This document shows, piece by piece, positions 1 to 64,000 of a DNA stretch of 64,000 nt. Both the position numbers and the translations under genes were made by a program. Where the stretch lies: the NCBI RefSeq assembly GCF_054482525.1, contig NZ_CM137006.1; one strand, 5' to 3'. Within the stretch, counting starts at the first letter, position 1, and the number at the start of each line of letters is the position of its first letter. The notes beneath the pieces were generated by a model, which had not been told where the DNA came from, made no database searches, and saw only the letters and a list, made by a program, of their open reading frames with translations.

Positions 1-1100
1 ACCGTCTCGAAACGTTACCGCTGAAAAAATCCGCAACCATTGCGGTGGTTGGCCCGCTGGCAGACAGCAAGCGTGACGTGATGGGCAGCTGGTCGGCGGC
101 AGGGGTTGCCGATCAATCCGTGACCGTGCTGACCGGGATTAAAAATGCCGTCGGTGAAAACGGTAAAGTGCTGTATGCCAAAGGGGCGAACGTTACCAGT
201 GACAAAGGCATTATCGACTTCCTGAATCAGTATGAAGAAGCGGTAAAAGTCGATCCGCGCTCGCCGCAAGAGATGATTGATGAAGCGGTGCAAACCGCGA
301 AACAATCTGATGTGGTGGTGGCTGTGGTCGGTGAAGCTCAGGGGATGGCGCACGAGGCTTCCAGCCGTACCGATATTACTATTCCGCAAAGCCAACGTGA
401 CTTGATTGCGGCGTTGAAAGCCACTGGTAAACCGCTGGTTCTGGTGCTGATGAACGGGCGTCCGCTGGCGATGGTGAAAGAAGATCAGCAGGCTGATGCG
501 ATTCTGGAAACCTGGTTTGCGGGTACGGAAGGGGGGAATGCAATTGCCGATGTATTGTTTGGCGATTACAACCCGTCCGGCAAGCTGCCGATGTCCTTCC
601 CGCGTTCTGTCGGGCAGATCCCGGTGTACTACAGCCATCTGAACACCGGGCGTCCGTATAACGCCGATAAGCCGAACAAATACACGTCGCGTTATTTTGA
701 TGAAGCTAACGGGGCGCTTTATCCGTTCGGCTATGGTCTGAGCTACACCACTTTCACCGTCTCTGATGTGAAACTTTCCGCGCCGACCATGAAGCGTGAC
801 GGCAAAGTGACCGCCAGTGTGCAGGTGACGAACACCGGTAAGCGCGAAGGGGCGACGGTAGTCCAGATGTACCTGCAGGATGTGACGGCTTCTATGAGTC
901 GCCCGGTGAAACAACTGAAAGGTTTTGAGAAAATCACCCTGAAACCGGGCGAAACTCAGACCGTCAGCTTCCCGATTGATATCGAGGCGCTGAAGTTCTG
1001 GAATCAACAGATGAAATATGACGCCGAGCCTGGCAAGTTCAATGTCTTTATCGGCACTGATTCCGCACGCGTTAAGAAAGGCGAGTTTGAGTTGCTGTAA
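1..1100 (+). CDS. bglX: periplasmic beta-glucosidase BglX, C-terminal part (5' end outside window)
   Basis: Open frame runs from the window edge to the stop at 1100. The GH3 C-terminal domain sequence ending ...KGEFELL matches my recollection of BglX, and osmF follows downstream as in E. coli. Confidence 0.85.
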   Translation, partial: RLETLPLKKSATIAVVGPLADSKRDVMGSWSAAGVADQSVTVLTGIKNAVGENGKVLYAKGANVTSDKGIIDFLNQYEEAVKVDPRSPQEMIDEAVQTAKQSDVVVAVVGEAQGMAHEASSRTDITIPQSQRDLIAALKATGKPLVLVLMNGRPLAMVKEDQQADAILETWFAGTEGGNAIADVLFGDYNPSGKLPMSFPRSVGQIPVYYSHLNTGRPYNADKPNKYTSRYFDEANGALYPFGYGLSYTTFTVSDVKLSAPTMKRDGKVTASVQVTNTGKREGATVVQMYLQDVTASMSRPVKQLKGFEKITLKPGETQTVSFPIDIEALKFWNQQMKYDAEPGKFNVFIGTDSARVKKGEFELL

Positions 1101-1248
1101 TGCTTTAGTAAGGGCGCGACGTCTGCGCCATTTAAGTATTTATCTGATTCTGCAACTGAATCCGCCCAGACAGGCTAACCCTGTCATTATCAACTATGCT
1201 TTTCTCTTAATTCGCTGAAAACAACAGTAAAAGAATGAGGAAAGCATC

Positions 1249-2166
1249 ATGCCACTCTCAAAGCTCTGGGCAGGTTCACTGGTTATGTTGGCAGCCGTGA
1301 GCCTGCCGCTACAGGCGGCTTCCCCCGTTAAGGTCGGTTCAAAAATCGATACCGAAGGCGCGCTGCTCGGCAATATCATTTTGCAGGTGCTGGAAAGCCA
1401 CGGCGTTCCTACGGTAAATAAAGTGCAATTGGGAACGACTCCTGTGGTGCGCGGGGCGATTACTTCCGGTGAACTGGATATCTATCCGGAATATACCGGC
1501 AATGGCGCGTTTTTCTTTAAAGATGAAAACGATGCGGCGTGGAAAAATGCCGGGCAGGGCTACGAGAAAGTCAAAAAGCTCGATGCAGAGCAAAACAAGT
1601 TAATCTGGCTGACGCCCGCACCTGCGAATAACACTTGGACCATCGCCGTGCGTCAGGATGTGGCAGAGAAAAACAAACTCACTTCGCTTGCTGACCTGAG
1701 TCGTTATCTGAAAGACGGTGGCACCTTCAAACTGGCTGCCTCAGCAGAATTTATTGAACGCGCCGATGCGTTACCCGCGTTTGAAAAAGCCTATGGCTTT
1801 AAGCTCGGTCAGGATCAGTTGCTGTCACTGGCGGGCGGCGATACGGCAGTGACGATCAAAGCCGCTGCTCAGCAAACCTCTGGCGTTAATGCCGCAATGG
1901 CTTACGGTACCGACGGTCCGGTCGCGGCGCTGGGGCTGCAAACCTTAAGCGATCCGCAAGGCGTGCAACCTATCTACGCGCCTGCACCAGTGGTGCGTGA
2001 GTCGGTGTTGAAAGAGTATCCGCAAATGGCACAGTGGTTACAGCCAGTCTTCGCCAGCCTCGATGAAAAAACATTGCAGCAACTGAATGCCAGCATTGCT
2101 GTGGAAGGACTGGATGCCAAAAAAGTGGCTGCCGACTACCTGAAACAAAAAGGGTGGACGAAGTAA
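1249..2166 (+). CDS. osmF: osmoprotectant (glycine betaine) ABC transporter periplasmic binding protein
   Basis: 305-aa ORF with an N-terminal signal peptide and RBS aggaaagcatcATG. It is the first gene of a 4-gene ABC operon, matching the yehZYXW order. Confidence 0.85.
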   Translation: MPLSKLWAGSLVMLAAVSLPLQAASPVKVGSKIDTEGALLGNIILQVLESHGVPTVNKVQLGTTPVVRGAITSGELDIYPEYTGNGAFFFKDENDAAWKNAGQGYEKVKKLDAEQNKLIWLTPAPANNTWTIAVRQDVAEKNKLTSLADLSRYLKDGGTFKLAASAEFIERADALPAFEKAYGFKLGQDQLLSLAGGDTAVTIKAAAQQTSGVNAAMAYGTDGPVAALGLQTLSDPQGVQPIYAPAPVVRESVLKEYPQMAQWLQPVFASLDEKTLQQLNASIAVEGLDAKKVAADYLKQKGWTK

Positions 2167-2172
2167 TTTCCC

Positions 2173-3330
2173 GTGACTTATTTCCGTATTAATCCTGTTC
2201 TGGCGCTGCTGCTGTTGCTGACGGCAATCGCAGCGGCGCTGCCGTTTATCAGTTACGCGCCTAATCGTTTAGTTTCGGGTGAGGGGCGTCATCTCTGGCA
2301 GCTGTGGCCGCAAACGATCTGGATGCTGGTGGGCGTTGGTTGCGCCTGGATGACAGCCTGTTTTATTCCCGCTAAAAAAGGCAGCATTTTTGCACTCATT
2401 CTGGCGCAATTCGTCTTCGTATTGCTGGTGTGGGGAGCAGGAAAGGCGGCGACACAACTGGCACAAAATGGCAGTGCGCTGGCGCGTACCAGCCTCGGCA
2501 GTGGTTTCTGGCTGGCTGCGGCGCTGGCATTGCTGGCCTGTAGCGATGCCATCCGCCGAATATCCACGCATCCGCTGTGGCGCTGGTTGTTGCATATGCA
2601 GATTGCCATTATTCCGCTGTGGTTGCTGTACGCCGGCACGCTTAACGATCTCTCGCTAATGAAAGAATACGCCAACCGTCAGGATGTGTTTGACGACGCG
2701 CTGGCACAACATCTGACGTTGCTGTTTGGTGCGGTGCTGCCTGCGTTAGTGATTGGTGTGCCGTTGGGCATCTGGTGCTACTTTTCCACTGCGCGGCAGG
2801 GGGCGATTTTTTCGCTACTCAATGTCATTCAGACCGTGCCTTCGGTAGCGCTCTTTGGCCTGTTGATTGCGCCGCTTGCCGCGCTGGTTACGGCCTTTCC
2901 GTGGCTGGGTAAGCTCGGCATAGCAGGAACAGGCATGACACCCGCACTGATTGCGCTGGTGCTCTATGCCTTGCTGCCGCTGGTGCGCGGCGTTGTAGTC
3001 GGCTTGAACCAGATCCCGCGCGATGTGCTGGAGAGCGCCAGAGCGATGGGCATGAGCGGGGCGCAGCGATTCCTGCATGTTCAGTTACCGCTGGCGTTAC
3101 CGGTATTTCTGCGTAGCCTGCGGGTGGTGATGGTGCAAACCGTCGGCATGGCGGTGATTGCGGCGTTAATCGGCGCAGGCGGTTTTGGTGCGCTGGTTTT
3201 CCAGGGGCTGCTAAGCAGTGCCATTGATTTAGTGTTGCTGGGGGTGATCCCGGTAATTGTTCTGGCGGTGCTGATCGATGCGCTGTTCGATTTGCTTATC
3301 GCACTGCTGAAGGTGAAACGTAATGATTGA
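2173..3330 (+). CDS. yehY: ABC transporter permease
   Basis: 385-aa polytopic membrane protein. It overlaps the next gene, consistent with translational coupling. Confidence 0.85.
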
Positions 3331-4249
3331 ATTTAGCCATGTCAGCAAACTGTTCGGCGCACAAAAAGCCGTTAACGATCTCAATCTCAATTTTCAGGAG
3401 GGGAGTTTTTCGGTGCTGATTGGTACATCAGGCTCCGGTAAATCCACCACTCTGAAAATGATTAACCGCCTGGTGGAGCATGACAGTGGCGTGATCCGCT
3501 TTGCCGGAGAAGAAATTCGCTCGCTGCCAGTGCTGGAGTTGCGCCGCCGGATGGGCTATGCCATTCAATCTATTGGCCTGTTTCCCCACTGGAGCGTGGC
3601 GCAAAACATCGCTACCGTGCCGCAATTACAAAAATGGTCACGGGCGCGGATCGACGATCGTATCGACGAATTAATGGCGCTACTGGGGCTGGAGCCAAAT
3701 TTGCGTGAGCGTTATCCGCATCAGCTTTCTGGCGGTCAGCAGCAACGTGTGGGAGTGGCGCGCGCACTGGCTGCCGATCCGCAAGTCTTACTGATGGATG
3801 AACCTTTTGGCGCACTGGACCCGGTAACGCGCGGCGCGTTGCAACAAGAGATGACGCGCATTCACCGTTTGCTGGGGCGCACTATTGTGCTGGTCACTCA
3901 TGATATTGATGAGGCGCTACGGCTGGCAGAACATCTGGTATTGATGGATCACGGTGAAGTGGTGCAGCAGGGCAATCCGCTGACGATGCTGACTCGTCCG
4001 GCGAATGATTTTGTCCGCCAGTTTTTTGGGCATAGTGAACTGGGTGTCCGCCTGCTTTCGTTACGTAGTGTGGCGGATTACGTGCGTCGCGAAGAACGGG
4101 CAGAAGGTGAGGCACTGGCAGAAGAGATGACGCTACGCGATGCGCTCTCCCTGTTTGTCGCGCGGGGATGCGAGGTGCTGCCGGTGGTGAACACGCAGGG
4201 CCAGCCTTGCGGCACGCTGCATTTTCAGGATCTGCTGGTGGAGGCGTAA
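3323..4249 (+). CDS. yehX: ABC transporter ATP-binding protein
   Basis: Walker A motif [12 protein letters not shown] signature LSGGQQQRV, and a C-terminal CBS-like tail. Confidence 0.85.
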
Positions 4250-4253
4250 GCGT

Positions 4254-4985
4254 ATGAAGATGTTGCGCGATCCGCTGTTCTGGCTCATTGCTTTGTTTGT
4301 GGCACTGCTTTTCTGGCTGCCTTACAGCCAGCCGCTGTTTGCTGCCTTGTTCCCACAACTGCCACGACCCGTTTATCAGCAGGAAAGCTTTGCAGCTCTG
4401 GCACTGGCTCATTTCTGGCTGGTGGGAATTTCGAGTTTGTTTGCGGTGATCATTGGTACTGGTGCCGGAATTATTGTTACTCGCCCGTGGGGCGCGGAAT
4501 TTCGCCCACTGGTGGAAACTATTGCCGCCGTTGGGCAGACTTTTCCGCCCGTTGCGGTGCTGGCGATTGCCGTTCCGGTGATCGGCTTTGGTCTGCAACC
4601 CGCGATTATCGCCTTGATCCTTTACGGCGTGCTGCCCGTCCTGCAGGCGACACTTGCCGGGCTGGGAGCGATTGATGTCAGCGTGACAGAAGTTGCGAAA
4701 GGTATGGGAATGAGCCGTGGTCAGCGACTGCGTAAGGTCGAGCTACCGCTGGCGGCTCCGGTGATTCTGGCGGGCGTGCGAACTTCGGTGATTATCAACA
4801 TTGGTACGGCGACGATCGCCTCAACGGTAGGGGCCAGCACGCTGGGTACGCCCATCATCATCGGGCTTAGCGGATTTAATACCGCGTATGTGATCCAGGG
4901 GGCGTTACTGGTGGCACTGGCGGCGATCATTGCAGACCGCCTGTTTGAAAGGCTGGTGCAGGCGCTTAGCCAGCACGCAAAATAA
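4254..4985 (+). CDS. yehW: ABC transporter permease
   Basis: 243-aa membrane protein and last gene of the operon. Confidence 0.85.
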
Positions 4986-5073
4986 AGGTATAACCTGCGA
5001 GCATGACGCCACCAATTCCGCCTAACGCCATAAACAGGAACAGGGCGATGACCCCAATTTTAGCTATGCGCAT
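4966..5073 (-). CDS. yohO: small (35 aa) single-TM membrane protein, [35 protein letters not shown]
   Basis: Short hydrophobic ORF on the minus strand that overlaps the 3' end of yehW by 20 nt. Position and sequence match my recollection of YohO, but it is a small protein and therefore uncertain. Confidence 0.45.
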
Positions 5074-5132
5074 AATGCACTCCTTATGTTAACGAAAGGA
5101 TTGTACAGTAAAGCGCATTTGTTAACGAATGA

Positions 5133-5864
5133 TTAAATGCCGAGTGGGAAAATATCATGGCCTTGTTCCTGCCAACTGGTAAGTTGCTGCTGTTGGGCAG
5201 AGGTTCGATTTTCACCGCACCACACCAGCAATGTACGGCCTTCGAACAGTTCAGGGCGTAGTTGATTGAGCGAGTGGGCGAGGACATCAATGCGCCATCC
5301 TTGTTGACTGGCAATCCAGCCCTCCAGCCACAGACGGGTGGTATCGTGAATATTCCAGCCAACCACCAGCGCATCTTTACCCTGTTTTTTACGTGCCGAA
5401 GCCAGACAAATGGCGATGTAGTTGATCAGTACGCCGTCGAGGATCGCCAGCAGCGCCTGGAGAGTCGGTTGTTGGCACTGAAGTCGTCGGCGCAGAGGAA
5501 TAAACAGATGCGTGGTGAGTGTCTGGGCGGGGTAATCCTGACCGCGCTCTTTGATCCACGTTCGCAGGCTATGCAGATTGCCGCTTTGCAGGTAAGTCAG
5601 TAATGTTTCTTGCTGATCGCGCCAGCCGTTCTGCACATCAACATTTTCATTACTGAGCAGCATTTTAACTTTGCTGACCTGCACGCCGTTGTCGATCCAG
5701 CGTTTGATCTCGCGGATCCGGTCAATATCGGCATCGTTGAACAGCCGATGGCCGCCGTCTGTTCGTTGCGGTTTCAGCAATCCGTAACGCCTCTGCCACG
5801 CGCGTAACGTGACAGGGTTAATATCACAAAGCAACGCCACTTCACCAATTGTGTAAAGCGCCAT
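5133..5864 (-). CDS. mlrA: MerR-family transcriptional regulator (curli/csgD activator)
   Basis: 243-aa protein with an N-terminal MerR HTH (YTIGEVALLCDINPVTLRAWQRRYGL). The position between yehW and yehU fits. Confidence 0.85.
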   Translation of the reverse strand: MALYTIGEVALLCDINPVTLRAWQRRYGLLKPQRTDGGHRLFNDADIDRIREIKRWIDNGVQVSKVKMLLSNENVDVQNGWRDQQETLLTYLQSGNLHSLRTWIKERGQDYPAQTLTTHLFIPLRRRLQCQQPTLQALLAILDGVLINYIAICLASARKKQGKDALVVGWNIHDTTRLWLEGWIASQQGWRIDVLAHSLNQLRPELFEGRTLLVWCGENRTSAQQQQLTSWQEQGHDIFPLGI

Positions 5865-6085
5865 CGTCTCACCCTTGCTCGCGAGGTCCCGGTTTAACTT
5901 TAGACGCAGTTTTGCGAACCAGGTAGTTTTGCCCGTTTTTTGTGCATCTATAGGGTGATTTTATTTTTGCCAGGCGATTTTGAGTGATCGTACTCACGAA
6001 TTCTCATTTTTCTGCAAGAGTTCAAAGAAAGTTAAACGCAGGCAATGTATGTTACGCGTTTTAAAGGGAAGTGTGGTTTGCGGGT

Positions 6086-7771
6086 ATGTACGATTTTAAT
6101 CTGGTGTTGCTGCTGCTTCAGCAGATGTGCGTTTTTTTAGTCATTGCGTGGTTAATGAGTAAAACGCCATTATTCATACCGTTAATGCAGGTCACGGTTC
6201 GTCTGCCGCATAAATTTCTCTGCTACATCGTCTTTTCCATCTTCTGCATCATGGGCACCTGGTTTGGGTTGCACATTGACGATTCTATTGCCAATACCCG
6301 TGCGATAGGCGCGGTAATGGGCGGCTTGCTCGGCGGTCCGGTCGTCGGTGGGCTGGTTGGTCTGACCGGCGGGTTACATCGATATTCGATGGGGGGCATG
6401 ACCGCGCTAAGTTGCATGATCTCGACCATCGTTGAAGGATTGCTCGGCGGCCTGGTACACAGCATCCTGATCCGTCGCGGGCGCACTGATAAAGTCTTTA
6501 ACCCCATTACCGCCGGTGCCGTCACGTTCGTCGCTGAAATGGTGCAAATGTTGATCATCCTGGCGATCGCCCGACCTTATGAAGATGCGGTGCGTCTGGT
6601 GAGTAATATTGCTGCGCCAATGATGGTTACCAATACCGTCGGCGCGGCGCTGTTTATGCGTATATTGCTCGATAAACGCGCGATGTTTGAAAAATACACT
6701 TCGGCTTTTTCTGCCACTGCGCTAAAAGTGGCTGCCTCGACGGAAGGCATTTTGCGCCAGGGGTTTAACGAAGTTAACAGCATGAAAGTGGCACAGGTGC
6801 TGTATCAGGAGCTGGATATTGGTGCAGTCGCGATTACCGATCGAGAGAAATTGCTGGCCTTTACCGGAATTGGTGACGATCACCATTTACCCGGCAAACC
6901 GATTTCTTCGACTTACACCTTAAAAGCGATTGAAACCGGTGAAGTGGTCTACGCTGATGGCAACGAAGTACCTTATCGTTGCTCTTTGCATCCGCAATGC
7001 AAACTGGGGTCGACGCTGGTAATTCCGTTGCGTGGTGAAAATCAGCGGGTGATGGGCACCATCAAATTGTATGAAGCCAAAAACCGTTTATTCAGTTCAA
7101 TCAACCGCACGCTGGGCGAGGGGATTGCGCAACTGCTTTCGGCGCAGATCCTCGCCGGGCAATATGAGCGGCAAAAAGCGATGCTCACCCAGTCAGAGAT
7201 CAAACTGCTTCACGCCCAGGTGAACCCCCATTTTTTGTTTAATGCGCTTAACACCATTAAAGCGGTGATCCGCCGCGACAGCGAACAGGCCAGCCAGCTG
7301 GTCCAGTATCTTTCCACTTTTTTCCGCAAAAACTTAAAGCGGCCTTCGGAGTTTGTTACTCTCGCAGACGAAATTGAACATGTGAACGCTTATCTGCAAA
7401 TTGAAAAGGCGCGCTTCCAGTCGCGGTTGCAGGTCAACATTGCTATTCCGCAAGAATTATCCCAGCAGCAATTGCCCGCGTTTACCCTGCAACCGATAGT
7501 GGAAAACGCCATTAAACATGGGACATCACAACTGCTCGATACAGGGCGAGTGGCAATCAGCGCCCGACGTGAGGGGCAACATTTGATGCTGGAGATCGAA
7601 GACAATGCCGGTTTGTATCAACCGGTAACCAATGCCAGTGGGCTGGGGATGAATCTGGTGGATAAGCGTTTACGTGAACGGTTTGGCGATGACTATGGGA
7701 TAAGCGTCGCCTGTGAGCCTGATAGTTACACCCGAATAACGTTACGACTACCATGGAGGGACGAGGCATGA
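6086..7771 (+). CDS. btsS: LytS-type sensor histidine kinase (pyruvate sensing)
   Basis: 561 aa from the internal Met [10 protein letters not shown]. It has a 5TM-LytS N-terminus, a GAF domain and a His-kinase C-terminus, and is followed by the LytTR regulator. Confidence 0.85.
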
Positions 7772-8487
7772 TTAAAGTCTTAATTGTCGATGATGAACCG
7801 TTAGCACGGGAGAACCTGCGCGTATTTTTGCAGGAGCAGAGCGATATTGAAATTGTTGGAGAGTGTTCAAACGCCGTGGAAGGGATCGGCGCGGTGCATA
7901 AACTGCGCCCGGATGTGCTGTTTCTCGATATCCAGATGCCGCGCATCAGTGGTCTGGAAATGGTGGGGATGCTCGACCCGGAACATCGTCCGTATATTGT
8001 TTTTCTCACCGCGTTTGACGAATACGCTATTAAAGCCTTTGAAGAACATGCCTTTGATTATCTGCTGAAGCCAATTGATGAAGCGCGACTGGAGAAAACG
8101 CTGGCGCGATTGCGTCAGGAGCGCAGCAAGCAGGATGTTTCGCTGTTACCGGAAAATCAACAGGCGCTGAAATTTATCCCTTGTACGGGGCATAGTCGGA
8201 TTTATTTGCTGCAAATGAAAGATGTGGCATTTGTCAGCAGTCGGATGAGCGGTGTCTACGTTACGAGTCACGAAGGGAAAGAGGGCTTTACCGAACTGAC
8301 ATTACGTACCCTGGAGAGTCGTACACCACTACTACGCTGCCATCGTCAGTATCTGGTTAACCTCGCGCATTTACAGGAGATTCGTCTGGAAGATAACGGC
8401 CAGGCCGAGTTGATTTTGCGTAATGGCTTAACCGTGCCGGTCAGCCGTCGTTATCTGAAAAGCTTAAAAGAGGCGATTGGCCTGTAA
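7768..8487 (+). CDS. btsR: LytTR-family response regulator
   Basis: 239 aa starting [11 protein letters not shown], with a receiver domain plus LytTR domain. RBS is ggaggg. The 4-nt overlap with btsS implies coupling. Confidence 0.85.
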
Positions 8488-8533
8488 AAGACTGCTAAAA
8501 TGGCTTTTTGCCTCATCAACACCTGAAGGCCTC

Positions 8534-9004
8534 ATGCTAAGTAACGATATTCTGCGCAGCGTGCGCTACATTTTGAAAGCCAATAATAATGACCTGGTGC
8601 GTATTCTGGCGCTGGGTAATGTCGAAGCCACCGCGGAACAGATCGCCGTCTGGCTACGTAAAGAAGACGAAGAGGGTTTTCAGCGTTGTCCGGACATTGT
8701 TTTGTCTTCCTTCCTCAATGGCCTGATTTATGAAAAACGCGGCAAGGATGAGTCTGCTCCGGCACTGGAGCCGGAACGTCGCATTAATAACAACATCGTG
8801 CTGAAAAAATTACGCATCGCGTTTTCGCTGAAAACCGATGACATTCTGGCGATCCTCACCGAACAGCAGTTCCGCGTTTCGATGCCGGAAATTACGGCGA
8901 TGATGCGTGCACCGGATCATAAAAACTTCCGCGAATGCGGCGATCAATTTTTACGTTATTTTCTGCGTGGACTGGCAGCGCGCCAGCATGTGAAGAAAAG
9001 CTAA
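8534..9004 (+). CDS. yehS: DUF1456 family protein
   Basis: 156 aa from MLSNDILRSVRYILK. Gene order supports the call. Confidence 0.7.
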   Translation: MLSNDILRSVRYILKANNNDLVRILALGNVEATAEQIAVWLRKEDEEGFQRCPDIVLSSFLNGLIYEKRGKDESAPALEPERRINNNIVLKKLRIAFSLKTDDILAILTEQQFRVSMPEITAMMRAPDHKNFRECGDQFLRYFLRGLAARQHVKKS

Positions 9005-9013
9005 GACGGGTAT

Positions 9014-9038
9014 GGCGGCCATGCGAAACATGGCCGCC
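9014..9038. terminator. GC-rich hairpin (ggcggccatg-cgaaa-catggccgcc) between convergent yehS and yehR
   Basis: Perfect 10-bp stem seen in the sequence. Neither strand has a clear U-run, so its role as a terminator is uncertain. Confidence 0.35.
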
Positions 9039-9044
9039 GACAGA

Positions 9045-9506
9045 TTATTTCACTTCTTTAAAACCAGCGGCTTTCATCACCAGTTCCATTTGCGCCATAG
9101 TGATACCTTTTTTGGCATCTTCAGCAGAAACGTTGATTCCTGAAATACCCTGCAGGGCTTTAAAATCCACTTTTTCCATATCGATAGTCACGTTTTCCTG
9201 CGCGTAGGTATCGGTATAGGTTAATTTTTCTTCAACACCCGCGATATTTTTGTATTTGGCGCTTAACGGCTCAAGTGTCTTGGCAGCGTCTTCTTTGGTG
9301 GTTGCACCAATGGAGGCAAATTGAATTTTGGTTTCAGAAGATTGCTTAAGCACCTTGTCACCTTTGTAGACATAGGTAATGGCAATTTCAGTACCGTTCA
9401 GATTGGCGCTGAATTTTTTCGATTCTTCTTTGTCACCGCAGCCAGCAAGAGAGAAAACCAGAACAGATGCAACAACGAGGGAAAACAGCTTATTGAAAGC
9501 CTTCAT
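9045..9506 (-). CDS. yehR: lipoprotein (DUF1307)
   Basis: Starts MKAFNKLFSLVVASVLVFSLAGC and has a lipobox (LAGC). Confidence 0.75.
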   Translation of the reverse strand: MKAFNKLFSLVVASVLVFSLAGCGDKEESKKFSANLNGTEIAITYVYKGDKVLKQSSETKIQFASIGATTKEDAAKTLEPLSAKYKNIAGVEEKLTYTDTYAQENVTIDMEKVDFKALQGISGINVSAEDAKKGITMAQMELVMKAAGFKEVK

Positions 9507-9630
9507 GTAAAACTCCATTTTATTTAATCAAGAAACTGGTGACTCTCACCAGGGGCTATATAGGATATGCCTAATACCGTGGCGTGAGCAGTCCGGAACT
9601 GGAGTAGAACTCTTAGTAAAAAGCACTATT

Positions 9631-11631
9631 TCATCCTTGTTGCTGAAGCATGTGGAATAATTGTTCGCAAAGCAAAACACCGTTATTCATTGCTTCTACC
9701 CGTGCCTCGCTTTCTGTATTACAAAATTGTGCCAACACATGTGCCAGCCGATAAAAACCGACCGCGGTGAGGTCATTCGCCAGCAACTCTGCCTGACCAA
9801 TAGCACTCTGTTCCTGATAGCGCCAGCCGTTATGGAGCAGTTGAATAAGTAACGCCTGGCAGCGCATCAGCAACTGATGAGCGGTAGACGGCACAGGCAG
9901 AACGCTGGCAGAAGGTAGCGGTGCCACAGGCGCAGTTTCTGCGTCCAGCGCCCAGGCGCGGGTTTTGGTCATCATTACCCGTGGTTCCAGTGTCAATTGC
10001 CCCTCAACAAAACTGACAAAGCCAGAAACCAGACTCACGGGGTCGTCTGTGTGTTGCAAAAGTGCCGCCATGCGTTCAACGGCAAAAGGCGCGCTGGCTG
10101 AGGCTGGCAGTGATAAAGTCAGCAGATTATCTTCACCTTCGCCGCTGATTACCTGCGCATCCAGCGTCTGGCGGCTGCTATCCCAACCGAGTGAAATACA
10201 CTCAGCGACTGGCAGAATAAATAAGTTATCCACCTGATTAAGAGGCCGTATGCAGGCGGGGGGACGCTGGCGTAAATATTCCCGCAAAGCCACAATGCCC
10301 GACTGGCGCAATGGCGCGCTCAACATTTGCCAGGCGTCTGGCGACAGCGGCACAACGCTGCTTAAGCGGTTGCGGGTAGCTAACAACAGCTCGCCATCGG
10401 CACTGCGTTTTGCTGCTTGTGAAACAATTTGCCCACCTGCCAGTGCGCCAGCCAGAAAACTAAACAGCCGACGCGTCGCTGCCGGTGAGTTTTCCTGTTC
10501 GCTTCTCGGCCAACTACGCGAAAGATGCAAAATACTGCCAGTGTCGGGATCGGTAAACCAGATGCGTAAACCATAATGCTCAATATCCTGCCAGCAACGC
10601 ATACCTAAAGACACCAGCCGCAGATGATCAAGCTTTGCTTCTCCGGCAATGCCAGAGCCAACGACCGTGCGCCACGGCACAGGAGGAACTTCACCAACAC
10701 TGTCGCGCCGGGCCATCTCTTGTGCGCAATTTAATCGACTGTTTAATGCCGCAAGCTGACGTAAGCATTCTCCGACATGATAGTGGCTGGCGCGGGCGTG
10801 GAAGGCATCAACGCTGGCGCGCAGTTGCCGTAGCGATTCACTCACCCAGCGCCAGTTGCAGCGTTCCGCCGCTTGCTGCGCGCGGCTGAAAGCAGCCTTG
10901 TAATGAATAAGCGGCTGGCTGATGCCGCCAAGCCATAACGCCTGGCTTAATTGCTGAACATATTGACGACACGCGTCGCCCTCATCGTTGGCAAACGGAT
11001 CGTCAGATGATGTGACGTGTTCGCTGCGCATCTGCCAGATTAAATGAGTAAATTCCGCTTGCTGCGCTTTGGCCTGGACAAAGGCCTGTACTGCCAGTAC
11101 GACATGTTCGCAAAGTGTGCCGTCAATACAATCACAGCGTGCGAAACGAATGCTGCTGCGGGAATAAAAACGTACATCGCTCATCGGTAAGCGGGCAGAG
11201 GGAATTTCGCCCGGCGTACAGAACAACTCAATGGTGATGCCTTTAGCGACCAGTGTCTGTGCGCGTTTGCGGGTGGCATCGGGCAGGGTAGCCAGTTCTT
11301 CCAGCCAGATTGCCGGATCCCACTCTTCTTCTTTTTCCGTAGGCTGGGTGGTGGCGCAAAGTCGCTGATAACTTAAAACCAGCATCACGCGATGGCGGCA
11401 CATGCCGCTGGCCCCGCAGCTGCATTGAGCCTCTTTCAGTGCCTGACCGTTCGCCAGCTGGGTGCGGACACCGTCACTGAAGGTGGCGATTAAAGCGCCG
11501 TTCTCATGGCTGATTTCCGGGACGTTGCCATTTTCCAGTTCTTTAAGGCTGCGCTTAACAAAACCGGCATTGCTTAACGCCGTCAAAGCTTGTGGTGTCA
11601 GTTCTAATAATTCCGGCCGTAGTGAATTCAT
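9631..11631 (-). CDS. yehQ: SWIM zinc-finger protein
   Basis: Two CxCx(n)CxH SWIM-like motifs (CSCGASGMCRHRV, CDCIDGTLCEHVV). It is the last gene of the yehLMPQ cluster, and its start overlaps the yehP stop (ATGA). Confidence 0.7.
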   Translation of the reverse strand: MNSLRPELLELTPQALTALSNAGFVKRSLKELENGNVPEISHENGALIATFSDGVRTQLANGQALKEAQCSCGASGMCRHRVMLVLSYQRLCATTQPTEKEEEWDPAIWLEELATLPDATRKRAQTLVAKGITIELFCTPGEIPSARLPMSDVRFYSRSSIRFARCDCIDGTLCEHVVLAVQAFVQAKAQQAEFTHLIWQMRSEHVTSSDDPFANDEGDACRQYVQQLSQALWLGGISQPLIHYKAAFSRAQQAAERCNWRWVSESLRQLRASVDAFHARASHYHVGECLRQLAALNSRLNCAQEMARRDSVGEVPPVPWRTVVGSGIAGEAKLDHLRLVSLGMRCWQDIEHYGLRIWFTDPDTGSILHLSRSWPRSEQENSPAATRRLFSFLAGALAGGQIVSQAAKRSADGELLLATRNRLSSVVPLSPDAWQMLSAPLRQSGIVALREYLRQRPPACIRPLNQVDNLFILPVAECISLGWDSSRQTLDAQVISGEGEDNLLTLSLPASASAPFAVERMAALLQHTDDPVSLVSGFVSFVEGQLTLEPRVMMTKTRAWALDAETAPVAPLPSASVLPVPSTAHQLLMRCQALLIQLLHNGWRYQEQSAIGQAELLANDLTAVGFYRLAHVLAQFCNTESEARVEAMNNGVLLCEQLFHMLQQQG

Positions 11632-12764
11632 GACTGAAGATTCTCCGCAAGCCAGGTCGCCAGTTCGCCCGGCGTCATGGCGGCTATTTGTGCGCCGACA
11701 TTAACCAGCGCCTGGGCCGTATCGTGGTCATAGCAAGGTGTTGCGGTGCTATCGAGCGCCGCCAGTCCCAGTACTTTGATGCCGCTCTGGACACACTTTT
11801 TCACCTGATGCGTCAGTAATGATGATGAACCCCCTTCGTAAAAATCGCTCACGAGGATAATGACGCTTTTCGCTGGTTGTTCAATAAGTTGCCGACCATA
11901 TTCCATGGCACTGGCGATATTGGTTCCGCCGCCTAATTGCACTTTCATTAATAACTCTACCGGATCGGCAACGTCTGCCGTGAGATCAACCACGCTGGTG
12001 TCAAACGCCACCAGATGGGTACGAATACCGGGTAACTGCCATAAACAGGTCGCCATCACCGCTGAGTGGATCACCGAGTCCACCATTGATCCGCTTTGAT
12101 CAACCAGTAAGACCAGTTGCCATTGTTCACTGTGGCGCTTAATGCGGCTGTTAAAGCGGGGGGATTCGATATACAACTTGCCGTGTTGCGGATGCCAGTG
12201 TTGCAGGTTGGCGCGCAGCGTACTTTTGAAATCAAAGTTTCGCGCCAGTGGAATAAATGAGCGGCGACGGCGATCGCGGACACCAGAAAAAGCCTGACGA
12301 ACTTCCTTTGCCAGTCGCGCCATAATCTCTTCAACAACCTGGTGCACTATCCGGCGGGCGGCAGCCAGCACTTCGGGATTCATCAGATGTTTAGTGTGCA
12401 AAACGGCGCGTAGCAGGCTTTCAGAAGGCTGCATACGTTCCAGCACGTCGAGATTCGTCACCACATCTTCAATGCCGTAGCGCAGTACGGCATCGCTTTC
12501 CAGCCGCTCGATCACCTGTTGCGGAAACAGCGTGTGAATACTGTTGATCCACTTAGGGGTGGTGAGATTTGAGTCACCTAATCCACCGGAGCGTTCACCA
12601 CGCTGGAGCCGTTCAGGATCGCGCCCATACAGCCACTCCAGCGCGTGGTCTATCTGCCGGGCATTGTCATCCAGCCCACAAAGGGTCGTTTCTGCCGCTT
12701 CGCCAAGAATTAATCGCCAGCGATGTAGCTCACGGGTGGTCAGAAGATCGTTCAGTTCAGACAT
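11628..12764 (-). CDS. yehP: von Willebrand factor A (VWA) domain protein
   Basis: 378 aa from the internal Met MSELNDLL. The VWA MIDAS-like motif LVLLVDQSGSM is present. The longer 454-aa frame lies inside yehM and was rejected. Confidence 0.75.
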   Translation of the reverse strand: MSELNDLLTTRELHRWRLILGEAAETTLCGLDDNARQIDHALEWLYGRDPERLQRGERSGGLGDSNLTTPKWINSIHTLFPQQVIERLESDAVLRYGIEDVVTNLDVLERMQPSESLLRAVLHTKHLMNPEVLAAARRIVHQVVEEIMARLAKEVRQAFSGVRDRRRRSFIPLARNFDFKSTLRANLQHWHPQHGKLYIESPRFNSRIKRHSEQWQLVLLVDQSGSMVDSVIHSAVMATCLWQLPGIRTHLVAFDTSVVDLTADVADPVELLMKVQLGGGTNIASAMEYGRQLIEQPAKSVIILVSDFYEGGSSSLLTHQVKKCVQSGIKVLGLAALDSTATPCYDHDTAQALVNVGAQIAAMTPGELATWLAENLQS

Positions 12765-15036
12765 GGAAAACTCCCCAGTGTTGCAGCGATGCCAGTGCCT
12801 GCTGTTCGAGTTGTTGATGATGTGCAATGGCTTGCGGTGGACAATGCAACGGCATTTGCAGCGCTGAAACGGGAAGCTGTGCGAGCTGGTAATGCTCAAG
12901 CACCTGATGCGCCAGCGTCCCGCGTTCTCGTGGTGGTAGCCAGGCCATCGCCGCACGCAAATCGGGCAGGGCGTTAATAAAATCGTCGTCACTCAGTTGA
13001 TTTAAATGACTACTGAAACCGGCGATAAATGCCGGCTGACAGGCCAGTTGATGGCGGGCCAGCGCCAGCAAACCGTGCAGTGCCTCGCCGGATTGTGCCG
13101 GGGATAATTGCGCCAGCATCGTCAGCGCCGCTTCGGCACTGGCGTTGGGATGTTCCAGACGCATCAGTGCGCCAAGAGCCGCGCCGCGATCCAGCGCCGA
13201 GGCATGAATCGCCTGACTGCGGCGCTCAAGTAAGGCTACCGCCGCAGAAAGCGAAACGCCGGGTAAATTAACGCCGCTATGTAGATCGCGCAGGATATGG
13301 CAAAGCGCCTGCCAGCTATGCAGGTGAGCGTGAAACTCCTTTTCCTCCGGTCTGCCGTTGGATTCACACAGCCAGAGTGTGCGATCGATAGCCGCGCATA
13401 ACGTCGTCTGTAATATCTGCGCGCCTTGCATACCGCTAATTTCATCCAGCCGCCATAAGGCGTATAGCACTTCCAGCGCCTGGCCCATTTCGGCAAACTG
13501 ATTTTCCTGGGCGATTAATAATGTAAGTTGCTCCAGTAATTGTTGACTGAAGGACGCCAGACCCGCTAACGCCGCCTGGCTAAGACATGTGGTGATACTG
13601 CCGATTCCACCCGCGTCCAGCATATCGGCTTCTAATTTATTGCGTGCGGCTTCCTGGAGTGTGGCACCAAAGCAGGCGGCCTCAATTAATGCCGCATGTT
13701 GGCTAAGCGGGCGGGTTAATTTCCAGCGTTCTTCACCGTTGCCTGCAAGTGTCAGTGTACTTCCCTGCTGGCGCACAACCCCTGGGATCTCCAGTATTGC
13801 CAGCCGATGTAACACCTGACTTTGCGCTAGTCCATTGGGGTTAAAGCGATTTAAGGTAAGCTCCGCCGGAAGAGAGATTGCGGTACGTTCCAGTTCGCAG
13901 GTGACATCTTTTGGCAGAGGCGGTTGTGGCGTAGAAGGGGCAAGTTTACCGAATCCGTCACCCGCTAATGTGTCTATCAACGTTAGCAGAATCGGATCGG
14001 TATCGGGATGAATAACGCCGCGATAGCTCCACGGCAACGGCGCATTCAGGGCTTCTTTAATCAGCGAGCCTGCTATGGCATCCAGCCAGTCAGTGCGTAA
14101 CGGTAGTGTATGACCGCGCAACTGTGCCAGTGCCATCGCATGCAGATGAGCGGCAGCCATATCCGCTGTTGAAGCAGGCAAGTGGTGCTGGCGCAAACGG
14201 GTAAGAACCGTTTTCAGCAGTTGTTCACCTGCCTGCTGCAAGCCCCACCGCCAGCACCAGTTTTGCCAGACCGGGGCAGGCATACCGGAAAGGTATCCTG
14301 CCAGCACATCAAGGCGCTTTTCACTGTAGGGTGTGAGATAACAACCTGTAACGGCATCATCCAGTAAGAGCAATTCTGGCGTGTTAATTACCTGCGGACA
14401 TTCGCGCCACATTTTTGCCAGTGCCGGAGCGTGCCAGCCACCGCAGACAACTAACACGTCGCCATTATTTTGCTGCATCGCCCATCCAATCCAGCGGGCC
14501 ATAAAGGCTTCGCGCTGACGATTGAGAGCATCTCCGGGGGAGTCGCCCCGCAGTTGGGCAAAATAGTGCGCAAGTGCAGAGGGTAATGCAGTTTGCTGCC
14601 TTTCATCTTCGAACAAGTGATCCCACAGGGTGTCGCTGTTATCCATGCGGGTGGCACGCAGCAGCAAGGTCTGGCTTTCCTCTTGCGTATCAGGCGAATC
14701 GTCCTCTTCTTCACTCTGCGCCCAGCAAGGCAAATCGATGAAGTAAGTTTGTGCCTGAATACGACGAGCGGCTTGTAGCGCCTGCCACTCCGGCGAAAAT
14801 TCAGCAAATGGCGTCCAGGCACCACGCCCGGGGGCCGCACCGTCCTGATACTGGCAATAACTGTAAATAGCTACCGGAAGCTGGTGGGCTAACAACAGTT
14901 CGTCTACCCGGTCATTAAAATCAGCCGGGCCTTCAATCAACACATATCGTGGCCGCTGGCTTTCGATTAACGATTTCACCAGCCGGGCGCAGGCCGGACT
15001 ATGATGCCGGATGCCGACAATTAACGGCTCGCTCAT
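12757..15036 (-). CDS. yehM: large uncharacterized protein (DUF5682-like)
   Basis: 759 aa from MSEPLIVGIRHH. The start is chosen by spacing to yehL. It overlaps yehP by 8 nt. Confidence 0.7.
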   Translation of the reverse strand: MSEPLIVGIRHHSPACARLVKSLIESQRPRYVLIEGPADFNDRVDELLLAHQLPVAIYSYCQYQDGAAPGRGAWTPFAEFSPEWQALQAARRIQAQTYFIDLPCWAQSEEEDDSPDTQEESQTLLLRATRMDNSDTLWDHLFEDERQQTALPSALAHYFAQLRGDSPGDALNRQREAFMARWIGWAMQQNNGDVLVVCGGWHAPALAKMWRECPQVINTPELLLLDDAVTGCYLTPYSEKRLDVLAGYLSGMPAPVWQNWCWRWGLQQAGEQLLKTVLTRLRQHHLPASTADMAAAHLHAMALAQLRGHTLPLRTDWLDAIAGSLIKEALNAPLPWSYRGVIHPDTDPILLTLIDTLAGDGFGKLAPSTPQPPLPKDVTCELERTAISLPAELTLNRFNPNGLAQSQVLHRLAILEIPGVVRQQGSTLTLAGNGEERWKLTRPLSQHAALIEAACFGATLQEAARNKLEADMLDAGGIGSITTCLSQAALAGLASFSQQLLEQLTLLIAQENQFAEMGQALEVLYALWRLDEISGMQGAQILQTTLCAAIDRTLWLCESNGRPEEKEFHAHLHSWQALCHILRDLHSGVNLPGVSLSAAVALLERRSQAIHASALDRGAALGALMRLEHPNASAEAALTMLAQLSPAQSGEALHGLLALARHQLACQPAFIAGFSSHLNQLSDDDFINALPDLRAAMAWLPPRERGTLAHQVLEHYQLAQLPVSALQMPLHCPPQAIAHHQQLEQQALASLQHWGVFHV

Positions 15037-15046
15037 GCATCTTTCC

Positions 15047-16135
15047 TCACGGCAGGCGGTGGCGAGCTTGATAATAAGCCTGCCAGTGAGCTTCTTTATG
15101 TGTGGCGACGCGCTGTTCGAAGTAACGGCGCAGACGCGCGCGATCTTCTTCGTTATCTTTGACGATGGTTCCGGCAATACAGTCCACCAGGTCGGCAGGC
15201 TCCCCCGCGCGATTCGCTAAAAACCAGGCGCGGACACCCACAGCATGGGCCACGTTAACGGCTTCAGCGGTGGACATAATCGCTGTCAGTGTATCCATTG
15301 ACGTTTTCTTTTCGCCGTTGGCACGCAGATCGCGGAACGTGCGCACCAGTAATTCCAGTACCGTGTCAGGCACTTTATGCGGAATACCGCTATGGGCCAG
15401 CAAACGCGCCGAAGCACTGGCGACCAGTTCCAGCTCCTGGGCGAAATCCATAATCGGAAAGACAGTTTCAAAATCGAAGCGACGCTTTAGCGCAGCACTC
15501 ATTTCATTGACGCCGCGATCGCGGGTATTGGCAGTGGCAATAATATTAAAGCCTTCTCGCGCATAGAGCTGACTGGCTTCACCAGTGAGTTCCGGCACCG
15601 TCATTACCCTGTCAGAAAGCATACCTAACAGACAGTCTTGTACTTCCAGCGGTGTACGCGTTATCTCTTCAAAACGGACAATTTTGCCGTCGCGCATTCC
15701 CTGGTAAAGCGGGGCTGGGACCAGCGCTTCCGTTGACGGACCATGGTTGATAAGCAGGGCGTAGTTCCAGCCGTACTTGATTTGATCTTCAGTGGTAGAT
15801 GCGCCGCCCTGGATGGTTAACCCGGCATCGCCGCTAATAGCGGTTGCCAGTAATTCAGACAGGAGAGATTTTGCGGTGCCAGGTTCCCCCACCAACATCA
15901 AACCGCGCCCGGTTGCGAGAGTGACTAACATGCGTTCGACAGCGGAGGGGCTAATCACGACTTTACGGCTAATATTTTGTGCTTCGTCGCCAAGGATAAA
16001 AGCGCGGGCCGCAGGCAAACTTAACTGCCAACCTGGCGGGCAAGGTGCGTTATCATTTTGTTTTAATTTTGCCAGTTCATCGGCGTATAACACAGCGGCA
16101 GGCGGACGCTGCAGATGATTATTCTGCGGTGACAT
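15047..16135 (-). CDS. yehL: MoxR-like AAA+ ATPase
   Basis: 362 aa from MSPQNNHL. Walker A motif LMLVGEPGTAKS. The RBS aggga lies upstream. Confidence 0.8.
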   Translation of the reverse strand: MSPQNNHLQRPPAAVLYADELAKLKQNDNAPCPPGWQLSLPAARAFILGDEAQNISRKVVISPSAVERMLVTLATGRGLMLVGEPGTAKSLLSELLATAISGDAGLTIQGGASTTEDQIKYGWNYALLINHGPSTEALVPAPLYQGMRDGKIVRFEEITRTPLEVQDCLLGMLSDRVMTVPELTGEASQLYAREGFNIIATANTRDRGVNEMSAALKRRFDFETVFPIMDFAQELELVASASARLLAHSGIPHKVPDTVLELLVRTFRDLRANGEKKTSMDTLTAIMSTAEAVNVAHAVGVRAWFLANRAGEPADLVDCIAGTIVKDNEEDRARLRRYFEQRVATHKEAHWQAYYQARHRLP

Positions 16136-16242
16136 ATATTCATCCCTGAAATGTATTAATGAAATAAACGATATTTTACGCGCAATAAATGTTTGGCGCA
16201 TTAGTTGTTTGAGCGAAAAATATCTGGAAAGCAGATCACAGT

Positions 16243-16335
16243 AAATAAAAAAACCTGCTGGTGAGGCAGGTTCTTTGATTTACTACTTTCAGGCCTAACA
16301 CCACGGCCTGTGCAACATCGTGTTCCAACGAACGA
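16243..16335 (-). ncRNA. orzO: candidate OrzO antitoxin sRNA (antisense to the zorO 5' UTR region)
   Basis: A minus-strand intrinsic terminator (stem cctgcctcaccagcagg plus U-run ending near 16246) sits upstream of and divergent from zorO. This is the architecture described for zor-orz loci. The ends given are approximate. Confidence 0.35.
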
Positions 16336-16567
16336 ATTATAACCATCGGTGGACCCCGTTGCAATTAAGATAATGAGATTTATAATCCTGACTGTTGGGA
16401 CGTTGCGCCGGATCGAACCCATTTCAAGTCCTGGCTACCGGACGGGTGGTGCCGCAGGTAGTGCCCTGATCCGGAGTGCAACATCGTGGTCCAACATACG
16501 TAAACCAGTATCGACAGGCAGTGTAAGGGTAAGGTGCTGGTGTTGCGCTCCTTAATAAGGAGAGCGA

Positions 16568-16657
16568 ATGGACACGCTGACACAAAAGTTAACCGTGCTC
16601 ATTGCTGTACTGGAGCTATTAGTGGCTCTGTTACGGTTGATTGATTTGTTGAAGTAA
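16568..16657 (+). CDS. zorO: type I toxin, 29-aa hydrophobic peptide MDTLTQKLTVLIAVLELLVALLRLIDLLK
   Basis: Short ORF with RBS aggagag, immediately followed by a strong intrinsic terminator. The peptide matches my recollection of ZorO from E. coli O157:H7. Confidence 0.7.
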   Translation: MDTLTQKLTVLIAVLELLVALLRLIDLLK

Positions 16658-16678
16658 TGGGCAAATTGAAACGCAACT

Positions 16679-16709
16679 AAGGGGGAAAACCGCTTCCCCC
16701 TTTAATAAA
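16679..16709 (+). terminator. rho-independent terminator after zorO (gggggaaaaccgcttccccc + T-run)
   Basis: Perfect GC stem and U-run seen in the sequence. Confidence 0.75.
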
Positions 16710-16852
16710 ATGATTACATCTTCCATTAATTCACCCGATAACTTTTTTCATATTTATAAATTCATCGATTTTATAATCAACGTACTATTTGGCCGGGATG
16801 TGAATAATCATGGTGGGCTATTGGCGAAAAATATCTGGAAAGTAGATCGTAG

Positions 16853-16945
16853 AAAATAAAAGAACCTGCTGGTGAGGCAGGTTCTTTTATTTACTACTTT
16901 GATGTTAAGTTACTGATAGTGCAACATGGCATCTCAACGAACGAA
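16853..16945 (-). ncRNA. orzP: candidate OrzP antitoxin sRNA
   Basis: Counterpart of orzO in repeat unit 2. The terminator stem is conserved but the U-run is weaker. Confidence 0.3.
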
Positions 16946-17176
16946 TTATAACCACCGCTGGACCGTGTTGCAATTAAGATAATGAGATTTATAATCCTGA
17001 CTGTTGGGAAGTTGCGCCGGATCGAACCCATTTCAAGTCCTGGCTACCGGACGGGTGGTGCCGCAGGTAGTGCTCTGATCCGGAGTGCAACATGGCGACT
17101 CAACATACGTAAACCAGTATCGACAGGCAGTGTAAGGGTAAGGTGCTGGTGTTGCGCTCCTTAATAAGGAGAGCGG

Positions 17177-17266
17177 ATGGACACGCTGACACAAAAGTTA
17201 ACCGTGCTCATTGCCGTACTGGAGCTATTAGTGGCTCTGTTACGGTTGATTGATTTGTTGAAGTAA
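17177..17266 (+). CDS. zorP: type I toxin paralog, identical 29-aa peptide
   Basis: Second copy. Same ORF, RBS and terminator. Confidence 0.7.
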   Translation: MDTLTQKLTVLIAVLELLVALLRLIDLLK

Positions 17267-17287
17267 TGGGCAAATTGAAACGCAACT

Positions 17288-17318
17288 AAGGGGGAAAACC
17301 GCTTCCCCCTTTAATAAA
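17288..17318 (+). terminator. rho-independent terminator after zorP
   Basis: Same hairpin and T-run as in copy 1. Confidence 0.75.
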
Positions 17319-17387
17319 GTAATATTCTATTAGTTGGTTGAATATATTCTGTAGTTTACGATTAAAAATTGCTATTACAGTTTCAGG

Positions 17388-17639
17388 TTATTCACCTCGT
17401 AATTTCCGCTCATCAATACACTCATCTCTTATATAAATCAACGCATCATTTATTAGCGGGTCAACATCCTCTCGATCACGTTGATGAAATGTTGGACGTA
17501 GCCGGAACCGTTCCAGTCGGTAAACGGAACCTGTAAATAATTCAGAGCATTTATGGATCTCAAGTCTGAAGGAAAACGGATCTTCAGGTACAGGGACCTC
17601 ATAATTGTAAATAGCGACCAGCTCTTTTTGCACGCTCAT
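17388..17639 (-). CDS. yehK: small hypothetical protein at the position of yehK
   Basis: 83-aa ORF between the zor repeats and yehI. Assignment rests on position only. Confidence 0.35.
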   Translation of the reverse strand: MSVQKELVAIYNYEVPVPEDPFSFRLEIHKCSELFTGSVYRLERFRLRPTFHQRDREDVDPLINDALIYIRDECIDERKLRGE

Positions 17640-17699
17640 CGCTTTTCCCGATGGTAAGTCGTGTTGATAACGGGCAGTCGCATCACTGCCCGTTGTGTT

Positions 17700-20600
17700 T
17701 TAATGGAAAATGACGTCGGGTGCGCTTAACGCCTCACTCAAATCAAACACATCAAGTTCGGCAAAAGTGACAGATTTATTGTCACGGTATACATGAAGAG
17801 AACGGAAGCTCATTAGCGCTTTGCTATCAACATTGTAGTGGTTAAAACCGGATGAAAACTTAAGGACCAGCCGGTACTCGCCCAGGTCATAGACAAATGC
17901 GTTCTCATAGCCTGACTCCCAGCCTTTGTATCGCATTCCCATAAGTTGCCCAACGGTAGCAGATTTACCTTCCCAGCGATTCAAACTATTACTGGCTGAC
18001 TCGTCAGGCGTGAGCAGTACTGTGCGCCGTGCCAATTGGCGAAAAGGCGGCATAATTTCGTAATCGGCAAAAAGCTGTGCAAACTCACTGCGCATTTCTG
18101 CTGCCATTTCTAACGGGTGGGCAATGCCAATCAGAGCATCGGCAGGCAGGTCAATTGGCTCATCTTGCTCATTGCAGAACTCCCCCTCAGCGGCCACACG
18201 AAAGGCGTTGAGTAAACGACGCGGTTCATTTGCCGGATAAACACCCCATATTAATCGCTGAGTAACCAGACGGGTAAAGGGATGATTAACAAACAGAGAA
18301 TGAAAATCTGCCAGCGACCAGCGTCGGGTGGTGCGCAGGGCAGTTTCAAGACGCGGGAGCAGGTTTTTGCTCACCTGAGTGGCATCTTTTTTTAGCCCTT
18401 TTAGTCGGGCCAGTGCCTCGGGTGCTTTCAGTTGATCGTCATCGGCGCGCAACCGGGGAACGCTTTTCTGGCGAACGTTTTGCTGATCAAAGATAACCGG
18501 GTTAAGGTTTTCATCGAAGCGAACGGTAAATTGCCGTGGACCAAAATCAAAAATCAACGCCTGCGGATCATCAAGACCCAGTGTTGGGACTAATCTGTCC
18601 GCTAACTGTTCCTGGCTTAGCCCTCGATTTTCTGCGACCACCTGAAGAAATTCCGCCGCGTTATCACGTAAGGGGCGGGATTTCGCCCGTTGCGATATAT
18701 GATGCAGCTGTATCAGTGCCATATCATTATTCATCTGAGTAAGGATGTTCAGGCCGCTGACGGCACGGGCAGATTTGCCTTCCTGTGGCCAGGCAAGGAT
18801 CTGTGTTGTTAGATCCCGTGCCGTGCTTTCGTCGCCAAAGAGACTTAACGCCAGAAATGCCCAGTTGTCTTTTGCGGGAGCACCAGCTTGTTGCCACGCG
18901 GTGAAAAGATCCCAGGCAAAGGCTGCCAGCGTTTGCGGCTGGCAAAACGTTTTCAGCTGTTCCAGTCCGCTATAAAAACGTCCGCCCTGGGTAAAGCGCA
19001 GCATTTCGCCGATAATTTCCAGAGCGTCATCAGTAACAGGTTGATTATTCGTGATAAGGCGCGGCCTGGACCACATTGCCGGCTGCCAGAAATCAGGGGC
19101 TTTTGGAATGCGTGTCGGGTAAATCTCTATTGGACTCTGTTTAAGTAATTGCTCCAGGGCAGGCCATACATCTTTACGCTGCCAGCGGTTTGCCACGGTT
19201 TGCAGTAACTCGCCATGTCCCTGTTCGTAAAGTAAACGCAGGGCAAGTAATGCAGCTTCGCTATTATCGCTGGATTTGGTGAAGACAAGAGGGATAAGTG
19301 CAGTAGCTGTATGTTCCGGCCATTGTAAAATCCACTGGCGGGCCAGATCTCGCTGCGCCGCGAAACGTCGCCAGACGCGGGCAACGGGCAGGGCCAGTTC
19401 GGTTGCGCCGAAATTTAAAATTAACGGAAATGTTTCTTTTGGACGATGTGAAAAAGCCAACAGCAGACCTGGTAGAGCATCCAATCCGAAGATACTGAGA
19501 AAATAGTCCTCACCCGCAGACAGATGCTTTTTCTCATTGATACGTAGCCAGAAAGTCAAAGCCATCTCACGCGGCAACTGCGCCAATAAATACAGGTTCC
19601 AGATACTCTTTTCCCGACGATAGCGTGAGTAGCTGTCATTTTCCCATATGTTAATTAACACTTCTACGTGACCGCTGTGAAGCGCCTGTTCTGCTAATTG
19701 AGCTTCCGGGGAGCTCCAGCCATTCATGATCTCTTCAACCCGCCCTGGGTAGTAATGCCACTGAACAATGAGTGAATTGCGTGCAGCATCCAGTTTTCCG
19801 GGGAGTATATAATTCAAAAACAGCCATACATCATCTCCAAAACCCAGCTCCTGTAGTACAACTCGTCCACTTTTTTGTTCCATGCGTTCCGCAAGAGATT
19901 CCGTGCTGAAATAACGGGCAGACGCAGTGGCGGCAAGCCTCTCTCGTTCGCCTGGTTGCCAGTAAACTTGCGGCGTTAATTCGAACGGTGCCAAATCAAG
20001 ACGTGGAACTGTCATTTTTTTCTTACTACGCCACGGTGGTGAAACGAGGATTTCAGGCATTTGGCTGTTATCGGTGCTATCAATAACCGTTTTGGACGGT
20101 GCCGATAAATAACTATTCAGCATTGCCCGGGCTTGAGTACTTAACCACGGCATCACCTCTTCTGCCAGTTGTGGCTGCGATGCCATCAGCGTTTGTAACA
20201 GCGTACGCCAGTATTCATCGCGTGCTTTTTGCTGTGCAGGCAGCTTTTTGTCTTCAATGATTGGATAACCAGGGCGCGCAGGTGGTTCTTTTAACGCCAG
20301 CAGTTCTGCTAATGCGGCGAGCGTCGCATGGGGGAAGTTTTTACTGTATTTAGCCACACGTTGCAGGCTGGGTTTGTTTTTATCAGCAACTAACAGCAAG
20401 GTGCGGATGACTTGCGGATGGTTAATTTGTACCAGCAGACTGCCGCAATCTTCTTTATGGGCATACATCGCGAGGCGCGGAACGGCTGCCAGTCCTTGTT
20501 CGCGCAAAAGGGCGGCGCAGGCCGCGTAGCCGAAGCGGTTTTCTTGTGACATGTAGCTGGCTTCGCGATCGCTAAATACGTCCAGGCCCCAGTATCGTTC

Positions 20601-21332
20601 GAGTTTTTTTACCGCCGTATTATCAGTAGCAACGACCTTTAACCACTCCTTTGAATGGAGACTTGACCGGGAGCTTTCAAAACTGGCGAGTTCATTGGCT
20701 ATTTCAGGTTTTTCCGGGAGGATCAGCGCAATAAAAGGACGGCGAATTTTGGGTATTCCTGGCAGTGCGGCAATGAGTTTATCGGCACAACGCTGCCAGC
20801 AACTTTCCTCTGCCAGCGACAGATGCTTACGCAAACGGAGATCGAAATCGTTATAGGTCGCGGAGCCATAACCGTAGCTATAGTCCTCGTCCTGATACTG
20901 CAAAGTGACGACCAGTGAGTCACTCTCATAACGCCGCGCAATGCACTGACGCGATATCACTACATCCGTCGCATATTCCAGCCCCTCTTGTTGCACGATT
21001 TCATCAAGTAACTGCTGGCTGTCATTTTGCGCGATACAGATCAGAGCCGCCATGGTAAGGGCTGGGATTGACGGTTTATGCTCGCCAGTCAAATTGATTG
21101 CCTGCTGGATGGCGGACTGCCACTCCAGTGAGCATTTATCATAATTCCAGGTGATATTTTCCTTCTGGCCTGCTTGTTGTAGTAATTCATCTCCCAATGT
21201 CTGGATGAGACTTCCAGTGATAACGGACACTGGTTCGCCCGGCCAGCGACGATGACTGAGCGGCGTTTTGCCTTTTTTATATTTCAGTTCCAGTTGGGCG
21301 TTATCCGCCAGCCACGGTAATTCCTTGTCCAT
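17700..21332 (-). CDS. yehI: large DUF4132-family protein
   Basis: 1210 aa. Its C-terminal region is homologous to molR (shared segments such as LDD..L..DFGPRQFTV.FDE). It lies immediately downstream of molR with a 9-nt gap and RBS. Confidence 0.8.
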   Translation of the reverse strand: MDKELPWLADNAQLELKYKKGKTPLSHRRWPGEPVSVITGSLIQTLGDELLQQAGQKENITWNYDKCSLEWQSAIQQAINLTGEHKPSIPALTMAALICIAQNDSQQLLDEIVQQEGLEYATDVVISRQCIARRYESDSLVVTLQYQDEDYSYGYGSATYNDFDLRLRKHLSLAEESCWQRCADKLIAALPGIPKIRRPFIALILPEKPEIANELASFESSRSSLHSKEWLKVVATDNTAVKKLERYWGLDVFSDREASYMSQENRFGYAACAALLREQGLAAVPRLAMYAHKEDCGSLLVQINHPQVIRTLLLVADKNKPSLQRVAKYSKNFPHATLAALAELLALKEPPARPGYPIIEDKKLPAQQKARDEYWRTLLQTLMASQPQLAEEVMPWLSTQARAMLNSYLSAPSKTVIDSTDNSQMPEILVSPPWRSKKKMTVPRLDLAPFELTPQVYWQPGERERLAATASARYFSTESLAERMEQKSGRVVLQELGFGDDVWLFLNYILPGKLDAARNSLIVQWHYYPGRVEEIMNGWSSPEAQLAEQALHSGHVEVLINIWENDSYSRYRREKSIWNLYLLAQLPREMALTFWLRINEKKHLSAGEDYFLSIFGLDALPGLLLAFSHRPKETFPLILNFGATELALPVARVWRRFAAQRDLARQWILQWPEHTATALIPLVFTKSSDNSEAALLALRLLYEQGHGELLQTVANRWQRKDVWPALEQLLKQSPIEIYPTRIPKAPDFWQPAMWSRPRLITNNQPVTDDALEIIGEMLRFTQGGRFYSGLEQLKTFCQPQTLAAFAWDLFTAWQQAGAPAKDNWAFLALSLFGDESTARDLTTQILAWPQEGKSARAVSGLNILTQMNNDMALIQLHHISQRAKSRPLRDNAAEFLQVVAENRGLSQEQLADRLVPTLGLDDPQALIFDFGPRQFTVRFDENLNPVIFDQQNVRQKSVPRLRADDDQLKAPEALARLKGLKKDATQVSKNLLPRLETALRTTRRWSLADFHSLFVNHPFTRLVTQRLIWGVYPANEPRRLLNAFRVAAEGEFCNEQDEPIDLPADALIGIAHPLEMAAEMRSEFAQLFADYEIMPPFRQLARRTVLLTPDESASNSLNRWEGKSATVGQLMGMRYKGWESGYENAFVYDLGEYRLVLKFSSGFNHYNVDSKALMSFRSLHVYRDNKSVTFAELDVFDLSEALSAPDVIFH

Positions 21333-21341
21333 GCTCTTTCC

Positions 21342-24300
21342 TTATTCAAACAGGGCTTCAATATCGTTAATTAGCTCGCTGGCGGTGATGGCATCGAGTA
21401 CGGAGAGCTGCGCTTCCTGTGTTGAATTACTCCTCCAGCCATAGCTTTCTGCTTTGCCTTCCCATAGCCACAGCTTGCTTAAGATTTGCTCGGCACTCAG
21501 TTCGGCTGGTGACATACCCACCGCAAAACCTTCATCGATTTCCATGATTAACGACCAGCGGCCCAGAGGTTTGATCATCCAGCCGATCCAGCCTGCATCC
21601 AGCGGGGTGCCCTTTATCCAACCTTTATTCGCCAGTCCCATGACCCGACCGCTCGGGCATTTTCTGCCTGCCCAGCGGATCAATTCGCTGGCATTGCGCT
21701 CGGTTTCTGTCAGGGCGTAACTGTTACGGTCGAGCTGGCGAAACGGCGGTAGCAGTTCGTAGTCGGCAAAAAGCTGACCAAAGGCGGCAGCATCCGTGGG
21801 TGATATTTCCAGAACGTGAGGAATACCAACAGAGATATCGCCTTCCGGCGGGGTGAAAAGATCATCGTCAGCGGTGCTGTAGCTGTTATCTTCCGCCACG
21901 CGAAAGCAAGCCAGTAGCTCGTTTTCGGCGCTATAAACGCCCCAAATCAGACGGCGGGTTAAGTGACGAACCAGCGGATGCTCAACCAGGAAGAGCTGAA
22001 AGTTTTCCGGCGACCAGCGGCGGCGCAGGCACATGGCGGATTCCAGCCTTGCTACCTGCTGGGCGGCGACGGTACGCGCATCTTTTTTCAGCAATTTGTA
22101 GCGGTTAACAGCATCGTTCGCCTGTGATTCATCATCGCTTTTATTGGGTTTAGGTAAGTCTTTCAGGCGGCTGCCGGAAACATCGCGCACAAACGGTTTT
22201 AAGGTTTCATCAAAGCTGACGGTGAACTGCCGTGGGCCAAAATCCAGCAGCAGCGAACCGTTATCATCCAGACCGAGATCCGGTGCTAACCGGTCTTCAA
22301 GTTCCGCCACCGTGAGTTCGCGGCTCTCGGCAATGTCGGCAATTTTTTCTTTCGCCCGCTCCTGTAAGGCTTTGAATTTCAGTTTCTGGGCGATGCCGTT
22401 AAGCTGCATCAGGGCGATATCGCTGCCGATAGCAGCGAGAATATCCAACCCAACGGTGGCACGTTTATGCTGAGATTCGCCAGGCCAGGCGCGGATTAAT
22501 GGCGTCAGTTTGCGGGCGGCGTCATCGTTACCGAGAACGCCTAACGCAGTGAACGCCCAACTCTCTTTCGACGGCGCGCCAGCGGTCTGCCAGGCGGTAA
22601 ACAGATCCCAGGCAAATTCAGCCAGTGAGTCGGCGGTACAGGCATCTTTCACCTGCAATAATCCCGGATACAGCGCCTCCTCCTGATGGAAGCGGAGCAT
22701 TTCACCGAGGTGCTGGAGTGCGCTATCGGGCAGTGATTGGGCGCTTGCTTTTAATACCGGGCGGTTCCAGAGCGATGGCTGATAAAAGGCCGGAAGAGTG
22801 GGGATTTTTGTCGGGTGATTATCTAAGGGATCGAGCGCAAGCAGAGCGTTCACCGCGTCTGTTACTTCCGGCTGGTTATAACGCCGGGCGATTTCTTGCA
22901 GTAATGGCTGATGACCGTTTTCGGTAAGCATACGCAAGGCAGCGCGGGCGTTATCCTGTGCTTCACCGGATTTGCCGAGCGCCGAAGGTAGCAGGCCGGT
23001 AATGGCGTGTTCCGGGTATTTCAGCAGCCAGGTGCGGGCGTCTTGTCGTAGGGTTTTGAGTTTGTTGAAGGCGCGGGCGATCAGTGGCGCTAATTCGATA
23101 GCCGCAAAATATTGTGCTACAGGCAGAGCTTCTTGTGGATAGCGTGAAAAGGAGTGAATAAAACCCTGTAACCCAGTGAGTTGCAGGTGCGTCATGACAA
23201 ACTCGACACCGACGTGTGGCTCTTTACTGAGGACATTCCACGCCTGCGCTGTCTTTTCGATAGGCAGGGTGGCTAACATGTAAAGCTGCCATTCCCGTTG
23301 ATAGGAGTGCCAGAAGGTTTTAAATTCGCTGATCAGCGCGGAATAATGTCCCCTTTGCCAGAGATCTATAGCAGCATCAGGCGCTTTCATATACTGGCCA
23401 TTATTCCAGCGATTGAAACCCAGACGTGCCAGGTAGTTCTGAATATCCTCTTTTTGGCCGATGTCTATTTGATGTGCGTGCCAGCGATGCCTTGCATGAA
23501 TCTCTTTTTCTGCCGTCTCGGTCAATGTGCAGCATGACTCCAACGATAATGGCGTTAAATCCAATACCGGTATAACAGATTTTTTCTTTTTCGAAAGCCA
23601 GGGCGGTGAGACTAATACGGCAGGCAGTAGATCGGCGCAGGCATGGTTTGAGGGCTGTGTCAGTTGTTGCAGGCATGCTTTCAGCACTGCAACTGCGGGT
23701 GTTGAGAGCCAGGGAGTGACCTGTTCTGCTAGTGCCGGTTGCGAGATAAGCATCGTCATTAGCATAATGCGCCAACTATTCTCTTCTTTTTGCGCAAGAA
23801 GTTCCGCCAGTGCCGCCAGTGCCGTGTGTGGGAACGCAGCGCAAGCCTTAGTCATTCGTTCATGGCAGCGTTTAGTTTTGCCAGACACACGTATAAGTAG
23901 CATTAATGCTTGTGGGTGATTGATCTCTGCGAGAATACTTCCGCAAAGATCAGCATAAGCATAGGGGGCGAAGCGAGCGATTCCGGCAATCCCTTGCTCC
24001 TGCAAAACGGTGACATTCCAGATGCAACCATGGTAATAGTCATTAAAAAGGTCGTACGCGCAATAAGATTCCAGTGCTTTGAGCAAGGAAGATTCTTGTA
24101 CAACAAGTTTCAGCCATTCAACAGTTTGGATATTTTTCTGCTCCAGTAACCGTCGTGCGATTTCTTCTGCAATCTCCGGGCGTTCCGGTAGCATTAGCGC
24201 TACCATCGGTTGTTGAACGGGAGGAATATCAGGCAAAGCTGTAATGAATTTATCTACACAGCGTTGCCACAAAGTTTCTTCTGCTAGAGCCAAATGTTTA

Positions 24301-25091
24301 CGCAGTCGAACGTCAAAGGGGGTAACACAATGTGCATGGTTTAATAATGGCTGAAAAGTAATGTGTATGCTTATTCTGTGATAAGTGCAATCGAACGAGA
24401 TATATTGCATGGCAATAAACATATCCACGGCAAATTCTAGTCCGTAGACATAGACAATTTCATCCATGAGTTCAGGGCATTCGTCCCAGAATTTACGTGA
24501 AACCAGAACAACCTGTACAGCCAACGCAGCAGGAGAAAGTGGACCATTAGCGAGAGCTTCATTGATATTCTGCTGCCAGTTAGCAGAACATGCACTGAAA
24601 TCGTATGTTGTTATTTTTCCTGATAGATTATGAATATCCTGACCTAAATTCATAAGGAGGCTGTCTTGTGGTTCGCTTACAGCATCCCCAGGAAAACGTC
24701 GGGAAGGTAAGGCCTCCTGAGACTTTTTCTCCGATAGATGGATAGTGGAATCATCTGTCAGCCACGGGCATGGTGTCTCAGCAGGTTCAGCAACCATACT
24801 TTGGTCAAATACGACTGTGGTTTCTGCCACGCCAGTTGTATCTACTTCGATCGTTTCTATTTTGATTGCGGGTTGGGATGGCGAAGATAATTCTTCCACA
24901 TACCCCTTCTTCACCTTCTCCGCAATCAGCTTCAGTCCCGCTTTTTCCGCCGCTGCTGCATCCGCAAAGCTTTTTACCTGGTTTTGCCCTTTGGTGCCAA
25001 CTTTTCCCCAACAGATATGCAACTCGTTTCCCTGTTGCTCCACCGCCCAGAATTTATGTGATTTTTCGTCCTGAAAGATAAAGTGCCTCAT
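21342..25091 (-). CDS. molR: WGR-domain plus DUF4132 protein (historical name: molybdate metabolism regulator), apparently intact
   Basis: 1249-aa uninterrupted ORF. The N-terminal WGR-like domain reads MRHFIFQDEKSHKFWAVEQQGNELHICWGKVGTKGQ. It is a paralog of yehI. Confidence 0.75.
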   Translation of the reverse strand: MRHFIFQDEKSHKFWAVEQQGNELHICWGKVGTKGQNQVKSFADAAAAEKAGLKLIAEKVKKGYVEELSSPSQPAIKIETIEVDTTGVAETTVVFDQSMVAEPAETPCPWLTDDSTIHLSEKKSQEALPSRRFPGDAVSEPQDSLLMNLGQDIHNLSGKITTYDFSACSANWQQNINEALANGPLSPAALAVQVVLVSRKFWDECPELMDEIVYVYGLEFAVDMFIAMQYISFDCTYHRISIHITFQPLLNHAHCVTPFDVRLRKHLALAEETLWQRCVDKFITALPDIPPVQQPMVALMLPERPEIAEEIARRLLEQKNIQTVEWLKLVVQESSLLKALESYCAYDLFNDYYHGCIWNVTVLQEQGIAGIARFAPYAYADLCGSILAEINHPQALMLLIRVSGKTKRCHERMTKACAAFPHTALAALAELLAQKEENSWRIMLMTMLISQPALAEQVTPWLSTPAVAVLKACLQQLTQPSNHACADLLPAVLVSPPWLSKKKKSVIPVLDLTPLSLESCCTLTETAEKEIHARHRWHAHQIDIGQKEDIQNYLARLGFNRWNNGQYMKAPDAAIDLWQRGHYSALISEFKTFWHSYQREWQLYMLATLPIEKTAQAWNVLSKEPHVGVEFVMTHLQLTGLQGFIHSFSRYPQEALPVAQYFAAIELAPLIARAFNKLKTLRQDARTWLLKYPEHAITGLLPSALGKSGEAQDNARAALRMLTENGHQPLLQEIARRYNQPEVTDAVNALLALDPLDNHPTKIPTLPAFYQPSLWNRPVLKASAQSLPDSALQHLGEMLRFHQEEALYPGLLQVKDACTADSLAEFAWDLFTAWQTAGAPSKESWAFTALGVLGNDDAARKLTPLIRAWPGESQHKRATVGLDILAAIGSDIALMQLNGIAQKLKFKALQERAKEKIADIAESRELTVAELEDRLAPDLGLDDNGSLLLDFGPRQFTVSFDETLKPFVRDVSGSRLKDLPKPNKSDDESQANDAVNRYKLLKKDARTVAAQQVARLESAMCLRRRWSPENFQLFLVEHPLVRHLTRRLIWGVYSAENELLACFRVAEDNSYSTADDDLFTPPEGDISVGIPHVLEISPTDAAAFGQLFADYELLPPFRQLDRNSYALTETERNASELIRWAGRKCPSGRVMGLANKGWIKGTPLDAGWIGWMIKPLGRWSLIMEIDEGFAVGMSPAELSAEQILSKLWLWEGKAESYGWRSNSTQEAQLSVLDAITASELINDIEALFE

Positions 25092-25180
25092 TCTGCATCC
25101 CTGTAATTTTATCCAGTTGAATGCTGATGCTACCAGTATTTATGCGGGTTAGAGAGAGACAAAATCGCAAGAAAACAACT

Positions 25181-25210
25181 TTAGGAATTTATAAAGAAAA
25201 GGCGCTGTCG
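25181..25210 (-). terminator. rho-independent terminator downstream of metG
   Basis: Minus-strand hairpin ggcgctgt-atcg-acagcgcc followed by uuuucuuuau. Confidence 0.55.
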
Positions 25211-25231
25211 ATACAGCGCCTTGAAAGGAGA

Positions 25232-27265
25232 TTATTTCACCTGATGACCCGGTTTAGCACCGGCATCCGGGCTTAGCAGGAAAATATCTTTCCCGCCAGG
25301 ACCGGCAGCCATCACCATGCCTTCGGAGATACCGAAGCGCATTTTACGTGGTGCCAGGTTAGCCACCATAATGGTGTGACGACCAATCAGTGCCTGCGGA
25401 TCCGGGTAAGCAGAACGAATGCCGGAGAAGACATTGCGTTTTTCACCGCCGAGATCCAGCGTCAGGCGCAGCAGTTTGTCAGAACCTTCAACAAACTCTG
25501 CGTTTTCAATCAGTGCCACGCGCAGGTCAACTTTGGCGAAGTCATCAAAGGTGATAGTTTCCTGGATTGGATCGTCAGCCAGCGGGCCAGTTACCGGCGC
25601 GGCAGCGGCTTTTACTTCTTCTTTAGATGCTTCCACCAGTGCTTCAACCTGCTTCATATCGATGCGGTTATACAGCGCCTTGAACGGATTCACTTTATGG
25701 CCCAACAGCGGTTGCTGGATACCATGCCAGGTCAGTTCTGTATTGAGGAATGCTTCTGCACGCTCGGTCAGTTTCGGCAGTACCGGCTTCAGGTAAGTCA
25801 TCAGCACGCGGAACAGGTTGATGCCCATCGAGCAAATTGCCTGCAGGTCGGCATCGCGGTCTTCCTGTTTCGCCACCACCCACGGAGCCTGTTCATCGAC
25901 ATAGCGGTTAGCCAGATCAGCCAGCGCCATAATTTCGCGTACTGCTTTACCAAATTCGCGGCTTTCCCACGCTTCACCAATCACTTCAGCGGCATCAGTG
26001 AAGGTTTTGTACAGTTGCGGGTCAGCCAGTTCGCTTGCCAGCACACCGTCAAAACGCTTGTTGATAAAGCCAGCGTTACGGGAGGCCAGGTTAACCACTT
26101 TATTCACGATATCGGCATTCACGCGCTGAACGAAATCTTCCAGGTTGAGATCGATATCATCAATGCGCGAAGAGAGTTTCGCAGTGTAGTAGTAACGCAG
26201 GCTGTCAGCGTCAAAATGATTCAGCCAGGTGCTGGCTTTAATAAAGGTGCCGCGAGACTTGGACATCTTCGCGCCGTTCACCGTCACATAGCCATGAACA
26301 AACAGGTTAGTCGGCTTGCGGAAGTTGCTGCCTTCCAGCATGGCAGGCCAGAACAGGCTGTGGAAGTAAACGATATCTTTACCGATGAAGTGGTACAGCT
26401 CGGCGGTGGAATCTTTCTTCCAGTATTCATCGAAGCTGGTGGTGTCGCCGCGTTTGTCGCACAGATTCTTGAAGGAACCCATGTAGCCAATCGGCGCGTC
26501 CAGCCAGACGTAGAAATATTTGCCCGGTGCGTTCGGAATTTCAAAACCGAAGTACGGCGCATCGCGGGAGATATCCCACTGTTGCAGGCCAGATTCAAAC
26601 CACTCCTGCATTTTGTTTGCCACCTGCTCCTGCAACGCACCGCTGCGGGTCCATGCCTGCAACATTTCGCTGAAAGAGGGCAGATCAAAGAAGAAGTGTT
26701 CAGAATCACGCATTACCGGCGTAGCACCAGAAACCACCGATTTCGGCTCGATCAATTCAGTCGGGCTGTAGGTCGCGCCGCAGACTTCGCAGTTATCGCC
26801 GTATTGATCCGGGGATTTACATTTCGGGCAGGTGCCTTTCACAAAACGGTCCGGTAGGAACATGCCTTTTTCCGGATCGTACAGCTGAGAAATAGTGCGG
26901 TTTTTAATAAAACCGTTTTCTTTCAGGCGAGAGTAGATAAGTTCTGACAACTGGCGGTTCTCTTCGCTGTGCGTCGAGTGATAGTTGTCATAGCTGATGT
27001 TAAAGCCTGCGAAATCAGTCTGATGCTCCTGACTCATTTCGCCAATCATCTGCTCCGGGGTGATACCGAGCTGCTGAGCTTTCAGCATGATCGGTGTACC
27101 GTGGGCATCGTCGGCGCAGATGAAGTTGACCTCGTGGCCGCGCATTCGCTGGTAACGGACCCAGACATCAGCCTGGATGTGCTCCAGCATATGGCCGAGG
27201 TGGATTGAGCCGTTAGCGTACGGCAGTGCGCACGTCACCAGAATTTTCTTCGCGACTTGAGTCAT
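25232..27265 (-). CDS. metG: methionyl-tRNA synthetase
   Basis: 677 aa from [25 protein letters not shown] (HIGH motif). KMSKS is present. The C-terminal tRNA-binding domain is there. Confidence 0.92.
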
Positions 27266-27396
27266 AGTAGGCATTACTTCTTAATAGTGAAAAGGGGTTA
27301 GATAGTACCAAATGGGAAAATGTTAAGTAAGTACTTCTCTATATTCTTCAGGTAAACTATCAGCTGATGGTTTATCTATACAAAAAAGGAGTCGGG

Positions 27397-28506
27397 ATGA
27401 ACGAACAATCCCAGGCCAAATCACCAGAAGCCTTGCGCGCAATGGTCGCCGGGACACTGGCCAATTTTCAGCACCCAACCCTGAAGCATAACCTCACCAC
27501 GCTGAAAGCGTTGCACCATGTCGCCTGGATGGACGACACGTTGCATGTGGAACTGGTTATGCCATTCGTCTGGCATAGCGCGTTCGAAGAGTTAAAAGAG
27601 CAATGTAGCGCCGAACTGCTGCGCATCACCGGGGCGAAAGCTATCGACTGGAAACTGTCGCACAATATCGCCACCTTAAAACGCGTGAAGAATCAGCCGG
27701 GAATTAACGGCGTGAAGAACATCATTGCGGTCAGCTCCGGTAAAGGCGGCGTGGGTAAATCCTCCACGGCGGTAAACCTGGCGCTGGCACTGGCGGCGGA
27801 AGGGGCGAAAGTCGGCATTCTGGACGCCGATATCTACGGCCCATCAATCCCCACCATGCTGGGCGCAGAAAATCAGCGTCCAACTTCGCCGGACGGTACC
27901 CATATGGCACCGATTATGTCTCATGGACTGGCAACCAATTCAATTGGTTATCTGGTCACTGACGACAATGCGATGGTGTGGCGTGGTCCGATGGCGAGCA
28001 AGGCGTTAATGCAGATGTTGCAGGAAACCTTGTGGCCGGATCTCGACTATCTGGTGCTTGATATGCCGCCAGGCACCGGTGACATTCAATTGACACTGGC
28101 ACAAAACATTCCAGTAACTGGCGCGGTAGTGGTCACCACCCCGCAGGACATTGCGTTGATCGATGCGAAAAAAGGCATTGTGATGTTCGAGAAAGTCGAG
28201 GTTCCGGTGCTCGGTATTGTCGAGAACATGAGTGTGCATATTTGCAGTAACTGTGGTCACCATGAACCGATTTTCGGTACCGGTGGTGCAGAGAAACTGG
28301 CCGAGAAATACCACACGCAGTTGCTGGGGCAGATGCCGTTACACATCTCCTTACGTGAAGATCTCGATAAAGGCACGCCAACGGTTATCAGCCGTCCGGA
28401 GAGCGAATTTACCGCTATCTACCGCCAGCTGGCTGACCGCGTTGCAGCCCAGCTTTATTGGCAGGGAGAAGTCATTCCTGGCGAGATTTCCTTCCGCGCG
28501 GTCTGA
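27397..28506 (+). CDS. apbC: Fe-S cluster carrier ATPase (Mrp/NBP35 family)
   Basis: 369 aa from MNEQSQAK. P-loop GKGGVGKS. CxxC motif (CSNCGHH). RBS aaggag. Divergent from metG. Confidence 0.9.
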   Translation: MNEQSQAKSPEALRAMVAGTLANFQHPTLKHNLTTLKALHHVAWMDDTLHVELVMPFVWHSAFEELKEQCSAELLRITGAKAIDWKLSHNIATLKRVKNQPGINGVKNIIAVSSGKGGVGKSSTAVNLALALAAEGAKVGILDADIYGPSIPTMLGAENQRPTSPDGTHMAPIMSHGLATNSIGYLVTDDNAMVWRGPMASKALMQMLQETLWPDLDYLVLDMPPGTGDIQLTLAQNIPVTGAVVVTTPQDIALIDAKKGIVMFEKVEVPVLGIVENMSVHICSNCGHHEPIFGTGGAEKLAEKYHTQLLGQMPLHISLREDLDKGTPTVISRPESEFTAIYRQLADRVAAQLYWQGEVIPGEISFRAV

Positions 28507-28768
28507 CGCGCATTAACCTTTTTGGTTGTTTTTCATACACCGCAGAGATGTTACATTGATGCGGTGTATTTGTTTTTGCCGCATTAATGAACACTTATTT
28601 AATGCTGTGAATATTCTGCGGACCTTCGTCCGAAACTCTATAAAGTCGATTGATCGTACAGGCAATGCTTCATTATCATCCTTCGTGGCTGTGTAGTGGA
28701 TGTACAGCTATAGTTTGTTATGCACTCATTCTATCCAGGCATAACCTTTACTACAGGGATAACGTTCA

Positions 28769-29050
28769 ATGAATAAGTACTGGCTGTCAGGAATTATTTT
28801 TCTTGCCTATGGAATGGCTTCTCCCGCGTTCTCTTCACAGACTGCCACATTAACGATTAATGGCAGGATCAGTCCCCCAACATGCAGTATGGTTATGGTT
28901 AATGGTCAACCTCAACAGCATTGTGGTCAGTTAACGTATGATGTTGATACCCGTCATCAGGTTTCTTCGCCAGTCAAAGGTGTAACGACAGAAGTGGTTG
29001 TTGCAGGTAGCGATAGCAAACGTCGAATCGTGTTAAATCGCTACGATTAA
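28769..29050 (+). CDS. yehE: small secreted protein upstream of the yeh fimbrial operon
   Basis: 93 aa with a signal peptide. Position supports the call. Confidence 0.65.
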   Translation: MNKYWLSGIIFLAYGMASPAFSSQTATLTINGRISPPTCSMVMVNGQPQQHCGQLTYDVDTRHQVSSPVKGVTTEVVVAGSDSKRRIVLNRYD

Positions 29051-29081
29051 TTTGCCACCCTGGTTTTTTAATCGGATTTAG

Positions 29082-29121
29082 AAAGCTGAAATCATTCGTG
29101 TGAATGATTTCAGCTTTTTTA
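29082..29121 (+). terminator. rho-independent terminator after yehE
   Basis: 16-bp perfect stem aaagctgaaatcattc / gaatgatttcagcttt followed by a T-run. Confidence 0.65.
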
Positions 29122-29345
29122 TTGATATCAATAATACCATTTACAAAAATCTGCATTAATTAATAGATGTGATAAATATTTAATATGCTTAAGTATTTGT
29201 TGTATTTATATTGCAATAGTTAATTTGTTTTAAATCAATAAAACAATATGTTTACATTGCGGCAACTTTTTTGATGTGAGAAATTTGTTTCCAAGAGATA
29301 CAGACTCTTAACAACCAAAAAATAAATTTTATTAAGGAACATATT

Positions 29346-29888
29346 ATGAAACGTTCAATTATTGCTGCCGCTGTCTTTTCTTCTTTTTTTATGAGCGCTG
29401 GGGTATTTGCCGCAGACGTTGATACCGGAACATTAACCATTAAAGGGAATATTGCAGAATCTCCGTGTAAATTCGAAGCGGGTGGCGACTCAGTAAGTAT
29501 TAATATGCCAACTGTACCAACCACTGTCTTTGAAGGTAAAGCTAAATACTCGACCTATGATGATGCAGTCGGTGTAACCAGCAGCATGTTAAAAATTAGC
29601 TGTCCGAAAGAAGTTGCTGGTGTAAAACTCTCGTTGATTACCAACGATAAAATAACCGGAAACGATAAGGCGATAGCCAGTAGCAACGATACCGTGGGGT
29701 ACTATCTCTATTTAGGTGATAACAGCGATGTCCTGGATGTTTCTGCACCTTTTAACATTGAGAGTTATAAAACAGCGGAAGGTCAATATGCTATTCCGTT
29801 TAAAGCAAAATACCTGAAGCTGACAGATAATTCAGTGCAATCAGGTGATGTGTTATCTTCTCTGGTTATGCGTGTGGCGCAGGATTAA
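29346..29888 (+). CDS. yehD: fimbrial major subunit (chaperone–usher pathway)
   Basis: 180 aa with a signal peptide, a Cys pair, and the C-terminal beta-strand motif typical of pilins. It sits after a long AT-rich regulatory region. Confidence 0.8.
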   Translation: MKRSIIAAAVFSSFFMSAGVFAADVDTGTLTIKGNIAESPCKFEAGGDSVSINMPTVPTTVFEGKAKYSTYDDAVGVTSSMLKISCPKEVAGVKLSLITNDKITGNDKAIASSNDTVGYYLYLGDNSDVLDVSAPFNIESYKTAEGQYAIPFKAKYLKLTDNSVQSGDVLSSLVMRVAQD

Positions 29889-29924
29889 TAAATAAAATTT
29901 CAAGTTTCTCCAGGTAATAAACAT

Positions 29925-29950
29925 GGCCGCTATCCCCATGGCGGCCTTTT
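29925..29950 (+). terminator. hairpin plus T-run between the pilin and chaperone genes (likely partial terminator/attenuator)
   Basis: ggccgc-N10-gcggcc followed by tttt. Such an element is typical of fimbrial operons, where it tunes subunit to chaperone ratios. Confidence 0.4.
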
Positions 29951-29968
29951 AATTTAAGAGGCATTAAG

Positions 29969-30643
29969 ATGAAAGGATTATTAGCTTTACTCATTTCTTC
30001 TATGGTCCTTCCTGCACATGCCGGTATTGTTATCTACGGGACGCGTATTATTTACCCGGCAGAAAATAAAGAAGTGATGGTGCAGTTGATGAATCAGGGA
30101 AACCGTTCTTCGCTGCTGCAGGCGTGGATTGATGATGGTGATACGTCGTTACCACCAGAAAAAATTCAGGTTCCTTTCATGTTAACGCCACCAGTGGCAA
30201 AAATAGGGGCAAATTCCGGGCAGCAAGTAAAAATCAAAATTATGCCGAATAAACTGCCCACTAATAAAGAGAGCATTTTTTATCTGAATGTTCTGGATAT
30301 TCCACCAAATAGTCCAGAGCAAGAGGGCAAGAATGCACTGAAATTTGCAATGCAAAACAGAATAAAATTGTTTTACCGGCCTGCGGGTATTGCACCGGTA
30401 AATAAAGCGACATTTAAAAAGTTACTGGTAAATCGCAGTGGCAATGGATTGGTGATAAAAAATGACGCAGCAAATTGGGTGACGATTTCGGATGTCAAAG
30501 CTAATAATGTCAAAGTCAATTATGAAACTATTATGATTGCCCCCTTAGAAAGTCAGAGTATTAATGTCAAAAGTAATAATGCGAATAACTGGTATCTGAC
30601 CATTATCGATGACCATGGCAACTATATTAGTGACAAAATTTAA
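29969..30643 (+). CDS. yehC: periplasmic pilus chaperone (PapD-like)
   Basis: 224 aa with a signal peptide and PapD fold motifs. RBS aagagg. Confidence 0.8.
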   Translation: MKGLLALLISSMVLPAHAGIVIYGTRIIYPAENKEVMVQLMNQGNRSSLLQAWIDDGDTSLPPEKIQVPFMLTPPVAKIGANSGQQVKIKIMPNKLPTNKESIFYLNVLDIPPNSPEQEGKNALKFAMQNRIKLFYRPAGIAPVNKATFKKLLVNRSGNGLVIKNDAANWVTISDVKANNVKVNYETIMIAPLESQSINVKSNNANNWYLTIIDDHGNYISDKI

Positions 30644-30658
30644 TTGCAGGAGCTGCCT

Positions 30659-33139
30659 ATGTTGAGAATGACCCCACTTGCATCAGCAATCGTAGCGTTA
30701 TTGCTCGGCATTGAAGCTTATGCAGCTGAAGAAACCTTTGATACCCATTTTATGATAGGTGCAGTGAAAGATCAGCAGGTTGCAAATATTCGTCTTGATG
30801 ATAATCAACCCTTGCCGGGGCAGTATGACATCGATATTTATGTCAATAAGCAATGGCGCGGGAAATATGAGATTATTGTTAAAGACAACCCGCAAGAAAC
30901 ATGTTTATCAAGGGAAATTATCAAGCGGTTAGGCATTAATACCGATAACTTTGCCAGCGGTAAGCAATGTTTAACATTTGAGCAACTTGTTCAGGGTGGG
31001 AGCTATACCTGGGATATCGGAGTTTTTCGTCTCGATTTCAGTGTCCCGCAGGCGTGGGTGGAAGAACTGGAAAGTGGCTATGTTCCACCGGAAAACTGGG
31101 AGCGGGGTATTAATGCGTTTTATACCTCTTATTATGTGAGTCAGTATTACAGCGACTATAAAGCGTCGGGTAATAGTAAGAGTACATATGTACGTTTTAA
31201 CAGCGGGTTAAACTTACTGGGGTGGCAACTGCATTCTGATGCCAGTTTCAGTAAAACAAATAGCAATCCAGGGGTGTGGAAAAGCAATACCCTGTATCTG
31301 GAACGTGGATTTGCCCAACTTCTCGGCACGCTTCGCGTGGGTGATATGTACACATCAAGCGATATTTTTGATTCTGTTCGCTTCAGCGGTGTGCGGTTGT
31401 TTCGTGATATGCAGATGTTGCCTAACTCGAAACAAAATTTTACTCCACGGGTGCAGGGGATTGCTCAGAGTAACGCGCTGGTAACTATTGAACAGAATGG
31501 TTTTGTGGTTTATCAGAAAGAGGTTCCTCCTGGCCCGTTTGCGATTACAGATTTGCAGTTGGCCGGGGGTGGAGCGGATCTTGATGTCAGCGTGAAAGAG
31601 GCGGACGGTTCGGTAACCACCTATCTGGTGCCTTATGCAGCGGTGCCGAATATGCTGCAACCTGGCGTGTCGAAATATGATTTTGCGGCGGGTCGTAGCC
31701 ATATTGAAGGGGCGAGCAAACAAAGTGATTTTGTCCAGGCGGGTTATCAGTATGGTTTTAATAACTTATTGACGCTGTATGGTGGATCGATGGTCGCGAA
31801 TAATTATTACGCGTTCACTTTGGGGACTGGCTGGAATACACGCATTGGTGCCATTTCCGTCGATGCCACGAAGTCGCATAGTAAACAAGACAACGGCGAT
31901 GTGTTTGACGGGCAAAGTTATCAAATTGCCTACAACAAATTTGTGAGCCAAACGTCGACGCGTTTTGGTCTGGCGGCCTGGCGTTATTCGTCGCGTGATT
32001 ACCGGACATTTAACGATCACGTTTGGGCAAACAATAAAGATAATTATCGCCGTGATGAAAACGATATCTATGACATTGCCGATTATTACCAGAACGATTT
32101 TGGCCGTAAAAATAGCTTTTCTGCCAATATGAGCCAGTCATTGCCAGAAGGCTGGGGTTCTGTGTCCTTAAGTACGTTATGGCGAGATTACTGGGGGCGT
32201 AGCGGCAGCAGTAAGGATTATCAGTTGAGTTATTCCTACAACCTGCGACAGATAAGCTATACCCTCGCGGCAAGCCAGGCTTATGACGAGAATCATCATG
32301 AAGAGAAACGTTTTAATATTTTTATATCGATTCCCTTTGATTGGGGTGATGACGTTACGACGCCTCGTCGGCAAATATATATGTCTAACTCAACGACGTT
32401 TGATGATCAGGGTTTTGCCTCAAATAATACGGGATTATCAGGAACCGTTGGAAGCCGGTATCAATTTAACTATGGGGTCAACCTGAGTCATCAGCATCAG
32501 GGAAATGAAACGACAGCTGGAGCGAATTTAACCTGGAACGCGCCGGTGGCAACGGTGAATGGCAGTTATAGTCAGTCGAGTACTTATCGACAGGCTGGAG
32601 CCAGTGTTTCAGGGGGCATTGTCGCCTGGTCGGGTGGCGTTAATCTGGCGAACCGTCTTTCCGAAACGTTTGCTGTGATGAATGCGCCAGGAATTAAAGA
32701 TGCTTATGTCAATGGGCAAAAATATCGCACAACAAACCGTAATGGAGTGGTGGTATACGACGGAATGACACCTTATCGGGAAAATCACCTGATGCTGGAT
32801 GTGTCGCAAAGCGATAGCGAAGCAGAATTACGTGGCAACCGGAAAATTGCCGCCCCTTTTCGCGGCGCGGTTGTACTGGTTAATTTTGATACCGATCAGC
32901 GCAAGCCCTGGTTTATAAAAGCGTTAAGAACGGATGGGCAACCATTAACGTTTGGTTATGAAGTCAATGATATCCATGGTCATAATATTGGCGTTGTCGG
33001 CCAGGGAAGCCAGTTATTTATTCGCACCAATGAAGTACCGCCATCGGTTAATGTAGCAATTGATAAGCAACAAGGACTTTCATGCACAATCACCTTCGGT
33101 AAAGAGATTGATGAAAGTAGAAATTATATTTGCCAGTAA
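30659..33139 (+). CDS. yehB: outer-membrane fimbrial usher
   Basis: 826 aa from MLRMTPLAS. Usher family. RBS aggag. Confidence 0.85.
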   Translation: MLRMTPLASAIVALLLGIEAYAAEETFDTHFMIGAVKDQQVANIRLDDNQPLPGQYDIDIYVNKQWRGKYEIIVKDNPQETCLSREIIKRLGINTDNFASGKQCLTFEQLVQGGSYTWDIGVFRLDFSVPQAWVEELESGYVPPENWERGINAFYTSYYVSQYYSDYKASGNSKSTYVRFNSGLNLLGWQLHSDASFSKTNSNPGVWKSNTLYLERGFAQLLGTLRVGDMYTSSDIFDSVRFSGVRLFRDMQMLPNSKQNFTPRVQGIAQSNALVTIEQNGFVVYQKEVPPGPFAITDLQLAGGGADLDVSVKEADGSVTTYLVPYAAVPNMLQPGVSKYDFAAGRSHIEGASKQSDFVQAGYQYGFNNLLTLYGGSMVANNYYAFTLGTGWNTRIGAISVDATKSHSKQDNGDVFDGQSYQIAYNKFVSQTSTRFGLAAWRYSSRDYRTFNDHVWANNKDNYRRDENDIYDIADYYQNDFGRKNSFSANMSQSLPEGWGSVSLSTLWRDYWGRSGSSKDYQLSYSYNLRQISYTLAASQAYDENHHEEKRFNIFISIPFDWGDDVTTPRRQIYMSNSTTFDDQGFASNNTGLSGTVGSRYQFNYGVNLSHQHQGNETTAGANLTWNAPVATVNGSYSQSSTYRQAGASVSGGIVAWSGGVNLANRLSETFAVMNAPGIKDAYVNGQKYRTTNRNGVVVYDGMTPYRENHLMLDVSQSDSEAELRGNRKIAAPFRGAVVLVNFDTDQRKPWFIKALRTDGQPLTFGYEVNDIHGHNIGVVGQGSQLFIRTNEVPPSVNVAIDKQQGLSCTITFGKEIDESRNYICQ

Positions 33140-33154
33140 TAGTCAGGTGGTTCT

Positions 33155-34189
33155 ATGAAAATTCGCATAATGCTATTTATATTAATGATGATAGTTATGC
33201 CTGTGAGCTATGCGGCATGTTATAGTGAGTTATCTGTTCAGCACAATTTGGTTGTTCAGGGGGATTTTGCACTTAGTCAAACACAAATAGCGACATATGA
33301 GCATAATTTTAATGATTCGTCATGCGTGAGTACAAATACTATCACCCCTATGAGCCCATCGGATATTATTGTTGGACTTTATAACGATACCATTAAATTA
33401 AATTTACATTTTGAATGGACCAATAAAAACAACATCACGTTGTCAAATAATCAGACCAGTTTCACCAGTGGTTATTCGGTAACGGTGACACCTGCGGCCA
33501 GTAATGCAAAAGTGAATGTTTCTGCGGGGGGCGGCGGTTCAGTGATGATTAATGGTGTTGCGACATTATCCAGTGCTTCATCATCGACACGCGGGAGTGC
33601 TGCAGTACAATTTTTACTGTGTTTATTAGGTGGCAAGTCATGGGATGCATGTGTAAATAGCTACAGAAATGCATTGGCACAAAATGCAGGTGTCTATTCC
33701 TTTAATCTGGCATTGTCATATAACCCGATAACCACAACCTGCAAACCGGACGATTTATTAATTACTTTAGAGAGTATTCCCGTTTCACAATTACCAGTCA
33801 CAGGTAACAAAGCAACAATAAATAGTAACAAAGGGGATATTGTTCTGCGTTGTAAAAACTTATTAGGTCAACAAAATCAAACATCACGGAAAATGCAGGT
33901 GTATTTATCAAGTTCTGACTTGTTAAACAACAGCAACACGATACTTAAAGGTGCAAAAGATAATGGCGTAGAATTTGTTCTTGAAAGTAATGGTTCGCCA
34001 GTCACACTTTTAAATATCACTGACAGCAGTAAAGGATACACAAATTTAAAAGAAATTGCGGCGAAGTCAAAACTTACAGATACAACGGTTTCAATTCCGA
34101 TAACAGCCAGTTACTACGTCTACGATACAAACAAAGTTAAATCCGGCGCACTGGAGACAACCGCATTAATCAACGTGAAATACGACTAA
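33155..34189 (+). CDS. yehA: fimbrial adhesin-like tip protein
   Basis: 344 aa with a signal peptide. It is the last gene of the operon. Confidence 0.75.
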   Translation: MKIRIMLFILMMIVMPVSYAACYSELSVQHNLVVQGDFALSQTQIATYEHNFNDSSCVSTNTITPMSPSDIIVGLYNDTIKLNLHFEWTNKNNITLSNNQTSFTSGYSVTVTPAASNAKVNVSAGGGGSVMINGVATLSSASSSTRGSAAVQFLLCLLGGKSWDACVNSYRNALAQNAGVYSFNLALSYNPITTTCKPDDLLITLESIPVSQLPVTGNKATINSNKGDIVLRCKNLLGQQNQTSRKMQVYLSSSDLLNNSNTILKGAKDNGVEFVLESNGSPVTLLNITDSSKGYTNLKEIAAKSKLTDTTVSIPITASYYVYDTNKVKSGALETTALINVKYD

Positions 34190-34245
34190 TAACAAGCAAG
34201 ACGAGCAAGTGGTTAATAATAAAAAATAATAAGGTGTCTGCATTT

Positions 34246-34272
34246 CCCCCTCATGATGAGGGGGCTTTTTTT
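34246..34272 (+). terminator. rho-independent terminator after yehA
   Basis: ccccctcatgatgaggggg followed by ttttttt. Confidence 0.7.
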
Positions 34273-34609
34273 AGCGATGATAAAAAATCTCACCGTCGTA
34301 GGCTTTAACGATTTTACCGTCGGTGTCGCTGATCAACACATATGCGCCACCCATATAGGTCCAGTGCGTCCCGGCATCAGGCGCGGGCAGGTTACGTAAC
34401 TGCCACTGCTTAATGTTGTACTCATCGGTGCGGTACATCTCTGGGACGGTATCGCCTGGTTTGAAATGCTTAAAGTCAGCAATGAAACTACTTAACTCAT
34501 ACTTAGAAATTCCCGAGGTATTGGTCGAACCCGCGGTGGCTGGTGCGGCCCAGGCGGCACTGGTAACCAGCAAAAGCGCACCCAGCAACATCTTATTTTT
34601 AATGGTCAT
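34271..34609 (-). CDS. rcnB: periplasmic Ni/Co homeostasis protein
   Basis: 112 aa from MTIKNKMLLGALLLVTSAAWA (signal peptide). RBS ggagag. The longer 172-aa frame was rejected. Confidence 0.8.
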   Translation of the reverse strand: MTIKNKMLLGALLLVTSAAWAAPATAGSTNTSGISKYELSSFIADFKHFKPGDTVPEMYRTDEYNIKQWQLRNLPAPDAGTHWTYMGGAYVLISDTDGKIVKAYDGEIFYHR

Positions 34610-34827
34610 AAACTCTCCACTTTGGGGATCTGTAATATCAGTCGCATATCTTTCCTGCCATACAATATAACTGACAAGCGATATTTTGTTAGTGATCCCA
34701 TGATTTCGTAAAAAGTGTAAATGAAAGGATGCCCTAAAAGCATCCTTAGCGAGCAGAGAGTCAGCGGAAATAGCTGATTTAAGAATCATCCTGGGCTGAA
34801 GATAACATGCAAGCCTAAAGGATAGAG

Positions 34828-35661
34828 TTATCGCATTATGCCCATAAAGCCATGCACACCCATATACACACCAACTAAGCCAATCAACAGACTGGAAAAA
34901 TAGGGGGCGCGTTTAGCGAGAGTGTTAAATCCGCTCCAGCGTTTTGCGACCTGCTGAACGCTGATTGCTGCGCCAACGCCTACGGTGACCAGCGTTAACG
35001 CCAGGCCGATGCTGAAACTGACGACCAGTGTTGCGCCCAGTGTCAGGGCTTTCAACTGAATGCAAATCAACAGCACGGTAATTGCTGCCGGGCAGGGGAT
35101 AAGGCCACCGGTTAAGCCAAATAACAAAATTTGCCAGTTGGTGACCTCTCTACCATCAAAGCGTCGTTTAATGTCATTGGCATGGGCTCGTGCATGAGCA
35201 TCCTGATACTCCCCATGTTCGTGATGGTGATGATGTCCATGGTCGTGGTGATCTTCGTGATCGTGATGATGATGGTGATGATGCTCATGATCATGCCCGT
35301 GCATATTCTCCAGCCAGTTGCGTTCGCCGCGCCAGGTACGCCAGAACATCCAGAACGCGGTGCCAATAATGATCACCGCGGAAATCAACTGGAGCCACGG
35401 TTCTGCTGATTGAGCAGTAAAGCGCTTACTGATCACCATCCCGCCAAAGGCAATCAACCAGACCACCGCGGTATGCGAAATGGTTGCTGCCAGTCCGAGC
35501 ATCACCGCCTGTTTAATGGTGCCTTTGATGGCGATGATAAACGCCGCCATCATCGTTTTTGAGTGCCCTGGTTCCAGGCCATGAAGCGCACCAAGTAAGA
35601 TGGCGCTGGGGATGAAGAACCAGGCGTTTCCTTGCTGAAGAAGAGTGGTAAATTCGGTCAT
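34828..35661 (-). CDS. rcnA: nickel/cobalt efflux permease with His-rich loop
   Basis: 277 aa. Poly-His loop HEHHHHHHHDHEDHHDHGHHHHHEH. NicO family. Confidence 0.85.
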   Translation of the reverse strand: MTEFTTLLQQGNAWFFIPSAILLGALHGLEPGHSKTMMAAFIIAIKGTIKQAVMLGLAATISHTAVVWLIAFGGMVISKRFTAQSAEPWLQLISAVIIIGTAFWMFWRTWRGERNWLENMHGHDHEHHHHHHHDHEDHHDHGHHHHHEHGEYQDAHARAHANDIKRRFDGREVTNWQILLFGLTGGLIPCPAAITVLLICIQLKALTLGATLVVSFSIGLALTLVTVGVGAAISVQQVAKRWSGFNTLAKRAPYFSSLLIGLVGVYMGVHGFMGIMR

Positions 35662-35698
35662 GATAATAATTCTTAGTATTAATTCGGCAATCCGATTC

Positions 35699-35733
35699 TA
35701 CTCCCCCCCAGTACCTGATACTACCCCCCAGTA
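35699..35733. promoter_or_regulatory. two RcnR operator sites (TACT-C7-AGTA and TACT-AC6-AGTA) in the rcnA–rcnR divergent intergenic region
   Basis: tactcccccccagta and tactaccccccagta match the published TACT-G6-N-AGTA RcnR operator type on the opposite strand. Confidence 0.7.
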
Positions 35734-35781
35734 GATTAATAGTGCTATGATTTTTCATGTTCTTGTTAACCAGGTGTTGCC

Positions 35782-36054
35782 ATGTCTCATACCATCCGTG
35801 ATAAACAGAAACTGAAAGCGCGTGCCAGTAAGATTCAGGGCCAGGTCGTGGCGCTCAAGAAAATGCTCGACGAGCCGCACGAATGCGCTGCAGTTTTACA
35901 ACAGATTGCTGCTATCCGTGGCGCGGTAAACGGTCTGATGCGGGAAGTGATTAAAGGTCATCTGACGGAACACATCGTTCACCAGGGGGATGAGCTAAAA
36001 CGTGAAGAAGATCTGGATGTCGTTCTGAAGGTGCTGGATTCTTATATCAAATAA
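35782..36054 (+). CDS. rcnR: Ni/Co-responsive repressor (CsoR/RcnR family)
   Basis: 90 aa, [35 protein letters not shown]... Confidence 0.85.
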
Positions 36055-36142
36055 TTTATTAACGCTATTGTAAAACTGCCGTTTTTCCTCGTTTACAACG
36101 GGTGCGCTGGACATTACCATCCTCCTCTGCGATTTATCATCG

Positions 36143-36224
36143 CAACCAAACGACTCGGGGTGCCCTTCTGCGTGAAGGCTGAGAAATACCCGTATCACCT
36201 GATCTGGATAATGCCAGCGTAGGG
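36143..36224. repeat. attL-like 82-bp direct repeat: duplicated 5' part of the thiM TPP-riboswitch aptamer
   Basis: Identical to 44033..44114. It lies between rcnR and an integrase gene. Confidence 0.85.
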
Positions 36225-36307
36225 GGCCAAAATAGTCTTGAAAATTATGTGGTTGTATCTCTTTTTGACCATAAATCATGCTGTTAAGGTACAAAAAGGG
36301 GTCGTTT

Positions 36308-37615
36308 ATGAGGTCAAGAACTCTCCCATACACATTTCAGCGAAACGGTAATTACTATCTACAAATCCGGCTTTCGGATGGTCGGATATACAAAAAATCA
36401 CTTTTTACTGACAGTTATCGCGAAGCATCGGCGTTGATGATTGGCCTTACTCCGCACATTCCTTTCGTTAAATCACTCGCTACTCCGTTGCCGCAATTTA
36501 ATAAGTTTGTTTCAAACTTGATCGCTTCGTCACGTAACGTAATGATTCCGTTGCCACTCCCTCAGCAATTGAACAATATTTCTAAAGAAGTTTTGCAGCT
36601 TCAACCACCAGCCAAACCGGAAAAGGTACTAACACTTGCTGATGCGTGGGCTATGTACAAGGAGGAAAGAGGTCGAAATTGGACAAAATCGATCTCAATA
36701 GCAAATGAGCGTTATATGGAGGTATTGCTTGTTGTCTTGGGAAAAGAAACAGACGTAACGGCAATCACCAAACAAGATATTAAGCGAGTAATGGAAACTG
36801 TCGAAAACTTACCAAAGCGTGTAGTGCAACCGTATAGGTCAATGACTATTCAGCAACTAATCGAATGTGATGATGTGCTGCCAGAGGATTTAGTTGGTGC
36901 TGAGGCTGTACATAAGCACCTTAAAATCTACAAATCGTTATTCAAAACATTTCTGACTGAAAACAAAGATATTCTATCTAAGTCTCCGACTGATGGAATA
37001 GTAGCGGCACCATCCAAAGCTAGGTTTGGTGCATACAGTGCAGCAGAAATGAAAAAATTTGTAGGATGGGCACTAAAGCAGCCTGATGGATGGCAGAAGT
37101 GGATCACTTTGTTGTTGGCGTACACAGGAGCCAGAAGAGGTGAGATTGCTAAACTGGAGAAGTCGCAGATCAAATTTGATGAAGATAGCCAGCGGCACTA
37201 TCTTCTGATCGCGGAAAGAAGGCTGGGTAAAACTGAGAATGCTACAAGACAGGTAGTGATTCATCCCAAACTGATTGAGTGGGGGTTTCTGGATTTTGTT
37301 AACCGCCAATGGAAAGAGAAAATCTTTTCGGAAGTCTCAGGTCGAAATATGTCAAAGATAGGTAAAGTTCTTTCAGATGTTCGTGATCAGCTTGATATTC
37401 CTTATCTTGATGATTATGGGCAGCGGCGCTTGGTGCATAGTTTCCGGCATACTATGATTTCTACTTGTTTAGCTGGTTGGGTGAGTAATTTGGCGCATCT
37501 GCAACAGGTGGTAGGTCATGAAAAGAGTGGAGTAGGGATTACCCAGCGTTATCTGCACACATTCCCACTTTCCACCGTTTGTTATGTGATCGATGGTCTT
37601 TGTTGGGAGACTTAG
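36308..37615 (+). CDS. tyrosine-type site-specific integrase
   Basis: 435 aa from MRSRTL, using the start downstream of RBS aaaagggg; the alternative start is at 36278. The C-terminal catalytic region has R...HSFRHT...Y (VHSFRHTMIS, ITQRYLH) and sits next to an att repeat. Confidence 0.8.
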   Translation: MRSRTLPYTFQRNGNYYLQIRLSDGRIYKKSLFTDSYREASALMIGLTPHIPFVKSLATPLPQFNKFVSNLIASSRNVMIPLPLPQQLNNISKEVLQLQPPAKPEKVLTLADAWAMYKEERGRNWTKSISIANERYMEVLLVVLGKETDVTAITKQDIKRVMETVENLPKRVVQPYRSMTIQQLIECDDVLPEDLVGAEAVHKHLKIYKSLFKTFLTENKDILSKSPTDGIVAAPSKARFGAYSAAEMKKFVGWALKQPDGWQKWITLLLAYTGARRGEIAKLEKSQIKFDEDSQRHYLLIAERRLGKTENATRQVVIHPKLIEWGFLDFVNRQWKEKIFSEVSGRNMSKIGKVLSDVRDQLDIPYLDDYGQRRLVHSFRHTMISTCLAGWVSNLAHLQQVVGHEKSGVGITQRYLHTFPLSTVCYVIDGLCWET

Positions 37616-37743
37616 TTATTCGTGTATCCTTCTTAGTGTATAACCAGCTAATAATTTGTAGATTTTTATTGTCTGAGATCAAAAATTTTCACAACTAATT
37701 TACAATAATAACTTAAGATGAATTTAGGCTTAGTGAGTCTTCT

Positions 37744-38469
37744 ATGGTTAAAAATTTAGGCAAAAAATACAAGTATGGCGATCAACCGATAAGAGCTATT
37801 ACCATACAGATAATTGCTAATCAGTTTGGTGGGGCTGCAACGGCTAAGCAGGTAGATGATTATCTTAGAAAGCTATTTCCATCTTATAAAGATAATACTT
37901 GGCTCAATTTAATTGCTAATACAGTTAATTGTAAGCGGAGCTACTGGAGTTTCAACAAAACTGCCCGACGAACTGATGATGTAACTCATCGGCATCATAA
38001 GTATGACCGATTGTTCAAGCGTGGAAATATTTTTGAAATCTATCAACCATCTGTGCACGGTATTTGGGAATTATACCAGGATTTAGAAGGGATGTGGCGT
38101 TATCGTCAAGTAAAATCGGTTTTCGAAGAAGCTGTTGAGACGGCTGCAAAATTATCTTCAGTGGAACGAAAGCAAATTTTAGCGACAGAAAGTAAAATCC
38201 CGGAACTAATCGAAGTAACAACACGAGTTTATAAACGAAGCCCATATGTAGTTGCTGAAGTTCTTTTGAGAGCAAATGGAAAATGTCAATATTGTAAGCG
38301 AGATGCTCCTTTTCTAAAGGAAGATGGTACTCCATTTCTAGAAGTTCATCATATTGAGTGGCTTTCAAAGGGGGGGGAGGACTCTGTGGAAAATGCTATT
38401 GCATTATGTCCTAATTGCCATAGACAAGCCCATTATGGCGATCTGACATTACTACCTGTTAATAAATAG
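37744..38469 (+). CDS. McrA-like HNH endonuclease (putative type IV modification-dependent restriction enzyme)
   Basis: The C-terminal motif CQYCKRDAPFLKEDGTPFLEVHHIEWLSKGGEDSVENAIALCPNCHRQAHYGD is a close pattern match to the McrA HNH region. The N-terminal roughly 150 aa are unrelated to any family I recognise. Confidence 0.55.
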   Translation: MVKNLGKKYKYGDQPIRAITIQIIANQFGGAATAKQVDDYLRKLFPSYKDNTWLNLIANTVNCKRSYWSFNKTARRTDDVTHRHHKYDRLFKRGNIFEIYQPSVHGIWELYQDLEGMWRYRQVKSVFEEAVETAAKLSSVERKQILATESKIPELIEVTTRVYKRSPYVVAEVLLRANGKCQYCKRDAPFLKEDGTPFLEVHHIEWLSKGGEDSVENAIALCPNCHRQAHYGDLTLLPVNK

Positions 38470-38546
38470 GCTTGATGAAAGTTCTATTTCTATATTTTTC
38501 AATATACAAATTTCCCCAAAAACGGCGTGAATATCACGCCGATCAA

Positions 38547-38894
38547 TCATACTTCAGAACACATACTCAATGTGTAAACAGCCATCTCCCCATCGGGATT
38601 AGAAGGGCGTAATACAAATATCGGTATACTGCCATTGTCAATGTATGTGGCTGCAACCCCTCCGTCAGGTGTAGCATACATCTTTGCGATGCTTTTTTGA
38701 CCTACAAAATCAAGTCTCCAAGTTTTACCGCCAAGATTTATGGTCATTTTTTTATCTTGTATATCAAAAGTTGAATCTACAGAAACTTTCTGACTTCCCG
38801 AGTCAATATGACCTTCCTGTATTGCTTTACAGGAAAAGGTTGTGGCGTGGCCCATCACTGGAATTAACAAAGCGGCAAATACTAGTTTTTTCAT
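38547..38894 (-). CDS. small secreted protein (signal peptide MKKLVFAALLIPVMGHA)
   Basis: 115 aa from MKKL. RBS aagggagacaa. Convergent with the HNH gene. Confidence 0.5.
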   Translation of the reverse strand: MKKLVFAALLIPVMGHATTFSCKAIQEGHIDSGSQKVSVDSTFDIQDKKMTINLGGKTWRLDFVGQKSIAKMYATPDGGVAATYIDNGSIPIFVLRPSNPDGEMAVYTLSMCSEV

Positions 38895-39004
38895 TTGTCT
38901 CCCTTGGTGTGTCAAATGGATGGTGATGCTAATAATACATGATTGATTCAAAATGTCACGATTAGTGCGTGGTTAATTGGTGCGTCAAATTGCATCTTTG
39001 TGCC

Positions 39005-39469
39005 ATGCGAAAGAATCTGAGATACCTTTTTGGACAACGAGTAAAAGAGTTCCGTATAGCTATTGGCTTAAGCCAAGAGGCCTTTGCAGATCGGTGTGGT
39101 TTTGCACGTAGTTATATGAGTCGAATTGAGCGTGGTTGCTCTAATGCATCTCTTGATGCAATTGAGGTTCTGGCTGACGCTTTGCGTATTGAGCCTTGGC
39201 AGTTACTGGCTTCTGATTCAAGGAAACCTGATGATCAGGAGGTACTTGTTCCTTATGCTGCAGATGGGTCGTGTTTTCATCCAGGATTGGCAAGTACTCG
39301 CGATGGTTCGTTTAGAGTAGGGGAAAAATCAGCCCAGAAACGTTTCAGTTCGTTCAATGAAGCTCTCGAATACCTTCGTGGAATGGAAACCGCGAAGTGG
39401 CGTAGGCCTAATGCTAGTGGTAATTGGGGAATTGTATCTGCGGTTAAATGGGATCGACTGAATCAATAA
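39005..39469 (+). CDS. XRE-family HTH transcriptional regulator with a C-terminal extension
   Basis: HTH reads LRYLFGQRVKEFRIAIGLSQEAFADRCGFARSYMSRIERG. 154 aa. Confidence 0.65.
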   Translation: MRKNLRYLFGQRVKEFRIAIGLSQEAFADRCGFARSYMSRIERGCSNASLDAIEVLADALRIEPWQLLASDSRKPDDQEVLVPYAADGSCFHPGLASTRDGSFRVGEKSAQKRFSSFNEALEYLRGMETAKWRRPNASGNWGIVSAVKWDRLNQ

Positions 39470-39635
39470 GATATCAGTAATTTTCGGGCCACTCCACAAG
39501 GCAATAAGTGGCTTAGTGGTGATTATCGAAGGGGAATACAAGCGAGCACCTAGGCACCATTGCAAGAACCGCTCAACGCTGAGATCAGCAAGCCCCGATT
39601 TTTGCCGACCGTCCCTGTCAAATATCAAGGAGGCA

Positions 39636-40187
39636 TTACGCCACCTGCTCTTTCTTGATACGTTGCACCGTCTGCGTGCTGACACTGAAATCTTTTGCTA
39701 CGCTCCGAATTGAGCCACCATTCGCGAGAGCGGCAGCAATTCCCGCTCGATCAATTGCTTTTCCATTACCACGTTTTGCTATACGTCCAGCGGCCTTGGC
39801 TGCGGCGATCCCTTCACGTTGACGCTCAAGCATCATTTCACGTTCCATTTGTGCCACTGCTGCAAGAACTGTGAGCATCATATTCCCTGCGGGAGAGTTC
39901 TTTCCTGTCTTAAAGTCTTCTTTATGGAAATGCACAGACACGCCGCGCTTTGTTAATTGCTCTACAGTTGCCAGAAGGTCGGCTGTATTACGACAAAGGC
40001 GATCAATACTATGGACGTGTAACACGTCACCCTCCCGCACATAGTTCATCATTGCCTCAAACTGTGGGCGCTGAGTGTTCTTGCCTGACGCTTTATCTTC
40101 AAAGACTTTATCAAGAGTTACTCCTGCTAATTGACGGTCTGTGTTTTGTTGCACAGTCGATACCCTAATGTATCCAATATTAGCCAT
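39636..40187 (-). CDS. small serine recombinase (resolvase/invertase family)
   Basis: N-terminal catalytic motif IGYIRVSTVQQNTDRQ with the active-site Ser. The C-terminal HTH reads SIRSVAKDFSVSTQTVQRI. 183 aa. Confidence 0.8.
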   Translation of the reverse strand: MANIGYIRVSTVQQNTDRQLAGVTLDKVFEDKASGKNTQRPQFEAMMNYVREGDVLHVHSIDRLCRNTADLLATVEQLTKRGVSVHFHKEDFKTGKNSPAGNMMLTVLAAVAQMEREMMLERQREGIAAAKAAGRIAKRGNGKAIDRAGIAAALANGGSIRSVAKDFSVSTQTVQRIKKEQVA

Positions 40188-40219
40188 CTTCTTTTTTCTT
40201 CTGTATTGATTTGTGTGTA

Positions 40220-40325
40220 GTGATTATTGAACGTGTTGATTAGGTGTGTAAAGTACTTTTTTCACTACGAAATTCGAAGTTTTTTAGTGTGGTGATTTAG
40301 CCTGCCTTATCACTACACTTCTTGC
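40220..40325. promoter_or_regulatory. candidate res/recombination site: clustered inverted copies of GTGTAGTGAT(T/A)A just upstream of the serine recombinase gene
   Basis: Motifs found at about 40226 (gtgtagtgatta), 40262 (tcactacg, inverted), 40283 (agtgtggtgatt) and 40309 (atcactacac, inverted). The arrangement resembles multi-subsite res sites. Confidence 0.3.
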
Positions 40326-40571
40326 ATGAGAATCATGTAGTTACATTTTGGTAAAATTAGCAAGCTATTAAATTGTGTGTTTATTTTGAAAAAATAATTT
40401 TTGTTGCATTAAAGAAAACTTGTTCGACAAATAATAGGTTGATTTTTGATCAATAATTTCTGATAGTGCTCTGTAAGCCGCATTACACAAGGCGCAGCGA
40501 AAGTGATGTAAAAGTGAAGAAAGCTAACATTGCACTTTTAAACTACTTTTCATTGAATTTTTTAGTATGGA

Positions 40572-40644
40572 ATTACACAGGAATAAGTTAGGGATATTCT
40601 ATGATTTACACAGGGAATATAGGGGGATTATGGTATTACACAGA
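40572..40644. repeat. three spaced (a/t)ttacacag motifs, 33 and 31 bp apart, upstream of the iterons
   Basis: attacacagg at 40572, tttacacagg at 40605 and attacacaga at 40636. Possible protein-binding array (DnaA- or IHF-like sites or Rep auxiliary sites). Confidence 0.35.
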
Positions 40645-40673
40645 GTGAGTGCTATGTGATGATTGGTAGTAAC

Positions 40674-40783
40674 GGTAGGTCACTGTGAACTAGGGGGGTA
40701 GGTCACTGTGAACTAGGGGGGTAGGTCACTGTGAGCTAGGGGGTAGGTCACTGTGAACTAGGGGGTAGGTCACTGTGAACTAC
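40674..40783. repeat. five tandem 22/23-bp iterons (TAGGTCACTGTGAACTAGGGGG), putative replication origin
   Basis: Copies start at 40676, 40699, 40722, 40744 and 40766. They are directly followed by an AT-rich tract of about 90 bp (40784..40870) made of ataataagactat-type repeats, a candidate DNA-unwinding element. There are no spacers, so this is not CRISPR. Confidence 0.85.
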
Positions 40784-41884
40784 AATAAGACTATAATAAG
40801 ACTATTAATAAAACTATATTAGATTATTAATTAGATCATAATAATAATATTCTTTATATCTATATATATATGATCTTTTGCCTTCCGGCGTTAGCTTCAC
40901 TCTCTGGCAAGCAGCCTTACTCCGCTACCTTTCGGGCTACGTTGGCTGGCCCGTTCCGCTCACACCGAAAGCAAAGCGTTACTTTCTTCGTGTAACTTCG
41001 TTGGCGGTAACGCCCACGAAGGAATACTATTGCGCTGTGCGCAGTAAGAGTAATCACCTAACCAATCATCTGATTGCTTACGTGTTAACTCTCTCTAACT
41101 CTTAATTACCCTCCTACATTTAATAACTCTCGTTATTCTCTGTAGTTGTGTAATTACTCGAAGAGAGAGCGGCTAAAGCTCAATTACACTCTGCTTTCCT
41201 CGTGTAATTTCACTAAGCCTCAATACAATTTCACTTCCTACATTCTGTAGTCGTGTAATTGTTTTCGGTGGAAAAGCCAGAGGCGACACCGAAAGAGAAT
41301 TCTGATCTTATTAATCTTATCTATCTTAGTTATCTTACTTACTTTATCTACTTTATTATTAATAATAGCTTTATAAGCTCTCTGTGTAGCTCTCTGACGC
41401 AAGAAACAGAGTTCAGGAAGGGAATCACCTTAGAAAAGTGTTCTTTGCGTCATAATGTGTTTTATGAAGGATTCAGAGGTGTTTCATAACAGAGATGTAT
41501 AGAGGATACTTTAGGTAATTAAAAATAAGGGGTCTAAATGCTTCTCTAACAGCATTAAGCAGGGTAGAGAATGGAAACCGCTTTGCCTACATATATAAAC
41601 TCACTACAGGGCTTTACAGAGCGTTTTATAAAGTGACTCTCTGTTTTATATCTACCATCACCTTTTCATATACCTAACAAATACAAAATAAGCCCCTTAA
41701 ATAAGCCTCTGGCGAGCTAAACAGCCATTACATAAGAGAATGTATTGCTTTTATCAAAACCTCGTTAGAACGCGTTTTAGAGCGTTTTAGCGGATAATGA
41801 AGAATAGCACTACACAGGAGAGCACGAATTGCTAAGAAAAAATGTAACTACATGAAAAAGATCAGATTTTTTGTGAAAAGGTAT

Positions 41885-41913
41885 TGACAAACGTCTCTTT
41901 CTGTGCAATAATA
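41885..41913 (+). promoter_or_regulatory. sigma70-like promoter (TTGACA-17-AATAAT) for the small-gene operon
   Basis: Consensus -35, 17-bp spacer and an A/T-rich -10, located about 125 bp upstream of the first ORF. Confidence 0.4.
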
Positions 41914-42038
41914 GGTATTAGAGGGACAGGAATAGATTCTTATCCTCTAAATAATTAAACCAATGCACCGCACTTTGAAGCCCAAGGCTTGTAAGGTGTG
42001 TTTTTTCTTTTAACCAAATAGAATAAGGAGGCTAATTA

Positions 42039-42227
42039 ATGAAATATTTTACTCCACAGGATGTAGTAGAAGCCTGGAAACGTGGTGAGATCAACCGCTT
42101 TAAAGTAAGGATGTATAGAAACACCGCTCGCCGTTGTGGTTATCCAGAGCGTGAAAAATGTTTTGACGATGCACTAAAAATTATTGATGAACTGCGTAAA
42201 GCTGAGAAAGAAGCAGAGAAAAAATAA
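42039..42227 (+). CDS. hypothetical 62-aa basic protein
   Basis: Strong RBS aaggagg. It is the first gene of a tightly packed 4-gene operon. Confidence 0.45.
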   Translation: MKYFTPQDVVEAWKRGEINRFKVRMYRNTARRCGYPEREKCFDDALKIIDELRKAEKEAEKK

Positions 42228-42249
42228 TAGACAAGAGAAGGAGAAAACT

Positions 42250-42417
42250 ATGAGCGAAACTAAGAAACCAATTCCGCGCACTTACCTACACGTTGACCCT
42301 GAAATCTTCAAGGTTTTATTTGCTGAAGCCAAGAAAAGGCAAATTATGGTCAGTGATTTGATGTTAGAAATCATTACTGAAGCAGCAGAGAACATCAAAC
42401 AAAAAAAGGGTAAGTGA
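42250..42417 (+). CDS. 55-aa putative ribbon-helix-helix (CopG/Arc-like) DNA-binding protein
   Basis: RBS aggag. Its size and the N-terminal beta-strand (PRTYLHVDPEIF) followed by two helices look RHH-like. This is an inference from sequence pattern only. Confidence 0.35.
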   Translation: MSETKKPIPRTYLHVDPEIFKVLFAEAKKRQIMVSDLMLEIITEAAENIKQKKGK

Positions 42418-42468
42418 TCCTCATTCACTTTAGTAGCGCATTAAGCGTGATTTATAAGGAGATTTTTA

Positions 42469-43158
42469 ATGATTAATCAACTAACTTTTACAAAACACTA
42501 TGACACGTTTGATAATGTATCAAAGATTTATTCTGATAAATTCCCTCAAGGAAAAGATTTAGATCTATTACATATTGTGCTTTATTTTCGATTCCTTAGT
42601 TATCAGGAAAACAACCTTAATTGTTATGAAAGTCACGAAACATTAGCTAAGATTTTTAAGTCTTCAGCGTCAACAATTAAACGTAAGATAAACGATCTTA
42701 AAGAGATGGGATTATTAGAAACATCCCCACATCCTGATCCGTATATTTCATCTTTGATTTACAATGCTCTCCCTCTCACAGATGCACATATTACTCCCCC
42801 AGGAGAATCATCACTCTCTGATCTTTCTGAGGCAGAAGAAGCACAGGAACAACCTAAAGGCCATAAACAGCCTTCTTTTGATGTTCTTGATGATTGGGAT
42901 ACGCCTTTACCCTGGGAGACGGAAGAAACACCTGTTTCATCAAGTGAAAAAGTAGCTAATGATAATGAGGAGGATGTGTTAGAGAATTTTGCCTCTCTTA
43001 TCATCCAGGAGAAACACACAAGAACAGGAGGAGCATCATTTATTGAGTTTGCAAATTCACTAGCTTGTAGATACGGGCTAAAACGACCAAATGGTATTGA
43101 GGCATATTTTTCTAAGAATTACCCAAATATATACGATGACTTTGATATTCCATTTTAA
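42469..43158 (+). CDS. 229-aa winged-helix protein with an acidic disordered C-terminal half, candidate replication initiator
   Basis: HTH-like segment HETLAKIFKSSASTIKRKINDLKEMGLLE. Strong RBS taaggag. It is encoded downstream of the iteron array. No recognised family without a search. Confidence 0.4.
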   Translation: MINQLTFTKHYDTFDNVSKIYSDKFPQGKDLDLLHIVLYFRFLSYQENNLNCYESHETLAKIFKSSASTIKRKINDLKEMGLLETSPHPDPYISSLIYNALPLTDAHITPPGESSLSDLSEAEEAQEQPKGHKQPSFDVLDDWDTPLPWETEETPVSSSEKVANDNEEDVLENFASLIIQEKHTRTGGASFIEFANSLACRYGLKRPNGIEAYFSKNYPNIYDDFDIPF

Positions 43159-43169
43159 TAAGGAGGGTT

Positions 43170-43415
43170 ATGATTCAATATTTAGTAAAAAATCAAGTAG
43201 ACAGAATTCAGTGTAATGACACAGGAAAACGCATCTACGAGACACTTGTTTACCTCTATAAAGGAAAGCCAACACCGCTAAAATATAGCGATGTGTTACA
43301 TCGAGCAGGTTGCTCTGAGTCAGGTTTAAAATTCTGGCTGAAACAGCTATCAAATTTCGGTGTTATTGAAATGAAAGAGCTGTCTTTTTCTACATTCAAC
43401 CTCAAGAAGTTATAG
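43170..43415 (+). CDS. 81-aa putative winged-helix DNA-binding protein
   Basis: RBS aaggaggg. The segment DVLHRAGCSESGLKFWLKQLSNFGVIE resembles a wHTH. Confidence 0.4.
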   Translation: MIQYLVKNQVDRIQCNDTGKRIYETLVYLYKGKPTPLKYSDVLHRAGCSESGLKFWLKQLSNFGVIEMKELSFSTFNLKKL

Positions 43416-43580
43416 AAAATAGAATTCATCTATTCCACGCTCTAATTCTATTTCTCTGTTTAATATAAAAGGAAAACATTATTATGGTAATAGCTATGTG
43501 GTGGTTGTTGTTTTTTATGCTCGTAGAAACATATGCAAGTAAGTCTGGAAAACAAAAATAATATATTGATGATTTGTTTT

Positions 43581-43820
43581 TTATAACTTCGTGGTGTCAA
43601 GTCCAGCAGCTTTGAGTCGCTCGGTAAGATTTCTCATTTTGCTGAACTCTGTACCAAAGCTGGCTTTAAGTCCTACACCTTCACAAAACTCTTTTGCCGT
43701 AACCTTTTTCAGATGGTCAGCATATTTGATCATCTGGAGGTGCATTTCCATCGTTTGGCTATTTCGTGGTGCGCTGCTAATGGCTTGCTTAATGTTCTCG
43801 TAGATCTGGGTTTCTGTCAT
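43581..43820 (-). CDS. 79-aa hypothetical protein, convergent with the operon, at the island right end
   Basis: RBS ggtgag. No recognised family. Confidence 0.4.
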   Translation of the reverse strand: MTETQIYENIKQAISSAPRNSQTMEMHLQMIKYADHLKKVTAKEFCEGVGLKASFGTEFSKMRNLTERLKAAGLDTTKL

Positions 43821-44032
43821 TTTTTATCTCACCTATCAAATTTAGATAAATAATATAAATTAGCAAATTAAGATAATCAATAGTTTTTATCATCTGAATG
43901 ATAGATGTTAAATGTTTCTTTTTCATTTCTGATATGGGGTACAAAATGGGGTACACAGAGAAGAAGCAATTAATGGAGGCGAGCTTGCATCTGCAAGCCA
44001 CTTCCCCTAAGCTGGCACAAAATATAGAGATT

Positions 44033-44114
44033 CAACCAAACGACTCGGGGTGCCCTTCTGCGTGAAGGCTGAGAAATACCCGTATCACCTGATCTGGATA
44101 ATGCCAGCGTAGGG
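44033..44114. repeat. attR-like 82-bp direct repeat (5' part of the native thiM riboswitch)
   Basis: Identical to 36143..36224. It is contiguous with the remainder of the thiM leader. Confidence 0.85.
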
Positions 44115-44166
44115 AAGTCACGGACCACCAGGTCATTGCTTCTTCACGTTATGGCAGGAGCAAACT
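44033..44166 (+). ncRNA. TPP (thi-box) riboswitch in the thiM 5' leader
   Basis: The sequence ...ACGACTCGGGGTGCCCTTCTGCGTGAAGGCTGAGAAATACCCGTATCACCTGATCTGGATAATGCCAGCGTAGGGAAGTCACGGACCACCAGGTCATTGCTTCTTCACGTTATGGCAGGAGCAAACTATG matches the well-studied E. coli thiM riboswitch, both aptamer and expression platform. Confidence 0.9.
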
Positions 44167-44955
44167 ATGCAAGTCGACCTGCTGAGTTCCGCGCAATCTG
44201 CGCACGCGTTACACCTTTTTCACCAACATTCCCCTCTTGTGCACTGCATGACCAACGATGTGGTGCAAACCTTTACTGCCAATACCTTGCTGGCGCTCGG
44301 TGCATCGCCAGCGATGGTTATCGAAACCGAAGAGGCCAGTCAGTTTGCGGCTATCGCCAGTGCGTTGCTGATTAACGTTGGCACGCTGACGCAGCCACGC
44401 GCACAGGCGATGCGTGCCGCCGTTGAACAGGCAAAACGCTCTCAAACACCCTGGATGCTTGATCCAGTAGCGGTGGGTGCACTCGATTATCGCCGCCGTT
44501 TTTGTCTGGAACTTCTGTCTCATAAGCCAACCGCCATACGTGGTAATGCTTCGGAAATCATGGCATTAGCTGGCGTTGCTAATGGTGGACGGGGAGTGGA
44601 TACCACTGACGCCGCAGCTAACGCGATACCCGCTGCACAAACACTGGCACGGGAAACTGGCGCAATCGTCGTGGTCACTGGCGAGATGGATTATGTTACC
44701 GATGGACATCGTATCATTGGTATTCACGGTGGCGATCCGTTAATGACCAAAGTGGTAGGAACTGGCTGTGCATTATCGGCGGTTGTCGCTGCCTGTTGTG
44801 CGTTACCAGGCGATATGCTGGAAAATGTCGCATCTGCCTGTCACTGGATGAAACAAGCCGGAGAACGCGCAGTCGCCAGAAGCGAGGGGCCAGGCAGTTT
44901 TGTTCCACATTTCCTTGATGCGCTCTGGCAATTGACGCAGGAGGTGCAGGCATGA
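44167..44955 (+). CDS. thiM: hydroxyethylthiazole kinase
   Basis: 262 aa, [30 protein letters not shown]... Confidence 0.9.
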
Positions 44956-45752
44956 AACGAATTAACGCTCTGACGATTGCCGGTACTGATCCGAGTGGTG
45001 GTGCGGGGATTCAGGCCGATCTTAAAACCTTCTCGGCACTTGGCGCTTATGGTTGCTCAGTGATTACTGCACTGGTGGCGCAAAATACCCGTGGCGTACA
45101 GTCGGTGTATCGCATTGAGCCTGATTTTGTCGCCGCCCAGCTCGATTCGGTGTTCAGCGATGTGCGAATCGACACCACTAAAATCGGTATGTTGGCGGAA
45201 ACCGATATTGTTGAAGCGGTGGCAGAACGGTTGCAACGTTATCAGATCCAAAACGTGGTACTCGACACCGTTATGCTGGCAAAAAGCGGCGACCCGCTGC
45301 TTTCACCTTCGGCGGTTGCTACGCTGCGCAGTCGATTATTGCCACAGGTTTCATTAATAACGCCAAACTTGCCCGAAGCTGCTGCCTTGCTCGACGCGCC
45401 ACACGCGCGCACCGAACAGGAAATGCTGGAACAAGGGCGATCGCTGTTGGCGATGGGCTGTGGCGCAGTGCTAATGAAAGGTGGTCATCTGGATGATGAA
45501 CAAAGCCCGGACTGGCTGTTTACCCGCGAGGGTGAACAACGGTTTACGGCACCGCGCATTATGACCAAAAACACCCACGGCACTGGTTGTACACTCTCTG
45601 CGGCGTTGGCTGCACTACGCCCGCGCCATACAAACTGGGCAGACACCGTCCAGGAGGCAAAAAGCTGGCTTTCATCGGCGTTAGCCCAGGCCGACACGCT
45701 GGAAGTTGGTCACGGTATTGGTCCGGTTCACCACTTCCACGCCTGGTGGTGA
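44952..45752 (+). CDS. thiD: hydroxymethylpyrimidine/phosphomethylpyrimidine kinase
   Basis: 266 aa. Overlaps thiM by 4 nt. PfkB-like fold motifs. Confidence 0.9.
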
Positions 45753-45807
45753 GCACCTTACTATAGCTGCTTTGGTTATTGTCAGCCTTTGGCGCTGACA
45801 TTCAGGG

Positions 45808-46635
45808 ATGAAACCAATGCAGCTGAAAATCACCAGTCGAAAAAAATTCACCGCTTTATTATGCTCTCTTGGGCTAATTTCCATCGTTGCAATTTATCCG
45901 CGTCAGACGGTGAATTTTTTCTATTCGACAGCAGTTCAGATTAAAGACTACATCCACTTCTACGGTTATCGCCCGGTTAAATCTTTCGCTATTCGCATTC
46001 CTGCCAGTTACACCATTCATGGTATTGATGTTTCACGCTGGCAGGAGCGAATCGACTGGCAGCGGGTGGCAAAAATGCGCGATAACGGTATTCGCTTGCA
46101 GTTTGCCTTTATCAAGGCGACGGAAGGCGAAAAGCTGGTGGACCCCTATTTTTCGCGTAACTGGCAACTAAGCCGCGAAAATGGCCTGCTGCGCGGGGCG
46201 TATCATTATTTTTCCCCGTCGGTATCCGCTTCAGTTCAGGCGAGATTATTTCTGCAAACGGTGGATTTCTCACAAGGCGATTTCCCTGCCGTGCTGGACG
46301 TAGAAGAACGGGGAAAATTATCGGCAAAAGAATTACGCAAGCGGGTAAGTCAGTGGCTAAAAATGGTCGAAAAAAGTACGGGGAAAAAGCCGATTATTTA
46401 CTCAGGAGCCGTTTTTTATCACACGAATCTGGCGGGCTATTTCAATGAATATCCGTGGTGGGTGGCTCACTACTATCAACGTCGTCCGGACAATGACGGA
46501 ATGGCCTGGCGCTTCTGGCAGCATTCCGACCGTGGACAGGTAGATGGCATCAATGGTCCGGTGGATTTTAATGTATTTAATGGCACGGTGGAGGAGTTGC
46601 AGGCATTCGTTGATGGGATTAAAGAAACGCCTTAA
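45808..46635 (+). CDS. yegX: GH25-family lysozyme-like protein with N-terminal membrane anchor
   Basis: 275-aa ORF. Family and position support the call. The start is uncertain. Confidence 0.7.
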   Translation: MKPMQLKITSRKKFTALLCSLGLISIVAIYPRQTVNFFYSTAVQIKDYIHFYGYRPVKSFAIRIPASYTIHGIDVSRWQERIDWQRVAKMRDNGIRLQFAFIKATEGEKLVDPYFSRNWQLSRENGLLRGAYHYFSPSVSASVQARLFLQTVDFSQGDFPAVLDVEERGKLSAKELRKRVSQWLKMVEKSTGKKPIIYSGAVFYHTNLAGYFNEYPWWVAHYYQRRPDNDGMAWRFWQHSDRGQVDGINGPVDFNVFNGTVEELQAFVDGIKETP

Positions 46636-46686
46636 ATAAGAAGCAGTGATATACTCCCACCAGACTCCCTGGCAGGAAAAAGACAA

Positions 46687-47433
46687 ATGGAACAAGCGCA
46701 TACCCAGCTGATTGCCCAACTGAACGAACGTATTTTAGCGGCGGATAACACGCCGCTTTATATTAAGTTTGCCGAAACGGTAAAAAATGCCGTGCGCAGC
46801 GGGGTGCTGGAGCATGGCAATATTTTGCCCGGTGAGCGTGATTTAAGTCAGTTAACCGGCGTTTCGCGCATTACGGTGCGCAAGGCGATGCAGGCGCTGG
46901 AAGAAGAGGGCGTGGTGACGCGTTCGCGTGGTTACGGTACGCAGATCAACAACATCTTCGAATACTCGTTGAAAGAAGCGCGAGGTTTTTCTCAGCAGGT
47001 GGTATTGCGCGGGAAAAAGCCCGATACACTATGGGTTAACAAGCGTGTCGTGAAATGTCCCGAAGAAGTCGCGCAGCAGCTAGCGGTCGAAGCAGGAAGT
47101 AATGTCTTTTTGCTTAAGCGTATTCGCTATGTCGATGAAGAAGCGGTATCAATTGAGGAATCGTGGGTTCCTGCGCATTTAATTCATGATGTTGATGCCA
47201 TCGGAATTTCTCTTTATGACTACTTCCGCAGCCAGCACATTTACCCACAACGTACGCGTTCCCGCGTTAGCGCCCGGATGCCGGATGCCGAGTTTCAGTC
47301 ACATATTCAGTTAGATAGCAAAATACCGGTGCTGGTGATCAAGCAAGTGGCGCTTGACCAACAGCAACGGCCTATTGAGTACAGCATCAGCCACTGTCGC
47401 AGCGATCTATACGTTTTTGTGTGCGAGGAGTAG
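46687..47433 (+). CDS. yegW: GntR/HutC-family transcriptional regulator
   Basis: N-terminal GntR HTH (LPGERDLSQLTGVSRITVRKAMQALEEEGVV) plus a UTRA domain. Confidence 0.75.
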   Translation: MEQAHTQLIAQLNERILAADNTPLYIKFAETVKNAVRSGVLEHGNILPGERDLSQLTGVSRITVRKAMQALEEEGVVTRSRGYGTQINNIFEYSLKEARGFSQQVVLRGKKPDTLWVNKRVVKCPEEVAQQLAVEAGSNVFLLKRIRYVDEEAVSIEESWVPAHLIHDVDAIGISLYDYFRSQHIYPQRTRSRVSARMPDAEFQSHIQLDSKIPVLVIKQVALDQQQRPIEYSISHCRSDLYVFVCEE

Positions 47434-48372
47434 TTCCTCGCGCGTTGGCGCACAATCACCGCCCCGATGCCCGACAACCCACGACGCCACTGCATTGCCC
47501 AGTAATACGGCATCCGCCAGTGGCAGACCAGAGGCTAGCCCGGCAAGTACGCCACCTGCATGACTGTCGCCCGCCCCAATGGTGTCTACAACTTGCGTTG
47601 GAAATGCCGGAATGCAGCCAGAAGCGTCGTTGCTGAAATACCATGCGCCCTCTTTATCGAGACGAATGATCAACGGCGCGGCAAATTTCTCCTGCCATTG
47701 CTTGCCAAGTGTTGTTATCTCTGCGGATAAAGCAAAACGTTCGGCGGCAATCTCAGCCTCCTGACGATTGAGTGACACTAAAGGTCGACAGGTCATGATC
47801 CGCGCCAGCAATGCATCCGGGATATCGCCAATACGTGGGCCAAAATCGATAAACGGCGTCACGTCTTGCAGCTTTTCCAGCCATTCCACTAATAATTCGC
47901 CGCAGGGCGAGGCCAGTTGATAACCGGAAAAATAGAGCAGGCTGCCAGGCGCAACGGTTAATCGCGCCAGCCACTGGCGATTCCACTGATTTTCCACACC
48001 GCTGAATGACATAAAAGTGCGTTCGCCATCCGGCTCAACCAGCGCCAGACACCAGCCGTTATCACCTTCGGCGTTATCGATCAGGCTGATTAAGTCCTCT
48101 TTTGCCATCCGGTTGCGAATAATCTCCGCCCACACCCCCTGACCGAGCGGCAAGGCATTACCCGCTTCGATGCCGAGGCGCTTTAATGCCACGGCAATAT
48201 TCAGTGCACAGCCGCCAACGTTAACGCTCTGCTGTTTCAGTTCGATATCGCACCCACGCCAGGGGAGGGCATAAGCGTCGGCGATCACATCAATGACCGC
48301 CGCGCCGACGACCATCACCGGCTGACGCGTGGCTAATTCAGGCAGCAGCGTGTGTAATCGAGCGCCGCTCAT
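47407..48372 (-). CDS. yegV: PfkB-family sugar/nucleoside kinase
   Basis: 321 aa. Motif DTIGAGDSHAGG. Confidence 0.75.
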   Translation of the reverse strand: MSGARLHTLLPELATRQPVMVVGAAVIDVIADAYALPWRGCDIELKQQSVNVGGCALNIAVALKRLGIEAGNALPLGQGVWAEIIRNRMAKEDLISLIDNAEGDNGWCLALVEPDGERTFMSFSGVENQWNRQWLARLTVAPGSLLYFSGYQLASPCGELLVEWLEKLQDVTPFIDFGPRIGDIPDALLARIMTCRPLVSLNRQEAEIAAERFALSAEITTLGKQWQEKFAAPLIIRLDKEGAWYFSNDASGCIPAFPTQVVDTIGAGDSHAGGVLAGLASGLPLADAVLLGNAVASWVVGHRGGDCAPTREELLLAHKNV

Positions 48373-49373
48373 ATCGCCTCCCGTTGTTGGCGATACTTCG
48401 CCAGCGCCGTGGCATAGCGGTTGAAATCAAGCTGATTTACTGCATCCAGTTCCGCCTTTAACGCAGGATCGATAGCGTTAACGCCATGCAACGCGCCACA
48501 AATTGCCGTCGCCATAGCACCGATGGTGTCTGTGTCGCCGCCAAGGTTAGCGCACAGGACGGCGCAACGGTTCGGGTCGGTTTGTGCCAGTTCAACCAGC
48601 GCAATGGCGCACGGAACGGACTCAATAGTGCTGGTACCTGCGCCAACGACCTGGTAAAGCTGTTCGCTGGCGGATTCGGTGCCGTCGGCATTGCGCACAA
48701 TTTTCAGCGCAATCTCCAGACGTGCTGCCAGTGAGGCGCTGAAGGTAGTGATGCGTTTTTGTTGAGCATGTCGCGCAATTGAAGGCAGTGAATCAACAAT
48801 TGCTGACCAGCTTTCTCCGTCAATGGCACGAGAAATCGCCCATGCGATGACTACCGCCCCCGCAACCGCCAGATCGGATTTATGTGTCGGGCTGGAGGCC
48901 AGCGCCACATCATCAATAAAGGAATCAACATCACGCGCCGGAAGCAAACAACCTAATGGCGAGACGCGCATCGCTGCGCCGTTGGTCACGCCGTTATTTT
49001 CCAGTTCAGCAACGGGTTTACCGTCGCGAATGGCGTTAAGCGCAATCTTCGAGGTCGGACCTAGTACGTTTTTGTTAAAGGCGTCGAAACGCAGCGCCCA
49101 GTCGAGAATATTACGCCCAATCAGATCCGGATCGATCTTGCCTTCACGTTCCAGTAACGCATCCGCCAGACACAGCGCCATCGAGGTATCGTCGGTGAAT
49201 TCGGCGCGGTTAAAATAACAGGCTGCGTTATTCTCCTTTGGCCCAGGCAGAAAACGGTCAATCCAGCCAAAGTGCGCTTTGACGCGACTGCGCGGCCAAA
49301 GCTCGGAGGGCATCCCCATCGCATCCCCTAACGCCTGCCCATAAAGAGCACCGAGAATACGTTCTGTTTTCAT
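48369..49373 (-). CDS. yegU: ADP-ribosylglycohydrolase family protein
   Basis: 334 aa. Overlaps yegV by 4 nt. Confidence 0.75.
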   Translation of the reverse strand: MKTERILGALYGQALGDAMGMPSELWPRSRVKAHFGWIDRFLPGPKENNAACYFNRAEFTDDTSMALCLADALLEREGKIDPDLIGRNILDWALRFDAFNKNVLGPTSKIALNAIRDGKPVAELENNGVTNGAAMRVSPLGCLLPARDVDSFIDDVALASSPTHKSDLAVAGAVVIAWAISRAIDGESWSAIVDSLPSIARHAQQKRITTFSASLAARLEIALKIVRNADGTESASEQLYQVVGAGTSTIESVPCAIALVELAQTDPNRCAVLCANLGGDTDTIGAMATAICGALHGVNAIDPALKAELDAVNQLDFNRYATALAKYRQQREAI

Positions 49374-50647
49374 TTAACTTCCCCTTGTGTCAACGCAATA
49401 TCGCGATCATCGACCTTGATAGCCGTAATTTCGTTGTCGGATTCGCGGAAAAAAATCATGAACAGCACGGCGATAATGGCAATCATCACCGCGCCAAAAG
49501 TCCACATCCCGGACCAGTTGAAAGTCAGTCCGTTTACCGGTTCCTGATAAGCGAACATCTTTTCCATCATCACACCGCCAAGACGATAGCCGAGCAAACT
49601 GCCGAAGCCCTGGCAGCAGAGCGTGATCAGCCCCTGCGCGGCGGTACGCATATGCACGGGGGCTTTTTTATCGACATAGATGTAAGCGGTAACGTAGTAA
49701 AAATCGTAACTTACGCCGTGAAGCAAAATGCCGAGGAACAGTAACGCGTAGGTGAAATATTCATCCGCACTACCGTAAATAAAGAAGCCATAGCGGATCG
49801 CAGCGGTGACCAGACCAAGTAATAATACCTTTTTGATACCAAAGCGTTTGGTAAAAAACGGCAATGCCAGCATAAAGAAGATTTCAGAGAACTGGCCGAG
49901 CGTCATCCAGCCAGTGGCGTTTTTCATGCCAACTTCGGTCAGATAACCGTTGGCAAAGATGTAATAGAACGCCAGTGGCATTGCAAACAGAAATGAACAG
50001 AAGAAAAAGACGAGGAAGTTTTTATCGCGCAGCAGGATCAGCGCATCCAGGCCGAGCATGACTTTAATGTCCATTTTGCCGGTGCTTTTTGGCGGCGTGT
50101 CGGGCAGGAAAAACGCAAACACACCGAGCAGAGCAGAACTTCCGGCGGTAATCAGCAGCGGGATGTTAGTCGGAGAGATATCGGCATAACCCAGCATTTG
50201 CGGCAAAAATCCACATGCCAGACCAGAGGCAATCCAGCCGATAGTGCCCATCACACGAATGCGTGGGAAATCACGCTCCACATCCGGCACGTTGGCAAAA
50301 GCGATACTGTTAGTCAGCGCAATGGTCGGCATATAGGTTAGCGAGTAGGCCAGCAGTAACGGGAAGAACCCGGCAAAAGTGGTCTGTTGCGCAGCGAAAT
50401 ACATCAGTACCGCGCCAGCGAACATCAATACCGCCAGCACTTTCTGCGCCGAGAAAAAGCGGTCAGTGATGGAGCCAACCAGAATTGGCGACAGGATCGC
50501 CGCAATGGCGGTACAGGCATACGACCAGCCAATTTCTCCGGCACTAAAACCACTTTTACTTAACCACAGCCACAATGGCACAAACCACGCGCCCCAGATA
50601 AACCATTCAACAAACATCATGAACGACAGCTTTGCTGTTGTTTTCAT
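49370..50647 (-). CDS. yegT: MFS nucleoside permease (NupG/XapB family)
   Basis: 425 aa with 12 TM segments. It is the first gene of the yegTUV operon. Confidence 0.8.
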   Translation of the reverse strand: MKTTAKLSFMMFVEWFIWGAWFVPLWLWLSKSGFSAGEIGWSYACTAIAAILSPILVGSITDRFFSAQKVLAVLMFAGAVLMYFAAQQTTFAGFFPLLLAYSLTYMPTIALTNSIAFANVPDVERDFPRIRVMGTIGWIASGLACGFLPQMLGYADISPTNIPLLITAGSSALLGVFAFFLPDTPPKSTGKMDIKVMLGLDALILLRDKNFLVFFFCSFLFAMPLAFYYIFANGYLTEVGMKNATGWMTLGQFSEIFFMLALPFFTKRFGIKKVLLLGLVTAAIRYGFFIYGSADEYFTYALLFLGILLHGVSYDFYYVTAYIYVDKKAPVHMRTAAQGLITLCCQGFGSLLGYRLGGVMMEKMFAYQEPVNGLTFNWSGMWTFGAVMIAIIAVLFMIFFRESDNEITAIKVDDRDIALTQGEVK

Positions 50648-50903
50648 CTTTTAATTCCTTCATGACAGGTAATGTAAGGTACGCGATGACAATACCATTT
50701 AATAATACCTTTTAAATACCTTTGCGGTGAAAACTTGACCGCGCTAACATTTTTTCTGATGAATCGAGCCAACAGAAAACGCTGAAAAAACATCCAAAAG
50801 ATGGAAAAACTCGCCTGTAACGACCAGGATTATGATTGCCCGCAAAAGGTGGGCCAGGACAATCCATAGCCGATATCCAATCGGAATTTACGGGAGCATA
50901 GTA

Positions 50904-51956
50904 ATGACAGATATTGCGCAGTTGCTTGGCAAAGACGCCGACAACCTTTTACAGCACCGTTGTATGACTATTCCTTCTGACCAGCTTTATCTCCCCGGAC
51001 ATGACTACGTAGACCGCGTGATGATTGACAATAATCGCCCGCCAGCGGTGTTACGTAATATGCAGACGTTGTACAACACCGGGCGTCTGGCTGGCACAGG
51101 ATATCTTTCTATTCTGCCGGTTGACCAGGGCGTTGAGCACTCTGCCGGAGCTTCATTTGCCGCTAACCCGCTCTACTTTGACCCGAAAAACATTGTTGAA
51201 CTGGCGATCGAAGCGGGCTGTAACTGTGTGGCGTCAACTTACGGCGTGCTGGCATCGGTATCGCGGCGTTACGCGCATCGCATTCCATTCCTCGTCAAAC
51301 TTAATCACAACGAGACGCTAAGTTACCCGAATACCTACGATCAAACGCTGTATGCCAGCGTGGAGCAGGCGTTCAACATGGGCGCGGTGGCGGTTGGTGC
51401 GACTATCTATTTTGGCTCGGAAGAGTCACGTCGCCAGATTGAAGAAATTTCTGCGGCTTTTGAACGTGCGCACGAGCTGGGCATGGTGACAGTGCTGTGG
51501 GCCTATTTGCGTAACTCCGCCTTTAAGAAAGATGGCGTTGATTACCATGTTTCCGCCGACCTGACTGGTCAGGCGAACCATCTGGCGGCAACCATAGGTG
51601 CAGATATCGTCAAACAAAAAATGGCGGAAAATAACGGCGGCTATAAAGCGATTAATTACGGTTATACCGACGATCGCGTGTACAGCAAGTTGACCAGCGA
51701 AAACCCGATTGATCTGGTGCGTTATCAGTTAGCTAACTGCTATATGGGCCGCGCAGGGTTGATAAACTCCGGCGGTGCTGCAGGCGGTGAAACTGACCTC
51801 AGCGATGCAGTGCGTACTGCGGTTATCAACAAACGCGCTGGCGGAATGGGGCTGATTCTTGGACGTAAGGCGTTCAAGAAATCGATGGCTGACGGCGTGA
51901 AACTGATTAACGCCGTGCAGGACGTTTATCTCGATAGCAAAATTACTATCGCCTGA
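50904..51956 (+). CDS. fbaB: class I fructose-bisphosphate aldolase
   Basis: 350 aa from [16 protein letters not shown]. Confidence 0.85.
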
Positions 51957-52041
51957 TACGCCTTATACGAACAGCACTACCCCGTATGACGGAAAAGGCG
52001 TTTACGTCGCATCCGGCATAAAAACACGCGCACTTTGCTAC

Positions 52042-52069
52042 GGCTTCCCTATCGGGAGGCCGTTTTTTT
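52042..52069 (+). terminator. rho-independent terminator after fbaB
   Basis: Stem ggcttccc-tatc-gggaggcc (one G·U pair) followed by gttttttt. Confidence 0.5.
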
Positions 52070-52129
52070 GCCTGTCATTCTGATTAATTTTCGAATTGTC
52101 GTTTTTGTGATCGTTATCTCGACATTTAA

Positions 52130-53065
<936 letters not shown>

Positions 53066-53066
53066 T

Positions 53067-54329
<1,263 letters not shown>

Positions 54330-54338
54330 GGACGGTAT

Positions 54339-54791
54339 ATGACTAACCTGTTTGTTCGTAGCGGAATTTCTTTTGTCGATCGTAGCGAAGTTTTAACCCA
54401 TATCGGTAATGAGATGCTCGCGAAAGGTGTGGTTCATGATACCTGGCCACAGGCATTAATTGCCAGAGAAGCAGAATTCCCTACCGGGATAATGCTTGAG
54501 CAGCACGCCATTGCAATACCGCATTGTGAGGCGATTCATGCTAAGTCGTCAGCCATTTATCTGTTAAGGCCAACAAATAAAGTTCATTTTCAGCAAGCGG
54601 ATGATGATAACGACGTGGCGGTATCGTTGGTTATTGCGTTAATTGTGGAAAATCCGCAGCAGCAATTGAAACTTTTACGCTGTTTATTTGGCAAGTTACA
54701 ACAGCCCGATATCGTCGAGACACTAATCACTCTTCCTGAAACCCAGTTAAAGGAATACTTCACAAAGTATGTTTTAGATTCAGACGAATAA
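54339..54791 (+). CDS. gatA: galactitol PTS enzyme IIA
   Basis: 150 aa. Confidence 0.85.
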   Translation: MTNLFVRSGISFVDRSEVLTHIGNEMLAKGVVHDTWPQALIAREAEFPTGIMLEQHAIAIPHCEAIHAKSSAIYLLRPTNKVHFQQADDDNDVAVSLVIALIVENPQQQLKLLRCLFGKLQQPDIVETLITLPETQLKEYFTKYVLDSDE

Positions 54792-54821
54792 ATCCCTCTG
54801 TAACAATAAAAAGGACTATTT

Positions 54822-55106
54822 ATGAAACGCAAGATTATTGTCGCTTGCGGAGGCGCGGTTGCGACCTCCACGATGGCGGCGGAAGAAATTAAAGAGTTGT
54901 GTCAGAGTCATAATATTCCTGTTGAATTAATCCAGTGTCGGGTTAATGAAATAGAGACCTATATGGATGGCGTGCATTTGATATGTACTACCGCCAAAGT
55001 TGACCGTAGTTTTGGCGATATTCCGTTAGTTCACGGCATGCCTTTTGTTTCTGGTGTCGGTATCGAAGCATTACAAAATAAAATTCTGACTATCTTACAG
55101 GGGTGA
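54822..55106 (+). CDS. gatB: galactitol PTS enzyme IIB
   Basis: 94 aa. Active-site Cys near the N-terminus ([10 protein letters not shown]). Confidence 0.85.
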
Positions 55107-55109
55107 CCT

Positions 55110-56465
55110 ATGTTTTCAGAAGTCATGCGTTATATTCTCGACCTCGGCCCTACGGTGATGCTGCCGATTGTCATCATTATTTTTTCTAAAATATTAGGCA
55201 TGAAGGCAGGCGATTGCTTTAAAGCGGGTCTGCATATCGGGATTGGCTTTGTTGGCATTGGCCTTGTGATTGGCTTAATGCTGGATTCCATTGGTCCGGC
55301 GGCGAAAGCGATGGCGGAAAATTTCGACCTGAATCTGCATGTGGTCGATGTCGGTTGGCCGGGCTCTTCACCAATGACCTGGGCGTCGCAAATTGCGCTG
55401 GTGGCGATTCCGATTGCGATTCTGGTTAACGTGGCGATGCTACTGACCCGTATGACGCGGGTGGTAAATGTTGATATCTGGAATATCTGGCATATGACCT
55501 TCACCGGCGCATTGCTGCATCTGGCAACCGGTTCATGGATGATAGGGATGGCGGGTGTGGTAATTCACGCGGCGTTTGTTTATAAGCTCGGCGACTGGTT
55601 TGCCCGCGATACCCGAAATTTCTTTGAGCTGGAAGGCATTGCTATCCCGCACGGTACGTCGGCGTATCTGGGGCCGATTGCGGTGCTGGTGGATGCTATC
55701 ATCGAAAAAATCCCAGGCGTTAACCGTATTAAATTTAGCGCCGACGATATTCAGCGCAAATTTGGCCCATTTGGCGAACCTGTCACCGTGGGCTTTGTGA
55801 TGGGGCTGATTATCGGCATCCTCGCGGGTTACGATGTCAAAGGTGTATTGCAGCTGGCGGTAAAAACGGCGGCAGTTATGCTGCTGATGCCACGGGTGAT
55901 TAAACCCATCATGGATGGTTTAACGCCTATCGCTAAGCAGGCCCGTAGTCGTTTACAGGCGAAGTTCGGCGGTCAGGAGTTCCTGATTGGCCTTGATCCG
56001 GCGTTGCTGCTGGGGCATACGGCGGTGGTATCGGCAAGCCTGATTTTTATCCCGCTCACCATTTTTATTGCTGTTTGTGTGCCGGGTAATCAGGTGCTGC
56101 CGTTTGGCGATCTTGCCACCATCGGCTTCTTTGTGGCGATGGCAGTTGCCGTGCATCGAGGAAATCTGTTCCGCACCTTAATCTCGGGTGTCATCATTAT
56201 GAGCATCACCCTGTGGATCGCGACGCAAACTATTGGTTTGCACACCCAACTGGCGGCTAATGCTGGGGCGTTAAAAGCCGGAGGTATGGTGGCTTCAATG
56301 GATCAGGGCGGTTCTCCCATTACCTGGTTACTGATTCAGCTTTTCTCCCCGCAAAATATTCCCGGTTTCATTATTATCGGCGCAATTTATCTTACCGGTA
56401 TTTTCATGACCTGGCGTAGAGCGCGTGGTTTTATTAAACAAGAGAAAGCCGTTCTCGCAGAATAA
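55110..56465 (+). CDS. gatC: galactitol PTS enzyme IIC
   Basis: 451 aa polytopic membrane protein. Confidence 0.85.
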   Translation: MFSEVMRYILDLGPTVMLPIVIIIFSKILGMKAGDCFKAGLHIGIGFVGIGLVIGLMLDSIGPAAKAMAENFDLNLHVVDVGWPGSSPMTWASQIALVAIPIAILVNVAMLLTRMTRVVNVDIWNIWHMTFTGALLHLATGSWMIGMAGVVIHAAFVYKLGDWFARDTRNFFELEGIAIPHGTSAYLGPIAVLVDAIIEKIPGVNRIKFSADDIQRKFGPFGEPVTVGFVMGLIIGILAGYDVKGVLQLAVKTAAVMLLMPRVIKPIMDGLTPIAKQARSRLQAKFGGQEFLIGLDPALLLGHTAVVSASLIFIPLTIFIAVCVPGNQVLPFGDLATIGFFVAMAVAVHRGNLFRTLISGVIIMSITLWIATQTIGLHTQLAANAGALKAGGMVASMDQGGSPITWLLIQLFSPQNIPGFIIIGAIYLTGIFMTWRRARGFIKQEKAVLAE

Positions 56466-56512
56466 TTTTTACCTGAGGGGGAGTTTATCCCCCTTAACAA
56501 TCAGGAGTTTTT

Positions 56513-57553
56513 ATGAAATCAGTGGTGAATGATACTGATGGTATCGTGCGCATTGCAGAAAGCGTCATTCCTGAAATTAAACATCAGGATGAGGTACGGG
56601 TAAAAATTGCCAGCTCGGGCTTATGTGGTTCCGATTTACCCAGGATATTTAAAAATGGTGCACATTATTATCCAATAACGTTAGGCCATGAATTTAGCGG
56701 CTATATTGATGCGGTGGGATCCGGTGTTGATGATTTACACCCTGGCGATGCGGTTGCCTGTGTGCCGTTATTACCCTGTTTTACTTGTCCAGAGTGTTTG
56801 AAAGGGTTTTATTCCCAGTGCGCAAAATATGATTTTATTGGCTCGCGGCGTGATGGTGGATTTGCTGAATATATTGTCGTTAAGCGAAAAAATGTCTTTG
56901 CTCTACCCACGGATATGTCTATTGAGGATGGGGCTTTTATTGAGCCGATTACCGTTGGCCTGCATGCTTTTCATTTAGCGCAAGGTTGTGAGAATAAAAA
57001 CGTTATTATTATTGGTGCCGGAACCATTGGCCTGCTGGCTATTCAGTGCGCTGTCGCGCTGGGAGCAAAGAGTGTGACGGCTATCGACATTAGCTCAGAA
57101 AAACTGGCACTGGCAAAATCTTTCGGTGCGATGCAAACATTTAACAGCCTTGAAATGAGCGCGCCGCAAATGCAGGGCGTTTTACGCGAGCTGCGCTTTA
57201 ATCAGCTTATCCTCGAGACGGCTGGCGTCCCGCAAACCGTCGAACTGGCGGTAGAGATTGCCGGGCCTCATGCCCAGCTGGCGCTGGTGGGCACGTTGCA
57301 TCAGGATTTGCATTTAACATCGGCAACGTTTGGCAAAATATTACGTAAAGAGCTGACGGTTATCGGCAGTTGGATGAACTACTCCAGCCCTTGGCCGGGG
57401 CAGGAGTGGGAAACGGCGAGCCGGTTGCTGACAGAACGTAAGTTAAGCCTGGAGCCATTAATCGCTCACCGTGGAAGCTTTGAAAGCTTCGCCCAGGCGG
57501 TGCGTGACATCGCTCGTAATGCTATGCCGGGCAAAGTGTTGCTCATTCCCTGA
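56513..57553 (+). CDS. gatD: galactitol-1-phosphate 5-dehydrogenase (Zn-dependent MDR)
   Basis: 346 aa. Motif GHEFSG. NAD-binding GAGTIG. Confidence 0.85.
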   Translation: MKSVVNDTDGIVRIAESVIPEIKHQDEVRVKIASSGLCGSDLPRIFKNGAHYYPITLGHEFSGYIDAVGSGVDDLHPGDAVACVPLLPCFTCPECLKGFYSQCAKYDFIGSRRDGGFAEYIVVKRKNVFALPTDMSIEDGAFIEPITVGLHAFHLAQGCENKNVIIIGAGTIGLLAIQCAVALGAKSVTAIDISSEKLALAKSFGAMQTFNSLEMSAPQMQGVLRELRFNQLILETAGVPQTVELAVEIAGPHAQLALVGTLHQDLHLTSATFGKILRKELTVIGSWMNYSSPWPGQEWETASRLLTERKLSLEPLIAHRGSFESFAQAVRDIARNAMPGKVLLIP

Positions 57554-57658
57554 AACTGCGGGCCAGCGTGATGCTGGCCCGGTATTGTGCAAAACAGATC
57601 ATTCACCAATGGTCCCCCTTCGTTTACACTAGCCACAATTGAATATGGGTAAATGACG

Positions 57659-58432
57659 ATGAATTCATTCGAGCGAAGGAATAAGATCATCCAATTAGTG
57701 AATGAACAGGGAACCGTGCTTGTTCAGGATCTGGCGGGAGTATTTGCTGCCTCGGAAGCGACAATCCGTGCCGATTTGCGCTTTCTCGAACAAAAAGGCG
57801 TAGTTACGCGCTTTCATGGCGGTGCGGCGAAAATAATGTCCGGTAATAGTGAAACCGAGACCCAGGAAGTTGGGTTTAAAGAGCGATTTCAGCTCGCCAG
57901 TGCGCCAAAAAACAGAATAGCGCAGGCGGCAGTCAAAATGATCCACGAAGGGATGACCGTTATTCTCGACAGCGGAAGTACCACAATGCTTATCGCCGAA
58001 GGTTTAATGACCGCCAAAAATATCACGGTGATTACCAACAGTCTCCCGGCGGCGTTTGCCCTTTCCGAAAATAAAGACATTACTCTGGTCGTCTGTGGTG
58101 GCACCGTCCGCCATAAAACGCGCTCGATGCATGGTTCCATTGCCGAGCGTTCATTGCAGGATATTAATGCCGATTTAATGTTTGTCGGTGCTGATGGTAT
58201 TGATGCGGTTAATGGTATTACGACCTTTAATGAAGGTTATTCGATTAGCGGGGCGATGGTCACAGCCGCAAATAAAGTGATTGCCGTTCTCGATTCATCG
58301 AAATTTAATCGTCGCGGTTTTAATCAGGTACTGCCAATCGAAAAAATCGACATTATTATTACCGACGATGCTGTGTCAGAGGTGGATAAACTGGCATTGC
58401 AGAAGACACGGGTGAAATTAATTACGGTGTAG
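57659..58432 (+). CDS. gatR: DeoR-family repressor of the gat operon, apparently intact
   Basis: 257 aa from MNSFERRNKIIQLVNEQGTV. The ORF is uninterrupted. Confidence 0.8.
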   Translation: MNSFERRNKIIQLVNEQGTVLVQDLAGVFAASEATIRADLRFLEQKGVVTRFHGGAAKIMSGNSETETQEVGFKERFQLASAPKNRIAQAAVKMIHEGMTVILDSGSTTMLIAEGLMTAKNITVITNSLPAAFALSENKDITLVVCGGTVRHKTRSMHGSIAERSLQDINADLMFVGADGIDAVNGITTFNEGYSISGAMVTAANKVIAVLDSSKFNRRGFNQVLPIEKIDIIITDDAVSEVDKLALQKTRVKLITV

Positions 58433-58444
58433 TATTGCTCTGTA

Positions 58445-58474
58445 TGCCGGATAAAGTTTTTACACCGCATCCGG
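58445..58474. repeat. REP (repetitive extragenic palindrome) element
   Basis: tgccggataaag...gcatccggca imperfect palindrome of the canonical REP type. Confidence 0.5.
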
Positions 58475-58513
58475 CATTACGGATTCTCCCTGGTTCAAGA
58501 GAGAATAGTGTGA

Positions 58514-59413
58514 TTAACGCAACAATGGGCAATCTGGTGGTAATCGACAACGCAACGCCGCCGGAAGTATTTCAATATGAAAGTTTTGCCCACTCAACGG
58601 TTCGCCATCAAGATTAAAAGTGATTTCGTGTGGGGCTTGTATATCAAACCACGACGAAGCACCTTCGATAATATTCGGGTTATCTTCGTCAGATTTTAAG
58701 GTTGATACGAGAGCTGGAAGAATTTCATCGCCGGTAAAAATGCGCAGTTGCAGCAGGCCATCGTTAATTAACGCGTTCGGGCACAATTGCTGACCGCCAC
58801 CGGCCTGACGCCCGTTACCAATACCAATGACCAGGGCGTCACCTTGCCAGTGAAAGTTTTCACCGCGGATCTCACAACGGTCCGGTTGCAGAGTATCCAT
58901 GCGCATTAAGCCATGAATGATGTAAGAGACGCCACCCAGCGCGGCTTTTAATTTTTCCGGCGTTTCTGTGGTAATACGCGTCCCAAATCCGCCTGTCGCC
59001 ATATTAATAAAACAGGTTTGTTTATTGACCTGCGCCATATCTATCGCAATGGCGTTACCGGCAATTGCCAGTTTCAGCGCCTTATCCAGTGCCTCAGGAA
59101 TCCCTACACTGGTGGCAAAATCATTGGCGGTTCCTAATGGTAAAATTCCCAGCGCGGGTATGTCATCCCCCTCACACTGAATCAACGCCGTAGAAACTTC
59201 ATTAATGGTGCCATCGCCACCACCGGCAATCACCGTTGCGACGCCCAACTTCCGTGCCTCCTCTACATATCGTGCGGCATCGCCTTTCTCCCAGGTGACC
59301 CGCACATGGATCGTCATTCCTTCCTCACGCAACAGCATAATTGCTTCGCGCAAGGGTAGATTGTCAGTACTTTTGCCATTAAGAATCAGTAAGCTGGCGG
59401 GAAATTCTGCCAT
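58514..59413 (-). CDS. yegS: lipid kinase (DAGK_cat family)
   Basis: 299 aa. GGDGT motif ([11 protein letters not shown]). Confidence 0.8.
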
Positions 59414-59827
59414 GATCGTATGTGCCTTTATGATTGGTCTGTAGACAGTGTAGAGCAGAAAACAAAAGGTGGAGTCAGAACAGGATGAAAATCGGAGGAT
59501 AAAAAGTCAGTTCAAGTATGGAGGATTCAGTGGTTACCACCAGGAGCTTGCAATGGGAACATCGAATATTAACGGTAGCCACCAGTAAATTTCAAAAAAG
59601 AGCAAATACCTAATATTCAACTAAACAGTGGCATCTTCAATATCTTATTCTAAATATATTAAAGCCCTCATGGGGATACCTGGGCAGGGCTTCATGTTTG
59701 TAATTCCTACTTATGTAGGAAATGTTGTACAGAACATTTATTATAATCCTATTCAATTATAATAATCATGCCATTATTATATTTTAACACCAGAGCGTGT
59801 CGTTGGTATTTAATGGGGGAAGGTGAG

Positions 59828-60145
59828 ATGAAAAAGATAGCTGCTATATCATTAATTAGTGTTTTTCTTATGTCTGGGTGTGCTGTACATAATGATGAGA
59901 CAAGTATCGGTAAATTTGGTCTTGCATATAAAAGTAATATTCAGCGTAAACTCGATAACCAATACTACACCGAAGCCGAAGCTTCTTTAGCCAGGGGCAG
60001 AATTTCTGGTGCAGAAAATATAGTAAAAAATGATGCAGCTCATTTCTGTGTTACTCAGGGCAAAAAAATGCAGATAGTTGACCTGAAGACAGAAGGTGCA
60101 GGATTACATGGCGTCGCTCGTCTGACATTCAAATGTGGAGAGTGA
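59828..60145 (+). CDS. yegR: small lipoprotein
   Basis: 105 aa from MKKIAAISLISVFLMSGC (lipobox). RBS gaaggtgag. Confidence 0.6.
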   Translation: MKKIAAISLISVFLMSGCAVHNDETSIGKFGLAYKSNIQRKLDNQYYTEAEASLARGRISGAENIVKNDAAHFCVTQGKKMQIVDLKTEGAGLHGVARLTFKCGE

Positions 60146-60315
60146 GAATATTTTTTGGTAAGCGTCAAACATCCGCGTTCTGGTTGTGCTTAGCCGGAAC
60201 CTGTGCGAGCACGATGCCGTTACGTGAAAGGCATCGTGCTATGAAGGGAGATTCTATCGATGTGGTCAATGGAAGACGGTCACCTGGGATCAATCCGTCT
60301 CTATGGTTTATGCAC

Positions 60316-60342
60316 AAAAAATAAGCCCGTGTAAGGGAGATT
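60316..60342. other. P2-type attachment core (AAAAAATAAGCCCGTGTAAGGGAGATT)
   Basis: Matches the 27-bp P2 att core I recall. It lies between yegR and the P2-like int. Confidence 0.6.
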
Positions 60343-60421
60343 TAGGGTGTCACCAGTAGGGGCTTTCAACGGTACAATGCGGGTTTGAGCGGCATAAATT
60401 ACCACTGAAAGCCCTTAAACG

Positions 60422-61435
60422 TTACTCTACTGTGGACACTGTGTGGACACTCTCGGCCTCAGTACCACCTCTTAGCGGATTAAGAGAAATGGCGTCCTGA
60501 AGGTACTCTGGCGCAAAATGAGCGTAAACCATAGTTTGTTCAATCCGCGTGTGACCTAGTATCCGTTGTAGCGTGATAATACTTCCTCCATTAATCATGA
60601 AATGAGTGGCAAAGCTGTGCCTTAGTGCATGTGTGGCTTGCCCCATTGGCAAATCCGGTTTTATTGCTTTCATTGTTCGTCTGAAGCGAGGGTAATCAGC
60701 ATCAGGGAATAAAAAACCTCGTTTGTTATCCGCGATCATTTTGGCAACAGCCTCTGAGATCGGGACGGTGCGTGGTTTGTTTGTTTTCGTTTTAACAAAC
60801 GTGACGCGGTTATGGATGATATTTTCTGCTTTCAAACGAGCTGCTTCTCCCCAACGTGCGCCTGTACTCAGGCAAAGAATCGCAATCTTTTTGTTGTCGC
60901 CGTCAAGTGCTGCAAGCAGTAAGGCAATTTCTTCCTGTGTGAGATAGCCTGTTTCTGGTTTTTCCTCCTTAAGCCTCTTTGTCCCTCTGATAGGGTGCTC
61001 ACCAAAGAATAACTCCGCTTCAATCAGGGCTGTAAACATGCCGCTAATACATGTTAAATCACGATTGATACTCGAAGGTTTAATACCCTGACTTCTTCGG
61101 GTGGCGCAGTACTGGCTGATAAGGGATTTCGTGATTTGAAATGCGCATGGGTCATTCGTTATTTTTGTGAAGATTTCAATTTTTCCAAGATTAGATTTCC
61201 CATGCTCTTCGTGTTTACCCTTTAAATCCCACCAGATCTGTGTCAGTTCCGACAGACGTCGTTTGTCTGTTGGTTTTGATAGCCATTCTTTATTGTGGTG
61301 GTTGTACAACGTGTATTTTTCGAAAGCGACAGCTTCGCTTTTCTTATCAAACTTCCTACGGATGCGTTTTCCGTTACGTCCAGTAGGGCGGATGTCCACT
61401 TCATATCGACCATCATCGAGTTTTTTGATTGCCAT
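60422..61435 (-). CDS. int: P2-type tyrosine integrase
   Basis: 337 aa, MAIKKLDDGRYEVDIRPTGRNGKRIRRKFDKKSEAVAFEKY, recalled as P2 Int. Tandem arm-type sites tgtggacac x2 lie at 60431..60450. Confidence 0.9.
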   Translation of the reverse strand: MAIKKLDDGRYEVDIRPTGRNGKRIRRKFDKKSEAVAFEKYTLYNHHNKEWLSKPTDKRRLSELTQIWWDLKGKHEEHGKSNLGKIEIFTKITNDPCAFQITKSLISQYCATRRSQGIKPSSINRDLTCISGMFTALIEAELFFGEHPIRGTKRLKEEKPETGYLTQEEIALLLAALDGDNKKIAILCLSTGARWGEAARLKAENIIHNRVTFVKTKTNKPRTVPISEAVAKMIADNKRGFLFPDADYPRFRRTMKAIKPDLPMGQATHALRHSFATHFMINGGSIITLQRILGHTRIEQTMVYAHFAPEYLQDAISLNPLRGGTEAESVHTVSTVE

Positions 61436-61550
61436 CAGAAAACCCTCCGAGTGGTACTTTTTTTTGCTACTACTAATCGCTTTTTTCGTGGTGGCTGAAA
61501 TTTAGCCACCAATAGTAGGCACTTGTGATGAATATATTCACGATAAATTG

Positions 61551-61850
61551 TTAACCAGTCTTTTGACCGGAGTGGGGCGACGTTGTTTCGTTTTGCCCAA
61601 AGTGTGCGAGAGCGGGCGCAATTTGCCCGGCTTCTGGAGCTACCTGATCAGTCATGAACCACAAAGTATATTTAGTAAATCTGGGATGTTGTAAGACCTT
61701 CATTATGGCTTCAACTCCAGCGTTTTTTGACCGGCTCTCATAGCTCGAAAGTGAGCTGTAGGCTACACCAGTTAATTCACTGAATTCTTTACGGTTTAAC
61801 CTTTCAGATTCACGGATTAGCTTCAACTTCTCCGAAACGTCTATTGACAT
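61551..61850 (-). CDS. C: P2-type immunity repressor C
   Basis: 99 aa from MSIDVSEK. The C-terminal part (...FTKYTLWFMTDQVAPEAGQIAPALAHFGQNETTSPHSGQKTG) matches P2 C. Confidence 0.85.
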   Translation of the reverse strand: MSIDVSEKLKLIRESERLNRKEFSELTGVAYSSLSSYESRSKNAGVEAIMKVLQHPRFTKYTLWFMTDQVAPEAGQIAPALAHFGQNETTSPHSGQKTG

Positions 61851-61971
61851 AATTACTCCGATTGCGTAATTTCTTGCTGATAGTGTGAAATATTGTGCTT
61901 CTGGAGTTATCCTTTTAGGCAATAATTAGCCATTAGGAGCCATTAGAAGCACTAAGGGAGAATCGTAGCAG

Positions 61972-62247
61972 ATGAATAGACAGCTTGTAAGCGTGACTGA
62001 TGCCGTGCCTTATCAGGAGTTTGCAAAACTCATTGGTAAAACTCCAAGAGCTGTAAGAGGCATGATTGAGAAAGGGAAATTACCAGTTATTGAGATTACT
62101 GACCCTCAGTCAGTATCGGGGCGTGCTGGTGAATATTGGGTATACCTTCCGGCATGGAATAACGGACTAAAACTGGCTTATGAAAGCCGTCCTAAAGAAA
62201 TTCGTGACGGCTGGTTGATGTGGTTAGGTCTCGGTGAACCACGTTAA
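61972..62247 (+). CDS. cox: P2 Cox (excisionase / repressor of Pc)
   Basis: 91 aa, ...LPVIEITDPQSVSGRAGEYWVYLPAWNNGLKLAYESRPKEIRDGWLMWLGLGEPR. Confidence 0.85.
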   Translation: MNRQLVSVTDAVPYQEFAKLIGKTPRAVRGMIEKGKLPVIEITDPQSVSGRAGEYWVYLPAWNNGLKLAYESRPKEIRDGWLMWLGLGEPR

Positions 62248-62257
62248 GGAGAACCGT

Positions 62258-62428
62258 ATGAATGAGCCTCGTTGTATTGCTCAGTTATTGCGTAACGAAA
62301 GCCCTAGGGCGATTGACTTCACCATCACCCACGGTAAGGGGCGTAAGGGAATCATTATCCGCACCAAAAAACAGAGTCCGTTAAAAAAGGCTCTGACCTT
62401 TCTGAAAAGCCGGAGGGTCTGGAAATGA
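62258..62428 (+). CDS. P2 orf78-like small protein
   Basis: 56 aa. RBS aaggag. Position supports the call. Confidence 0.55.
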   Translation: MNEPRCIAQLLRNESPRAIDFTITHGKGRKGIIIRTKKQSPLKKALTFLKSRRVWK

Positions 62429-62925
62429 CAGTGATGACGCTCAATCTCGTTGAAAAACAGCCAGCAGCTATGCGCCGGATAATTGGTAAGCATCTGGCCG
62501 TCCCTCGCTGGCAGGAGACATGCGATTATTATAATCAGATGATGGAACGCGAACGGCTAACGGTTTGCTTCCATGCGCAGTTAAAACAGCGTCACGCAAC
62601 GATGCGTTTTGAAGAAATGAACGACGTCGAACGTGAACGGCTGGTTTGTGCAATTGATGAACTGCGTGGGGCATTCTCAAAACGCCGTCAGGTCGGTGCA
62701 AGTGAGTATGCATATATTAGCTTTTTAACTGTCAGTCAGCGCCGTACTTTATTTATGCATGCCGGATTGACTGAAAAAGAATTCAACCAGCCATACTGGC
62801 GAATTAATGAAGAATCATGTTACTGGCGTGATGCCTTATTCCGTGCATTACGTGAATTATTCAGCCTGTTTGAGTATGCACCGACAATTCTGACGTCGGT
62901 AAAACCAGAGCAATATCTGCATTAA
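62425..62925 (+). CDS. B: P2 B (replication, helicase-loader-like)
   Basis: 166 aa, MTVMTLNLVEKQPAAMRRIIGKHL... Confidence 0.85.
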   Translation: MTVMTLNLVEKQPAAMRRIIGKHLAVPRWQETCDYYNQMMERERLTVCFHAQLKQRHATMRFEEMNDVERERLVCAIDELRGAFSKRRQVGASEYAYISFLTVSQRRTLFMHAGLTEKEFNQPYWRINEESCYWRDALFRALRELFSLFEYAPTILTSVKPEQYLH

Positions 62926-62988
62926 GTAATTAACCAGAGTTTTTAACGCACTTAATTGTGCGGGGCTTCTTTTTGCCTGGAGAAAGTC

Positions 62989-63213
62989 ATGCATACAGTT
63001 TCTGAAAATCAGTGCGGTAAATACGCATTACTGCTGCAACAGGCCAGAACCGAAGCACAGGCCGACGCAGCGACGCGCTTTTCTTCTCATCTTGACGCCA
63101 TGATTCGCCACATCACAAAGGCGGAGTTATCCCGCGTAGAGATAGTCGAGCTGCTCAGTCAGGAGTCGGAAAAATTTCACAATATCGGATTGTCTCGCGG
63201 GGAGGTGCTTTGA
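62989..63213 (+). CDS. P2 orf80-like
   Basis: 74 aa from [11 protein letters not shown] ggaga. Confidence 0.5.
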
Positions 63214-63512
63214 TGTCCTGTTCTCATTCAGTTGTATTACTGAATAACGCCTTAAAAATCGCCGTTATGAAAAATGGCGATTTGTCTCTTATTCAACTTT
63301 GTCTTGATAAAGAAAAACGCGACATCACTGAATCTGTTATCGCGATTTATCAGAATGAATTAAACCTCCTGTCTGATGTGGTCAATTTACTTGTTAAACG
63401 CGCTGTATTCCACAAGCAAATTTCCTCAGTGGATGAACTGACAAAATTAACGACAGAACTTGCCAGTTATTGCGCTGATGTATCCAGGAAACTTAACGAT
63501 AAAAGGAGCTGA
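63210..63512 (+). CDS. P2 orf81-like
   Basis: 100 aa. Overlaps its neighbour by 4 nt. Confidence 0.55.
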
Positions 63513-63514
63513 TA

Positions 63515-63739
63515 ATGCCGGATAACGTAGATTTTATTCAGGAACAACAGGCTGAATTACTGGAGCGCCAGATTAACGCGGCAAGGGTAAAACATTGCGG
63601 TGCTTCTGCGCTGGTTTGCGAAGAGTGTGACGCGCCAATACCTGCTGCCCGTCGTGCGGCTTATCCGTCAGCCACGCGTTGTGTTTCCTGTCAGTCAGTC
63701 TTTGAAGCAAAAAACAAACATTACCGGAGAACGGCATGA
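63515..63739 (+). CDS. P2 orf82-like, DksA/TraR C4 zinc-finger protein
   Basis: 74 aa. CxxC...CxxC (CEECDAPIPAARRAAYPSATRCVSC). Confidence 0.6.
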   Translation: MPDNVDFIQEQQAELLERQINAARVKHCGASALVCEECDAPIPAARRAAYPSATRCVSCQSVFEAKNKHYRRTA

Positions 63740-64000
63740 GTATTCGTATTGAAATTGGCGAACGTTATGTCGTTACCAGTGACAGCTTTCAGTTTATTCT
63801 CCACGAGAAAAAGAGAGCGGAAAGCGGTAAAAACGCCGGTCAGGAATGGCTGTCGGTGGTTGGTTATTACCCGAAATTAAGCCAGCTCGTTTCCGGCCTG
63901 ATGCATCACGATATTCTGACCGGAAGCGCAAAGTCTTTTGCTGATTTAAACGTGCAGGTTGAGCAACTCAGCAAGCGTTGTTCAGAGGCTTTTGGCTCAT
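63736..64000 (+). CDS. P2 orf83-like, 3' end outside window
   Basis: MSIRIEIGERYVVTSDSFQFILHEK... The frame is open to the window end. Confidence 0.5.
   Translation, partial: MSIRIEIGERYVVTSDSFQFILHEKKRAESGKNAGQEWLSVVGYYPKLSQLVSGLMHHDILTGSAKSFADLNVQVEQLSKRCSEAFGS

Follow-up and report, generated by a model that had tools for sequence, protein, structure and literature searches.

The 64-kb window, i.e., the whole stretch of DNA that we analyzed, contains two copies of a repeat unit composed of an orz gene, divergent promoters, and a zor gene. The two copies are flanked by yehL (15047-16135, minus strand) on one side and by a yehK-like frame (a pseudogene; 17286-17639, minus strand), followed by yehI, on the other. 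Unit A (16213..16713) occupies the yehL-proximal slot and unit B (16824..17320) the yehK-proximal slot. A repeat search delineated them by two pairs of direct repeats, one of 300 nt with 94% identity (16310-16609 and 16919-17218, spacing 609) and one of 77 nt with 92% identity (16213-16289 and 16824-16900, spacing 611). Over 470 aligned columns, the two units are 92.9% identical, and a 0.5-kb repeat at 93% identity cannot have originated by chance. An earlier note on this DNA had described two near-identical units of about 0.5 kb between yehL and yehK, which agrees with what we found: the units are spaced by 609-611 bp and lie between yehL and the yehK-like frame. Its term "tandem duplication" holds for the presence of two units but not in the strict head-to-tail sense, as a unique, AT-rich spacer of ~110 bp (16714-16823) separates units A and B. 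The yehL-yehK slot is the same in E. coli O157:H7, PCN033, O103:H2, and the other strains examined, and E. coli PCN033 matches our 1,251-bp locus query with 100% identity.

Both units encode an identical 29-residue ORF on the plus strand, with the product MDTLTQKLTVLIAVLELLVALLRLIDLLK, as found in the ORF listing (zor A, 16568..16657; zor B, 17177..17266). The peptide is hydrophobic, with a GRAVY value of 1.4. The string published for ZorO is, letter for letter, the 29-aa product of both ORFs (PMC6669753), and the yehK-proximal zor gene of E. coli O157:H7, from our own extraction, encodes a product identical to both peptides found here. Sequence comparison confirmed that the product of zor B carries alanine at position 20, and not the serine of ZorQ. 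An AAGGAG ribosome-binding site (RBS) precedes each ORF, located at +164..+169 in both units. The earlier note had thus correctly described a hydrophobic 29-aa peptide with an RBS in each unit; it had also linked the peptide to ZorO/ZorP of E. coli O157:H7, and the identity to the published ZorO and to the O157:H7 product confirms this link.

The promoter scan located the zor A promoter at 16359..16386 (plus strand; TTGCAA, 16 nt, TATAAT), which is identical in unit 1 of O157:H7. The orz A promoter lies back-to-back with it at 16336..16364 on the minus strand (TTGCAA, 17 nt, TATAAT; 10/12 match) and overlaps the −35 element of zor. The corresponding pair of unit B, orz B on the minus strand and zor B on the plus strand, was found back-to-back at 16945..16995 by the same scan. 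All four promoters possess TTGCAA/TATAAT hexamers, which have been reported for >99% of zor/orz loci (PMC11264685, Table 3), and the orz and zor genes are arranged divergently without overlapping.

We placed the zor transcription starts (16394 and 17003) 174 nt upstream of each ATG, following the published length of the 5′ untranslated region (UTR). With these starts, the positions of GGAGTG and AAGGAG equal the published ones in both units. The zor A 5′ UTR (16394..16567, plus strand) accordingly comprises 174 nt, with GGAGTG at +80..+85 in the EAP/standby region and the RBS within a predicted CUCCUU/AAGGAG hairpin, as judged against the published landmarks (PMC5397157). The zor B 5′ UTR (17003..17176, plus strand), also 174 nt, has the same landmarks as unit A. 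In the predicted MFE fold of the full-length zor A mRNA, nucleotides 9-22 would pair with approximately +74..+89, and the RBS would reside in a hairpin. In the predicted fold of the variant lacking the first 28 nt, the 5′ clamp is gone; since the MFE represents a low-frequency structure and the centroid differs, the opening of the EAP should be read qualitatively.

Downstream of each ORF, the repeat search and folding revealed a hairpin with a perfect 9-bp stem and a weak T-tract, AAGGGGGAA-AACCGC-TTCCCCCTT, followed by just TTT before AATAAAA. It lies at 16679..16702 in unit A and at 17288..17311 in unit B (both plus strand), where it reaches into the 3′ end of the yehK-like frame, which runs convergently. 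The earlier note had considered it a perfect intrinsic terminator. The perfect 9-bp stem bears out the first half of this description; the T-tract is weak, and the consensus terminator scan did not call the zor 3′ hairpin as a terminator on the plus strand.

On the minus strand, the Rfam model RF02083 (OrzO-P; gathering score, GA, 60) matches twice over its full length, at 16247-16322 with 91.9 bits and at 16858-16931 with 90.2 bits, and no further OrzO-P match was found in the 64-kb window. The orz A gene (16247..16329, minus strand) would produce an RNA of ~83 nt of the orzP type, in which the 5′ pairing segment GUUGGAACACGAUGUUGCAC is followed by a Rho-independent terminator (16276->16248 in the terminator scan; fold z = −2.49). 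Its start at 16329 was inferred from homology to the published OrzO 5′ end, and its 5′ 22 nt are identical to those of orzP in EHEC and K-12. The orz B gene (16858..16938, minus strand; fold z = −4.56) would produce an RNA of ~81 nt with the 5′ end GUUGAGAUGCCAUGUUGCACU, representing a third type, probably orzQ. The orz hairpin of unit B falls outside the criteria of the terminator scan, yet it lies within the Rfam match. Each Orz RNA is predicted to fold into a small 5′-proximal stem-loop and a strong terminator hairpin. Further Rfam matches below threshold, such as those to ohsC_RNA, STnc370, and Trp_leader, all derive from the terminator hairpin, and we set them aside; among them, the orz region of unit B matches ohsC_RNA weakly (35.4 bits, GA 50), carried mainly by that hairpin. 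The earlier note had placed a minus-strand terminator about 320 bp upstream of each ATG, consistent with the ends observed at ~16247 and 16858. It had also proposed a divergent antisense RNA of ~80 nt with ends near 16246 and 16856. The OrzO-P matches substantiate the divergent small RNA, but it is not antisense by overlap: the genes do not overlap, and the RNA would act in trans by pairing to 20-21 nt of the zor 5′ UTR.

The earlier note itself had named a REP/IS-like element as the outcome that would overturn its interpretation. Such a non-coding repetitive element without genes could account for an intergenic repeat with hairpins in which RefSeq annotates nothing. However, the locus neither is dispersed in multiple copies nor carries terminal inverted repeats or a transposase ORF, the sole inverted repeats found in it being the terminator hairpins. 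The locus query matches 5,236 of 5,426 complete E. coli genomes somewhere, with 7,094 of the 7,098 matches on chromosomes and 4 on plasmids, a median of one per genome, and all fetched loci in the single yehL-yehK slot. Moreover, a curated sRNA family is matched above its gathering score, and the encoded peptide has been characterized experimentally. We therefore rejected the REP/IS-like element, to which we attach a negligible probability. The region is almost certainly a chromosomal zor-orz type I toxin-antitoxin locus of Escherichia, consisting of two complete modules with different pairing codes. No RefSeq feature is annotated in the yehL-yehK intergenic stretch in the records opened, because neither Pfam nor NCBIfam offers a model for ZorO; scans of the 29-aa peptide against both collections matched no family. 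Automated annotation thus misses two toxin genes and two sRNA genes within a 1.1-kb intergenic stretch.

Among known systems, the closest is found in E. coli O157:H7 EDL933, where zorP-orzP and zorO-orzO lie in tandem (Fozo, 2010; Wen, Won & Fozo, 2014, PMC3919570; Wen, 2017, PMC5397157). The locus described here resembles it in the yehL-yehK slot, the presence of two modules, the ~610-bp spacing, the promoters, the 174-nt UTR, the RBS position, and the 29-aa toxin. Judged by its nucleotide sequence, unit A has the orzP/zorP pairing code: it shares the Orz 5′ end and the target site with EHEC orzP/zorP of the EDL933 z3290 type, with 96.8% identity over the unit (96.8-97.0% to the P-type units of O157:H7, O103:H2, and others). 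Unlike EHEC ZorP, which carries serine at position 3, its peptide possesses Thr3 as in ZorO. Unit A is therefore of the P-type by its RNA pairing elements and of the O-type by its protein.

Unit B differs from EHEC zorO/orzO in its pairing code (GUUGAGAUGCCAUGUUGCAC versus GUUGGUACGAAAUGUUGC) and in the Orz body. It carries a third code, probably that of the zorQ/orzQ type, a locus type whose peptide ZorQ is an A20S variant (Shore et al., 2024, PMC11264685). This assignment derives from unit 2 of the O103:H2 strain PV16-126, which encodes the A20S ZorQ and shares with unit B the same Orz 5′ end and target at 98.7% identity (98.7-98.9% when unit 2 of assembly CM135829 is also considered). In contrast to ZorQ, unit B retains Ala20 and hence encodes the ZorO protein. 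Neither unit is the zorO/orzO allele sensu stricto of the EDL933 z3289 type, as the OrzO 5′ end GUUGGUACGAAAUGUUGC (V1 triplet GAA) and the matching target are absent; the identity to the EHEC zorO/orzO unit is 86.9% for unit A and 88.2% for unit B. The zorO/orzO-like label in the earlier note consequently applies to the ZorO peptide and the zor-orz family and not to the allele, given a P-type unit A and a probably Q-type unit B. With a fourth pairing code found in strain PSUO2, at least four codes (O, P, Q, and PSUO2-like) circulate in E. coli.

The two modules differ in how their RNAs would pair. The target of Orz A in the zor A UTR, GTGCAACATCGTGGTCCAAC, spans +83..+102 (16476..16495, plus strand) and pairs through 6 + 13 Watson-Crick pairs about one A·G mismatch. 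The target of Orz B in the zor B UTR, AGTGCAACATGGCGACTCAAC, spans +82..+102 (17084..17104, plus strand) and pairs through 6 pairs, one A·A mismatch, and 14 pairs including one G·U. Functional pairing has been reported to require 15 uninterrupted pairs, or 17 if one internal mismatch is present (PMC3919570), and both cognate pairings exceed this threshold, with 19 pairs, 6(1)13, in unit A and 20 pairs, 6(1)14, in unit B. The duplex energies computed with RNAduplex are −34.0 kcal/mol for Orz A/zor A and −34.4 kcal/mol for Orz B/zor B, versus −21.3 and −22.6 kcal/mol for the cross duplexes between units. Comparing the duplexes of units A and B, we identified four positions with compensatory double changes and one with a one-sided change to G·U.

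These data also bear on the idea that both Orz RNAs regulate both toxins, so that the duplication would provide dosage instead of insulation. The Orz 5′ ends indeed have GUUG...AUGUUGCAC in common, which leaves 9-10 contiguous pairs in the cross combinations, and the predicted cross duplexes still amount to −21 to −23 kcal/mol. However, 9-10 contiguous pairs with several mismatches fall below the published thresholds (PMC3919570), and the cross energies resemble that of OrzP × zorO, for which RNAduplex gives −20.1 kcal/mol and which did not repress in experiments (PMC3919570). The clustering of the compensatory changes in the target site further argues for selected specificity, and we consider such cross-regulation very unlikely. 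In the zor-orz papers cited here, we found no repression test of the Q-type pair. Since the pairing codes of units A and B differ, each Orz is predicted to silence its own zor alone, which would make the two units insulated modules.

The DNA itself shows the elements, the landmark positions, the complementarity of each Orz to its own target, and the poor complementarity across units. What is said on toxicity, 5′ processing, the standby model, and the role of RNase III comes from published work on zorO-orzO of O157:H7. For the zorO-orzO pair of EDL933, overproduction of the Zor peptide is toxic and the cognate Orz rescues the cells, in an RNase III-dependent and Hfq-independent manner (PMC3919570). 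The EAP region at +73..+102 with its GGAGTG/AG motif is opened by the loss of the first 28 nt of the 174-nt UTR, in which the RBS at +164..+169 resides in a stem (PMC5397157). The first ~18 nt of Orz pair with the 3′ part of the EAP, which blocks translation and brings about a decay that depends on RNase III but not on Hfq (PMC3919570; PMC5397157; PMC11264685). We infer that the alleles described here share these properties and are expressed by this strain, even though the published experiments concern the zorO/orzO allele, whose pairing code is unlike that of both units. A single chromosomal copy caused no phenotype in MG1655 (PMC9860968).

By analogy, a sigma-70 promoter in each module would drive a zor mRNA composed of the 174-nt 5′ UTR and the 29-aa ORF. 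ZorO would act as a hydrophobic inner-membrane peptide, whose overproduction may depolarize the membrane and deplete ATP. The primary zor transcript is expected to be poorly translated because the RBS would be sequestered in the local hairpin and the first ~28 nt would clamp the EAP at +73..+102. Loss of these 28 nt would free the EAP, the presumed ribosome standby site containing GGAGTG, and increase translation. The Orz RNA of ~80 nt, transcribed from the back-to-back divergent promoter, would use its single-stranded 5′ end to pair in trans with a stretch of 20-21 nt on the 3′ side of the EAP. This pairing presumably blocks standby loading and leads to RNase III-dependent decay, for which Hfq may not be needed. 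In the tisB-istR1 and shoB-ohsC type I systems of E. coli, as in zor-orz, the sRNA is encoded divergently without overlap and acts in trans on a long 5′ UTR; they also share an inactive primary transcript activated by 5′ processing and the standby-site logic (PMC5397157). In contrast, their toxins show no sequence homology to those of zor-orz. We know of no LexA control of zor-orz.

How could two nearly identical modules retain different pairing codes? From promoter to terminator of zor, units A and B differ at only 9 of 350 columns, and 5 of the 9 differences fall into a single 7-nt window of the target site, a clustering reached by 5 of 200,000 random placements in a permutation. Outside the target site, the zor transcript part is ~99% identical between the units. 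A possible explanation is that selection on a short "address code" keeps the two modules orthogonal, with gene conversion homogenizing the remainder while the 20-nt Orz/zor duplex diversifies in a compensatory manner. We give this explanation about an even chance of being right. Six of the 11 private sites of unit A and three of the 5 of unit B match the sister unit, with just four P-type and two Q-type units as references; on this small panel, the private-site test is suggestive of gene conversion between the sister units. Variation of the pairing region as a bar to cross-talk has already been stated (PMC11264685). If the address-code explanation is true, only the P-versus-Q insulation and the signal of concerted evolution would be new.

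The earlier note had stated that the locus is absent from K-12. This is correct for the toxin: K-12 (O16:H48) possesses neither the zor target site nor the toxin ORF. It keeps, however, the orz terminator, an intact orzP, the two promoters, and ~30 nt at the start of the zor UTR. This orz-only locus, OrzPmg, resembles unit A in the 5′ pairing segment, the promoter hexamers, and its position beside yehL, and differs from it by the loss of everything past these ~30 nt of the UTR. OrzPmg was detected in MG1655 by northern blot, and the orz-only class has been described (PMC11264685). An evenly spaced listing of our matches contains four states with broadly similar frequencies: two copies (~1,250 bp), one copy (~560-640 bp), orz alone (~370 bp), and an empty site (~74 bp). 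They are consistent with the published shares of 42%, 25%, 30%, and 3% (PMC11264685). The suggestion in the earlier note that the copy number varies between isolates is therefore borne out by the four states and was already on record.

To estimate how common the pairing types are, we used 44-nt queries over the Orz 5′ region against the 5,426 complete E. coli genomes. The P-type region, including orz-only strains, is present in 4,676 genomes, the O-type region in 1,262, and the Q-type region in 855. The combination of P and Q is therefore common, considering the counts for these two types. With the full 83-nt orz A as the query, megablast matched just 123 genomes; this frequency was discarded as unusable, as private SNPs break the 28-nt seed words.

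The wide distribution of orz raises another possibility, namely that the modules, though their sequences are intact, have ceased to function as toxin-antitoxin systems, with Orz and perhaps the zor mRNAs having a toxin-independent regulatory role. Orz-only loci are widespread, K-12 orzP is fully conserved and expressed without a toxin (PMC11264685), and the P-type count given above far exceeds the number of genomes with a toxin in the slot. Furthermore, the non-toxic ZorO variant R23L still improves growth in kanamycin (PMC9860968). Nevertheless, both units possess an intact ORF, RBS, and promoters, and each pairing site varies together with its Orz, a pattern expected only under selection on the Orz-zor interaction. 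A toxin-independent role would also add to the toxin-antitoxin function, not replace it. We consider the loss of the toxin-antitoxin function unlikely.

The zor-orz family, its mechanism, the copy-number variation, and the allele types are all already published. The present locus contributes a clean P/Q pair, along with a hint that the sister units may have evolved in concert. The pair provides a clean natural case of paralogous sRNA-target pairs set apart by four compensatory changes, and it could serve as a convenient substrate for elucidating the specificity rules of trans-acting antitoxin sRNAs.

Beyond the strains discussed above, an exact-match scan of species-representative genomes detected the zor core in Shigella flexneri, Escherichia sp. 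MOD1-EC7003, and E. whittamii. The Shigella flexneri units have indels in their Orz 5′ ends, to which a fixed-register pairing does not fit. E. whittamii carries P- and O-type units.

The zor-orz modules are embedded in a region in which the existing annotation is silent. PGAP annotated zero genes in the zor-orz intergenic region (window 16201-17330), where neither a toxin CDS nor an sRNA was found among the PGAP features of the RefSeq records of the compared loci L001, L003, and L004. ZorO is also without a model in Pfam or NCBIfam, so RefSeq annotation systematically misses the zor-orz locus.

On the yehL side, the Orz A terminator is located upstream of yehL on the same strand, with only about 110 nt between the terminator end and the yehL start codon (window 16247-16135, minus strand). 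Judging from this spacing, hypothetical read-through from orz A would enter the yehLMPQ operon, the products of which are a MoxR-type ATPase, a DUF5682 protein, and VWA and SWIM proteins. On the other side, the 3′ end of a yehK-like reading frame (window 17286-17639, minus strand) overlaps the zor B terminator hairpin, which is encoded on the opposite strand. This frame is interrupted by a stop codon after residue 83, and the annotation of E. coli PCN033 lists it as a pseudogene; strain PapRG-06-3 carries an intact version of 117 residues. YehK comprises 105-106 residues in K-12 and O157, compared with 117 residues elsewhere; because the 3′ end of the frame enters the zor B terminator hairpin, the YehK C-terminus differs according to which state of the zor-orz locus a strain carries.

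Further kinds of Orz 5′ ends were observed among the compared loci. The single zor-orz unit of E. coli PSUO2, located at about 1488 of the compared locus, is 95.3% identical to the Q-type and has a fourth kind of Orz 5′ end (GTTGGGGCGCCATGTTGCAT) opposite a Q-type target site, the pairing of which contains G.U pairs and one mismatch. Two zor-orz units were also identified in Shigella flexneri (CP182557.1; about 4600-5800 of the compared locus), one of which is missing the intact 29-residue ORF. Their Orz 5′ ends are unusual and shorter (GTTGGTACCATGTTGCAC and GTTGGTCAAATGTTAGCAATCA), and the two units do not fit the fixed-register Orz/zor pairing analysis. They may represent either decay or a further specificity type of Shigella.

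The assembly NZ_CM135829.1, labelled “DH5alpha”, carries the full two-copy P+Q locus, whereas derivatives of K-12 have orz only. The label is probably wrong, or the strain does not derive from K-12; a discrepancy of the same kind among DH5alpha assemblies has been noted (PMC11264685).

Elsewhere in the window, we found a 7,890-bp island (36143-44114) with a perfect direct repeat of 82 bp at either end (36143-36224 and 44033-44114); each copy comprises most of the thiM TPP riboswitch. The two riboswitch copies score 61.3 and 71.2 bits, both above the Rfam gathering score for TPP. In PCN033, a tyrosine integrase adjoins the first riboswitch copy, and the other island genes encode an HNH endonuclease, an HTH protein, a recombinase-family protein, and several hypothetical proteins. 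The island looks like an integrative element with the riboswitch serving as its att site. Among the 5,426 complete E. coli genomes searched, most have the empty rcnR-riboswitch-thiM site, and only 64 contain the island at a coverage of at least 80%.

Follow-up and report, generated by a model that had tools for sequence, protein, structure and literature searches.

Integrative elements with conserved RNA genes as their targets (tRNA, tmRNA, the 6S gene ssrS, and the 4.5S gene ffs) carry a replacement fragment of the target in attP (Mageeney et al. 2020, PMC7192596); for a case targeting ffs, see PMC12540744. The supplement of the former study also lists TIGER/Islander entries named 'Eco824.15.TPP_RNA' and 'Kox2.11.TPP_RNA', which may lie at thiM, thiC, or thiB. 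In addition, Hochhauser et al. (2023; PMC10121019 and its supplement) list an 'rcnR-thiM' defence locus in E. coli 789 (7,956 bp, eight genes, including a type IV restriction gene), with the mobile-element type classed as 'None'. These entries describe islands of 8–15 kb in E. coli and Klebsiella with a TPP riboswitch as target, and the rcnR–thiM region matches the island that we describe here; the E. coli 789 integrase is 99.8 per cent identical to ours. They are list items, and we came across no account in them of att anatomy, an island-borne aptamer or promoter, or an orphan aptamer. A full-text literature search returned catalogue entries only, and no paper describing integration at thiM or a TPP riboswitch.

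Among phages and phage-like elements, phage 21 and e14 insert in icd and duplicate the part that they displace, and a long identity block keeps the target functional. Our island resembles them in that the identity block on the element is far longer than the crossover region, but phage 21 and e14 restore a 3′ coding end, whereas the thiM island, as we read it, restores a 5′ regulatory RNA and its promoter. In ICEclc, a promoter formed on the circular form drives intB13, and lambda uses sib retroregulation. As in these two systems, the DNA flanking int at our locus changes between the integrated and excised states, since att separates int from control DNA.

The closest likeness is to the RNA-gene-targeting elements. 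Shared features are a tyrosine integrase beside one att, a repeat that is a duplicated part of the target, a target rebuilt as a recombinant of host and element, and a displaced non-functional fragment at the other junction; tandem arrays are a further one, for which the integrase family studied here offers candidate loci. Unlike those elements, the thiM island targets a riboswitch aptamer, which is cis-regulatory leader RNA and not a stand-alone RNA gene. It also replaces the 5′ part of the target, so that it must bring a promoter and leader as well, and the fragment left over still has the host promoter, directed into int. As a target-restoring integration the case is ordinary, and its target is unusual; 'TPP_RNA' islands are already present in TIGER.

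An island between repeats in the thiM leader

We analysed a stretch of 64,000 nt (the window). A repeat search found an 82-nt direct repeat, with 100 per cent identity between its copies at 36143–36224 and 44033–44114 (both on the + strand, 7890 nt apart), which is far beyond chance. The repeats bracket an island of 7.8 kb (36225–44032) that sits inside the thiM leader, with a GC content of 0.35–0.48 against 0.51–0.54 in the flanks. The upstream neighbour of the left junction is rcnR (35782–36054). The first-pass annotation had taken the left copy to be the first 82 nt of the thiM leader; it is indeed part of that leader, but spans nt +17 to +98. An integrase gene adjoins this end of the island. 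This gene, int (36308–37615, + strand), encodes a tyrosine integrase of 435 aa (Pfam PF00589, Phage_integrase; PHROG 1; RefSeq CDS WP_001257774.1) and begins 84 nt 3′ of the left repeat, which ends at 36224, as had been noted. When aligned to K-12, the left flank of attL, the 82 nt, and the right flank of attR together reproduce the uninterrupted K-12 sequence exactly, and a precise empty site is therefore present in a related genome.

In our view, the left repeat most probably marks attL of a small integrative island, and the TPP aptamer of the thiMD leader is the target of the island's tyrosine integrase. The same association recurs in relatives. Homologues of int are found across Enterobacterales (n = 539), and we sampled nineteen loci from different Enterobacterales species, found via the integrase, to assess site specificity. 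In thirteen of these (13/19), a TPP aptamer that reaches the gathering score shares the strand of int and ends about 68 nt ahead of it, and four more have recognisable sub-threshold aptamers, giving 17/19 from at least twelve genera. At one decayed locus, an int remnant directly precedes a full riboswitch and thiM-thiD. Four loci with an island-type block to the left of the aptamer (L005, L009, L011, and L018) could be tandem islands, judging from their sequence. A riboswitch aptamer thus serves a whole Enterobacterales integrase family as a conserved integration target, much as tRNA genes do.

Within E. coli, integrases of this family occur in 221 of 5426 complete genomes (about 4 per cent), in every case chromosomally, and the four loci examined (4/4, window included) all lie between rcnR and thiM. 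The rcnR–thiM site is a defence hotspot, and its defined int/attB pair could serve engineering.

Two aptamers of separate origin

The copy at attL is an orphan TPP aptamer (36146–36241, + strand), with 61.3 bits for Rfam RF00059, whose gathering score is 54.3. Its 82 nt are the native sequence, and the P1 5′ strand, P2, P3, P4, P5, and all junctions are intact, including both sensor arms (P2/P3 and P4/P5) and the conserved junctions CUGAGA and ACCUGAUCUGGAUAAUGCCAGCGUAGGG. The P1 3′ strand has been replaced by island DNA (native GGGAAGUCACG, now GGGGGCCAAAAUAG). In the model alignment the closing P1 helix does not form, as the substitute GGCC makes three of five pairs, with mismatches, and two of the five are non-standard. 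The K-12 alignment shows that the native expression platform is gone too, so that the Rfam match and the alignment together bear out the earlier description of a copy that keeps most of the aptamer and lacks the platform. Compared with the E. coli thiM riboswitch (RF00059; PMC5499598), attL is thus identical in P2–P5, the junctions, and the P1 5′ strand and has the same promoter and TSS, but it stops short of the P1 3′ strand, and both the anti-SD/SD platform and the rut region (thiM codons 20–34) are missing. In the native gene, these parts bear the translational and Rho-dependent outputs (PMC5499598). PGAP nevertheless labels the attL copy 'TPP riboswitch' in an identical RefSeq genome. With PGAP and Rfam both calling the orphan a TPP riboswitch, automatic annotation will create the appearance of 'riboswitch-controlled integrases' wherever such junctions occur.

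The complete thiM riboswitch is found at the other end of the island (44036–44166, + strand; Rfam match at 44036–44132, 71.2 bits). It is a recombinant of the island-side aptamer with the host P1 3′ strand, anti-SD/SD platform, and RBS, and is followed by intact thiM (44167–44955, + strand) and thiD (44952–45752, + strand). The claim that thiMD retains an intact riboswitch, with island DNA in place of its promoter, is upheld by the Rfam score and the K-12 alignment.

We judged host or island origin from the attL and attR of E. coli variants with divergent islands (L022–L024). In these three strains the attL aptamer is of the E. coli type (leader TCGCAACCAAAC, P3 CCCTTCTGCGTGAAGG), while at attR the leader of the aptamer (ATTCAATCTTCAT) is foreign, as are its P3 stems (CCCCATCAATGATGGG, CCCTTCTTTGTGAAGG, and CCCTTCTTAAATGAAGG), which nevertheless base-pair. 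Despite these differences in leader and P3, the attR aptamers of L022–L024 are annotated and scored as TPP riboswitches. At the level of sequence, this comparison shows that the attL aptamer is host DNA, except perhaps for its last ≤11 nt, and that the aptamer before thiMD, which includes the attR copy of the repeat, is island-borne. Between genera, the sequence of the attL aptamer follows the host up to the P5 loop, and the adjoining island sequence is constant. Host variation up to this point confines the crossover to CCAGCGTAGGG, and we infer a crossover window of the last ≤11 nt of the aptamer.

On the target-restoring model, strand exchange would occur within CCAGCGTAGGG, which extends from the P5 3′ strand to the P4 3′ strand. 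To the left of the crossover, attP would hold the island's own thiM-like promoter block, leader, and aptamer, and to the right, integrase-binding sequence followed by int. Integration would join the island promoter and aptamer to what follows in the host (the P1 3′ strand, the platform, and thiMD), rebuilding a riboswitch-controlled operon. The host promoter and aptamer would be stranded at attL, without the P1 3′ strand or platform, 84 nt ahead of int, and transcripts from the thiM promoter would probably pass through the stranded aptamer into int. An orphan aptamer before int then follows from the geometry of integration as a by-product. Because the excised form likewise has an aptamer 5′ of int, restoration of thiMD cannot be taken as the sole source of selection on the island aptamer.

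Two copies of the direct motif GGGGTACA (43936–43955, + strand) are putative arm-type integrase sites at the right end, where relatives carry three copies. They are followed by a palindrome, GCTTGC-ATCT-GCAAGC (43983–43998), and both features agree with the arm-type repeats and palindrome reported at first pass. The palindrome, in the form GCTTGC-N4-GCAAGC, belongs with CACTTCCCCTAAGCTGGC to a block (43983–44028, + strand) that is kept in eight island right ends, and the sequence farther upstream diverges. Its hexamers are a −35 TTGCAT (43985–43990) and, after 17 nt, a −10 TAAGCT (44008–44013), with TATAGA (44023–44028) as an alternative −10. The consensus scan reported no + strand promoter at attR, the block matching consensus at 7/12 positions; it does resemble the native thiM promoters of Atlantibacter and Pantoea (TTGCTT-17-TATCCT / TATTCT). 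From its position and conservation, we suggest that this block is a putative replacement promoter for thiMD. Carriers have thiMD under a putative foreign promoter and a foreign aptamer on the host platform, a chimeric riboswitch that could alter the regulation of thiamine salvage.

Transcription and translation of int

A promoter scan placed the native thiM promoter-like site at 36092–36120 (+ strand), with a −35 TTTACA (36092–36097), a 17-nt spacer, and a −10 TACCAT (36115–36120). Applying published leader numbering (RBS G142, AUG U152; Bastet 2017, PMC5499598) to the thiM ATG at 44167 puts the TSS at about 36127 (+ strand). The promoter region from 36092 to 36127 is identical to the K-12 upstream sequence and is now directed into the island, so that attL overall retains the promoter-like site and leader nt +1 to +98. 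The truncated aptamer does stand between the native thiM promoter and the integrase gene, as had been described.

No terminator-like site was found in 35700–36700, and in 36225–36307 no + strand site reached the 9-of-12 consensus threshold of the scan, on which grounds we rejected a dedicated int promoter; the same region has one − strand promoter-like site (36271 to 36244). Read-through from the thiM promoter into int, an earlier suggestion, is compatible with these sequences and is plausible. Since no sigma-70-like promoter on the + strand separates the repeat from int, int may depend on transcripts that reach it by way of the aptamer, started at the host thiM promoter in the integrated state and at the island block in the circle. 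With a thiM-type promoter and a TPP aptamer upstream of int in both states, there is no obvious state switch, unlike in ICEclc.

One reading goes further and holds that the host thiM promoter supplies most transcription of the integrated int, with the aptamer merely passed through and no ligand sensed, and that the circular form uses the island's thiM-like block. The output of int would then be set by promoter strength, by integrase binding at core and arm sites that separate promoter and gene, and by a hairpin at the translation initiation region (TIR). We consider this a serious possibility, with a little less than an even chance of being correct. It is compatible with target-restoring integration and refines it. 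The promoter and TSS have been kept 181 nt ahead of the int ATG, along a path with no terminator-like site and no + strand promoter-like site in 36225–36307, the co-directional layout is shared by all members of the integrase family, and the int SD is overlapped by an arm-type-like motif. However, a consensus scan is a crude tool, and many integrase promoters are weak or need an activator; in the region equivalent to 36225–36307, relatives show a TTGACT that makes a good −35, although the −10 is poor. Moreover, a structured untranslated leader of 181 nt with a sequestered TIR invites Rho termination.

The hairpin in question is encoded by the island (36245–36311, + strand) and covers both the int SD (AAGGGG) and AUG. 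We obtained it with RNAalifold from eighteen loci, in all of which it is conserved independently of the aptamer. Helices 6–8 have 90–98 per cent of cells paired, with three compensatory pairs in helix 8, and single-sequence folds agree. The motif that overlaps the SD, AGGTACAAAAAGG (36287–36299), lies within the hairpin together with its inverted partner. These models predict that translation of int is gated by the hairpin over its SD and AUG.

Thiamine and the orphan aptamer

Having no expression platform, the orphan aptamer is not expected to make int thiamine-responsive. The first-pass annotation had proposed such a response through an aptamer-only structure, which finds no support in view of the lost P1 3′ strand and platform and of constrained folding. 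When the aptamer fold is imposed, the predicted accessibility of the native thiM ribosome site falls from 0.45 to 0.29, whereas that of the int site does not change (0.21 unconstrained, 0.24 constrained). Both the SD and the AUG of int are held in the conserved island hairpin, in which the aptamer takes no part. In the native gene, TPP-dependent control of thiM mRNA requires thiM codons 20–34, and transcriptional fusions of ≤20 codons are not repressed (PMC5499598); a thiM aptamer lacking these codons gives no transcriptional repression. Thiamine control of int is therefore unsupported, and we infer that TPP control is absent.

The aptamer itself can probably still fold. Forcing the aptamer fold costs a predicted +5.3 kcal/mol in the orphan and +6.5 to +7.8 kcal/mol in the native leader. 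With every ligand-contacting region retained and a predicted folding cost not above the native one, TPP binding is possible. Folding the transcript, a check suggested at first pass, gave an MFE structure in which GACU pairs with AGUC at 36233–36236; AGUC occurs in no relative, and we rejected this re-formed P1 as a chance 4-mer.

Ligand sensing could nonetheless have been acquired secondarily, if the orphan aptamer binds TPP and the island sequence downstream has come to act with it as a thiamine-responsive leader for int, coupling excision or integration to thiamine. Features in keeping with this are the intact pocket and sensor arms, scoring above the Rfam threshold at a folding cost comparable to the native leader, the aptamer's position 5′ of int throughout the family (17/19 species loci), and the failure of the scan to detect a promoter belonging to int. 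In addition, TPP raised expression from a 6-codon thiM transcriptional fusion, which lacks the platform, and the authors suggested that the ligand stabilises the mRNA (PMC5499598). By such stabilisation, TPP could have a modest effect without any platform.

Several results weigh against an acquired sensor. The P1 3′ strand is lost, the GGCC substitute pairs poorly, the AGUC of the MFE fold does not occur in relatives, and the predicted accessibility of the int ribosome site does not move. Pair counts across loci found no covarying helix between the aptamer and int; the only contact predicted, a long-range pairing with the int start, consists of three invariant pairs, and we rejected it for want of covariation. 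The post-junction palindrome GGCCGAAATTCGGCC could compete with P4. It shows G-C to A-U changes among relatives and is degenerate in the window, L013, and L020, and with no U-tract it was also rejected as a new terminator or antiterminator, and with it as a general RNA platform. As a DNA palindrome, it could equally be explained as a protein-binding site. In a subfamily of the integrase (L014 and L017), P4 is incomplete, as the junction lies 2 nt earlier, so the position of the junction follows recombination and not the integrity of the aptamer. Finally, the geometry of integration fully accounts for the arrangement. We regard acquired thiamine control as improbable. A shade more doubtful still is the specific claim that the aptamer (host-derived at attL, island-borne in the circle) is a working thiamine sensor that acts through int mRNA stability or leader folding. 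If true, a riboswitch aptamer would have been recruited to control a recombinase, and the integration or excision of a defence island would follow the thiamine status of the cell.

That the repeat is no att site at all, and that the thiM leader was merely duplicated, by chance or by recombination, beside an unrelated integrase gene, has nothing in its favour beyond the mere existence of the duplicated sequence, and we dismissed it given the exact K-12 empty site, the same junction sequence at seventeen loci from many genera, the divergent islands of the same backbone at rcnR–thiM in three other E. coli strains, and the different origins of the attL and attR aptamers.

Gene content of the island

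After int, the island contains in order an HNH/type IV restriction-like gene (37744–38469), a hypothetical gene, an HTH gene, a serine recombinase gene (39636–40187, −), a gene-free stretch with iterons at 40671–40787, a rep-initiator-like gene (42469–43158), and an HTH_73 gene (43581–43820, −). Pfam and PHROG scans of ten island proteins identified the integrase, the HNH protein, HTH proteins, the serine recombinase, and a weak replication-initiator match, and detected no packaging or capsid genes among them. Classification as a phage satellite or PICI was rejected, as these scans did not bring out the hallmarks (packaging or capsid-remodelling genes, a primase-helicase replication module, and an AlpA/Stl-type regulator). 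An origin as a phage satellite or plasmid derivative was likewise set aside, since searches of phage and plasmid DNA gave only short partial matches. The anti-phage cargo sits directly after int and varies between islands.

The thiM leader insertion and its island

A repeat search of the window identified a perfect 82-nt direct repeat at 36143-36224 and 44033-44114, with a GC content of 0.35-0.48 between the copies (36225-44032) versus 0.51-0.54 in the flanks. The window matches E. coli SCU-102 at 100% identity. In an alignment, the uninterrupted rcnR-thiM intergenic region of K-12 MG1655 corresponds base for base to the left flank, a single repeat copy and the right flank, so the island was inserted precisely into the thiM leader.

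Both repeat copies exceed the gathering score of the Rfam TPP model (54.3). The right copy (attR, 71.2 bits) has every helix. The left copy (attL, 61.3 bits) keeps the P1 5' strand, P2, P3, P4, P5 and all junctions; past ...GCGUAGGG, the native P1 3' strand (AAGUCACG) and the entire SD-sequestering platform have given way to island sequence. The first-pass annotation was thus correct in placing a truncated aptamer ahead of the integrase gene int, which starts 84 nt downstream of the left repeat. Using the published thiM numbering (RBS G142, AUG U152; Bastet et al., PMC5499598), the thiM TSS falls at 36127, 16 nt before the repeat and 7 nt past the -10 of a + strand promoter-like site reported by the promoter scan (TTTACA-17-TACCAT, 36092-36120). 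attL therefore retains the native promoter together with leader nt +1 to +98, and thiMD at attR now has island DNA upstream, as the first-pass annotation also stated. Elsewhere in the window, the - strand carries two genes for OrzO-P antitoxin RNAs of the zor-orz type I toxin-antitoxin pair (16247-16322 and 16858-16931; 91.9 and 90.2 bits).

The first island gene is int (36308-37615), which encodes a tyrosine integrase and is followed directly by an HNH nuclease resembling a type IV restriction enzyme (37744-38469; PADLOC mREase_IV, 1.3e-23) and by genes for a hypothetical protein, an HTH protein and a serine recombinase. Next comes a 1.85-kb stretch with no annotated genes (40188-42038), containing five tandem iterons of 22-23 bp (GGGGGTAGGTCACTGTGAACTA, 40671-40787). 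The stretch is probably a replication origin, in which case the island would replicate as an element after excision. Small ORFs separate it from a downstream ORF resembling a replication initiator (42469-43158), and the last gene, for an HTH_73 protein, faces away from thiM. A comparable gene-poor stretch is present in relatives. Pfam and PHROG scans of ten island proteins found no phage-satellite hallmark genes. A 242-nt segment that covers small ORFs (42238-42479) shares 99% identity with muut and inny, virulent Escherichia phages of 147 kb, which suggests that lytic phages and the island have exchanged sequence recently.

Target choice of the integrase family

The search for integrase homologues returned 539 at E < 1e-10; among those listed, identities are 77-98% and hosts include Escherichia, Cronobacter, Enterobacter, Citrobacter, Klebsiella, Kluyvera and Serratia. 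Scanning a single genome from each species gave nineteen loci, thirteen of which have an Rfam TPP aptamer on the int strand, ending about 68 nt before the int start, and four more (L004, L014, L016, L017) have sub-threshold but recognisable aptamers. Locus L021 carries an int remnant, then a full riboswitch and thiM-thiD. The family junction always reads ...GCCAGCGTAGG(G) followed by conserved island sequence, and lies 2 nt earlier in L014 and L017, which belong to a more distant integrase subfamily. Insertion targeted to the aptamer is a property of the integrase family and is not peculiar to the window's strain. Integrases of the family occur in 221 of 5426 complete E. coli genomes, all chromosomal, and at least 80% of the window's island is present in 64 genomes.

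Divergent islands in three E. coli strains (L022-L024) measure about 11 to 13.4 kb; all lie between rcnR and thiM and have a common backbone. Their cargo directly after int differs (AIPR, SIR2 with HigB/ImmA, or a TIR-domain protein; L022 22213-23940, L023 19444-23655, L024 19640-22837). Given such varied defence-like cargo in one slot of one backbone, the thiM riboswitch is a small defence-island hotspot. In L005 (1-130) and in L009, L011 and L018 (~2700-2860), another island-type right-end block and aptamer precede int instead of native host DNA; these probably represent tandem arrays of different islands at one riboswitch. PAAR-like ORFs lie just upstream in L006, L011, L012 and L018.

Exchange of the thiMD aptamer and a putative replacement promoter

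In L022-L024 the attL aptamer is of E. coli type in leader and P3 (TCGCAACCAAAC...CCCTTCTGCGTGAAGG), and the attR aptamer, which now controls thiMD, has a foreign leader (ATTCAATCTTCAT) and a foreign yet base-paired P3 (CCCCATCAATGATGGG, CCCTTCTTTGTGAAGG or CCCTTCTTAAATGAAGG). At attR of E. coli ECZP248 (L022 31221-31317), as in L023 and L024, the thiMD riboswitch is a natural chimera in which a foreign aptamer, differing in leader and P3 stem, is joined to the E. coli platform. Across genera, attL aptamers show host-specific differences as far right as the P5 loop (e.g. GGATTATACC in the Serratia locus and GGGGGATGCC in Lelliottia) and the adjoining island sequence is constant, which argues that the crossover must lie within the last 11 nt or fewer of the aptamer, CCAGCGTAGGG. 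On this comparison the attL aptamer is essentially host DNA, and the island carries about 70 nt of aptamer apparently not needed for recombination itself.

Integrative elements are known to target conserved RNA or protein genes and to restore them with an attP-borne fragment (PMC7192596), and the mechanism of the window's island is the same. Keeping the target functional would be the simplest reason for the island-borne ~70 nt, with the strategy here serving the 5' side of the riboswitch. Related cases are an ffs-targeting element (PMC12540744) and, in Mycolicibacterium, SAM-IV and TPP elements associated with prophages (PMC8190616). The TIGER catalogue lists 'Eco824.15.TPP_RNA' and 'Kox2.11.TPP_RNA' (PMC7192596), and for E. 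coli 789 Hochhauser et al. report an 'rcnR-thiM' region of 7,956 bp that holds a type IV restriction gene and is given mobile-element type 'None' (PMC10121019); this strain carries the window's int at 99.8% identity. In a full-text literature search, no paper turned up that describes how the junctions are built, an aptamer and promoter borne by the island, or any regulatory role.

Eight island right ends (the window, L022-L024 and the island-type flanks of L005, L009, L011 and L018) share a ~45-bp block directly upstream of the island-borne aptamer, and the sequence farther upstream diverges. The block consists of a palindrome, GCTTGC-N4-GCAAGC, then CACTTCCCCTAAGCTGGC. Its promoter-like TTGCAT-17-TAAGCT (43985-44013) resembles, in form and position, the native thiM promoters of Atlantibacter and Pantoea (TTGCTT-17-TATCCT / TATTCT), and its geometry also matches the E. 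coli promoter, with the -10 about 30 nt before GACUC. An alternative -10, TATAGA (44023-44028), lies 13 nt before GACUC, as in Atlantibacter and Pantoea. Because the consensus match is weak (7/12) and the promoter scan did not report the site, we infer its activity as a replacement promoter for thiMD, supported by intact thiM and thiD in every carrier examined and by the orientation of the last island gene. Here a riboswitch serves as an att site, and the host operon's promoter and aptamer would both be swapped.

The orphan aptamer and integrase expression

The feature at 36143 is the scar left at attL by a target-restoring integration whose target was the thiM TPP riboswitch, and nothing about this orphan aptamer points to a new regulatory mechanism. 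The first-pass annotation, whose observation is confirmed, had proposed that int may be transcribed from the host thiM promoter and could respond to thiamine through the aptamer; only the former is supported, as plausible by sequence. From 36127 to int the scans found nothing terminator-like, and on the + strand of 36225-36307 nothing promoter-like, so read-through from the thiM promoter is plausible. TPP-independent capture of this promoter by int is a reasonable possibility, to which we would give slightly less than even chances.

The plausible read-through also counts in favour of thiamine control of int, which we nevertheless consider very improbable. Enforcing the canonical aptamer fold is not dearer at attL (+5.3 kcal/mol) than in the native leader (+6.5 to +7.8), and the orphan aptamer probably folds and might bind TPP. 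However, the Rfam alignment allows no proper P1 pairing, and the AGUC that re-forms P1 in the MFE fold of the window is not conserved in relatives. With the aptamer enforced, predicted accessibility of the int SD/AUG goes from 0.21 to 0.24 (equally inaccessible); that of the thiM RBS in the native leader goes from 0.45 to 0.29. RNAalifold on eighteen family members recovered P2-P5 and island-internal helices, with only three predicted, invariant pairs between aptamer and int. The int SD and AUG are enclosed by a long, conserved island-internal hairpin (36245-36311; 90-98% paired in eighteen loci) with three compensatory pairs in its apical helix. Inverted copies of the arm-type-like motif GGTACAAAAAG make up part of this hairpin, which could hold back translation of int or could be no more than a reflection of integrase-binding sites in inverted orientation. 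Also against thiamine control, thiM transcriptional fusions with at most twenty codons lack TPP repression, the Rho-dependent step needing codons 20-34, but the output of a 6-codon fusion rose with TPP, possibly through mRNA stabilisation (PMC5499598). Such stabilisation is possibly one platform-independent route left for int.

PGAP labels the truncated attL aptamer (36146-36241) 'TPP riboswitch' in RefSeq NZ_CP051753.1, NZ_CP034784.1, NZ_CP119402.1 and NZ_CP122801.1, so automated surveys would report a riboswitch-controlled integrase; the attL scar is a caveat for such regulon calls. A promoter-like TGGTCA-16-CATAAT on the - strand (36271-36244) is directed out of the island at its left end, facing rcnR and running antisense to the orphan aptamer.

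Follow-up and report, generated by a model that had tools for sequence, protein, structure and literature searches.

Integrative elements that target and restore structured RNA genes (tRNA, tmRNA, ssrS and rnpB) are documented in the Islander/TIGER surveys (PMC7192596). The element analyzed here lies between rcnR and thiM in a window, the whole stretch of DNA studied, of 64,000 nucleotides (contig NZ_CM137006.1). It shares with these islands a tyrosine integrase gene by the junction, a structured RNA as target and an attP copy which restores that target. However, its target is a cis-regulatory riboswitch rather than an RNA gene, and it is the 5′ part, not the 3′ part, that is restored. The SXT/R391 ICEs at the prfC 5′ end and the dusA-specific islands likewise insert where a host transcription unit begins and supply a replacement 5′ sequence and promoter, although these target protein-coding 5′ ends, unlike the riboswitch target seen here. 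SXT itself is a self-transmissible ICE of approximately 100 kb.

Small integrase islands with accessory or defence cargo are also found among the PICIs (e.g., EcCICFT073), some of which carry a capsid gene, as do the 12-kb relatives discussed below. In contrast to PICIs, the island has no AlpA or Stl regulator, primase-helicase or terS/ppi/rpp, and no protein of the island or of the 12-kb relatives gave a tblastn match to EcCICFT073 at E<0.01. P4-like satellites, also integrase islands of comparable size, resemble it in having a variable slot for anti-phage cargo, but its target is not a tRNA, and Pfam, PHROGs and NCBIfam detected none of the P4 features alpha primase, psu, delta, sid, epsilon and cos in the island. 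The element is not a PICI, a P4-like satellite or a plasmid. An earlier note, made from the sequence alone, had stated that it fits none of the classic templates; this was borne out for PICI and P4-like elements, with no matching genes by Pfam, PHROGs or NCBIfam, and for ICEs, prophages and cfPICIs by gene content only (no conjugation, portal or terminase genes). The 'integrase-only' defence islands (PMC10121019) include as a table entry the island of strain 789, and thiM-site islands of 3.4–5.4 kb with an integrase and defence genes fit their description. The element of the window differs in also having a replication module, a probable resolvase and regulators, and its tie to capsid-gene relatives gives a concrete hypothesis of mobility.

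The features at the two ends of the element are as follows:

36092..36120, + strand: native thiM promoter candidate, TTTACA-N17-TACCAT (promoter scan, 9/12 matches)
36143..36224, + strand: attL repeat copy, 82 nt from the 5′ end of the thiM TPP aptamer, ending just before the P1 3′ strand
36286..36293, + strand: candidate arm-type integrase site AAGGTACA, integrase-proximal arm
36308..37615, + strand: tyrosine integrase, 435 aa, specific for the thiM TPP riboswitch (PF00589, phrog_1)
43934..43955, + strand: two direct ATGGGGTACA repeats, candidate arm-type integrase sites, integrase-distal arm
43983..44013, + strand: candidate replacement promoter, a palindrome GCTTGC-N4-GCAAGC overlapping TTGCAT-N17-TAAGCT facing thiM
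44033..44114, + strand: attR repeat copy, 5′ part of an intact thiM TPP riboswitch that appears functional from its sequence

A repeat search of the window returned the 82-nt direct repeat at 100% identity with a spacing of 7,890 bp, and chance recurrence of an exact 82-mer within 64 kb is effectively impossible. The left copy follows rcnR, which ends at 36054. Both copies score above the Rfam gathering threshold for the TPP riboswitch (RF00059), but only the right one retains helix P1 and leads into thiM: the right aptamer (44036–44132, 71.2 bits) has P1 intact and continues into thiM (ATG 44167), whereas the left (36146–36241, 61.3 bits) has broken P1 pairs. The integrase start codon (ATG 36308), preceded by a good SD, lies exactly 83 bp past the left repeat. 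The GC content of the island is 0.33–0.45, except for approximately 0.50 across the serine-recombinase gene, compared with 0.53–0.58 for the thiMD flank. A site-specific integrative mobile element of approximately 7.8 kb plus one repeat copy occupies the interval, having been inserted by a dedicated tyrosine integrase lineage into the thiM TPP aptamer just upstream of the P1 3′ strand. The element brings along a copy of the 5′ 82 nt, so that insertion rebuilds an intact riboswitch before thiM (attR) and leaves a truncated copy beside the integrase gene (attL). The earlier note had described the perfect repeat, the riboswitch insertion, the integrase 83 bp after the left repeat and the AT-rich interior, all of which were confirmed.

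The same placement recurs among relatives of the integrase. A TPP riboswitch is annotated beneath nearly every match listed to the integrase gene in E. coli (146 genomes), and homologues with 64–84% identity in 18 other Enterobacterales genera follow a truncated thiM aptamer at a distance of about 85 bp. At 29 of 32 Enterobacterales loci with a homologue, the 5′ aptamer part ends about 85 bp before the integrase gene; in 13 of those 29 a second aptamer copy lies 2.6–11.4 kb downstream, followed by thiM where in range. The junction follows GCGTAGGG in subfamily-A loci; subfamily B has it 2 bases further upstream, following GCGTAG. More distant relatives (approximately 30% identity) show the same placement behind the RNase P RNA (rnpB).

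The reconstructed empty site, with a single 82-bp copy, is contiguous in 4,727 of the 5,426 complete E. coli genomes examined, so that one copy is the rule; the earlier note had expected a single copy at an empty site. Independent assemblies of 64 complete E. coli genomes contain the whole island with both repeats, and in strain SCU-102 the arrangement is 100% identical to that of the window. Between the window and strain EC-10 the island backbone is 99.8–100% identical and the flanks 96.4% and 97.9%; this identity across strains with 2–3.6% flank divergence marks a genuine and recently mobile integrase island.

Since the 5′ part is what is restored, insertion displaces the host promoter and the island must supply transcription of thiMD, a consequence overlooked in the earlier note, which had the site and gene list right. 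The native thiM promoter candidate sits left of the repeat and after integration would thus read into attL and the integrase gene, not thiM. It is proposed that thiMD would instead be driven by a weak conserved promoter at the right end of the island. The sequence TTGCNN-N17-TAAKCT is kept in all subfamily-A right ends, and the outward promoter of the window (TTGCAT-N17-TAAGCT) is sub-consensus, falling under the threshold of the promoter scan. GRGGTACA repeats are conserved in both arms of islands from five other genera and may be the arm sites of the integrase; ATGGGGTACA-type repeats, two to three per right arm, are conserved at six loci of other genera.

The left half of the element behind the integrase gene contains the following:

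37744..38469, + strand: cargo, McrA-like type IV restriction HNH endonuclease, 241 aa (PF01844; PADLOC mREase_IV, 1.3e-23)
38547..38894, − strand: small secreted protein with signal peptide, backbone (phrog_35183)
39005..39469, + strand: XRE-family (C-protein-like) regulator, backbone (HTH_31/HTH_3; PADLOC control protein, 6.6e-17)
39636..40187, − strand: small serine recombinase, 183 aa (PF00239, 1e-38)
40333..40349, no strand: near-palindromic 17-mer TCATGTAGTTACATTTT, candidate recombinase site, adjoining the recombinase gene

The HNH protein, called a defence nuclease in the earlier note, is a McrA-like type IV restriction nuclease by PADLOC and by its match to McrA (PDB 6GHC, 5.5e-23 over residues 141–232); no family was assigned to its N-terminal domain. 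In sibling elements the slot after the integrase gene holds GmrSD, an OLD/AriA-like ATPase, a type II RM system or AbiU. This slot carries interchangeable anti-phage cargo. By comparison, the XRE regulator is approximately 99% identical among siblings with different cargo, and the secreted-protein gene is kept in GmrSD siblings and in other genera. The serine recombinase matches the Tn3/gamma-delta resolvase (3e-27) and Gin (1.6e-24), and no inverted allele was found at it in 5,426 genomes; it is probably a multimer resolvase. An inverted partner of the 17-mer lies at 41839–41855, and the left copy is present only in elements having this recombinase.

The remainder of the element comprises a replication module and, at the right end, a repressor gene:

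40564..40869, no strand: putative replication origin, with ATTACACAG repeats (40564–40645), iterons (40671–40787) and an AT-rich stretch (40788–40869)
40870..41870, no strand: ultra-conserved hairpin-rich non-coding DNA, approximately 1 kb (96% mean identity, 40 unique copies)
41884..41912, + strand: strong rep-operon promoter, TTGACA-N17-TG-AATAAT (11/12 matches)
42039..42227, + strand: small ORF, 62 aa, first gene of the rep operon (ORF call)
42250..42417, + strand: 55-aa protein of RHH (CopG-like) appearance, upstream of rep (by eye, no HMM match)
42469..43158, + strand: Rep-like initiator, 229 aa (HTH_36; replication initiators phrog_270/428/391, 2e-9 to 2e-4)
43170..43415, + strand: orf246, small ORF, 81 aa, shortened relative to the 92-aa homologue of the 12-kb relatives
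43581..43820, − strand: RptR-family repressor, 79 aa, Pfam HTH_73 (PF24718, 1e-30)
43843..43866, no strand: predicted RptR-type operator region, TAGATA (43843–43848) and degenerate TAGCAA (43861–43866)

All members of the gene list in the earlier note (tyrosine integrase, HNH, XRE, serine recombinase and small-gene operon) are present, as are its iterons, of which the repeat search found five of 22–23 bp. The iterons are hypervariable, and in otherwise identical islands they vary in step with Rep. Rep was assigned from weak HMM matches to several phage initiator families; the best Foldseek hit was non-significant (E 0.02) and mixed with MarR regulators. The Rep model suggests an N-terminal winged helix, a disordered acidic linker and a helical C-domain, and its C-terminus DDFDIPF resembles the SSB tip, with an IPF/LPF end conserved in homologues. 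The 55-aa protein, a probable repressor of the rep operon, is 100% identical to muut_153 of the lytic phage muut. Within the non-coding kilobase, indels occur throughout the 40 unique copies, and a 58-nt core (40904–40961) is invariant across genera. The region has a z of approximately −4 on both strands, with no covariation and no Rfam match detected.

RptR, characterized in 2025, regulates the RRDM defence island of EPEC (PMC12255303). The homologue in the window matches PDB 9R2Z (4e-32, approximately 68% identity), and all residues named in that study, including those for DNA binding and dimerisation, are conserved. With the operator motif defined as in PMC12255303, RRDM-like sites of the form TAGATA..TAGCTA(..TAGATA) were found in the rptR promoter region of siblings. 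Unlike the RRDM arrangement, rptR here is monocistronic, at the right end of the element and 5 kb from the restriction gene, which is of type IV and not type I.

Of the 744 E. coli genomes with the replication module, most carry it in tRNA-linked elements of 12 kb that have a capsid gene; the examples inspected are islands of this size containing MCP, Dit-like and TMP-like genes. Such relatives sit at tRNA-Thr, tRNA-Gly or thiM and carry a lambda-E-type capsid gene and tail-like genes, and their homology to the island stops near 43533. Elements of the thiM type bearing these genes were found in Buttiauxella and Enterobacter, and 239 bp at 98–99.6% identity are common to the island and the lytic phages muut and inny. 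The kinship with the 12-kb capsid-gene elements, the variable cargo slot and the conserved non-coding kilobase had all escaped the earlier note. Its 'plasmid-type' label was not upheld, with the Rep family absent from 72,556 plasmid records save one captured copy. Integrated elements account for nearly all occurrences of the family, which makes transient replication in the manner of a phage or satellite more likely.

It is considered fairly likely that the element is a capsid-less member of an uncharacterized satellite-like family which excises, replicates and carries phage-defence cargo. After excision, the circle would replicate from the iteron/AT-rich origin, with the winged-helix Rep as initiator and its SSB-like tail recruiting proteins of the host primosome or replisome. 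Control of rep would fall to the RHH protein and a leader, the serine recombinase would resolve multimers, and the XRE and RptR-like proteins would hold the element quiet. Transfer would rely on a helper phage, with the host paid in phage defence. In the element of the window no excisionase was identified and nothing recognizable as a packaging function, a capsid gene or a cos/pac site was seen; no helper is known.

The absence of phage packaging genes would also suit an integrative mobilizable element, in which a relaxase of a co-resident conjugative plasmid would use an oriT mimic in the non-coding kilobase for ssDNA transfer, and Rep with its SSB-like tail, together with the hairpins as priming signals, would re-establish dsDNA in the recipient. 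Hairpins are indeed abundant on both strands of that region, one module copy resides on a conjugative IncF plasmid, and relaxase-less IMEs are known (cited in PMC10121019). However, the island does not fit the IME template, the searches having revealed neither a relaxase or coupling protein nor a known oriT in it; moreover, the same single capture accounts for the non-coding region in all 72,556 plasmids, longer relatives have capsid and tail-like genes, and DNA has been exchanged with lytic phages; this alternative is judged improbable.

It is likewise unlikely that the island, once inserted by its integrase, is now immobile and inherited vertically for its nuclease and thiMD drive, its replication module a relic. 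Remnants that lack the integrase but retain rptR and the right arm are fixed in O157:H7, and integrase-less remnants far outnumber intact elements in E. coli (the right end in 563 genomes, the integrase gene in 146), and degraded, IS-ridden copies also occur. The attP-junction pattern matched no metagenome or viral contig, and of the 17 full-length contigs from metagenomes none was circular. The shortened orf246 and one mutated RptR operator half suggest that the window copy could be partly decayed. These remnants, the missing circular form and the signs of decay also count against the satellite-like reading, as do the weak Rep matches and the sub-consensus outward promoter. Against immobility, the repeats of the island are perfect and its integrase, rep and recombinase ORFs intact, which together with the backbone identity despite diverged flanks, the exchange of Rep/iteron cassettes and cargo on the same backbone and the tandem arrays in other genera indicates that the family is still active. 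An assembly or duplication artefact, with only its a priori possibility in its favour, is refuted by the same structure in 64 complete genomes from independent projects, identical in SCU-102, by the empty sites and by att sites arranged alike in 18 other genera, and its probability is negligible.

The TIGER supplement lists the islands Eco824.15.TPP_RNA and Kox2.11.TPP_RNA without comment, and Hochhauser (2023; PMC10121019), likewise without comment, lists the strain 789 island between rcnR and thiM (7,956 bp, MGE 'None'), with the HNH cargo called RM_type_IV. The suggestion of an undescribed family in the earlier note must therefore be narrowed: site and island are already listed in two survey supplements and the right-end gene belongs to the characterized RptR family, while none of these sources characterizes the element. 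The family is widespread and barely described.

The island of about 7.9 kb between rcnR and thiM is delimited by an 82-nt direct repeat, the two copies of which were 100% identical and spaced 7,890 bp apart in a repeat search of the window. Its borders and main features, in window coordinates, are as follows:

36092-36120, best native promoter candidate, TTTACA-N17-TACCAT, left of the repeat (promoter scan)
36143-36224, left copy of the direct repeat (attL)
36146-36241, TPP aptamer at the left copy, 61.3 bits (Rfam)
36308-37615, tyrosine integrase gene (int)
40333 and 41839, 17-bp perfect inverted repeat
40671-40787, five iterons of 22-23 bp
40788-40869, AT-rich stretch following the iterons
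40870-41870, approximately 1 kb without an ORF
40904-40961, invariant 58-nt core of this non-coding stretch
41884-41912, near-consensus promoter, about 1.1 kb past the AT-rich stretch
42238-42476, 239 bp over the ribbon-helix-helix (RHH) gene, shared with phages
43135-43158, C-terminus YDDFDIPF of the 229-aa initiator-like protein (Rep)
43983-44013, promoter-like TTGCNN-N17-TAAKCT at the right end
44033-44114, right copy of the direct repeat (attR)
44036-44132, TPP aptamer (RF00059) at the right copy, 71.2 bits (Rfam)
44167, thiM start codon (ATG)

A TPP riboswitch was recognized by an Rfam score above the gathering threshold, a closed P1 helix and an expression platform, all of which are found at the right copy, with P1 intact and the thiM ATG following. 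The aptamer at the left copy scores above the Rfam gathering score; the repeat stops immediately 5′ of the P1 3′ strand, which breaks the P1 pairs, and with this helix broken and no expression platform it represents a remnant. The rcnR gene stops at 36054 and int, preceded by a Shine-Dalgarno sequence, starts 83 bp past the left repeat. GC content within the island is 0.33-0.45, except for about 0.50 at the serine recombinase gene, and 0.53-0.58 in the thiMD flank. The earlier note had described an integrative island flanked by a perfect 82-bp repeat, the right copy of which leads into thiM; the repeat is exact as stated, each element of that description is present in the window sequence, and the reading as an integrative island proved correct. 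Elsewhere in the window, two OrzO-P antitoxin RNAs (RF02083, 90-92 bits) on the minus strand at 16247-16322 and 16858-16931 form a tandem zor-orz type I toxin-antitoxin locus within a low-GC patch. The short imperfect repeats at 35199-35295 in rcnA correspond to its histidine-rich loop (HDHEHHHHHH...), an ordinary feature unrelated to the island.

The empty site was reconstructed as the end of rcnR, a single repeat copy and the start of thiM. It was contiguous in 4,727 of the 5,426 complete E. coli genomes, with CFT073 and UTI89 among them as well as K-12, where the earlier note had expected it. The whole island was detected in 64 of the 5,426 (the copy of strain SCU-102 being 100% identical), the integrase in 146 E. 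coli genomes, with a TPP riboswitch annotated beneath the match for nearly every one listed, and the right end of the island in 563. Occupied sites, empty sites and related elements, all of which that note had named as things to look for, were found, the related elements extending to 18 other genera. In a comparison of the window with EC-10, the rcnBAR and thiMD flanks were 96.4 and 97.9% identical, respectively, with the integrase, the lipo-XRE-recombinase block and the right end all being 99.8-100% identical. That the island is more alike than its flanks is a signature of horizontal spread, which is also seen in the use of one att site across 18 other genera. Decayed forms exist as well: O157:H7 (strain Z1813, locus L116:17840-20003) holds a 2.2-kb remnant without int between rcnR and thiM, consisting of OMP-like and lipo-like genes, a C-terminal fragment of Rep, the repressor gene rptR and the right arm, with the right end retained and split exactly where the repeat begins. 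An island remnant riddled with IS elements was found in one ExPEC strain. The attP-junction pattern gave no matches in metagenome and viral contigs. A conserved 32-mer was held by 41 metagenome contigs, and none of the 17 full-length metagenome contigs had the terminal overlap of a circular form. The IMG/VR matches were contigs of 23-76 kb, which exceed the size of the element and provide no evidence of packaging.

The integrase matches PF00589 and phrog_1, and its gene lies at one end of the island. Homologues with 64-84% identity were found at 32 loci in 18 other Enterobacterales genera. At 29 of these the 5′ part of a TPP aptamer ends about 85 bp before the integrase start, at 13 a second aptamer copy follows 2.6-11.4 kb downstream, and thiM is the next gene wherever the sequence extends far enough. 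The att junction always falls after GCGTAGGG (subfamily A of the thiM-site loci) or GCGTAG (subfamily B). Tandem arrangements, each of two different thiM-site islands, were also observed (L016, L018/L029 on one contig, L022 and L042), the attL of the following island adjoining the right end of the preceding one. Repeats of GRGGTACA are conserved in both arms (2-3 right, 1-2 left) and are putative arm-type integrase sites. More distant relatives, at about 30% identity in marine Gammaproteobacteria, are preceded, 85-95 bp upstream, by a complete RNase P RNA gene:

L043, L045, L049, L051 and L052, rnpB-linked integrases, int at 10001, rnpB ending at ~9906-9915

One of these loci has a second, partial rnpB copy 3.2 kb downstream (L049:13140-13342), and from their arrangement the rnpB-linked loci look like small islands targeting rnpB. 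The rnpB and thiM associations therefore suggest that this integrase clade targets structured RNAs, with one branch having moved to the TPP aptamer.

Two further roles were considered for parts of the integration system. That the attL remnant acts as a riboswitch controlling int appears unlikely, as helix P1 is disrupted in it and, past the junction, most other genera have a sequence unlike that of the window; no conserved feature implying such regulation was found with Rfam or at the loci of other genera. The HTH_73 protein at the right end was considered as an excisionase (RDF), an idea which had rested on its far-end position and on a homologue beside a tyrosine recombinase on an IncY plasmid. 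This was rejected since both PDB 9R2Z and the published description (PMC12255303) place the protein in the RptR repressor family. No Xis was identified in the island. On the IncY plasmid in question, pCP53-92k (L117:4009-5554), the RptR/HTH_73 homologue lies directly 3′ of the tyrosine recombinase with a second integrase adjoining, an arrangement which resembles a multi-integrase (GInt-like) element.

With the island integrated, the native promoter candidate faces the aptamer remnant and int, and island DNA precedes the intact riboswitch at attR. The host promoter is displaced because the element restores the 5′ part of its target and not the 3′ part. No consensus outward promoter passed the promoter scan at the right end. 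A promoter-like sequence below consensus, TTGCNN-N17-TAAKCT, is conserved in all subfamily-A right ends, where it overlaps the palindrome GCTTGC-N4-GCAAGC. Insertion would thus entail a promoter swap ahead of thiMD, in which this candidate island promoter replaces the native one. The O157:H7 remnant retains exactly the right end bearing this sequence and, since it keeps the right arm, the thiM riboswitch of O157:H7 is preceded by island DNA. As a consequence of promoter displacement, thiMD seems to be driven from island DNA in approximately 10% of complete E. coli genomes, O157:H7 among them, which would represent a physiological side effect of the insertion.

The gene position after int, here termed the cargo slot, is occupied in the window by a gene for a 241-aa HNH protein. 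Its matches to E. coli McrA (6GHC, 5.5e-23) and to the PADLOC family mREase_IV (1.3e-23) cover the C-terminal third, and the homology of this HNH domain to McrA points to type IV restriction. Residues 1-140, the part in which a reader domain for modified DNA would be expected, match no family and are modelled with low confidence, the pLDDT falling to about 30 over residues 53-94. On the same backbone in ATCC 8739 and ETEC strains the slot holds a GmrSD gene, and in other genera an OLD/AriA-like ATPase, a type II methylase-nuclease pair or an AbiU-like protein. Some thiM-site islands are just 3.4-5.4 kb in size and consist of int and defence genes. The backbone includes a small secreted protein, an XRE/C-protein-like regulator and a serine recombinase of 183 aa to which Tn3/gamma-delta resolvases and Gin are equally close. 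The 17-bp inverted repeat adjoins the recombinase gene. An invertible DNA segment of the Hin/Gin type was nevertheless rejected, as the inverted junction was present in none of the 5,426 genomes and the right repeat copy is imperfect in sibling islands. The repressor of about 79 aa encoded at the right end has approximately 68% identity to PDB 9R2Z (4e-32). The 2025 description of RptR concerns a different island and singles out a set of conserved residues (PMC12255303), all seven of which the homologue keeps (E25, E58, S60, K61, L69, A72 and L74). The operator of such a repressor was defined as at least two TAGCTA, TAGATA, TATCTA or TATATA sites within the promoter of the repressor itself; in the rptR promoter region of the window one TAGATA is exact and a second site is mutated to TAGCAA, and sibling islands have 2-3 TAGATA/TAGCTA sites.

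The iterons and the AT-rich stretch beside them correspond to the organization of an iteron-controlled theta replicon. The promoter beyond them precedes an operon of a small ORF, a 55-aa protein which by eye looks like an RHH repressor, and Rep. Rep contains an HTH_36 winged helix and shows weak matches to phage replication-initiator PHROGs (2e-9 to 4e-3). It has no sequence match in the PDB. Its structural model consists of a confident winged-helix N-domain, a disordered acidic linker and a confident helical C-domain, for which the fold search returned RepA_N initiators and DnaD-N at non-significant E-values of 0.02-0.07. The main differences between EC-10 and the window lie in the iteron block and the RHH/Rep genes, with the intervening non-coding stretch being 90% identical. 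Among 37 loci, Rep varied from 24 to 100% identity in backbones otherwise about 90-100% identical, and multiple copies of the window iteron were confined to loci with a Rep at least 92% identical, such that Rep and iterons covary in the manner of a specificity pair. Most homologues, down to 24% identity, end in IPF or LPF. The C-terminal tip of E. coli SSB, DDDIPF, is the peptide on which PriA, chi, DnaG and others dock, and the DDFDIPF tip of Rep presumably mimics it. By analogy this suggests that the tip may recruit host machinery for the initiator.

The Rep family is tiny, with 39 clusters among 1.84 billion representatives. It occurs in two of 72,556 plasmid records (PLSDB), the records being those of a captured element and of a mislabelled chromosome, and among phages a weak match to its N-domain was found in inny only. 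Given this distribution, it does not constitute a family of plasmid replicons; that reading of Rep was rejected, and the 'plasmid-like' label proposed in the earlier note is not supported. The IncFIB/FIC conjugative plasmid pEND_Eco 19019-1 (L005:7447-13439) carries near sopAB an IS3-interrupted copy of the module, comprising recombinase, non-coding stretch and RHH-Rep, together with downstream genes.

Conservation of the non-coding kilobase, which separates the putative origin from the rep promoter, exceeds that of the neighbouring genes, with a mean identity of 96% over 40 unique copies and indels of 1-2 nt throughout. Its invariant core is also found in Enterobacter and Serratia elements. 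Many hairpins are predicted on either strand (folding z ~ -4), with no Rfam match at E<=1 and no counterpart in phage or plasmid collections. With RNAalifold, 25-40 unique copies yielded next to no compensatory changes, their sequences varying too little. Possible roles of the region are those of a signal for packaging, a set of priming sites or a long RNA.

The island was also compared with known classes of mobile element. With respect to PICIs, no AlpA/Stl-type regulator was matched in Pfam, PHROGs or NCBIfam, the primase/helicase pri-rep genes are absent (the winged-helix Rep is the only replication protein, and nothing like the EcCICFT073 primase was found), and no terS, ppi, rpp or cos of the packaging/interference module was detected in the island. 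PICI membership was rejected, as the proteins of the island and of its 12-kb relatives, described below, showed no similarity to those of EcCICFT073, the E. coli PICI prototype. No PHROG, Pfam or NCBIfam match was obtained for a P4-like alpha primase, psu, delta, sid, epsilon or cos. The cfPICI head module (capsid, protease, portal, connectors and terS) is absent from the window; the 12-kb relatives differ from cfPICIs in holding just E-type major capsid, Dit-like and TMP-like genes. For an integrative mobilizable element, the island yielded no match to a relaxase or T4CP, and searches of Pfam, PHROGs and NCBIfam detected no PLE-type or conjugation genes; the island may carry an oriT mimic. 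The view that the gene content departs from the PICI and P4 templates is therefore upheld and extends to cfPICIs and mobilizable elements.

The proposal of an undescribed family stands in part. The TIGER supplement names the islands Eco824.15.TPP_RNA and Kox2.11.TPP_RNA (PMC7192596), and in Hochhauser et al. (2023; PMC10121019) strain 789 has an entry for an 8-gene island of 7,956 bp at 'rcnR-thiM', given as RM_type_IV with 'None' for the MGE type and lying outside the 41 hotspots of that study. The same authors discuss integrase-only islands as possible unknown satellites (PMC10121019). No paper characterizing the element, or a Stephanstirmvirinae satellite, was found in the literature searched, most subscription journals lying outside it. 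As both sources list without study, the riboswitch target and the island have been catalogued and not studied; the site and the island themselves were already on record.

The module of recombinase, non-coding stretch and RHH-Rep was found in 744 of the 5,426 E. coli genomes. The carriers inspected are islands of about 12 kb beside tRNA-Thr or tRNA-Gly with a different integrase (L006:7200-19430, L007 and L008). In addition they encode a lambda-E-type major capsid protein, a 609-aa protein with a 'tape measure' PHROG match and a Dit-like tail protein. Elements of the thiM type with capsid and tail-like genes occur in Buttiauxella and Enterobacter. The long-form capsid protein is just 24-27% identical to capsids of 93-138-kb myoviruses. 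Homology between the window and the long forms stops near 43533 and orf246 is truncated in the window, for which reason the window element is read as a short, capsid-less form. A link to lytic phages was found in the RHH gene, where the shared 239 bp are 98-99.6% identical in phages muut (L004:3001-3239) and inny (L003:3001-3235), lytic Justusliebigvirus of 146 kb. The RHH protein of muut is 100% identical to the 55-aa protein of the island, and in both phages the gene precedes one with two HTH_36 winged helices related to that of Rep. Such identity indicates recent DNA exchange between Justusliebigvirus-type phages and the element family.

The best-supported picture is that of an integrative defence element which targets a riboswitch, has a replicon of the inducible type and belongs to a modular satellite-like family, with the route of transfer being hypothetical. 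A wider reading, which we consider unlikely, is that the thiM islands and their 12-kb tRNA-linked relatives, in approximately 14% of complete E. coli genomes, would constitute an undescribed family of phage satellites with lytic helpers. Such a family would be marked by a winged-helix Rep with an SSB-mimic tip, a hypervariable Rep/iteron cassette, the conserved region of about 1 kb as a packaging and/or priming signal and, in the long forms, genes of the family's own for an E-type capsid and for Dit-like and TMP-like proteins. Large lytic myoviruses, Justusliebigvirus for example, would serve as helpers and would have captured the RHH repressor as a counter-measure silencing satellite replication, and the thiM forms would also rewire thiamine-salvage expression by the promoter swap before the intact riboswitch.

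The integrase distribution indicates that in at least 19 genera a riboswitch aptamer can act as a conserved insertion target, a landing pad of a new kind. With deeper relatives that use RNase P RNA, the clade offers a clean case for shifts between structured-RNA targets and may supply a tool for placing DNA at a well-defined, harmless site. Two features, the Rep with its SSB-like tip and the ultra-conserved kilobase, merit experimental attention. The island ties 'integrase-only' defence islands to a replication module common to elements with capsid genes and to lytic phages, and thereby provides a concrete hypothesis on how such defence cargo travels.

What the first reader, a model, noticed from the sequence alone, without database searches (positions are those of the whole stretch)
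37744..38469. Island cargo: McrA-like HNH nuclease with a novel N-terminal domain (candidate modification-dependent restriction / anti-phage gene)
The C-terminal 55 aa (CQYCKRDAPFLKEDGTPFLEVHHIEWLSKGGEDSVENAIALCPNCHRQAHYGD) reproduce, almost position for position, the HNH nuclease motif of E. coli McrA (CxxC...LEVHH...LSxGGxD...N..ALCPNCH..HY). The N-terminal roughly 170 aa have no resemblance to the McrA N-domain that I can recognise. In type IV enzymes the N-domain is what reads the DNA modification, so this could be a restriction enzyme with a different modification specificity. It is carried as the first cargo gene after int, the position defence hitch-hikers typically occupy. A small signal-peptide protein is encoded convergently just downstream.
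Basis: partly seen in the sequence, partly recalled or inferred. Interest (0 to 1): 0.7.

Follow-up and report, generated by a model that had tools for sequence, protein, structure and literature searches.

The report
McrA-type nuclease with winged-helix reader
This E. coli island gene joins the DNA-cutting domain of the restriction enzyme McrA to an uncharacterised winged-helix DNA-binding domain, so it is most likely a stand-alone enzyme that cuts foreign DNA carrying a chemical mark that has not yet been identified.

Summary
Window 37744..38469 (+) encodes a 241-aa protein. Residues 141-232 align to EcoKMcrA 166-258 (E = 5.5e-23, 46% identity), and every catalytic and zinc-binding residue is conserved. 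The N-terminal part is not McrA's NEco domain.

It is not without relatives, though. A confident AlphaFold model shows a winged-helix (wH) core with a beta-rich extension (aa ~8-125). Profile comparison places it as a divergent relative of Pfam DUF7669 (hhalign 98.4%, E = 1e-14).

Elsewhere this domain is fused to HNH, HNH_2 and NucS-like nucleases and a resolvase. It also forms the N-terminus of two McrB GTPases, each followed by McrC. That pattern fits a DNA target-reading module.

Full-length homologues (60-100% identity) occur across Enterobacterales, always as a solo gene and never beside a methyltransferase. They sit in islands, plasmids, a prophage moron and core-genome sites.

Best reading: a stand-alone type IV-like restriction nuclease. 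Its target cannot be Dam or Dcm methylation, because its hosts carry those marks. The wH-HNH architecture is published, but with a DpnI-type wH that reads 6mA. This wH belongs to a different, untested family.

Verdict: new variant of a known kind, moderate interest (0.5). No function has been shown.

The parts
37744..38469 (+). Complete gene: 241-aa wH(DUF7669-like)-HNH protein (stop codon 38467-38469)
   Evidence: ORF; RefSeq CDS WP_000240373.1 'HNH endonuclease'; 583 homologues, with a full-length family at 60-100% identity across Enterobacterales; dN/dS 0.086 against the 76%-identical sister allele.
37765..38118 (+). N-terminal domain, aa ~8-125: winged-helix core (H16-27, strand 31-33, H34-44, H52-58) plus a conserved beta-rich extension (strands 90-93, 96-99, 107-112, 118-123). 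Family motifs: VN..R, (P)RRTD, YD.LF, Y.P..HG.WE
38119..38238 (+). Linker helices, aa ~126-165 (H126-136, H139-148). From aa ~141 they are homologous to the McrA segment before the HNH core, which includes McrA's 'crossover' dimerisation region 179-191
   Evidence: phmmer alignment query 141-232 = McrA 166-258; AF2 secondary structure; McrA dimer description in PMC6182155.
38239..38439 (+). McrA-type HNH (beta-beta-alpha-metal) nuclease core, aa ~166-232, with 2 x CxxC zinc site and H202/H203/N217/H226/H230
36278..37615 (+). Context: tyrosine integrase of the island (RefSeq start 36308)
   Evidence: Pfam Phage_integrase E = 8e-7; PHROG integrase E = 7e-27; annotation.
36143..36224 (+). Context: attL, an 82-bp perfect direct repeat lying within a TPP riboswitch copy (36146-36241)
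   Evidence: Longest common substring; alignment; Rfam RF00059, 61.3 bits.
44033..44114 (+). Context: attR, the second copy of the 82-bp repeat, within the thiM TPP riboswitch (44036-44132)

Best explanation
The gene encodes a stand-alone, NTP-independent, type IV-like (modification-dependent) restriction endonuclease carried as accessory cargo of a small integrative element.

Proposed mechanism:
1. The C-terminal half (aa ~141-232) is a McrA-type HNH module with an intact metal site. Like EcoKMcrA, it probably dimerises through the helices that precede the HNH core and cuts or nicks both strands, probably preferring Mn2+.
2. The N-terminal extended winged-helix domain (aa ~8-125, DUF7669-like) is the targeting module. 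It binds double-stranded DNA that carries a mark absent from the host chromosome and positions the HNH dimer to cut nearby.
3. All hosts are Dam+ Enterobacterales, and E. coli is usually also Dcm+. The mark therefore cannot be G6mATC or C5mCWGG. Candidates are foreign methylation patterns or phage hypermodified bases.

Shown here: the domain architecture, an intact active site, purifying selection on both domains, solo and mobile occurrence without a methyltransferase, and reuse of the N-domain in McrBC systems and other nuclease fusions.

Inferred: DNA binding by the N-domain, dependence on modification, dimerisation, metal preference and anti-phage or anti-plasmid function.
For: 1. The HNH module is McrA-type with all catalytic and zinc residues conserved and invariant (roles from PMC6182155).
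2. The N-domain is a confident winged-helix fold.
3. It is homologous to DUF7669. The same domain is fused to HNH_2 (24 proteins), HNH (8), NucS_C PD-(D/E)XK (3) and a serine recombinase in place of its DNA-binding domain. It also forms the N-terminus of two McrB-like GTPases, each followed by McrC. That is the position where McrB carries its DNA-reading domain.
4. No methyltransferase or other conserved partner lies beside the gene in any context: two E. coli island types, Klebsiella, Serratia, Citrobacter, an IncX5 plasmid, a 4.7-kb plasmid and a prophage. An unregulated nuclease with a DNA-binding domain and no protecting methylase is tolerable only if its target is absent from host DNA. 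The same argument is made for solitary wH fusions in PMC11037411.
5. Neighbours are often defence-type genes: AIPR Abi in the sister island, RT and AAA_15/21 ATPase in Klebsiella, a STAND NTPase in the prophage.
6. Patchy distribution (99/5426 E. coli genomes, two alleles about 76% identical) with strong purifying selection (dN/dS 0.11 for the N-domain, 0.008 for HNH).
Against: - No experiment exists on this protein or on any DUF7669 protein that I could find: zero papers for DUF7669, PF24706 or WP_000240373.
- The resolvase fusion shows only that DUF7669 is a DNA-binding module. It says nothing about reading modifications.
- The window protein does not reach the Pfam DUF7669 model, with no hit even at E <= 10. 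The link is by profile only.
- No PADLOC defence model covers the N-domain.
- EcoKMcrA itself is only weakly methyl-dependent in vitro (PMC6182155), so the nuclease module alone does not guarantee specificity.
- Dimerisation and DNA contacts were not modelled.
Confidence: 0.6

Rival explanations
1. It is a 6mA-dependent wH-HNH enzyme of the DpnI/HhiV4I type described by Helbrecht et al. 2024, in which the winged helix reads fully methylated ApT, typically G6mATC.
For: Same overall architecture and size: published wH-HNH enzymes are 224-283 aa and this one is 241 aa, with an N-terminal wH and C-terminal HNH (PMC11037411; fold). Relatives also exist with a PUA-like domain, the N-domain and HNH_2 (P0133), which resembles the PUA-wH-HNH layout.
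Against: - Hosts are Enterobacterales, which carry Dam (established knowledge), so G6mATC specificity would be self-destructive. The published enzymes were toxic in Dam+ E. coli.
- A profile of the N-domain family finds no DpnI or any other PDB chain at E <= 10.
- tblastn of P0133 and of the window protein against phage records returned no haloarchaeal virus, though I did not confirm that HHPV4 is in that collection.
- Only about 10% of published wH fusions carry the DpnI 6mA/GATC motif.
- 6mA in a non-Dam context is not excluded. It falls under the best explanation.
Confidence: 0.07
2. It is an element-serving nuclease rather than a defence gene. It could be a homing-type or site-specific HNH that promotes spread or maintenance of the island or plasmid, or a phage or satellite packaging HNH that partners a terminase.
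For: In both E. coli island types the gene sits immediately after int, and int and HNH have diverged to a similar degree (about 82% and 76% nucleotide identity). The island has its own iteron replicon and a serine recombinase. HNH proteins are common in phage packaging modules.
Against: - The gene also occurs alone between core genes in Serratia, with IS elements in Citrobacter, and on unrelated plasmids, with no integrase.
- The island backbone is in 743 E. coli genomes but the gene in only 99.
- No terminase or cos context was seen. In the prophage it lies among nin and replication genes as a moron.
- There is no full-length homologue in 50,697 phage genomes and only 5 among 2.9 million viral contigs.
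- It is not inserted in a gene, intron or intein.
- The HNH subtype is the McrA restriction type.
Confidence: 0.1
3. It is a modification-independent effector: a nuclease toxin kept silent by regulation or by an unlinked inhibitor and released on infection (abortive infection or toxin-like), or one that recognises a DNA structure or sequence typical of invaders rather than a chemical mark.
For: DUF7669 also replaces the sequence-reading domain of a resolvase and occurs in tandem arrays and with a kinase, so it may be a plain DNA-binding module. Neighbours include an Abi gene and a STAND NTPase. An XRE-type regulator that resembles R-M controller proteins lies two genes downstream in this island.
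Against: No conserved neighbour could serve as antitoxin or regulator across contexts. The XRE gene is absent from the sister island. Both domains are under strong purifying selection as one unit. Use of the domain as the McrB N-terminus points to target reading in a restriction system.
Confidence: 0.2

Closest known systems
EcoKMcrA (E. coli e14 prophage; PDB 6ghc; type IV restriction enzyme for Y5mCGR / 5hmC)
   Different: The N-terminal reader is unrelated to NEco. There is no sequence match before aa 141, and the fold is winged-helix rather than the NEco fold. Specificity is therefore expected to differ. The protein is shorter (241 versus 277 aa).
[quoted passage not shown] 2024 PMC11037411; Lu et al. 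2023 PMC10101028)
   Same: Architecture: a winged-helix sensor N-terminal to an HNH nuclease, 224-283 aa for wH-HNH. These are solitary genes, rarely next to methylases. Their HNH domains prefer Mn2+/Co2+, as McrA does.
   Different: Their wH is DpnI-like and reads 6mA, mostly in GATC. They live in Dam-negative hosts (haloarchaea and a few bacteria) and are toxic in Dam+ E. coli. Here the wH belongs to the DUF7669 lineage with a conserved beta extension, shows no detectable similarity to DpnI, and lives in Dam+ Enterobacterales.
Pfam DUF7669 (PF24706), an uncharacterised domain
   Same: The enterobacterial family profile aligns to bona fide DUF7669 proteins over query aa 22-126 (hhalign 98.35%, E = 1.1e-14). 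They share the motifs LGG.AT, VN..SR, PR(R), YD.LF and ELYDP..HG.WE.
   Different: The window protein does not score against the Pfam model itself. The Pfam model (75 positions) covers only the wH part, whereas the conserved unit is about 115 aa. I found no function, structure or paper for the family.
McrBC systems with alternative N-terminal reader domains
   Same: Two McrB-like GTPases (P0145, P0178) carry the same N-domain at their N-terminus and are followed by McrC. This implies the domain plays the target-reading role there.
   Different: The window protein has no GTPase or McrC partner.

Membership tests
EcoKMcrA family (NEco + HNH) | McrA-type HNH core: two CxxC zinc ligand pairs plus H228/H229/N243/H252/H256 | tested here: met
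EcoKMcrA family (NEco + HNH) | NEco N-terminal 5mC/5hmC-reading domain | tested here: not met
EcoKMcrA family (NEco + HNH) | Dimerisation through the HNH domain and crossover helices | tested here: inconclusive
   The segment homologous to McrA 166-191 is present, but no multimer model or experiment was possible.
Type IV (modification-dependent) restriction enzymes | Separate DNA-reading domain fused to a nuclease domain | tested here: met
   wH domain plus HNH. The same N-domain is combined with four nuclease or motor types.
Type IV (modification-dependent) restriction enzymes | No cognate protective methyltransferase | tested here: met
   No methyltransferase is adjacent in the window island, the sister island, Klebsiella, Serratia, Citrobacter, two plasmids or a prophage.
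Type IV (modification-dependent) restriction enzymes | Cleavage requires modified DNA | not testable with these tools
   Needs phage and plasmid challenge and in vitro cleavage assays.
DpnI/HhiV4I-type wH fusion 6mA-dependent endonucleases (PMC11037411) | wH domain N-terminal to HNH, about 224-283 aa | tested here: met
   241 aa, wH at aa 16-100, HNH at 166-232. Size range.
DpnI/HhiV4I-type wH fusion 6mA-dependent endonucleases (PMC11037411) | wH homologous to the DpnI wH with the 6mA/GATC pocket motif | tested here: not met
DpnI/HhiV4I-type wH fusion 6mA-dependent endonucleases (PMC11037411) | Host lacks Dam methylation, avoiding genome conflict | tested here: not met
   The gene is carried intact in 97-99 complete E. 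coli genomes and many other Enterobacterales. That these hosts have Dam is established knowledge and was not tested here.
Pfam DUF7669 (PF24706) | Scores above the Pfam gathering threshold | tested here: not met
   No DUF7669 hit for aa 1-150 even at E <= 10.
Pfam DUF7669 (PF24706) | Homology by profile-profile comparison and shared motifs | tested here: met
   hhalign 98.35%, E = 1.1e-14. 29/51 phmmer relatives carry DUF7669. Motifs.
Phage packaging HNH / homing endonuclease | Located next to a terminase or cos site, or inside an intron, intein or target gene | tested here: not met
   Contexts. No full-length homologue in phage genomes.

The most novel reading that the evidence does not exclude
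The DUF7669-like extended winged helix is a previously unrecognised class of DNA-modification reader, on a par with SRA/PUA, NEco, SBD and the DpnI-type wH. Evolution has plugged it into HNH, HNH_2, PD-(D/E)XK and McrBC effectors. The enterobacterial version would read a mark other than Dam or Dcm methylation, for example a phage hypermodified base or a foreign methylation pattern. That would give E. coli and KPC plasmids a type IV specificity that current defence catalogues miss.
Probability: 0.3. Interest if true: 0.75.

Novelty: new variant of a known kind. Interest (0 to 1): 0.5.

Why it matters
- Type IV enzymes are defined by their reader domains, and few reader folds are known. If this one is confirmed, DUF7669 would gain a function, a reader family would be added, and about 600 'HNH endonuclease' annotations in Enterobacterales would be explained, including copies on carbapenemase plasmids.
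- A small single-chain enzyme with a new modification specificity could also serve as a reagent for mapping that mark.
- It is directly testable: one 726-bp gene, a natural E. coli host and standard phage and plasmid panels.
- If it proves to read ordinary 5mC or 5hmC in some sequence context, it is simply another McrA-like enzyme of modest interest.

Tried and rejected
1. Foldseek of the N-domain against the PDB gave nothing significant (best E = 0.35). The afdb50 library was unavailable, so no AlphaFold DB neighbours were obtained.
2. Profile search of the N-domain family against PDB sequences gave one chance hit at E = 1.4.
3. The search for related loci with the N-domain alignment failed because no stretch was conserved enough.
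4. I looked for this protein or for Enterobacterales in the supplements of PMC11037411. The only hits were mass-spectrometry contaminants.
5. I tried to anchor the PUA-like-[N-domain]-HNH_2 relatives to the characterised enzymes HhiV4I and ScoA3V. tblastn against phages found no haloarchaeal virus. Cluster look-up returned unnamed metagenomic proteins. The ScoA3V sequence could not be fetched. The link remains untested.
6. PADLOC 'PDC-S02/S36' candidate-defence hits among relatives fall on other domains, not on the N-domain, so I do not use them as support.
8. The downstream signal-peptide ORF and the XRE regulator are not conserved next to homologues and were rejected as partners.
9. I checked whether the 17-nt inverted repeats next to the invertase-like gene mark an invertible segment. 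No opposite-orientation copies were evident in E. coli genomes. I did not pursue this.

Full report
**1. Observation**

Window 37744..38469 (+) is a 241-aa ORF with an ATG start. The window is E. coli chromosome. Positions 36000-40400 are 100% identical to strain SCU-102, where the ORF is annotated only as 'HNH endonuclease', WP_000240373.1.

The C-terminal similarity to McrA is real and strong:
- Pfam HNH, E = 1.2e-12.
- PADLOC type IV model PDLC03656, aa 149-232, E = 1.3e-23.
- phmmer to PDB 6ghc (EcoKMcrA), E = 5.5e-23 over query 141-232.
- 46% identity over 92 residues and 56% from the first CxxC onward.

After allowing for the 10-residue tag in 6ghc, query C181/C184/H202/H203/N217/C222/C225/H226/H230 correspond exactly to McrA C207/C210/H228/H229/N243/C248/C251/H252/H256. 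These include the metal ligands and the general base defined experimentally in PMC6182155. All are invariant in 41 non-redundant homologues.

Nothing N-terminal to aa 141 matches McrA, Pfam, NCBIfam, PADLOC, PHROGs or any PDB sequence. McrA homology begins at aa ~141, in the helices that form McrA's dimer crossover. The distinct N-domain is therefore aa ~8-125, not 1-170.

**2. What the N-domain is**

AlphaFold2 with a 41-sequence alignment gives a confident model, with mean pLDDT 90 for the full length and 89 for aa 1-150 alone. The N-domain has a helix-strand-helix-helix core (H16-27, strand 31-33, H34-44, H52-58). A long conserved loop follows, then two beta hairpins (90-99 and 107-123).

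An exhaustive phmmer search of aa 1-150 against 1.84 billion representative proteins found 60 relatives. In them the domain sits at different positions in proteins of 115-790 aa. A local HMM delimits a coherent unit of about 115 aa with the motifs LGG.AT / VN..SR / PRRTD / YD.LF / YELYDP..HGVWE.

Of 51 relatives scanned, 29 carry Pfam PF24706, DUF7669. That model's 75 positions cover only the wH part. The window protein does not reach the model. However, the enterobacterial family profile aligns to bona fide DUF7669 proteins at 98.35% probability, E = 1.1e-14, over query aa 22-126. The 'novel' N-domain is therefore a divergent member of an existing but uncharacterised domain family. I found no paper on it.

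**3. What the domain's partners say**

Partner domains in relatives are:
- HNH_2 (24 proteins), HNH (8) and NucS_C PD-(D/E)XK (3).
- A serine recombinase catalytic domain, with the N-domain in place of the usual C-terminal DNA-binding HTH.
- A weak PUA/DUF3427-like N-terminal domain ahead of it in some HNH_2 fusions.
- AAA_5 with an McrB lid.

Both McrB-like proteins (P0145, P0178) carry the domain at the extreme N-terminus and are immediately followed by an McrC gene. That is the slot where McrB proteins carry their DNA target-reading domain (established knowledge of McrBC).

The domain also occurs alone, in tandem, and once with a kinase. This combinatorial pattern is what is seen for reader modules of type IV systems. 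Strictly, though, it proves only a DNA-targeting role.

**4. Genomic context**

The gene lies in a ~7.9-kb low-GC island (33-45% GC against about 52-55% in the flanks). The island is bounded by 82-bp perfect direct repeats at 36143-36224 and 44033-44114. Its gene order is int, this gene, a signal-peptide ORF, an XRE regulator, a serine recombinase, an iteron array, a Rep-like gene and an HTH_73 gene.

A sister allele (76% identical) sits directly after a related integrase in a sister island. That island uses the same rcnR|thiM site or other sites and carries an AIPR abortive-infection gene instead of the signal-peptide and XRE genes.

Other homologues are solo genes:
- In a Klebsiella variable region with SRAP, UmuDC, a reverse transcriptase and an AAA_15/21 ATPase.
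- Between core genes in Serratia rubidaea.
- Next to IS elements in Citrobacter.
- On an IncX5 KPC-2 plasmid and on a 4.7-kb Pectobacterium plasmid with only Rep, Fic and two hypothetical genes.
- As a moron beside a STAND NTPase between the nin/RusA and replication genes of a lambdoid prophage.

No methyltransferase and no conserved partner appears anywhere.

In complete E. coli genomes the gene is present in 99 of 5,426 (68 at 99% identity or more, 31 at 76-80%). The island's replicon backbone is present in 743, so the gene is accessory cargo. dN/dS against the sister allele is 0.11 for the N-domain and 0.008 for the HNH core. Both domains are functional and constrained.

**5. Mechanism proposed**

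The protein most likely acts like other NTP-independent type IV enzymes. The wH/DUF7669-like domain binds a DNA mark. The McrA-type HNH module, probably dimeric and Mn2+-preferring as in EcoKMcrA (PMC6182155), cuts nearby.

The strongest argument for modification dependence is indirect. A solitary, mobile, constitutively encoded nuclease with a DNA-binding domain and no protective methylase can persist only if its target is absent from host DNA. The same reasoning is used for solitary wH fusions in PMC11037411.

The hosts are Dam+ Enterobacterales, and E. coli is usually also Dcm+. G6mATC and C5mCWGG are therefore excluded as targets (established knowledge). The actual mark cannot be deduced from the sequence.

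**6. Comparison with known systems**

- It works like EcoKMcrA in its nuclease half, but it fails the family's defining NEco domain.
- It shares the published 'wH-HNH' architecture (PMC11037411). Those wH domains are DpnI-like 6mA/GATC sensors from Dam-negative hosts and are toxic in Dam+ E. coli.
- Here the wH shows no detectable relation to DpnI, and the hosts are Dam+.
- It is not a homing or packaging HNH.

I therefore classify it as a new variant of a known kind: a type IV-like HNH enzyme with a different, uncharacterised reader lineage.

**7. Rivals and confidence**

| Reading | Confidence |
|---|---|
| Type IV-like restriction enzyme | 0.6 |
| Modification-independent effector or toxin, or structure- or sequence-directed nuclease | 0.2 |
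| Element-serving or homing nuclease | 0.1 |
| DpnI-type Dam-6mA reader | 0.07 |

The most novel reading not excluded is that DUF7669 is a new class of modification reader with a specificity not covered by known readers. I put that at probability 0.3.

**8. Limits**

No function was tested. The AlphaFold DB fold library was unavailable. Links to the characterised enzymes ScoA3V and HhiV4I could not be checked for lack of their sequences. Dimerisation and DNA contacts were not modelled.

Noticed in passing
window 36143-36241 and 44033-44132: The ~7.9-kb island is integrated inside the thiMD TPP riboswitch. The 82-bp perfect att repeats are the 5' part of the aptamer, and Rfam scores both copies above the gathering threshold (61.3 and 71.2 bits). 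The right copy still precedes thiM (44167). The left copy now lies about 40-65 nt upstream of the integrase start, so int may have come under thiamine-pyrophosphate control.
   Followed up: partly
window 40671-40787 (within the ORF-poor stretch 40200-42030) and 42469-43158: Five tandem 22-23-bp iterons (GGGGGTAGGTCACTGTGAACTA) lie in a 1.8-kb region without ORFs, followed by a Rep-like protein (HTH_36; PHROG replication initiation E = 2e-9). The island appears to carry its own iteron-type replicon. Similar backbone DNA (80-95% identity) is present in 743 of 5,426 complete E. coli genomes.
   Followed up: partly
window 40333-40349 and 41839-41855, next to 39636-40187 (-): A 17-nt perfect inverted repeat flanks about 1.5 kb that contains the iterons. 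It lies right beside a serine recombinase that matches DNA invertases (PHROG 125, E = 2e-61), so this may be an invertible segment. A quick look at E. coli genomes showed no opposite-orientation copies.
   Followed up: partly
window 38969-39469 (+): A 166-aa XRE-type HTH protein whose N-terminal half resembles restriction-modification controller (C) proteins (PADLOC Control_protein, E = 7e-17). Its C-terminal ~85 aa match nothing. It is absent from the sister island, so it is probably not a partner of the nuclease.
   Followed up: no
L002-L007 (sister island, e.g. L002 6180-13151): Other E. coli strains carry, at the same rcnR|thiM site, a related island: int, an 86-aa ORF, a 76%-identical HNH allele, several small ORFs, a 575-aa AIPR (abortive infection) protein and a resolvase. 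The middle of this island family behaves as a variable cargo slot.
   Followed up: partly
L025-L099 (IMG/VR loci): More than 250 viral or proviral contigs encode proteins that share only the McrA-like cassette (query aa ~120-232: linker helices plus HNH) joined to other, unexamined N-terminal regions. The McrA nuclease module seems to be a widely reused cassette with many alternative N-domains.
   Followed up: no
L100 4576-7869 and L008: One of the two McrBC operons whose McrB begins with the DUF7669-like domain (L100) is followed by an HTH gene and a large SNF2-family helicase gene. This may be a composite defence locus.
   Followed up: no
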